Under the pieces are notes generated by a model, which saw only the letters and a program-made list of their open reading frames with translations, did not search any database and was not told where the DNA came from. A DNA stretch of 20,000 nucleotides, taken from the sequence record DRR378314_213; one strand, written 5' to 3'. Positions 1 to 20,000 of this stretch are shown in pieces; the first letter of the stretch is position 1, and each line of letters starts with the position of its first letter. A program made the position numbers and the translations under genes.

Positions 1-1
1 C

Positions 2-301
2 GTGACGGCAGAACAGAAAATTGTCGTCGGGGATCAGTATAAAGCCAAATTGGTTGTTATGAATATTGGCGATACCTTTACCACAGGGCCGAAGGAAGCT
101 GCCTATGTGATCAATGACCTGATCAAACCGGCATCTGTCATTATCTCTCATGCCAATGAGCCTGCAACAAAAGACGGGAAGGTGATTGCGGGGACCCGCT
201 CGGAAGAATTCATGAAGATGAGTTCGGTGCCAGCCTACTTGCCGCTGAGCGGGGTAACACTGTCATTCGATGATGCTGGAAAATGTGTGTCCGGTTGTTA
301 A
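2..301 (+). CDS. C-terminal part of a probable metallo-beta-lactamase-fold (metal-dependent) hydrolase; 5' end outside the window
   Basis: Open frame from the window edge. LVVMNIGDTFTTGPKEAA...IKPASVIISHANE resembles the C-terminal half of MBL-fold hydrolases; ends GKCVSGC. Confidence 0.6.
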   Translation: MTAEQKIVVGDQYKAKLVVMNIGDTFTTGPKEAAYVINDLIKPASVIISHANEPATKDGKVIAGTRSEEFMKMSSVPAYLPLSGVTLSFDDAGKCVSGC

Positions 302-319
302 GAAACTGACGTAAATCTT

Positions 320-349
320 TGAAAGCGCTGGTGGTATCCAGCGCTTTCA
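320..349. terminator. Probable bidirectional intrinsic terminator between convergent genes
   Basis: Perfect 12-bp inverted repeat TGAAAGCGCTGG-tggtat-CCAGCGCTTTCA followed by TTTT on +, between stops at 301 (+) and 355 (-). Confidence 0.75.
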
Positions 350-354
350 TTTTG

Positions 355-1155
355 TCAGACCCGCCATTTCAAGAATGTTTTTTCCGCCCGGCCAATGAGC
401 CAGCTTACCAGAAGGCCCATAATTGAGAGAATAGTCACACCGGCTACCAACTGATCCATCGCCATGAGGTTCCCCGCCAGAAGGATATAGGCGCCAATTC
501 CATATTCGGCCCCGATCATTTCCGCCGCAACCAGCAAAATAATCGCGATGGAGGCGGAAATTCGAAAGCCGGATAAAATCGCCGGCATGGCGCCAGGCAA
601 TATGATTTTCCAGACGATAGAGTGCCATTTCAGATTAAAAGATTGCCCCATCCGGATCAGGTTTCGATCGACATTGTCGATGCCGCCATATACCGCAATT
701 ACTGTCGGGAAGAAGGTGCCAAATAAAATAGTGGCGATTTTGGATTCTTCGCCGATGCCAAACCAGATAATAAACAGCGGTAGTAATGCAATTTTCGGAA
801 TTGGAAAAATCGCCGCTACCAGCGGAATAATCCCGCCTCTTGCCAATGTGAAAAGGCCCGCCGCCACGCCAAAAAGAATGCCAAGCAGGGATCCAAAGAA
901 CCAGCCCACGACAAGCCTTTGCAGGGATGCGGCCAAATGTTTGACGAGATCGCCGGAATTAAGAAGGTCTTTAAACGCTGTAAAGGCCTCTGACGGGGCG
1001 GGAAGAACAAGCGGGCTGATCCAGCCACTTCGCGAGCCCAGCTCCCAGATAGTGATCAAAACAGTGAATAAGATGGGGGCGACAATTCGCATGGGTTTTG
1101 GCCGAAAGCCGCCACCGCGATAGGGAACCGTATTTTTGGGGTTGGGATCAGCCAT
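355..1155 (-). CDS. ABC transporter permease, NitT/TauT (SsuC/TauC-like) family
   Basis: Multiple TM segments with LPAPSE, FPIPKIALLPLFIIWFGIGE and ILPGAMPAILSGFRIS...AAEMIGAEYGIG. Start placed at ATG 1155 (MADPNPK), overlapping the ATPase stop. Confidence 0.92.
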   Translation of the reverse strand: MADPNPKNTVPYRGGGFRPKPMRIVAPILFTVLITIWELGSRSGWISPLVLPAPSEAFTAFKDLLNSGDLVKHLAASLQRLVVGWFFGSLLGILFGVAAGLFTLARGGIIPLVAAIFPIPKIALLPLFIIWFGIGEESKIATILFGTFFPTVIAVYGGIDNVDRNLIRMGQSFNLKWHSIVWKIILPGAMPAILSGFRISASIAIILLVAAEMIGAEYGIGAYILLAGNLMAMDQLVAGVTILSIMGLLVSWLIGRAEKTFLKWRV

Positions 1156-1915
1156 GGACCAGCTCCATATCCGCAGCAACTGCTTCTTCGCGCATCAAGT
1201 CCCACAAATAGGATTGCTTGGTTGCCAGCAAATCCGGGTTGGCTTTTCGCTCATCCAGAGGAATATCAATTTCCACAATTTCCCGGATTGTACCGGGCCG
1301 CCGGGAGAGCACGATGATTTTATGGCCAAGGCGTACCGCTTCATTCAGGTTATGGGTGACATAACAGGCGGTGTAGCGCTCCTTCAGCCAAAGATCCATC
1401 AGATCATCCATCAACAGCTCACGGGTTTGGCTGTCAAGAGCGGAAAGGGGCTCATCCATTAACAGGCAGGCTGGCCGAACGGCAAGGGCTCGGGCAATGG
1501 CCACCCGCTGTTTCATGCCACCGGAAAGCTGTTTAGGCAGCGCATCCTTGAAATCGAATAGTTTGGTGCGCTTTAAGACATCATCTATGATCTGGTTGGC
1601 GTCGGCACCTTTAATGCCATGATCTTCTAACACCAGACTGACATTTCCCCGAACACTTCGCCACGGCAGAAGGGCAAAATCCTGAAAAATATAGGTGAGG
1701 GGGTTCAGGCAATCAGGCGGAGGGTTCCCCAGTTGAAAGACTTGCCCCTGATTGGGACGTTCCAGCCCACCCATAAATCGCAGAAGGGTTGATTTTCCAC
1801 AGCCGGAGGGTCCGATCAGACAGACGATTTCTCCGGTTTTGATGTGAAAACTGATGTCTTTCAGGACTTCCGTGCCGTCATAGGCATGGCTGACGGCATT
1901 AAGTTCAAGATCCAT
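1148..1915 (-). CDS. ABC transporter ATP-binding protein, NitT/TauT family
   Basis: Walker A GPSGCGKS, Q-loop FQDFALLPW, signature LSGGMKQR, Walker B LLMDEP, H-loop VTHN. Start placed at ATG 1915 (MDLELN). Confidence 0.95.
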   Translation of the reverse strand: MDLELNAVSHAYDGTEVLKDISFHIKTGEIVCLIGPSGCGKSTLLRFMGGLERPNQGQVFQLGNPPPDCLNPLTYIFQDFALLPWRSVRGNVSLVLEDHGIKGADANQIIDDVLKRTKLFDFKDALPKQLSGGMKQRVAIARALAVRPACLLMDEPLSALDSQTRELLMDDLMDLWLKERYTACYVTHNLNEAVRLGHKIIVLSRRPGTIREIVEIDIPLDERKANPDLLATKQSYLWDLMREEAVAADMELVHG

Positions 1916-1932
1916 GATACGCCTGTCGGTTA

Positions 1933-1955
1933 GCCGGGCGAGCAAGCCGCCCGGC
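1933..1955 (-). other. GC-rich intercistronic stem-loop after the substrate-binding gene (probable mRNA-stabilising or attenuating hairpin)
   Basis: GCCGGGCG-agcaagc-CGCCCGGC, a perfect 8-bp stem between the SBP stop (1972) and the ATPase start (1915); no U-tract on -. Confidence 0.55.
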
Positions 1956-1971
1956 ATCAACAAATAAAGAC

Positions 1972-3009
1972 TTAATTGATCGTGGAGACGAAGCTTGTAT
2001 CCACCATTTTATCAAGCGTGAGGCTTGCTGGTGCCAGTTTGTGTTTCTGGAACCATTTAAGCTGCTTTTCCACATCCTTGACATCAAGCGCTGCGCCTTC
2101 GTTCAAGTAGACCGCACCCGCTTTGATCGGCGGGGCCGCTTTTTCAATAGGACGATCTGCATAGACGTATTTATGGATCAGCTCGACCATGGCGTCAGTA
2201 GCTGCAGGGTCTTTATCTTGGTGCTGCATGACAGCGTCATAGTCCGCGATGCCTTTTGCATAAGCCTTCATAAAGCGGCTGACCAGGTCTTTGCGCTCAA
2301 CTGTGTTTTTCGTCGAGGTGAAGATTGTGGTGACTTGATAATCGGACATGTCTTGGATCTGGCCAATGATTTGGGCAGCTCCGCCTTTGGCGAGGGCTTT
2401 GGCAATATGCGGAACAATAGCCATGGCATCCACCTGACCGGATTTCAACGCGCCGATCATGGAGCCAACCTTTTGCAGGGGCTTGAGTTTCATGTCGCTG
2501 ATGTCAAAGCCGTTATTTTCCGCAATAAGACCCGCCATATAATGAAAGGAGGATCCTTGCTGTGTCATCGCCCAGCTTTTCCCTTTTAGGTCAGCCGCCG
2601 TTTTCAGACCCGCTTCATAAGCCTTGTTAGAAGCCAGAATAATATTGCCGGGCGCGCCTTTCTTCTCTGACATCATGCCGCCAATAACTTTCAGGGCACC
2701 TTTGTCGGCAAGGCTATAAAAGCCGCCACTGAGTGCAGTCACACCAAAGTCGATATCGCCCGATGCAATGGCAACAGCGATTGGTTGGGCTGCCTGGAAG
2801 AATTTCAGTTCAACATCCAGCCCTTCCTCTTTGAAATAGCCCTTTTCATAAGCAATAAAGGTCGGGGAATGAGAGGTGAAGCGAAGTGCGCCAATGGTAA
2901 TTTTATCAGCGGCAAGTGCCTGTCCGGCAAAAGCCGACAGTGCCGCTACACCGGCAATGGCGCCAAGCAGGGCCCGCCGTGTTACAGAGTTAAAAATTTT
3001 TGCTTTCAT
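1972..3009 (-). CDS. ABC transporter substrate-binding protein, SsuA/TauA/NMT1-like
   Basis: Signal peptide with TRRALL and an ALA cleavage site; FIAYEKGYFKEEGLDVEL, ASGDIDFG, DLKGK, ALKSGQVDA motifs. ATG 3009 preceded by AAGGGAG. Confidence 0.92.
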   Translation of the reverse strand: MKAKIFNSVTRRALLGAIAGVAALSAFAGQALAADKITIGALRFTSHSPTFIAYEKGYFKEEGLDVELKFFQAAQPIAVAIASGDIDFGVTALSGGFYSLADKGALKVIGGMMSEKKGAPGNIILASNKAYEAGLKTAADLKGKSWAMTQQGSSFHYMAGLIAENNGFDISDMKLKPLQKVGSMIGALKSGQVDAMAIVPHIAKALAKGGAAQIIGQIQDMSDYQVTTIFTSTKNTVERKDLVSRFMKAYAKGIADYDAVMQHQDKDPAATDAMVELIHKYVYADRPIEKAAPPIKAGAVYLNEGAALDVKDVEKQLKWFQKHKLAPASLTLDKMVDTSFVSTIN

Positions 3010-3018
3010 AGGTGAGTT

Positions 3019-3125
3019 CTCCCTTACATTGAAACTGTTTTTTCGGAAGGTACGCGATTGCTGGAAACCAATCAATCCAGAACAACACGAGTGGCTTGAA
3101 AAATGCAGATTTCAGCGTAAGGGAG
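3019..3125 (-). promoter_or_regulatory. 107-nt imperfect palindrome whose 3' arm (on -) contains the SBP Shine-Dalgarno sequence
   Basis: Outer arms CTCCCTTACattGAAA (3019-3034) / TTTCagcGTAAGGGAG (3110-3125); inner pairs CTG/CAG, TTTTTC/GAAAAA, TTG/CAA, CTGGA/TCCAG. Confidence 0.45.
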
Positions 3126-3136
3126 GGGTATGCCTG

Positions 3137-3895
3137 TCAGGTTTTGTTTATGGAGTTGCCGCCATCGACGATAAACGGACTGCCGGTTACAAAACTGGAT
3201 AAATCAGACATGAGGAAAAGGGCGGCATTGGCGATTTCAGTAGGCTCAGCAATTCTTTTTAAGGCATGAAGGCTTTCAAGAAAGGCTTTGTGGTCCGGGT
3301 TGGTGTCGATATCGCCAGCCATAGGCGTATTTGTGCCACCTGGCAGCATTGCGGTGACGCGGATATTATCAGCGCCATGCTCAATGGCCAATGTCTGTGC
3401 AAGTCCGATCAAACCTGCTTTGGCTGCGGCATAGGCGCCCATTCCCGGAAACGAGGCAGTGGTGCCCACAAAGCTGGAGGTGAACACCATAGAACCCCCT
3501 TCGGCTTTCAGGGCTGGGATCTGATGCTTCGCAAGATAAAAGGCACTGTCCAGATTTGTGACGAGCGTATGCCGCCAGTTTTCTGCACTCATGTTTTCTA
3601 TGGGACCCGGATTTCCCATTGTTCCGGCATTGTTAAAAGCTCCGTTCAGATGTCCATAGGTGGAGCAGGCCAGATTGACAAGTTTGCGTGCATATTCCTC
3701 CGATGTGACATCACCGGCGAGAAAAACAGCATTTCCATTGTCATCTAGTATCTTTTGAGAAATCAGCGCCAACTCTTCTGAACGGCGGGCGCCTAACGTC
3801 AGATTGGCGCCGTGCCTGGCGAAAAGGCGGGCTGTAGCAGCACCAATTCCACTGCTCGCGCCGGTAATGATGATCGATTTATCTTTAAGTAACAT
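3137..3895 (-). CDS. Classical short-chain dehydrogenase/reductase (SDR)
   Basis: TGASSGIG cofactor motif, NNAG, catalytic YAAAK, C-terminal VTGSPFIVDGG; GGAGG SD upstream. Confidence 0.95.
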   Translation of the reverse strand: MLLKDKSIIITGASSGIGAATARLFARHGANLTLGARRSEELALISQKILDDNGNAVFLAGDVTSEEYARKLVNLACSTYGHLNGAFNNAGTMGNPGPIENMSAENWRHTLVTNLDSAFYLAKHQIPALKAEGGSMVFTSSFVGTTASFPGMGAYAAAKAGLIGLAQTLAIEHGADNIRVTAMLPGGTNTPMAGDIDTNPDHKAFLESLHALKRIAEPTEIANAALFLMSDLSSFVTGSPFIVDGGNSINKT

Positions 3896-3981
3896 CGGGA
3901 TTTTCCTCCATCCATTCGGTTAGGGGGAAAGCATAGAAACAGGCTCAATCTGTCACTATCCGAAAGCCGCGCAGCAATTTT

Positions 3982-4431
3982 TCAAAGGGGGAGTGCCGTC
4001 GTAAATTTAATTTCTTCCATGGCAAAGTTGCTGCTCACATCACTGAGTTCAATGGATTGGATCAGGCGCCTGTAAAAGCCGTCATAGCTGGCAATATCCG
4101 GCACCACGACTTTTAACAGGTAATCGACGTCGCCGCTCATCCGATAGAATTCTGTAATTTCAGGGAACCGTTCTACCACTTGTGCAAATTTTTCAAGCCA
4201 GTCGGGTTCATGGGAAGCTGTTTTGACATTTACAAAAACCGTCACGGGTAGGCCAATTTTTTCCCGGTTCAAAAGCGTGACGCTGGATTTAATAATCCCG
4301 ACTTGTTCCATGGATTTGATCCGCCGCCAGCACGCCGTTCGCGAACAGCCGACTTTTTCCGCCAACTGATTAACCGGGATCTGATTATTATTTTGCAGGT
4401 AATTAAGAATTTTTCGATCAATAGCGTCCAT
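3982..4431 (-). CDS. Lrp/AsnC-family transcriptional regulator, DecR (YbaO)-like subgroup
   Basis: N-terminal HTH DAIDRKIL...LAEKVG..TACWRRIK. C-terminal YRMSGDVDYLLKVVVPDIASYDGFYRRLI...DVSSNFAMEEIKFTTALPL closely parallels E. coli DecR as I recall it. Confidence 0.9.
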   Translation of the reverse strand: MDAIDRKILNYLQNNNQIPVNQLAEKVGCSRTACWRRIKSMEQVGIIKSSVTLLNREKIGLPVTVFVNVKTASHEPDWLEKFAQVVERFPEITEFYRMSGDVDYLLKVVVPDIASYDGFYRRLIQSIELSDVSSNFAMEEIKFTTALPL

Positions 4432-4493
4432 GGAAAAAAACCCATATTATTTAAATTAATAAAACAAACGTTTCGCAATATAGATAAAGTGTG

Positions 4494-4523
4494 GGAATTT
4501 TGGAAATTAATTCCTCTAATTTC
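4494..4523. promoter_or_regulatory. Candidate operator in the AT-rich divergent intergenic region
   Basis: Overlapping inverted repeats GGAATT-N9-AATTCC (4494-4514), GGAA-N5-TTCC (4502-4514) and GAAATTA-N7-TAATTTC (4503-4523). Confidence 0.3.
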
Positions 4524-4574
4524 GCGGCATGCTGTTCCTCAGTCGTCACAACGAAGAGAAAAAGGGGATAGTTG

Positions 4575-4853
4575 ATGAAAGTGATCCGCGCGCATTTTAC
4601 GGACCATCCGGCTTCTGTAAATGAAACCTATCTGGAGCATATGGCCATGTCTGCCGGTTTTGGCAGGGCTTTGCTGGTCGCAACTGCTTGTGCGTTCGTT
4701 CACGCGATATTTCCATTTCTGTTTGAGAAAACAGCAAGCGGGATCATTAATCAATTGCATTCCCGGATGGTGACAAACCGCCTTTTGAAGACGGCAAAAA
4801 GTCACGATGCGGAGATGGTTCGAAAAGCAACAGCAGGCGTCTATTATATCTAA
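4575..4853 (+). CDS. Small conserved hypothetical protein, DUF6356-like
   Basis: FTDHPASVNETYLEH...ACAFVHAIFPFLFEKTAS motif with a hydrophobic core; AAAGGGGA SD before ATG 4575. Confidence 0.75.
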   Translation: MKVIRAHFTDHPASVNETYLEHMAMSAGFGRALLVATACAFVHAIFPFLFEKTASGIINQLHSRMVTNRLLKTAKSHDAEMVRKATAGVYYI

Positions 4854-4892
4854 AGGCAAGACCAATTGGGCTCATCGGGCATGTGAAAGCCA

Positions 4893-4921
4893 TTGACCCG
4901 ATCCTTGGTTATGCGCATAAC
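4893..4921 (+). promoter_or_regulatory. Putative sigma70 promoter for trkH
   Basis: TTGACC (4893-4898) - 17 nt - CATAAC (4916-4921). Confidence 0.45.
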
Positions 4922-4985
4922 TTCCCCTCAGGAACTCAGAAACTGGGGAATGGGTGAATTGTCTGAAGGACAGTCACGAGGGTGA

Positions 4986-6398
4986 ATGCGACCAATCCTT
5001 TTTGTAAACGGTGCCGTTTTGGCAATTATATCTCTGCCGCTTCTGGTGATCGAGATGTTGAACCCTGGCGCCGATTTACCTTTCTTGAAAGCGTTTGGGG
5101 TTATTGTATTCCTGGGTCTGGGGCTGATGTTGGCATCCCGCGGCGGCCGTATTGAATTTACCCATAAGCAGATTTTTATCCTGACGGCCTCAATCTGGGT
5201 GGTGTTGACATTCGCAGCGACCTTGCCCTTTTACCTTTATGGCATGCGATTGCCTGATGCCGTTTTTGAGGCGTCTTCAGGGATTACGACGACAGGAGCC
5301 ACGGTGCTTTCGGGTCTGGATGATTTGCCCCATAGTATTCTGATGTGGCGCGCCTTTTTGCAATGGCTCGGCGGAATCGGGATTGTGGTGACAGCAATTG
5401 CGCTGCTGCCTTTCCTCGGGATTGGGGGGATGCAGCTGTTTCGGTCAGAAAGCTCTGAACTTTCTGAAAAGGAGCTTCCCTCAGCCGCAAAACTGGCAAG
5501 TACCACCTTATGGGTTTATTCGGCAATGACACTGGCCTGCGCCATTGCCTATATTTGGGGCGGGATGACAGTCTTTGATGGGATTGCCCATGCGTTCACC
5601 ACCGTTGCGACGGGTGGATATTCGACCCATGATAAATCCTTCGGTTTTTTTGATAGCGCCTGGATTCAATGGACCTGTATCATCTTTATGTATCTGGGAA
5701 GTTTGCCTTTCCTTTGGTATATTCGTGTTCTTCGTACCCGCCAGCTGTGGAGCGAGCAGGTTACGGTTTACAGTGTTGGTCTGGTTGTCGTGATCGTTGT
5801 TCTGGTGCTTTGGTTGATCCATGGACATGACATCGAAACTGAAGTTGCCATCCGCCAATCGGCGTTCAGCGTTGTATCAGTAGTCACGACAAGCGGATTT
5901 GCGGTTACGGATTACACACAATGGGGGCATTTCTCTGTCGCCCTGTTTTTCTTTTTGATCTTTATTGGCGGCTGCACCGGTTCCACATCAGGCGGGATCA
6001 AAATCATGCGCTTTATCATCAGCGCCAAGATGATCCGCCAAATAGTTCGAAAACAGATTTATCCAAACGGGATTTTCTCTGAAAAATACGATGGCAAGAA
6101 AATCTCGGACAATGTGTTTAAGGGGGTTGCCAGCTTTGTGCTGGTGATCGTCCTGACCTTTATCTTCTTTGCCATGCTGCTCATGATCTCAGGGTTGGAT
6201 TTTGTCACCAGTTTAAGTGCATCTGCCGCTGCGGTCACCAATGTGGGGCCGGGTGTTGGGCATATGATCGGGCCTGTTGGAAACTATTCCGAGGTGCATG
6301 ATCTGGCTAAGTGGGTTTTATCCTTTGAAATGATACTGGGGCGGCTTGAAATTTTCACACTCCTGATTTTTTTGTCCCCCGGCTTTTGGCGGAGTTAA
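4986..6398 (+). CDS. trkH: Trk-system potassium uptake membrane protein
   Basis: FEASSGITTTGAT, QWLGGIG, VATGGYS, VTTSGF, GGCTGSTSGGIK loop, TNVGPG and terminal MILGRLEI; many TM helices. Confidence 0.93.
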   Translation: MRPILFVNGAVLAIISLPLLVIEMLNPGADLPFLKAFGVIVFLGLGLMLASRGGRIEFTHKQIFILTASIWVVLTFAATLPFYLYGMRLPDAVFEASSGITTTGATVLSGLDDLPHSILMWRAFLQWLGGIGIVVTAIALLPFLGIGGMQLFRSESSELSEKELPSAAKLASTTLWVYSAMTLACAIAYIWGGMTVFDGIAHAFTTVATGGYSTHDKSFGFFDSAWIQWTCIIFMYLGSLPFLWYIRVLRTRQLWSEQVTVYSVGLVVVIVVLVLWLIHGHDIETEVAIRQSAFSVVSVVTTSGFAVTDYTQWGHFSVALFFFLIFIGGCTGSTSGGIKIMRFIISAKMIRQIVRKQIYPNGIFSEKYDGKKISDNVFKGVASFVLVIVLTFIFFAMLLMISGLDFVTSLSASAAAVTNVGPGVGHMIGPVGNYSEVHDLAKWVLSFEMILGRLEIFTLLIFLSPGFWRS

Positions 6399-6450
6399 TG
6401 AAGGGGCCGATCGAGATGCAGGAAAAGCCGTTTTTCGCAGTTGCAATAGG

Positions 6451-6479
6451 TTGCTAAGACCCGCAATATCTTGTAGAAC
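6451..6479 (+). promoter_or_regulatory. Putative sigma70 promoter for the gyrA cluster
   Basis: TTGCTA (6451-6456) - 17 nt - TAGAAC (6474-6479), about 100 nt before the gyrA TTG. Confidence 0.35.
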
Positions 6480-6578
6480 TTGTTTCAGCAGACTGCAATA
6501 TGGCGGGATGCATATAAGTATAAAGATTTCGGTTTTTGATCCCTCTGATCAAGATCAGTCAACATTTGGAAGTGTGCC

Positions 6579-9311
6579 TTGAACGACATTACTCTGCCTC
6601 CGAGCGATAAAGACATCGTCCCCGTTACAATTGAAGAGGAAATGCGCAAGTCCTATTTGGACTATGCCATGAGTGTTATCGTATCCCGTGCGTTGCCGGA
6701 TGCCCGAGATGGGCTGAAGCCAGTGCATCGGCGGATCATTTATGCCATGTATGAAAATGGCTATACCTCCGACAAGCAATTCAGAAAATCTGCCCGTGTG
6801 GTCGGTGATGTGATGGGTCGGTATCACCCCCATGGTGACAGCGCCATTTATGATGCTATGGTCCGCCTGGCACAAAGCTTTTCCATGCGCTTGCCCTTGG
6901 TTGAGGGGCAGGGGAATTTCGGCTCCATGGACGGCGATAAAGCCGCTGCCATGCGGTATACGGAAGCCCGTCTTGAAAAAGCTGCAGAAAGTCTGATTGA
7001 TGATATCGACAAGGAAACTGTCGATTTTGCCAATAACTATGATGATTCCGAAACCGAACCGACAGTTTTGCCAGCGCGATACCCAAATCTTCTGGTCAAT
7101 GGGGCCGGCGGTATTGCTGTGGGGATGGCAACAAATATTCCGCCGCATAACCTGGGGGAAGTTATTGATGCGTCTCTGGCATTGCTGGAAAAGCCAGAAC
7201 TGGCGCCTGAAGATCTAATTGAGTATGTTCCGGGCCCTGATTTTCCAACTGGCGGTGTGATCCTGGGCCGATCCGGTTCCATAAGTGCGTTGTCCACCGG
7301 ACGTGGGTCCGTGATTATGCGGGCTAAGGTAGATATTGAGGAAATTCGCAAAGATCGTCAGGCTTTGATCGTTACGGAAATTCCCTATCAGGTTAATAAA
7401 TCCCGCCTTGTTGAGCAGATTGCCGATCTGGTGCGCGCCAAGAAAATCGAAGGAATTGGCGATCTTCGCGATGAATCGGATCGCCATGGTGTACGGGTGG
7501 TGATCGAGATTAAACGCGATGCCATGGCAGAGGTGGTGTTGAACCAGCTCTACCGCTACACCTATCTTCAGACCTCATTTGGTGCCAATATGCTGGCCCT
7601 TAACCGCGGAAAGCCGGAAATGATGAACCTTAAGCAATTGCTTGAGGCATTCCTGGATTTCCGTGAAGAGGTTGTGACCCGCCGGACGAAGTTTTTGCTC
7701 CGTAAAGCGCGGGAACGGGCCCATGTTTTGATCGGTCTGGCGATTGCTGTTGCCAATATTGATGAAATTATTCACCTGATCCGGAACGCGCCTGATCCCG
7801 CGACGGCAAGGGCCGGGTTGATGGGCCGTGATTGGCCTGCGCAGGCGGTTGAATCGCTGATCCGCCTGGTGGATGATCCTGAATACCCGATTAACGAAGA
7901 TGGAACCTATCGTCTGTCTGAATTCCAGGCTAGGGCCATTCTGGACCTCCGGCTGCAACGTCTGACAGCGTTGGGTCAAAATGAAATCGGTGATGAGCTG
8001 AAAGGCCTCGGTGAACAGATTCTGGATTATCTGGAAATCCTGTCCAGCCGGGTTCGTCTGGTCGGTATTATCCGTGACGAACTTCTGGAGATGCGGGAAA
8101 AATATGCAACCCCGCGCCGAACTGTCATCGAGGAAAATGAATTTGAGCATGACATTGAAGACCTGATCCAACGAGAGGATATGGTTCTGACCGTCAGCCA
8201 CAAGGGGTATATCAAGCGGGTTCCGCTGTCGACCTATCGGCCGCAACGCCGGGGTGGTAAAGGTCGGGCCGGGATGCAGACCCGGGATGAGGATTTTGTA
8301 ACACGGGTCTTTGTGGTGAATACCCATATGCCGGTTCTGTTCTTCTCCTCCTTCGGTCGGGTCTACAAGATGAAGGTTTATCGCTTGCCTGTGGGCTCAC
8401 CTCAGAGCCTTGGTAAAGCAATCATCAACCTGTTGCCGCTTGAAGATGGTGAGTTTATCTCAACGCTGATGCCGTTGCCCGAGGAAGAGGAAACCTGGAA
8501 CGATTTCGAGGTTATGTTCGCCACCAGCAAAGGTAATGTGCGCCGGAACCGTCTGAGTGATTTCTCCAATGTGAAATCCAACGGCAAGATTGCCATGAAA
8601 CTGGATGATGATGACAGCCTTGTCGGTGTGCAGCTTTGTACGGAAGCCTCTGACGTGCTGCTGGCTGCAGCCGGCGGCAAATGTATCCGTTTCCAGGCAA
8701 CAGATGTACGGCTCTTTAAAGGTCGGGACTCCACCGGTGTTCGGGGTATGAGACTTGCCAAAGGAGACCGTGTTATCGGGATGTCCGTCCTTGGCCATGT
8801 GGATGTTGAGACTGAACAGCGGGATGCTTACCTTAAGGCGCGCCGTTCCGAAGATGAAGACGGGAATGTCACGGATTATGCGGGCTTGAGCGAAGAGCGC
8901 TATCAGGAACTTTATGATCGTGAGGAGGTTCTGTTGTCCATTACTGAAAATGGCTATGGCAAACGGACCAATGCTTATGAATACCGGGTAACCAACAGGG
9001 GTGGTCAGGGTATCATCAATATTGAGACTTCGGCCCGCAACGGGGACGTGGTCGCAACGATGCCAATTACGCCAGAGCATCAGATCATGTTGGTGACCAA
9101 TGGCGGTAAACTGATCCGGACATCCGTTCAGGATATTAGAATTGCGGGCCGAAATACGCAGGGTGTAACCCTGTTCAAGACAGCCGCAGAAGAAAAGGTC
9201 GTTTCCGTGACAGCATTGATGGATGCTCAAGCGGAGGAAGATGATCTTGAGGAAGGTGACGCACCAGAGGAAGGTGTCGAGAATTCCGATCAACAGGACG
9301 GGGATACCTGA
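6579..9311 (+). CDS. gyrA: DNA gyrase subunit A
   Basis: [27 protein letters not shown], catalytic AAMRYTE, GyrA-box QRRGGKG (distinguishes it from ParC), beta-pinwheel repeats, acidic tail; TTG start. Confidence 0.98.
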
Positions 9312-9371
9312 AACCAGGGTCCCCAGATCAAAAGCTAACGGAGAAATAGCAAGTCTGAAAGGAAACACTTT

Positions 9372-9887
9372 ATGCCTAAAGAGCGTATTGGCCTTTATCC
9401 AGGAACATTCGATCCGATTACCCTGGGTCACTATGATATTATCAAACGGGCGTCAAAGCTTGTTGACACCCTGGTAATTGGGGTCGCAATGAACCCTGGG
9501 AAAAGTCCGCTTTTTTCAGTGGCCGAGCGGTGCCAAATGGTGCAAACCCTGATAACGGAATTTCCGAATACAAATTTTGAGGTTAAACCCTTTGATAATT
9601 TGTTGATGCATTTTGCAGAACAATGTAATGCCAGTGTCATCATTCGCGGCTTGCGGGCCGTGTCGGATTTTGAGTATGAATTTCAGATGGTCGGCATGAA
9701 CCGGCGTTTGAATTCTGAGATTGAAACCGTGTTTTTAATGGCGTCTGATCAACACCAGTTTATCGCTTCTTCCTTGGTCAAGGAAATTGCAATTCTGGGA
9801 GGGGACATTTCTAAATTTGTCTCCAAGACGACAGCGACTGCCATTGTGGAACGCGTCGAACTGCTTGCAAAGCAGTCCAAAGATTAA
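9372..9887 (+). CDS. coaD: Phosphopantetheine adenylyltransferase
   Basis: YPGTFDPITLGH, IIRGLRAVSDFEYEFQM, IASSLVKEIA. Confidence 0.97.
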   Translation: MPKERIGLYPGTFDPITLGHYDIIKRASKLVDTLVIGVAMNPGKSPLFSVAERCQMVQTLITEFPNTNFEVKPFDNLLMHFAEQCNASVIIRGLRAVSDFEYEFQMVGMNRRLNSEIETVFLMASDQHQFIASSLVKEIAILGGDISKFVSKTTATAIVERVELLAKQSKD

Positions 9888-9913
9888 CCCCCCTGGGGGA
9901 GTAGGAGCAGACT

Positions 9914-10399
9914 ATGTCAAAGGACCTGGAGAACACGCTTTATCTTGAGTTGAAAGATGGGCGTGTTGAGATTGAATTGCGTCCTGATCTGGCGCCCAAC
10001 CATGTGGCCCGAATCAAGGAACTGGCGCGGGACGGCTTTTATGATGGGCTTGTGTTCCATCGGGTTATTGATGGTTTCATGGCCCAGACTGGCGATCCCA
10101 AAGGAAATGGTACCGGCGGTTCCGGTCAAAACCTATCTGCCGAATTTTCAGGTGAAGCCCATGTGGAAGGAACTTGTTCCATGGCGCGGGCTGCAGATCC
10201 GGACAGCGCAGATAGCCAGTTCTTCATCATGTTTGCCCCGGCCCCCCATTTGGATAGTCAATACAGCATCTGGGGTCAGGTCGTGGAAGGCATGGAACAT
10301 GTGCATTCCATCAAAAAAGGTGACGGTATGATGAACGGGACGGTTAAAGATCCGGACACAATCGTCAGCATGAAGGTTGCGGCAGACGTCGCTGAATAA
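9914..10399 (+). CDS. Cyclophilin-type peptidyl-prolyl cis-trans isomerase
   Basis: [53 protein letters not shown]. Confidence 0.96.
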
Positions 10400-10420
10400 A
10401 TGTATTTGCAGGAAGCCTTG

Positions 10421-10455
10421 ACGAACGGTTCTTTTCACAAAGGACCGTTCGTTTT
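10421..10455 (+). terminator. Stem-loop or weak intrinsic terminator between cyclophilin and queA
   Basis: 14-bp stem ACGAACGGTTCTTT-tcac-AAAGGACCGTTCGT (one G-U on +) followed by TTT. Confidence 0.6.
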
Positions 10456-10467
10456 GCTGTTTATAAG

Positions 10468-11499
10468 ATGCTTGTAGACGAATTTGACTTTCAATTACCC
10501 ACTGATTTAATCGCGGATCGTCCTGTCACCCCACGGGAAGCGGCAAAAATGCTGGTTGTTGCTGATGGGTTGTCAGATCATACTGTGGGGGAGTTGTCGG
10601 ATTTTCTAAAATCTGGTGATGTTCTGGTTTTTAACGATACCAAAGTCATTCCGGCCCGCTTGAAAGGGACCCGGCGCACGGCAAAAATAGAAGTCACGCT
10701 ACACAAGAATGTAGGGCTTGATACCTGGCATGCTTTTGCCAAGCCTGCCAAAAAGCTGAAACCCGGTGACATTATAGAATTTTCCAGTGATTTCAGGGCT
10801 TTGGTCAGTCAAAAACTGGACGGTGGGGAGGTTGTTCTCACCTTTAATAAATCTGGTTTGGAATTGATGCAGGCGCTGTTGAAAGATGGTGAAATCCCGC
10901 TGCCGCCTTATATCAGTTCGCTCCGCCCGGTGGATGATCAGGATAAAGAAGATTATCAGACCATATTTGCCCGTGAAGAAGGTGCGGTCGCGGCACCTAC
11001 GGCCGGATTGCATTTTACGCCGGAATTGCTGGCGACAATCAAGGCTATGGGTGTCCAAACCGTCGCCACCACTTTGCATGTGGGGGCCGGGACCTTTTTA
11101 CCGGTCAAGGTGGACGACACGGACGATCACATAATGCATTCAGAATATGGGATCATTACCAAAGAAGCTGCGGATCAGATTAATGAGTGCCGTAAAGCAG
11201 GGGGACGGATTGTTTCTGTCGGGACGACAAGCTTGCGCCTGCTGGAAAGCGCTGCGGATGACGAAGGGATCATTCATCCTTTCAGTGCGGAGACGGATAT
11301 CTTTATTACACCCGGCTATCGTTTCAAAGCGGTTGACGTGTTGATGACCAATTTTCATTTGCCAAAATCAACGTTATTTATGCTGGTATCCGCCTTTAGT
11401 GGTGCTGCTCAAATGAAGGCAGCGTACGCGCATGCCATTGATGCCAAATATCGGTTTTACTCTTATGGGGACAGTTCGCTGTTATTTCCGAAATCATGA
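10468..11499 (+). CDS. queA: S-adenosylmethionine:tRNA ribosyltransferase-isomerase
   Basis: [68 protein letters not shown]. Confidence 0.97.
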
Positions 11500-12629
11500 C
11501 CATTTCCAACTTTGAATTTCAGATCCAGTCGACAGATGGTGCTGCCCGGCGCGGAACATTGAAGACAGCTCACGGGGAGATCAGGACCCCAGCATTCATG
11601 CCGGTGGGCACTGTTGGTACGGTTAAAGGGATGACCCCGGAAGCGGTGCGGGAGACCGGAGCCGACATATTGCTTGGGAATACCTATCATTTGATGTTGC
11701 GCCCTGGCTCAGAGCGGGTGAAAAAGCTGGGTGGTTTGCACAAATTCATGAATTGGGAGCGGCCGATCCTGACAGATTCCGGGGGCTTTCAGGTTATGTC
11801 CTTGAATGAGCTTCGGAAAATTGATGAAAATGGCGTGGTGTTTAAATCCCATATCGATGGCAAAAAGTTTGAGCTAACACCCGAGCGATCCATGCAGATC
11901 CAGAACGATCTGGATGCGACCATAACGATGGCATTTGACGAATGCACACCGTTTCCGGCGGATCATAAACTTGCGGCTGACAGCATGCGCCGGTCCATGC
12001 GGTGGGCGAAACGCTCCCGCGATGGGTTTGAAAAGCGAACGGGCTATGGTCTGTTTGGAATTGTTCAGGGGTCCATCTATGAAGACCTGCGAAAAGAAAG
12101 CATAGAAGCTTTGACCGATATTGGGTTTGACGGATATGCAATCGGCGGATTGGCTGTTGGTGAGGGGCAGGAGAATATGTTTAAGACCCTTGAATTCACC
12201 ACGCCCAATATGCCGACGGAAAAACCCCGGTACCTGATGGGGGTTGGTAAGCCGGACGATCTGGTTGGTGGTGTTATGCGGGGTGTTGATATGTTCGATT
12301 GTGTTTTACCGACACGATCCGGGCGAAATGCACAGGCTTTTACCCGTTATGGGACAGTCAATATGCGAAATGCCCGCCATCAGGAAGATCCAAGACCTTT
12401 GGATGAAAATTGTAAATGTCCGGCCTGCCGGAATTATTCACGCGCTTATTTGCATCATTTGTTCAGGGCGAAGGAAATTCTCGGATCAGTCTTACTGACC
12501 TGGCATAATCTGCAATATTATCAAGATCTTATGGCAGGTATGCGAAAAGCAATTGGCGAAGGTGAGTTGGCGGATTTCGCCCTGGCTTTTCATGCTGCGC
12601 AAGATCAGGGTGATATCGACCCGCTTTAG
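11496..12629 (+). CDS. tgt: Queuine tRNA-ribosyltransferase (tRNA-guanine transglycosylase)
   Basis: [35 protein letters not shown], zinc site CKCPAC...H; ATGA overlap with the queA stop. Confidence 0.98.
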
Positions 12630-13840
12630 GTTTCCTCAAAGCTCATTCGGGTTCCAAGGATCTTTTGCACCTCTGCAACCGGTAGGGGTTTGGAGATCAA
12701 ATAACCTTGCCCGAAATGGCAATCCAAATCCCGATAGAGGGAAAGCTGCTTCATGGTTTCAATCCCCTCGGCCACGATTTCCAGGTTCATGTTATGAGAT
12801 AATCCGGCGATGGCCCGAACGATTTCCTGGCTGCCCTGATCACTGAGCATATTATGGGTGAAAGAGCGGTCGATTTTCAGTTTATCAATTGGGAACTGAT
12901 GCAGGTAGCTGAGGCTTGAATATCCAGTGCCAAAGTCATCGAGAACGATCTTAAATCCGAAACTTTTCAGGTCCTGAAGCATCTCCTTGGCACAATTGGT
13001 ATCTGCCATCAGGATAGTTTCAGTGATCTCCAGTTCTATATGCTCCGGATTAACTTTAGTTTTGAGTGCGATTGCTTTAATCGTTTCGACCAGATCGGGT
13101 TCAGAAAATTGTTTGGCGGAAATATTGATGCTGACAAACACTTCCGGGCTGCGATGTTTTGAAGCCCGTTCATTGAACTCTATAGATTTGAGGCACGCCT
13201 CTTCAAACACCCAGTCACCAATTTCCTGGATCATGTCGGTTTGTTCCGCGATATCGATAAAGTGATAGGGGGTTAGCAACCCTTTTTCTGGATGGTTCCA
13301 ACGGATTAAAGCCTCAAAGCCGGCTGTAAACCCGCCCCGTAGAGAGATGATTGGTTGGAAAAACAGTTCAAACTCTGAATTGACAAGCGCTGCTTGTAAT
13401 TCTTCTTTTATTCTAAATCGTTGGACCAGTTCTTCACTGGTGGTTTGTAGCTTCTTCTCGCGATGATGCCGTCGGGATGAGAATGTATTGATCTGCTCAT
13501 CGGTGCCGTAATGCTTCAGGGTCAAATTGTGACATCGATCCATGAAGAAATTGAGAAACAGGCTGAGGAGGGGATCTACGTGAGCAGTTTTTTCTTCAAT
13601 ATCAGAAAGAGTAACCACAACGAGTAAGCTGTCTTCCTCCGCCACAGCCGTCGAATAATGCGCAGCCCCTTCAATCACACCATATTCACCAAACATGTCA
13701 CCCGGGCCAAGCGAATAGCTCCCGAGGCTGGACGCCCGGTCACTTACCGCGACTTTGCCCTGTTCGACAATATACGCGTATTCACCTGTTTCCTTGTCAG
13801 AGAGAATGATGTCTCCCTTTTTGACCTGTATACGATGCAA
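12626..13840 (-). CDS. cNMP-binding-like domain fused to an EAL c-di-GMP phosphodiesterase domain (no GGDEF)
   Basis: N-term GDII...AYIVEQGKV...GPGDMFGE (cNMP barrel). C-term [55 protein letters not shown] start is bounded by an in-frame TAA two codons upstream. Confidence 0.9.
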
Positions 13841-14073
13841 ATTTTATACTCTAGCAAGTTTTTCTAAAATTGGATGTATACCATGAGCTGCCTTTATTAC
13901 TTTTTCGTTAAGCTGCAGAGGTTAAGTAAGTTATTGTATTTAAATAGAAGTTTTTATTCTGATAATCTCTAGCTCAAACAATAAAAATGCACTTATAGGT
14001 ATAATTAGGTGATAAGTAATGTTTTTATTTAGGGGATTTGCGTGCAGATATAGCAATTGCTTTACAGATAGAG

Positions 14074-14200
14074 GACCTATGTCGACGCAATAGGGGTCAC
14101 AATTCTGCTGTTTTCTGCGGGGAAGGCAAAGTAATCGAAGCTGCCATTACTCTCAAAGGGGGGGGCTTGGAAAGAAGTAACAACAGCTCCGATCAACCTT
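14074..14200 (-). ncRNA. Candidate small RNA or structured leader with C-rich loops (ends approximate)
   Basis: 20-bp stem 14194-14175 / 14152-14133 with 14 WC + 6 G-U pairs, complete only on -, and loop containing UCCAAGCCCCCCCCUUU. Second hairpin UUUGC-CUUCCCC-GCAGA (14130-14114). Third hairpin CCUAU/AUAGG (14094-14076). Confidence 0.45.
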
Positions 14201-14226
14201 GGACAAGTTCATTTTGTCGTTAGAGT

Positions 14227-14243
14227 GTTAACAATGTGTTAAC
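14227..14243. promoter_or_regulatory. Perfect CtrA-type binding site TTAA-N7-TTAAC
   Basis: GTTAACAATGTGTTAAC: two GTTAAC half-sites 11 bp apart, matching TTAA-N7-TTAAC on both strands. Confidence 0.65.
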
Positions 14244-14284
14244 TTGTAATGAAAGACTGGCCTTTAATTCTGAAAGTTTTTCAA

Positions 14285-15445
14285 TTAAACCGAGTTATCG
14301 TTTTTTTTCAATAACTTCGCCTTTTCAGGAATTTTCAAATTTTTTTCATTGCTGGTTTTACCGTCATTTTCGTAAAGCATTGTCATGAGAATCTTGTCTA
14401 AAAACCGAAAAATGAAGTCGATACTATAGCCAGCCAGGAAAGCCAGAGCCAATGGGCTTAGGGAACTATCCCCGGGATCGATTGTTAATAGCTGTTCAAT
14501 ATTTTCTGGAACCGGCTTTGGCGGTCCACTTGTGGGATGGATGAAAAAACTGATCATCATTCCGGCTAACGGTCCTTGGGCCAGACGTAGATTATAATTG
14601 ATATAGGAGTTTCGCGAAAAAATGAGGCTCGAGATCTCTCTTGGCAGCTGGCGGAGGATATAAAAACAGGCGCCGATCAATCCATAGAGGATCGGTAGAA
14701 GATATTCACTGATCGCTTGCAAGGTGTTCTCGGCTGCGACGAACTGAATTCGTTTCTGAATCGCTTTGGAGTAAGACTTGAAATCCTCGTCTTGCCAGGG
14801 TTGGTAGGTGAACACATCCAGATTGGACCAGACTTCATTCCAGTTCTGCAGATGATTGGTCGCCGCGTCACGCCAGTTTAGATGTTCGTTGAGTTGATCG
14901 CGGATCAATCCCAGTTCAAGCGCTCGCGGATGGTCAATGCTCAAGTGATCCTGTGGTGGGTTTCGAGTTGTTTGTTTGGAAAGTGTAACCAGCCGGTCGT
15001 TTAATGCCGATATATTTTGATTTTGCGTATTGATATCCAATACGAGGGCATAGCCCACATACCAGTAGATTTGAATCGCGATCAATAAAAATAATGTAGA
15101 CATGGACAGGATCCGATAGCGCGTGACACAGCGCTCTGACAGCGATCGCCTACTGCGCCGCCAAAACCAAAAGCGGCTTTCTTTTGAAGCGGTAACAGGT
15201 GGGTAGTTGGACAGGATACTGTCGATGGTAATCGGATGGAGCAGATCACAAAGCTCACTGTAAGCTACCCAAAAGGCAATCCGATTGTCTTTGGTTAGAG
15301 TATCTAGCTGGTCACAATCTGTAACCGTCAGGATCGCGTTCATCACATTTTCGGGAATAGGCAGGGCACATTCACTGGCGACCTGTATCATCAGGCTCGC
15401 GTTTTCAGCTGAGGATAGAAGGCGGCTGTCGTGAGCTATAGACAC
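14285..15445 (-). CDS. Hypothetical membrane protein (about 4 TM segments plus a coiled-coil-like loop)
   Basis: 386-codon ORF with GTG start (uncertain). Hydrophobic segments LFLLIAIQIYWYVGYALVL, YLLPILYGLIGACFYIL, GPLAGMMISFFI and LALAFLAGYSIDFIF. Confidence 0.8.
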   Translation of the reverse strand: MSIAHDSRLLSSAENASLMIQVASECALPIPENVMNAILTVTDCDQLDTLTKDNRIAFWVAYSELCDLLHPITIDSILSNYPPVTASKESRFWFWRRSRRSLSERCVTRYRILSMSTLFLLIAIQIYWYVGYALVLDINTQNQNISALNDRLVTLSKQTTRNPPQDHLSIDHPRALELGLIRDQLNEHLNWRDAATNHLQNWNEVWSNLDVFTYQPWQDEDFKSYSKAIQKRIQFVAAENTLQAISEYLLPILYGLIGACFYILRQLPREISSLIFSRNSYINYNLRLAQGPLAGMMISFFIHPTSGPPKPVPENIEQLLTIDPGDSSLSPLALAFLAGYSIDFIFRFLDKILMTMLYENDGKTSNEKNLKIPEKAKLLKKNDNSV

Positions 15446-15592
15446 TTTAGGATCCTGAGATTACCTGTGCGGTGCAAAAGGTTGCTCAAGTAAGACGGTA
15501 ACAATTTGAAATCTGTGAGGGTTGGTCTTGTGAAGTCAGACGGTGCTCAGTATAAATTTAGAATGCTTGATACTATAAGGGGTTTCTGTTCA

Positions 15593-15943
15593 GTGATTAC
15601 GATTTACGGCATCAAAACATGCGACACGGTTCGAAAAGCGTTAAAATGGGCTGCAGCGGAAGGGTTGGATCATCAGTTCCATGACTTTCGAAAAGATCCC
15701 GTATCTATTGAGCAGATCCAGAATTGGGAAAAAGCAGTCGGGCGGGATGTGCTGATCAACAAAAAGGGCGCTACTTATCGCAAGATGGATGCGGATGAGA
15801 AGGCAATCCTTGAAGGGGATGCGCCTTATGAATTACTTCAGGCGCAGCCAACACTCATGAAGCGCCCCGTTTTTGAAAAGGGAGCACAAGTGGTTGTTGG
15901 ATTTAAAGCTCCGGAACAACAGGCCGTCCTGACGTTTTCCTAA
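15593..15943 (+). CDS. ArsC/Spx/MgsR (YffB-like) thioredoxin-fold protein
   Basis: ITIYGIKTCDTVRKALKW, FHDFRKD, LINKKGATYRK, PTLMKRPV..VVVGF. GTG 15593 preceded by AAGGGG; the upstream ORF extension looks spurious. Confidence 0.9.
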   Translation: MITIYGIKTCDTVRKALKWAAAEGLDHQFHDFRKDPVSIEQIQNWEKAVGRDVLINKKGATYRKMDADEKAILEGDAPYELLQAQPTLMKRPVFEKGAQVVVGFKAPEQQAVLTFS

Positions 15944-15992
15944 GTAGCTTAACGCCGTTCAGAATGCATGTGATCCGTTAAGCGGATGATTG

Positions 15993-16661
15993 TTATTTAA
16001 GCTGCTGAATGTAGCAAAGAACATGATCGATGGTTCGCAGATCCTCACTTAAGGGGAGCGCAATCAAACGAATGGGCATCTCGCCAGTTAAAGATGGGAA
16101 TCTTTCTGTCCCGTGGGTTGGTTTGCCACTTGTCGCTACTTCTCGTGCCAGTCCCAGGATCCAATCGATCACCATGGGGGTGAATTCGATGCGATCAATT
16201 TTCTGCTCTTCAGGTGCGTATTTTTCACTTGTCTTGCGAATAGCTGTTGTGAATTCATACTTCACCTGCAGGCGCCCGATTTCCCGGTTGCAATGGATGA
16301 GAAGACAATTAGGCCAATGCTGACCAATCTTCTCTGGCTCCAGCGACTGCCAGGACGGATAGCGGCGCCCTTGGCGAATGTCCAACCAATAATTCAGGAT
16401 ATCCGGTGCGGCCTGCTTCTTCGGTCCCCAACCTGTATTGCGGATCGGTTTTGATGCCGGGGCGGGCATTGGCGCGGGGGTAATTGCGGCTGGGGCTGCA
16501 GTTGTTTGATCAAGTTCTTCACTCAACAGGGCCAGCCGCCGGGTAATGTCACCAGCTTTCGGAGCGTCGGGTTGGGCCAGGCTCGTCTTTCGGACCTGAA
16601 TACGGGCTAAAGAAGCGGCATTGCCGCAATCTACATCCTCTTGATCAAACACATTTGGCAT
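15993..16661 (-). CDS. PAS-like (PAS_5/DUF1457-type) domain protein with a low-complexity Pro/Ala-rich N-terminus
   Basis: ILNYWLDIRQGRRYPSWQSLEPEKIGQHWPNCLLI and terminal RLIALPLSEDLRTIDHVL match the YW..R..R..P....LPLS.DG pattern of PAS_5; linker TTAAPAAITPAPMPAPASKP. Confidence 0.65.
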   Translation of the reverse strand: MPNVFDQEDVDCGNAASLARIQVRKTSLAQPDAPKAGDITRRLALLSEELDQTTAAPAAITPAPMPAPASKPIRNTGWGPKKQAAPDILNYWLDIRQGRRYPSWQSLEPEKIGQHWPNCLLIHCNREIGRLQVKYEFTTAIRKTSEKYAPEEQKIDRIEFTPMVIDWILGLAREVATSGKPTHGTERFPSLTGEMPIRLIALPLSEDLRTIDHVLCYIQQLK

Positions 16662-16676
16662 GATGCACCCCTTTTT

Positions 16677-17192
16677 TTATTTGCTGGTAATCTGTTTCAA
16701 CAAACAATTGCAGGTTTGTGGTAAAATCTCTTCCCCATGTTTTTCGACATATTCCCGCAAGGCTTCCTCCAGGATAAATTGTGAGGATTTACGGGCATGA
16801 GTGGACAGAAGTTTTAGCGTTAGATGATCATCCGGGCACAGGCGGACGCTCATGCGGACACGGCCCAGATTATCTTTTTTCAGTTTTTTCTGATCGGTGT
16901 TGCGGTACCTCTCCATCGACGATGCCGCCGGTTTCTGCCGAATTGCTTTTCGGGGGGTGACTGCAGGTTCAGAAGCCTGCGCCACCGGCCGTGAAGAGGG
17001 GTTGGATGTTGGTCTGTGATCGCTTTGAGGTTCTGAGACAGAAGCGTTCTCTGTGCGCTTGGCAAGGGTTTCCGCTTGAGCAGGCATCTTGCTGTGGCTG
17101 GCCAAAAGATCACTCGCCGCTTTTGAGCGCGTTGCCGGTGTTGCCGATCCTTTTGAACTGATCAGGGAACTGGAAAGAAATGCAGCTTTCAT
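16677..17192 (-). CDS. ParA-partner protein with disordered N-terminus and C-terminal ribbon-helix-helix (ParG-like)
   Basis: RVRMSVRL (strand) - PDDHLTLKLLSTH (helix) - SSQFILEEALREY (helix). S/P/A-rich middle, N-terminal LSSSLISSKGSATPA, GGAAGGAG SD, 20 nt after the parA stop. Confidence 0.7.
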   Translation of the reverse strand: MKAAFLSSSLISSKGSATPATRSKAASDLLASHSKMPAQAETLAKRTENASVSEPQSDHRPTSNPSSRPVAQASEPAVTPRKAIRQKPAASSMERYRNTDQKKLKKDNLGRVRMSVRLCPDDHLTLKLLSTHARKSSQFILEEALREYVEKHGEEILPQTCNCLLKQITSK

Positions 17193-17212
17193 AGTGGGGT
17201 ACTCCTTCCAGA

Positions 17213-17911
17213 CTAGACCGAAGCCATTTGTGTACCAAAAGCTTTGGTTGGCTTTTGCTGGCGACGAATATGTGAGGACATTGCAACAGGGATTTTGTTG
17301 AGCCGTTCATTCACATAAGACCAGAGTTTGGTGATTTCCTCACTGGATTTGGACGCGGAATTTAATTCCATCACCGTTCGTCCATCAATCATGCTGGAGG
17401 CAAAATCCACCCGCTGATGCAGGATGGAAGGGGCCAGGGTTCCGTGTTGGGAAAGGGCAATCGCGGCCTCTCCGGTAATTCGGGCCCGGGGAGTTGCTCC
17501 GTTCACGACAAATAGCAAAGGCGTATCCAAACCTTCTGCCAGTTCAACTGTTGCCCCAACGGCCCTAAGGTCATGCGGGCTCGGCCGGGTTGGGATGATC
17601 AACAGGTCTGATACAGTTAGCACATTTGCGATAGTTTCAGTGATGGCAGGGGGGGTATCAATGATTAAAAGCTCAATGCCCATGCGGTCCATTCGAGCCA
17701 CATCGGTTTTTAGCTTTTCAATGGAGGTTCTAGCAAAAAGGGGCGTTTCTGCTTCTCGTTCATTCCACCATTCGGACAAACTGCCCTGAGGATCAGTATC
17801 AACAAGGGCAACAGGACCGGCGCCGGTCATTTCGGCCTGAACCGCCAGATGGCCGGCAAGGGTGGTTTTACCAGAGCCGCCTTTTTGAGAAGCAACCGCA
17901 ATCACCTTCAT
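17213..17911 (-). CDS. Orphan ParA/MinD-family ATPase (short type Ib/ParF-like, no N-terminal HTH)
   Basis: Deviant Walker A QKGGSGKTT, LVDTDPQGS, Walker B IIDTPP, IPTRPSPHDL; GGAG SD. Confidence 0.93.
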   Translation of the reverse strand: MKVIAVASQKGGSGKTTLAGHLAVQAEMTGAGPVALVDTDPQGSLSEWWNEREAETPLFARTSIEKLKTDVARMDRMGIELLIIDTPPAITETIANVLTVSDLLIIPTRPSPHDLRAVGATVELAEGLDTPLLFVVNGATPRARITGEAAIALSQHGTLAPSILHQRVDFASSMIDGRTVMELNSASKSSEEITKLWSYVNERLNKIPVAMSSHIRRQQKPTKAFGTQMASV

Positions 17912-18074
17912 CGGTATTCTCCATTAAATGTCAACAGTTACGCAAATAAAACTAAATCATTCAGGAGAATATGAGGTAAATAAATTAAGATACGTTTACG
18001 AACTAAGTATCAATAAAGTAAAAAGACAGTATTTATTGTTTATTATTGTAAATAAAATTTCATAAAATTTTACA

Positions 18075-18105
18075 AAGGCAGGGTTTTATTGAAATCCCCT
18101 GCCTT
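18075..18105 (-). terminator. Probable terminator downstream of the enoyl-CoA hydratase gene
   Basis: AAGGCAGGG (18075-18083) / CCCTGCCTT (18097-18105) 9-bp inverted repeat, 21 nt after the stop at 18127; weak U-tail. Confidence 0.55.
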
Positions 18106-18126
18106 CGAAAGTCACCATTGAGCTGA

Positions 18127-18894
18127 TTACGAAAATTTACTGAAATCAGATGCCCGCTTTTCCATAAAAGCTGTCATGGCTTCGCGGGCTTCGGGGGAGG
18201 TGAGCCTGGACTGGAAGGCTTCACCTTCTTCGTTCATGCGTTGAAGGATGGCTTGATGGTCCCCCTTAATCAATGCTTTGGTGAGCCGAAGAGCCTCAGG
18301 CGCTTTTGCCGCTAGTTTTTCGGCCGCTGCCATGGCTGTTGTCTCTAGAGTTTCAGCAGGTACGATTTCATTGACAATGCCGAAGGCGGCAGCTTTGTCA
18401 CTGTCAAATTTCTCACCGAGCATCAACAGTTCTGCCGCCCGCTGATGACCTAGCATCTTGGGCAGAAGATAACTGGAGGCTGCTTCGGGAACCAGTGCCA
18501 GATTTACAAAAGGTAAGGTAAAAGTGGCGTTGTCGGATGCATAAACCAGATCGCAATGCAGTAACATGGTGGTGCCAACGCCGACGGCAAGCCCATTTAC
18601 GGCTGCAATCAGTGGTTTGCGGATATTGGCCAGGGAATGCAAAAAGCGAATAACCGGTGTTGTCTCATCCTGGGCTGGATTTTGCAGAAAATCCATCAGG
18701 TCATTTCCACTGGTGAAACTGTCAGCAACACCGGTGATCACAGTGACCCTGACAGCAGGATCCGTTTCTGCAGCATTCAGGCTGTCAGAGAGGATTGCAT
18801 ACATATCCTGAGTGAGGGCATTTTTTTTATCTGCCCGGTTTATCACGAGCTTCTGAATACCGTTTTCTACAGAAACTGTCACATGATCGGTCAT
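18127..18894 (-). CDS. Enoyl-CoA hydratase/isomerase (crotonase) family protein
   Basis: INRADKKNALT, FTSGNDL, KPLIAAVNGLAVGVGTTMLLHCD, PFVNLALVPEAASS. Confidence 0.95.
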   Translation of the reverse strand: MTDHVTVSVENGIQKLVINRADKKNALTQDMYAILSDSLNAAETDPAVRVTVITGVADSFTSGNDLMDFLQNPAQDETTPVIRFLHSLANIRKPLIAAVNGLAVGVGTTMLLHCDLVYASDNATFTLPFVNLALVPEAASSYLLPKMLGHQRAAELLMLGEKFDSDKAAAFGIVNEIVPAETLETTAMAAAEKLAAKAPEALRLTKALIKGDHQAILQRMNEEGEAFQSRLTSPEAREAMTAFMEKRASDFSKFS

Positions 18895-18908
18895 TTTTCT
18901 TCCCCTGT

Positions 18909-19676
18909 TTAGAGTATAAATTGTTCGTCCAGAATTCGTTGTTCCAGGTTATGTTCTGGATCGAAAAGCAAATTAATTGTTATATCTGGCGCTTCTTCTA
19001 CGGTGACAACGCTGACATCCCGAACCTCCACAGCATCGGCCACCGCACTAACCGGGCGCTTTCGGTTTTCAGCAATTGTAAATTCGATCTTGGCTTCTCT
19101 GGGTAACAGGGCACCGCGCCATCGGCGGGGGCGAAATGCACTGATGGGAGTGAGTGCAAGAACACCTGCATTGACAGGTAAAATGGGACCATGAGCGGAA
19201 TAATTATAGGCCGTGCTGCCGGCCGGGGTTGCAACCAATACGCCGTCACAGGTTAGTTCGTCCACCTTGACGTCCCCATCGATCGAGATTTTGATTTTGG
19301 CGGTCTGGCGGCTTTCACGAAGCAGCGATACTTCATTAATTGCCAATGCTTCAGTGACTTTGCCAGCCAGGTCTTTGGCAACCATCCGTAATGGATGCAA
19401 CCGGGTGATTTCCCCCGCGGTCACACGCTCCATCAGATCGGCTTCACCATAGTTATTCATCAAAAAGCCAACGGTGCCCTTGTTCATCCCATAAATTGGC
19501 AGGCCACTTGCCATAAACCGATGCATGGTTTCCAGCATAAAGCCGTCTCCACCCAGTGCCACGACCACTTCGGAATCGTTGATCCCGTTTTGGCCATACT
19601 GATGGATAAGATGTTTGCACGCCACTTGCGCATCTTCAGTCTCACTGGCCGTAAAATGAATTTTGGCTGAGGGCAT
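18909..19676 (-). CDS. nadK: NAD kinase
   Basis: [42 protein letters not shown]. Confidence 0.95.
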
Positions 19677-19759
19677 GGGTAAGGGGTCCGTCGCTACTTA
19701 AGGTTTGAGTATTGAAAGCTGATCGTATTCTGGAACTGAGGAATTTACCAGTGGACTTT

Positions 19760-20000
19760 CTATCCGCCCGTCACGCTCATATGACGGCCAACGGCGGGCA
19801 TACTATCGTGATCGCGGTCAATGACGAAGTCATGGCCTTTGGGTTTTCGCGAAATCGCTTCTTCGATGGCTCGGTCCAGTTTTTCCAACCCATTGTCGGA
19901 GCGGATAATTGCCTTCATATCCGCATTGTCGTTTTGACCCAAGCACATATAAAGCATTCCAGTGCAGGTTAGGCGCACCCGGTTGCAGCTTTCGCAGAAA
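19760..20000 (-). CDS. moaA: GTP 3',8-cyclase (molybdenum cofactor biosynthesis), C-terminal part; 5' end outside the window
   Basis: The frame is open to the window edge and reads [21 protein letters not shown] (CxxC...C of the second [4Fe-4S] site); C-terminal RHMSVTGG di-glycine. Confidence 0.93.

Follow-up and report, generated by a model that had tools for sequence, protein, structure and literature searches.

A hairpin on the minus strand of a 20,000-nucleotide stretch of DNA, which we call the window, raises the question of what kind of element it is. The sequence-only reading of this stretch had proposed an RNA driven by a CtrA box, and it left two explanations side by side: a separate small RNA (sRNA), or a long structured leader of the downstream EAL gene. 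The genes around the hairpin in the window are gyrA, coaD, queA, tgt, the EAL gene, UP386 and an ArsC-like gene. The order at the locus and its relatives is UP386 →, RNA →, (EAL →), ← tgt, the gene in brackets being present in only a part of the loci.

The box, the stem and the six G-U pairs that the sequence-only reading had described were found in the sequence exactly so. The minus-strand hairpin runs from 14195 to 14132 and has 20–23 bp, a C-rich loop and a strand-specific helix. Its 5' arm, GATCGGAGCTGTTGTTACTT (14194 to 14175), begins 32 nt past the box and pairs with the 3' arm, GAGTAATGGCAGCTTCGATT (14152 to 14133), at 20/20 positions. G-U pairs occupy positions 1, 6, 12, 13, 14 and 20 of this 20-bp stem, where the plus strand would have A-C. 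Counted over 14132..14195 the feature consists of 20 + 3 bp with one bulged U; the lower 11 bp are nearly invariant in the family and the upper stem covaries. The apical loop of the window is UCCAAGCCCCCCCCUUU (14155..14171, minus strand), delimited with the help of the family alignment. Folding of 14060-14210 on both strands agreed with the claimed strand specificity. The minus strand gave -41.2 kcal/mol and a z of -2.74, with 4/200 shuffles equally good, versus a z of +0.53 and 137/200 equally good shuffles for the plus strand. On the other hand, neither the second hairpin (with the loop CUUCCCC) nor the third one proposed in the same reading appears as described in the minimum free energy structure of the window, and their sequence is conserved only to the closest relative.

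Upstream of the hairpin, the 5' segment GUCCAAGGU (14196..14204, minus strand) is part of the longer invariant sequence GUCCAAGGUUGAUCG, and its invariance together with the onset of conservation places the predicted transcription start at about 14204 ± 2. RNAalifold and the folds of distant members indicate that the helix is probably longer by 2–4 pairs, formed by G9/G10 with C77/Y78; in these models, this pairing may cut the 5' overhang to about 6 nt. Family members measure 71–76 nt from the conserved 5' end to where the helix ends. Downstream, the hairpin is followed by a pyrimidine-rich tail, CUUUGCCUUCCCCGCAG (14115..14131, minus strand), recognised by its base composition and lacking a U-tract terminator. 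In the family, the tail composition (44% C, 31% U, 10% G) is the sole conserved feature 3' of the hairpin. No intrinsic terminator was found at the hairpin: it has no terminator-like site, and most members are without a U run. Where the 3' end falls may depend on the helix itself, on Rho or on trimming.

Is this RNA already described? A scan of the whole window against Rfam 15 at gathering thresholds gave no match, and the novelty that had been made dependent on such a search is kept. A permissive scan of 13800-14320 returned only noise (E >= 0.85) and left the hairpin unmatched on the minus strand; the lone permissive match overlapping the start of the RNA region lay at 14202-14304 on the plus strand. 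A literature search on sRNA of Sneathiella found no relevant report. We take the RNA as undescribed because both the Rfam scans and this literature search were negative.

Relatives were reached via the EAL protein, whose orthologues are 61–69% identical in five genomes: Sneathiella glossodoripedis, S. chinensis, two Sneathiella metagenome-assembled genomes (MAGs) and one unclassified alphaproteobacterium. The box, hairpin and loop were present upstream of the EAL orthologue in all five, and by BLAST the RNA was single-copy in each of them. Short BLAST matches elsewhere in these genomes fell in unrelated coding regions, were not shared between genomes and were dismissed as chance. Three more distinct members came from a pattern scan of metagenomes. 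A covariance model built from nine sequences was then found to match exactly once per genome in 35/39 genomes of the order Sneathiellales, as delimited in our genome search, with E-values from 6e-24 to 8e-9. The remaining 4/39 genomes of the order gave no match even with a broader model, and these genomes may be incomplete. In a class-level sample, each of two models (R1 and R2) matched 2/151 genomes, both of them members of the order, and neither model found a match in the 149 other sampled alphaproteobacterial genomes. The analysis of locus context excludes five of the 35 genome matches (G015, G017, G028, G031 and G034). Taken together, the genome comparison identifies the RNA as a new family of putative sRNAs, single-copy and restricted to one order of marine alphaproteobacteria, the Sneathiellales.

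Conservation of the helix was apparent in several ways. RNAalifold, run on a MAFFT alignment, predicted the same helix without structural input. Among the nine MAFFT-aligned sequences, 97.6% of the pair cells were paired, versus 26–53% when the partners were slid against each other. The corresponding values for 34 sequences aligned with the model were 96.9% and 27–51%, and 11/23 pairs showed changes on both sides (50 cells), which was matched by 0/500 shuffles; the 34-sequence alignment is fitted to the model, which biases its pair counts in favour of the structure, and the shuffle count should not be read as a probability. These changes, together with a box present in 33/34 loci, bear out the expectation of the sequence-only reading that stem and box would be conserved in relatives with compensatory changes. 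Four distant members also folded in a strand-specific manner, with z from -4.3 to -6.2 on the sense strand and from 0.0 to -1.8 on the antisense strand. The loops of the family measure 13–18 nt and contain 66% C and 3% G. Two types of loop exist: CUUUCCAAGCCCCCCCCUUU marks the Sneathiella clade and AUUCCACCCCCUCCCCUC the more distant clade.

A small open reading frame was considered and rejected, as the loop length differs between members by non-multiples of three and there is no conserved start codon; the first triplet is a non-start codon in 10/34 members. Frame +1 is open in 30/34 members because of the C-rich, stop-poor composition.

The next question concerns the promoter. CtrA recognises the motif TTAA-N7-TTAA, and the promoters that it activates in Caulobacter and its relatives carry this motif overlapping the -35 region. 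In the window, GTTAACACATTGTTAAC (14243 to 14227, minus strand) contains TTAA-N7-TTAA at 14242 to 14228, and the CtrA-type box itself is TTAACACATTGTTAA (14228..14242, minus strand); it is nearly identical to the box in the ctrA promoters of the relatives. The single occurrence of the motif in the 20-kb window is at chance level (0.32 expected; at least one in 57/200 shuffles). Because this lone occurrence is not above chance, the case for the box is built on its conservation in 33/34 loci, where it starts 36–37 nt before the conserved RNA block, with fixed half-sites and a variable spacer. The exception among the 34 is S. chinensis, whose RNA box has a degenerate second half-site (TTAA-N7-ATAA); the ctrA box of this species is likewise degenerate. 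A -10-like hexamer, CAAAAT (14211..14216, minus strand), was recognised by reading the sequence along with the family consensus GAT(G/T)AT / AATAT. From the start of the box it is 27–28 nt to the beginning of the -10-like element (in the window, 27 nt), which lies about 7 nt before the onset of conservation. No recognisable -35 element was seen in the RNA promoter, either in the window or in the loci of the family. The start is placed near 14204 because of the -10-like element and the onset of conservation, and would thus fall within the interval 14195-14205 proposed beforehand. The box centre lies about 33 nt upstream of this predicted start. Box, -10-like element and RNA are conserved as a unit in 33/34 loci.

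This arrangement is like that of CtrA-activated promoters in its fixed half-sites, its variable 7-nt spacer, its centre near -33 relative to the predicted start and its want of a -35 hexamer. The box of many members reads TTAAC-N5-GTTAA and is also an inverted repeat, and judging from this sequence another regulator with TTAAC-N5-GTTAA specificity may act here instead of CtrA. Just upstream of the box, a block TTT(C/T)ATTA (14244-14256, minus strand) was observed to be invariant in the six Sneathiella-clade sequences that were aligned first. It is not retained in the distant clade, and it may serve as an UP element or as an additional binding site.

CtrA itself was found in all five relatives tested, at 417–423 bits versus a curated cut-off of 350. 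The ctrA promoters of these relatives carry TTAACCATTTGTTAA at 56–58 nt before the ATG, exactly in 3/5 and with one mismatch in 2/5, and 28 nt past the box a -10-like CAATAT begins, the same geometry as in the RNA promoter. At one locus of the closest relative, G009 (L143, G009:C1:1566635-1569649), ctrA was observed to be divergent from the gene of a flagellar FliI-type ATPase, with the TTAACCATTTGTTAA box in the shared intergenic region. The extended box TTAAC-N6-TTAA occurs at 34 sites in G009 with 40 strand matches, versus 77 strand matches for the reversed motif used as a control; because the extended box is rarer than this control, there is no genome-wide over-representation. On contig C1 of this genome, 25/26 sites are intergenic and near gene starts, the other 8 sites being on C2 and C3. 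The neighbours of the C1 sites include ctrA with the FliI-type ATPase, a flagellar rod gene, a PilZ gene and two GGDEF genes, and further two histidine kinases, two Cache sensors, one CHASE3 sensor, a LuxR-type response regulator, a STAS protein and a DUF2336 protein. This profile of neighbours would fit a CtrA regulon, a reading made from site placement and a qualitative look at the neighbours, with no enrichment statistic. Considering the box, its spacing and the ctrA promoters, we judge from sequence comparison that the RNA is probably controlled by CtrA.

How might such an RNA act? The explanation that we regard as slightly better than an even bet is a CtrA-activated, trans-acting sRNA that is independent of EAL and pairs with other RNAs through its C-rich loop. 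According to this model, a minus-strand sRNA of roughly 75–95 nt would be transcribed from about 14204, the predicted start being the G of GUCCAAGG. The box centred near -33 would replace a -35 element, an arrangement expected for activation by phosphorylated CtrA, and the RNA would be made when CtrA is active. It would consist of one long helix (about 23–26 bp with G-U pairs), a short invariant 5' overhang, a 13–18-nt C-rich loop and a pyrimidine-rich tail. The loop, and perhaps the invariant 5' end too, would pair with G-rich or Shine-Dalgarno-like stretches in mRNA leaders and so alter the translation of those mRNAs. Base pairing through the C-rich loop is suggested by analogy, and for this step by itself our confidence stays tentative, a little short of even.

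The search for targets was negative among the genes considered. When duplexes with the start regions of EAL (18 regions), tgt (16) and UP386 (20) were evaluated, the mean z values were 0.18, -0.01 and -0.33, that is, no signal, in a crude test based on full-length duplexfold and mononucleotide shuffles with no accessibility term. The leaders of ctrA, from box to ATG, held a GGGG tract in 0/5 genomes and showed no obvious extended complementarity by eye. The target suggested in the sequence-only reading, AAAGGGG at 4561-4567, was not borne out; its position is remote from every gene start in the list of open reading frames.

Some of these data can also be explained by a protein partner. In that case a partner such as a dsRNA-binding protein, RNase III or an RNA chaperone would recognise the lower helix and the 5' overhang, and the RNA would titrate or guide that protein. 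GUCCAAGGUUGAUCG is invariant in 34/34 sequences, and both sides of the lower 11 bp are almost without variation, though many other pairs would keep the helix. Such invariance in sequence, beyond pairing, fits recognition by a protein at least as well as target pairing. For an sRNA of the seed type, more than 20 bp makes a long helix, and the lack of a target signal in the duplex test points in the same direction. A bolder variant would see the long sequence-invariant helix as a platform for processing or protein binding and not as the carrier of a seed. However, there is no linked candidate for a partner gene; UP386 has no RNA-binding family match and is missing in one locus, L125. Moreover, exposed C-rich loops have base-pairing roles that were tested in related bacteria, as stated in the sections of the reports cited below. 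We therefore consider a protein-binding or decoy RNA unlikely, while keeping it as a serious candidate.

With the base-pairing sRNA as the preferred reading, the relation to the neighbouring genes can be addressed. The EAL gene (12626..13840, minus strand, TTG start) encodes a cNMP-binding and EAL protein of the c-di-GMP phosphodiesterase type and lies downstream, outside the RNA. If the RNA were a cis-acting 5' leader, transcripts from the box would read through the hairpin, which would stabilise or attenuate the EAL mRNA. The EAL gene indeed stands on the same strand 114–291 nt past the hairpin in 18/34 loci, the window included, and no intrinsic terminator lies between the two. The other 16/34 loci, however, have the RNA and the box with no EAL gene, and in 16/16 of these the convergent tgt gene follows directly, its stop 9–26 nt past the hairpin, so that nothing co-directional is there for the RNA to lead. 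At L125, UP386 is absent and the genes on both sides lie on the opposite strand; the RNA and box are kept. The spacer between hairpin and EAL is conserved neither in sequence nor in length. Rfam models of the c-di-GMP riboswitch (GEMM-I/II) had no match upstream of the EAL gene.

The EAL gene also has a conserved box of its own. In the window this second box is TTAACGAAAAAGTAA (TTAA-N7-GTAA; 13897..13911, minus strand), 72 nt before the EAL start. All 18 EAL-containing loci carry one 71–86 nt before the EAL start, in two loci as the variant TTAACGAAATGGTAA, and it is absent from the 16 EAL-less loci. Its spacing to the -10 element is, by eye, about as in the RNA and ctrA promoters. From its position the second box is probably the promoter element of the EAL gene, and the cNMP-EAL phosphodiesterase may itself be CtrA-controlled. 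Because of the 16/34 loci without EAL and the arrangement at L125, the RNA is to be regarded as an independent sRNA gene and not as an EAL leader, which we hold to be very unlikely. Of the two explanations with which we started, the separate sRNA driven from the CtrA box gained support from the unit conserved in 33/34 loci, from the covariation and from the loci without a co-directional gene; the leader lost ground with the absence of EAL and with the gene's own box. We are highly confident that the locus holds an independent structured RNA gene. In the EAL-containing clade, read-through into EAL may occur as a secondary effect.

The convergent gene tgt (queuine tRNA-ribosyltransferase; 11496..12629, plus strand) looks like the ancestral direct neighbour of the RNA. 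It could be imagined that the RNA runs past the hairpin into the 3' end of tgt and regulates it in antisense by overlap, given the tgt stop 9–26 nt past the hairpin in the 16 EAL-less loci and the want of an evident terminator. In 18/34 loci, however, a 1.2-kb gene separates the RNA from tgt and the RNA is equally conserved there, and its conserved 5' end, helix and loop do not overlap tgt. An antisense role is highly improbable.

On the upstream side, UP386 (14285..15445, minus strand) is a conserved protein of 386 aa with hydrophobic segments, without a match in Pfam or NCBIfam; it is directly upstream of the RNA in 32/34 loci and shares 33–54% identity among relatives, except in the closest, L101 (69%). 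The hairpin lies about 90 nt past the UP386 stop on the same strand, but a terminator or 3'-UTR element of UP386, or a palindrome at the DNA level, is hardly credible, since a U-tract is absent, a conserved promoter-like unit stands between stop and hairpin, L125 retains RNA and box without UP386, the invariance of the RNA sequence is far above that of UP386 and of the flanking proteins in general, and the 2–7 G-U pairs per member make the helix strand-specific, which rules out a DNA palindrome.

To our knowledge, only a small number of RNAs have been connected to the cell-cycle circuit of alphaproteobacteria, and CcnA is the main tested case. In the sections cited here, CcnA of Caulobacter crescentus is described as an RNA of 182 nt inside the replication origin, with several stem-loops and a CtrA box near its start, whose Loop A uses its CCCC to pair with GGGG in the leaders of ctrA and gcrA; the same sections mention no clear homologue even in Sinorhizobium (PMC8959179). 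As far as that description goes, the RNA found here is like CcnA in having a CtrA box close to its (here predicted) start and an exposed cytosine run in a loop. It differs in being about 75–95 nt long, in forming a single helix and in lying between UP386 and tgt/EAL. Judging by its neighbours and by the cumulative GC skew, which climbs across the window with no turning point, the gene probably lies outside the replication origin, and the ctrA GGGG target is lacking in the ctrA leaders of all five relatives. CcnA is set apart by this description and not by sequence; models R1 and R2 match only members of the order among the 151 class-level genomes. The Sneathiellales RNA is analogous to CcnA and probably not homologous to it.

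Two other RNAs deserve comparison. The cuckoo RNAs (alpha-r14/CcsR) are described, in the part of the report cited here, as 2–4 adjacent hairpins of 24–50 nt, each loop with CCUCCUCCC (PMC4615179). With these the present RNA shares C/U-rich loops resembling anti-Shine-Dalgarno sequences, the distant clade having CCCCUCCCC in its loop. Measured against that partial description, it differs in its one hairpin of about 65 nt, in the occurrence of CCUCCUCCC in 0/34 members and in having no Rfam family at threshold. In Caulobacter, an exposed C-rich loop of GsrN pairs with a G-tract located at the katG mRNA's 5' end, according to the portion of the report that we cite (PMC5869019). The likeness is again an exposed C-rich loop in an alphaproteobacterial sRNA. 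GsrN differs in being under the stress sigma factor sigma-T instead of a CtrA-type box, and in showing no sequence or model match.

The family therefore offers a second RNA with a CtrA-type promoter, apparently unrelated to CcnA, with covariation support and with stricter conservation across the order than its protein neighbours. It may even be a functional counterpart of CcnA, not by descent: a CtrA-activated RNA that would feed back on the circuit of cell cycle, motility and c-di-GMP, including the CtrA-box EAL phosphodiesterase gene inserted beside the RNA in one clade. We think this quite unlikely; if true, two or more alphaproteobacterial orders would have evolved sRNA feedback driven by the master regulator independently of each other. 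With this family one can test cleanly whether CtrA regulons generally include sRNA arms, and its covariance model could enter RNA family databases. At least two carrier species are in culture collections, S. glossodoripedis JCM 23214 and S. chinensis LMG 23452.

Some minor observations were made on the surrounding genes. A protein of 222 aa encoded at 15993-16661 (minus strand) has a faint match to MopJ, a motility and cell-cycle regulator (19.7 bits versus a cut-off of 200), and no Pfam family. A P-loop ATPase of the ParA/MinD/MipZ type (232 aa) is encoded at 17213-17911 (minus strand), with no adjacent ParB-like gene in the scan of open reading frames. The EAL gene between the RNA and tgt represents a gain or loss that is specific to a clade and affects a fixed site (loci L109 and L111-L125), and its non-ATG start is conserved among relatives as TTG, with GTG in S. 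chinensis.

Follow-up and report, generated by a model that had tools for sequence, protein, structure and literature searches.

A ParF-like ParA and its ribbon-helix-helix partner on a Sneathiella chromosome: a probable descendant of type Ib plasmid partition modules

What does a short, plasmid-type parA do on a bacterial chromosome, in an operon without parB? ParA/MinD ATPases set the arrangement of chromosomes and plasmids, of carboxysomes and chemoreceptor arrays, and of division sites. The question is raised here by a stretch of 20,000 nt from a Sneathiella chromosome (record DRR378314_213; called the window below), in which ORF analysis placed three genes in a row on the minus strand: parA (17213..17911; 232 aa, a short ParA/ParF-like deviant Walker A ATPase), a partner gene (16677..17192; 171 aa, with an N-terminal peptide, a disordered linker, a C-terminal ribbon-helix-helix (RHH) domain and a CxC motif) and a third gene (15993..16661; 222 aa, whose PAS_5-like domain is preceded by short N-terminal motifs and a Pro/Ala linker). 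The gap was 20 nt between parA and the partner gene (17193-17212) and 15 nt between the partner gene and the PAS gene (16662-16676), and a GGAG-type or G-rich site lay 6-9 nt before each of the three ATGs. The ORFs and the upstream sequence bore out the three co-oriented genes, the two gaps and the Shine-Dalgarno-like sites that the initial annotation had described. The flanking genes were housekeeping genes (enoyl-CoA hydratase, NAD kinase, an ArsC/Spx-family gene, gyrA, coaD, queA and tgt) and scans of the window found no parB, rep, integrase or transposase, again as annotated. Scans of the window for tRNA and Rfam RNA gave no match, and PADLOC returned a weak mad8 match for the ParA (18 bits) and none for the other proteins.

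Its motifs and alignments identify the ParA as a deviant Walker A ATPase of the ParF-like kind. It carries the deviant Walker A sequence SQKGGSGKTT, followed by DTDPQ and IIDTPP, and its best solved relative was ParF (4dzz, E = 3e-17; residues 1-192 vs. ParF 1-195). The NCBIfam model NF041546 ParA_partition was matched over positions 1-202 of 203 (E = 1.6e-48) with 165 bits, under its cut-off of 180, and the PHROG match was "ParA-like partition protein" (1.9e-41). The short ParA with intact Walker motifs was thus confirmed by the motifs themselves and by alignment with ParF over the full length; its 232 aa lie within the size range of type Ib ParAs in the available part of PMC3235114, and KGGSGKTT begins at residue 10. 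Pfam matches were AAA_31, CbiA, VirC1 and MipZ, the last covering the P-loop region only (residues 3-54). The VirC1 match was above the Pfam cut-off (34.8 vs. 24), but NCBIfam VirC1 scored 33.8 against a cut-off of 313 and the window contained no transfer genes; assignment to VirC1/VirC2 was rejected. To the top-listed matches, of which those with names were Sneathiella, identity was 78-92%; in other alphaproteobacterial orders it was 57-75%. Carriers included Sneathiella, Sphingomonadales, Parvibaculum, Kordiimonas, Kiloniellales and Stellaceae.

The partner is predicted to consist of an RHH DNA-binding domain, a disordered linker and an invariant N-terminal peptide. The peptide (codons 1-23; 17124..17192, minus strand), MKAAFLSSSLISSKGSATPATRS, includes K14 and G15. 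Positions F5, L6, L10, I11, K14, G15 and P19 were invariant in 36 sequences (alignment A1), and K14 was invariant in 93 of 93 aligned sequences (alignment A3). An HMM of the motif alone matched 77 of the 77 partner ORFs supplied and had a single match in the window. Between peptide and RHH, the linker was variable. The RHH (codons about 104-160; 16713..16883, minus strand) was recognised by AF2, Foldseek, profile and PHROG searches: AF2 predicted a strand and two helices at about residues 106-156 (pLDDT 90-97), Foldseek matched CopA_SO, omega, PutA, CopG and Arc (target-normalised TM up to 0.85), the partner profile matched 56B (E = 5e-4), omega (0.05) and ParG (0.14) in the PDB, and the PHROG match was an Arc-like repressor (9e-5). 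The profile search recovered 698 cluster representatives, and matches in the ESM Atlas were "hypothetical protein" clusters and one Antitox_RHH cluster, nothing else. The Lys-bearing peptide, the disordered linker and the C-terminal RHH of the initial annotation were accordingly all recovered in the alignments, the AF2 model, Foldseek and the profiles. Its CNC motif exists as C161-N162-C163 (codons 161-163; 16704..16712, minus strand), but 8 residues before the C-terminus and not at the very end; C161 and C163 were invariant in alignment A1 and at least 90% conserved in alignment A3, and a crude pattern scan found no CxC in Sphingomonadales partners.

Type Ib partners are 46-131 aa long, often have an RHH and are encoded directly downstream of parA, according to the available part of PMC3235114; at 171 aa, the window partner exceeds this range for type Ib ParB proteins because of its long linker. 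The tblastn search with the ParA returned 2379 plasmid records, the best with 54-66% identity, and the nearest relatives outside Alphaproteobacteria were ParAs of small plasmids, which corrected the view that this ParA is distant from plasmid ParAs. The closest systems by sequence are uncharacterised par operons of small beta- and gamma-proteobacterial plasmids (Comamonas pZM22-2, Deefgea, Thiothrix pTunz3, Pseudomonas pMRCP1333, E. coli 10-kb plasmids and Xanthomonas pXCV19). All eight close plasmids examined had a resolvase-parA-x-repA context, and in each the gene after parA had the peptide-linker-RHH design, with the same motif K-x-A-x-L-[ST]-x-G-L-[VI]-A-x-K-G-x-A-x-P ahead of the linker and RHH. 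Unlike the window partner, these partners are 80-114 aa long, lie between resolvase and rep genes and, in those listed, lack CxC. Such operons may include the pRA2 ParAB type. Among distant plasmids (ParA 32-38% identical), the four with an annotated partner all had an RHH partner without the peptide. A tblastn search of 72,556 plasmids with three different RHH partner queries returned no match.

In the phylogenetic tree, 49 chromosomal ParAs formed a single clade (SH-aLRT 95) and all 13 plasmid ParAs fell outside it; the tree came from a quick search with SH-aLRT support only and had very long outgroup branches. The internal order of the chromosomal clade was roughly taxonomic. In this tree the chromosomal ParAs are set apart from those of plasmids, and the plasmid carriage that is typical of type Ib was not found at the window locus, with its chromosomal setting and separate ParA clade. 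Sequence comparison places the ParA–RHH pair as a chromosomal branch of a type Ib plasmid partition family. The proposal of a chromosomal ParF/ParG-like module is well supported by the ParF-like ParA, the RHH partner with its Lys tail and the plasmid operons of the same design. We conclude, with a probability of roughly 0.6, that the locus has been inherited vertically on the chromosome and descends from a plasmid partition module of type Ib, in which a short ParA is paired with a small RHH protein that binds the centromere; the PAS gene was then added in Sneathiella and some relatives.

Related loci (n = 80 among the 600 stretches listed, with the ParA alignment as query) were dominated by Sphingomonadales and formed an unbalanced sample; many lay on contigs of 1-5 Mb. 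A peptide-bearing gene directly followed parA in 79 of the 80 loci listed (77 by HMM, plus L016 and L027 read by eye; the exception was L043), and the consensus of the peptide in these chromosomal partners was L-[ST]-x2-L-[LI]-x2-K-G-x-A-x-P. Across lineages, the C-terminal module of the partner was an RHH, a transmembrane segment with SPOR (TM-SPOR), a transmembrane segment only, or another module. RHH was found in 69 of the 80 loci listed (67 plus L016 and L027), and a membrane anchor with a periplasmic SPOR in 7 loci listed (Pfam SPOR in 7 of the 10 non-RHH partners). An ORF of at least 420 aa directly followed the RHH gene in 54 of the 80 loci listed, and all 20 of the large ORFs sent to Pfam contained TPR and SPOR. 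The ParA–partner pair is widespread on alphaproteobacterial chromosomes, old and conserved; several orders carry it in this neighbourhood survey of the 80 loci listed, so that the locus is not strain-specific. The pair is apparently unstudied: no description of the system was found in the literature searched, which omits most subscription journals.

How might such a pair work? The N-terminal tail of ParG, in Barilla's work of 2007, is said to stimulate the ParF ATPase by a motif that resembles an arginine finger. As in TP228 ParF/ParG, the window partner has an RHH of the dimer type and a flexible N-terminal tail with a basic residue. Unlike ParF/ParG, the window locus is chromosomal, is kept across orders, has a third (PAS) gene and showed no identified centromere repeats; the partner is twice as long as ParG, has Lys as its key basic residue and a CxC, and its similarity to ParG is marginal (E = 0.14). 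The delta/omega pair of pSM19035 also joins a small ParA to an RHH partner, and omega, both centromere binder and repressor, was among the best profile and fold matches; that pair differs in belonging to a Firmicute plasmid and another ParA subfamily and in not having the N-terminal motif in common. By analogy, the mechanism is likely to be ParG-like activation of nucleoid-bound ParA. ATP-bound ParA dimers would coat the nucleoid, and the RHH dimer would bind specific DNA; the site is probably within or close to its own promoter, where the dimer would also autoregulate. The N-terminal peptide would dock on ParA, with Lys14 stimulating ATP hydrolysis, and the hydrolysis so driven would set up a gradient of ParA by which the RHH-bound locus or complex is positioned.

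The AT-rich region of 215 nt upstream of parA (17912..18126, minus strand) presumably holds the promoter, as well as an operator or centromere-like site if there is one. Within it lie the hairpin that terminates the upstream hydratase gene (18070-18110) and a tandem repeat with 1.9 copies of a 10-bp unit (18052-18070); the unit was not enriched in the window (9 matches vs. 9.8 expected). No convincing iteron or centromere-like repeat array was found near the operon, only this unit and weak repeats. Sequence blocks upstream of parA were common to the window and to the closest related locus, L001 (two sequences compared). A full CtrA box (TTAA-N7-TTAA) was missing upstream of parA in the window and was found at 2 of 76 related loci; CtrA control of the operon was discarded as unsupported.

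That no centromere array was found near the operon is also what would be expected if the pair were mainly a transcriptional regulator. In that case the RHH protein would repress its own operon or other genes in the manner of Arc, CopG or omega, ParA would be a co-factor, and nothing would be positioned. The partner RHH is closest to repressors and antitoxin DNA-binding domains, and type Ib ParB proteins are described as autorepressors in the available part of PMC3235114, both of which agree with such a role. However, the ParA is 57-92% identical across orders and the ParA-directed peptide is invariant, which argues for selection on the ATPase cycle itself. Moreover, the peptide is carried in 7 of the loci listed by a membrane-SPOR module, which cannot bind DNA. 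We consider a mainly regulatory pair unlikely, and descent from a partition module remains the preferred reading.

The third gene encodes two conserved N-terminal motifs ahead of its folded domain: motif 1 (codons 15-25; 16587..16619, minus strand), AASLARIQVRK, and motif 2 (codons 35-53; 16503..16559, minus strand), KAGDITRRLALLSEEL, which is predicted to be helical. Residues A15, A16, S17, L18 and R24 were at least 90% conserved in 32 sequences, and the pattern ASL-x2-3-hydrophobic-x-hydrophobic-basic was visible in 12 of 12 PAS homologues from related loci. The predicted structure agreed with the short helix and Pro/Ala linker noted in the initial annotation, with a helix at residues 39-53 (pLDDT about 80) and the linker next to it. 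The PAS-fold domain (codons 85-222; 15996..16409, minus strand) was predicted with confidence (pLDDT mostly >90) and has the five-stranded antiparallel sheet and flanking helices of solved PAS domains; its top 50 Foldseek matches in the PDB were all PAS/LOV or PAS-like (E ~1e-3, probability 0.97-1.0), with modest TM values of 0.35-0.49. Pfam PAS_5 (PF07310) scored 17.2 bits, under the cut-off of 22; some distant homologues carry a precomputed PF07310 label. NCBIfam MopJ scored 19.7 bits over residues 83-217, far under its cut-off of 200. Like Caulobacter MopJ, a single-domain PAS_5 protein, the third protein has a PAS domain, which aligns weakly over its full length with the MopJ model (residues 83-217 vs. 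model 13-146 of 164); it differs in the 85 additional residues at its N-terminus, which include conserved motifs, and in its par-like operon. According to the available part of PMC4432633, MopJ regulates the cell cycle and promotes the accumulation of CtrA.

A likeness of the "ASL[ST]" type between the PAS motif and the partner peptide was seen by eye only. The 22-residue partner-peptide HMM gave PAS proteins about 2 bits or less, with at most "AASL" matched, vs. 3-5 bits for the best background ORFs that are not partners; we therefore gave up the view that the PAS motif copies this peptide. The string "NASLMIQV" in a 386-aa downstream membrane protein was likewise rejected as a match to the PAS motif, being lost in the L001 orthologue (36% identical).

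In Sneathiella, RHH and PAS genes lay on common contigs and had adjacent locus tags in two MAGs (synteny was judged from locus tags, shared contigs and locus L001, as the stretches listed for the ParA alignment included no named Sneathiella genome). Co-conservation of the PAS gene thus held in all Sneathiella evidence available, which represents one subclade, but elsewhere a PAS homologue directly followed the RHH gene in just 12 of the 80 related loci listed. The conserved core therefore comprises two genes, not three. The PAS protein, a clade-specific accessory whose N-terminal motifs are conserved in their own right, most likely serves the ParA–RHH pair as a further regulator, adaptor or client.

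The layout of this protein (short N-terminal motifs, disordered linker, folded domain) is typical of ParA clients, and would suit a protein-cargo system of the McdAB, PomXYZ or ParC/ParP kind, in which the PAS protein, or a complex nucleated by it, would be carried as cargo, with the RHH protein serving just as adaptor or anchor. The exchange of the partner C-terminal module across lineages is compatible with such a system. The window ParA resembles the orphan ParA systems (McdAB, PomXYZ, PpfA/TlpT, ParC/ParP and MipZ) in being chromosomal, in lying away from parAB and in having an adjacent adaptor with a short N-terminal interaction peptide, as such systems are described in the available part of PMC9178275. 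Unlike in those cargo systems, no carboxysome, chemotaxis or FtsZ-regulator genes adjoin the window operon, and McdB was a marginal match only (E = 0.38, partner profile vs. PDB). The presence of the PAS gene in so few of the loci listed means that its product cannot be the general cargo, and PAS N-termini were not recognised by the partner-peptide HMM. Such a cargo system is improbable, to about the same degree as the regulatory pair.

That the locus is merely what is left of an integrated plasmid or island, decaying and without host function, is very hard to uphold: small-plasmid ParAs are indeed 54-66% identical and have the same partner design, but all three ORFs of the operon are intact, its GC content is similar to that of the flanks, the chromosomal ParA clade follows taxonomy, several orders keep the locus on contigs of Mb size, the surroundings showed no rep, integrase, transposase or tRNA, and the RHH partner queries had no tblastn match in the plasmids searched.

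What this ParA family does in the cell probably has to do with the division septum or the cell cycle, because in sister lineages the peptide is fused to a membrane anchor with SPOR, or a TPR-SPOR gene follows the RHH gene. The window contains no SPOR gene, and thus the septum link derives from these other lineages. A further reading, which we put forward tentatively and consider possible but doubtful, is that of an ancient ParA system, domesticated from a plasmid par module and kept across Alphaproteobacteria, that would link the nucleoid to the septum through interchangeable partners, all bearing one peptide that activates ParA, with the PAS protein tuning it in Sneathiella and relatives. The partner would then be either an RHH protein bound to a site on the chromosome or a membrane protein that reads septal peptidoglycan with its periplasmic SPOR domain.

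Each newly understood ParA partner has exposed another positioning problem solved by cells. Here, a plasmid-type ParA has been retained on many alphaproteobacterial chromosomes at housekeeping-like conservation, and one short partner peptide is joined to different modules, either a DNA-binding RHH or a membrane anchor with SPOR. The peptide and its invariant Lys provide a ready handle for asking what role a second chromosomal ParA system has, and the comparative design allows one to ask whether this system couples the nucleoid to the septum. If true, the link between nucleoid and septum would be a previously unrecognised device for coordinating the chromosome with division or for positioning the division site.

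The operon lies on the minus strand and comprises parA (17213-17911, 232 aa), the gene of the middle protein, termed the partner (16677-17192, 171 aa), and the PAS gene (15993-16661, 222 aa). The ORFs were separated by gaps of 20 and 15 nt and each ATG was preceded by a purine-rich, ribosome-binding-like site, so the initial annotation of three co-oriented genes with SD-like sites of their own was confirmed. No terminator-like site above chance was detected between the genes and co-transcription is thus plausible. The parA upstream spacer is 215 nt long and AT-rich, and starts directly past the hairpin terminating the enoyl-CoA hydratase gene. Outside the operon, the window is ordinary chromosome. 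It encodes gyrA, coaD, cyclophilin, queA, tgt, an ArsC/Spx-family gene, enoyl-CoA hydratase and NAD kinase, as well as an ABC transporter, a short-chain dehydrogenase, an Lrp/AsnC regulator, TrkH and a cNMP-EAL protein. The housekeeping flanks described initially, with no parB, rep, integrase or transposase nearby, agreed with this annotation; tRNA and Rfam RNA were likewise absent from the window. The operon has a GC content of 0.49-0.52, and its flanks are alike. Among the matches listed, the named closest relatives of all three proteins were Sneathiella, the nearest being S. limimaris (ParA, 92% identity; PAS protein, 84%).

Next to the operon, the listed ArsC/Spx-family ORF (15506-15943, plus strand) starts with TTG 30 residues ahead of its domain, and its true start is probably farther downstream. 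Past this oppositely oriented gene, on the operon strand, a 386-aa protein (14285-15445, minus strand) shows hydrophobic, membrane-like segments and fits no family in Pfam, NCBIfam or PADLOC; it keeps the same position in the closest related locus, L001 (36% identity, E 4e-70). The cNMP-EAL protein (12626-13840, minus strand; TTG start), a cyclic-nucleotide-binding domain fused to EAL, is likely a phosphodiesterase acting on c-di-GMP and controlled by cNMP.

ParA matched AAA_31, CbiA, VirC1 and MipZ in Pfam and scored 165 bits against NCBIfam ParA_partition, slightly below the cut-off of 180. Its best solved relative was ParF of TP228 (residues 1-192 vs. 1-195, E 3e-17). The deviant Walker A (KGGSGKTT), DTDPQ and IIDTPP are all intact, as expected for the short ParA originally described. 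At least 8000 matches were found; identity was 78-92% in the 54 best listed (the named ones being Sneathiella) and 63-75% in the remaining listed matches. Conservation of ParA was far above that of the partner. In one MAG (L012), a second ParA paralogue (L012:3921-4595, 224 aa), which is VirC1-like in Pfam and matches the ParA model at E 8e-78, lies immediately upstream of the conserved parA-RHH-PAS cluster.

The partner matched no family in Pfam or NCBIfam. An alignment of 35 word-seeded homologues (named ones Sneathiella or Sneathiellales) revealed a clear three-part design: a near-invariant N-terminal peptide (MKAAFLSSSLISSKGSAGPATRS), a linker varying in length and sequence, and a conserved C-terminal block (GRVRMSxR...HLxLKLL...SxQxIxEEALxEY, ending in P-x2-C-x-C). 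Four lines of evidence identify the block as a predicted RHH domain, as had been proposed: sub-threshold RHH Pfam matches in 17 of 30 family members; family-profile matches in the PDB to 56B (5e-4), E73, omega (0.05) and ParG (0.14); a PHROGs match to an Arc-like repressor (9e-5); and an AlphaFold model of a strand and two helices (pLDDT 90-97), for which CopA_SO, omega, PutA, CopG and Arc are structural matches, with a target-normalised TM of up to 0.85. When the Sneathiella partner profile was searched against 1.84 billion cluster representatives, 698 proteins reached E ≤ 1e-3, 113 of them E ≤ 1e-10, with the design common to them; we found no curated family covering these proteins. Of the 179 family sequences inspected, 172 place K-G no later than residue 40. 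In 93 aligned sequences K14 was invariant, and L6, L10, G15, A17 and P19 were at least 90% conserved.

A genome scan with the ParA alignment returned at least 600 matching stretches and at least 580 relatives, of which the best 80 loci were compared (ParA 57-84% identical). Sphingomonadales formed the majority of this sample, the others being Parvibaculum, Kordiimonas, Kiloniellales, Emcibacteraceae, Stellaceae, Inquilinaceae and Rhodospirillaceae-labelled MAGs; several loci were on 1-5 Mb contigs. Among these best 80, the gene directly after parA starts with the peptide in 79 (77/77 script-extracted ORFs pass a peptide-only HMM; L016 and L027 were judged by eye). The strain-specific locus considered as a contrary outcome was therefore not seen, the peptide gene following parA in several orders. 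The partner's C-terminal module was RHH in 69 of the 80 loci (67 plus L016 and L027).

The only locus of the 80 without a partner gene was that of Novosphingobium organovorum (L043, parA 1050-1772). There parA directly adjoins an ORF that begins with a signal-peptide-like stretch and is similar to the TPR-SPOR proteins of other loci, which suggests that the RHH gene was lost in this lineage. Despite its label as an uncultured Mycobacteriaceae MAG, L004 has a parA-RHH-PAS locus of the typical alphaproteobacterial kind, and L068 is labelled Maricaulis but nests among Sphingomonadales ParAs; both labels are probably binning or labelling errors. The C-x-C (window 16704-16712) lies near the C-terminus of RHH partners of Sneathiella and most of those of Rhodospirillales-like, Stellaceae, Emcibacteraceae and Kordiimonas genomes, and was not found in Sphingomonadales partners (crude pattern scan) or in the plasmid partners printed. 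It suggests a metal or redox site, because an RHH dimer would gather four cysteines.

The PAS protein was more restricted. A PAS homologue followed the RHH gene in 12 of the best 80 loci (of at least 580 relatives), and we regard this protein as a clade-restricted accessory. RHH and PAS genes of Sneathiella MAGs share contigs and bear neighbouring locus tags (ABJN40_14130/14125 and JJ879_15195/15190). The three-gene arrangement initially described thus stands for the window and Sneathiella, but the core is two genes. The protein carries two conserved motifs, AASLxxIxVR+ (residues 15-25) and KAGDITxRLxxLSxEL (35-52, a predicted helix), then a variable Pro/Ala-rich linker and a confidently modelled domain (85-222) whose best structural matches were all PAS/LOV domains. 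The helix, linker and fold agree with the first description, but by sequence the domain remained under the PAS_5 and MopJ cut-offs. An N-terminal ASL-x2-3-hydrophobic-x-hydrophobic-basic motif was present, by eye, in all 12 homologues. The conserved N-terminal motifs argue for a defined binding partner. The PAS N-termini were also considered as copies of the partner peptide, but the partner-peptide HMM does not recognise them.

Among 72,556 plasmids, tblastn with three queries gave no match to the RHH family, and ParA matched 2379 plasmid records. The best matches (54-66% identity) were on small plasmids of Comamonas, Deefgea, Methylomonas, Thiothrix, Pseudomonas, E. coli and Xanthomonas. In all eight of these close plasmids examined, the gene after parA encodes a partner that combines the same peptide (for example, KASSLSAGLIAKKGQAVPA) with a short linker and an RHH. 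Partner length was 80-114 aa in the six that are annotated. In several, the pair lies near resolvase or replication genes. Because close-plasmid partners have the peptide, whereas the RHH partners of four plasmids with distant ParAs (32-38% identical) are without it, the peptide is a signature of this ParA clade. A maximum-likelihood tree was built from 62 ParAs: the window ParA, 11 listed matches, 37 of the 80 loci (thinned to cut Sphingomonadales) and 13 plasmid ParAs. A single branch (SH-aLRT 95) set all 49 chromosomal sequences apart from the plasmid ParAs, in a quick search with long outgroup branches, and the clustering with plasmid ParFs that the same contrary outcome named was not seen among these sequences. 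Within the chromosomal clade, Sneathiella, Sphingomonadales, Parvibaculum and Stellaceae grouped as expected.

As a candidate DNA site, the spacer upstream of the window parA held only a 10-bp unit repeated 1.9 times, whose word was not enriched in the window. Blocks common to this spacer and that of L001, the one close locus compared, were TTTGTAAAATTTTA and TTCGTAA...CTTAATTT. In Sphingomonadales loci (e.g., L035, L059, L068 and L075), GTTAACC-N5-TTTTAGCCCTGTTCTGTCAC is conserved at approximately -57 to -92 from the parA start, and GTTAAC occurred in 34 of 76 parA upstream regions, mostly at these positions. The element, absent from the window, reads TTAA-N7-TTAG, near the CtrA box but no match, and could be a promoter or an RHH operator.

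The core is thus a two-gene type Ib-like module of ParA and RHH partner. The chromosomal ParF/ParG-like module first proposed survives in the ParF-like ParA and the RHH partner with its conserved Lys peptide; the PAS gene is outside the core. This module probably moved to the chromosome early in Alphaproteobacteria, where strong selection has maintained it. If it works like ParF/ParG, the peptide would bind the ParA dimer, with the invariant Lys triggering ATP hydrolysis by ParA, and the RHH domain would bind a specific DNA site. The flexible tail of ParG reportedly works by means of a motif resembling an arginine finger, a 2007 finding attributed to Barilla.

The ten non-RHH partners included seven with a C-terminal Pfam SPOR domain above cut-off (40-58 bits; L003, L006, L007, L018, L022, L038 and L062, two Parvibaculum genomes among them). 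These keep the N-terminal peptide (e.g., KPASLTSSLLARKGEAEP), lack RHH, and have a Pro/Ala-rich region as well as a long cytoplasmic part that is disordered. By eye, the six sequences printed also contain a hydrophobic segment resembling a transmembrane helix, L038 being shown apart. The L013 partner has the peptide and a membrane helix, and the C-terminal modules of L009 and L014 are neither RHH nor SPOR. In 54 of the 80 loci, mostly Sphingomonadales, an ORF of at least 420 aa (approximately 430-560 aa; e.g., L034:6394-7767, L068:6392-7744 and L080:6330-7712) starts beside the RHH stop codon, many having an N-terminus that by eye resembles a signal peptide or lipobox. TPR repeats and a SPOR domain were present in all 20 sampled against Pfam. 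The window has no SPOR gene. SPOR domains bind amidase-processed peptidoglycan (PMC7822825). The swap of RHH for a membrane-SPOR module, together with the TPR-SPOR neighbour elsewhere, points by association to a ParA family tied to the division septum.

A ParA review names PpfA, ParC, McdA, ParI, BcsQ and MinD as non-canonical ParAs, none of which, as described there, is like the window system. We found no published account of either a ParA-RHH or a ParA-SPOR module conserved on alphaproteobacterial chromosomes in literature that included few subscription journals, and this absence is weak evidence. The class of mechanism is textbook material, which does not hold for the domestication on the chromosome, the modular partner or the added PAS gene, and a ParA client reading septal peptidoglycan would be unusual.
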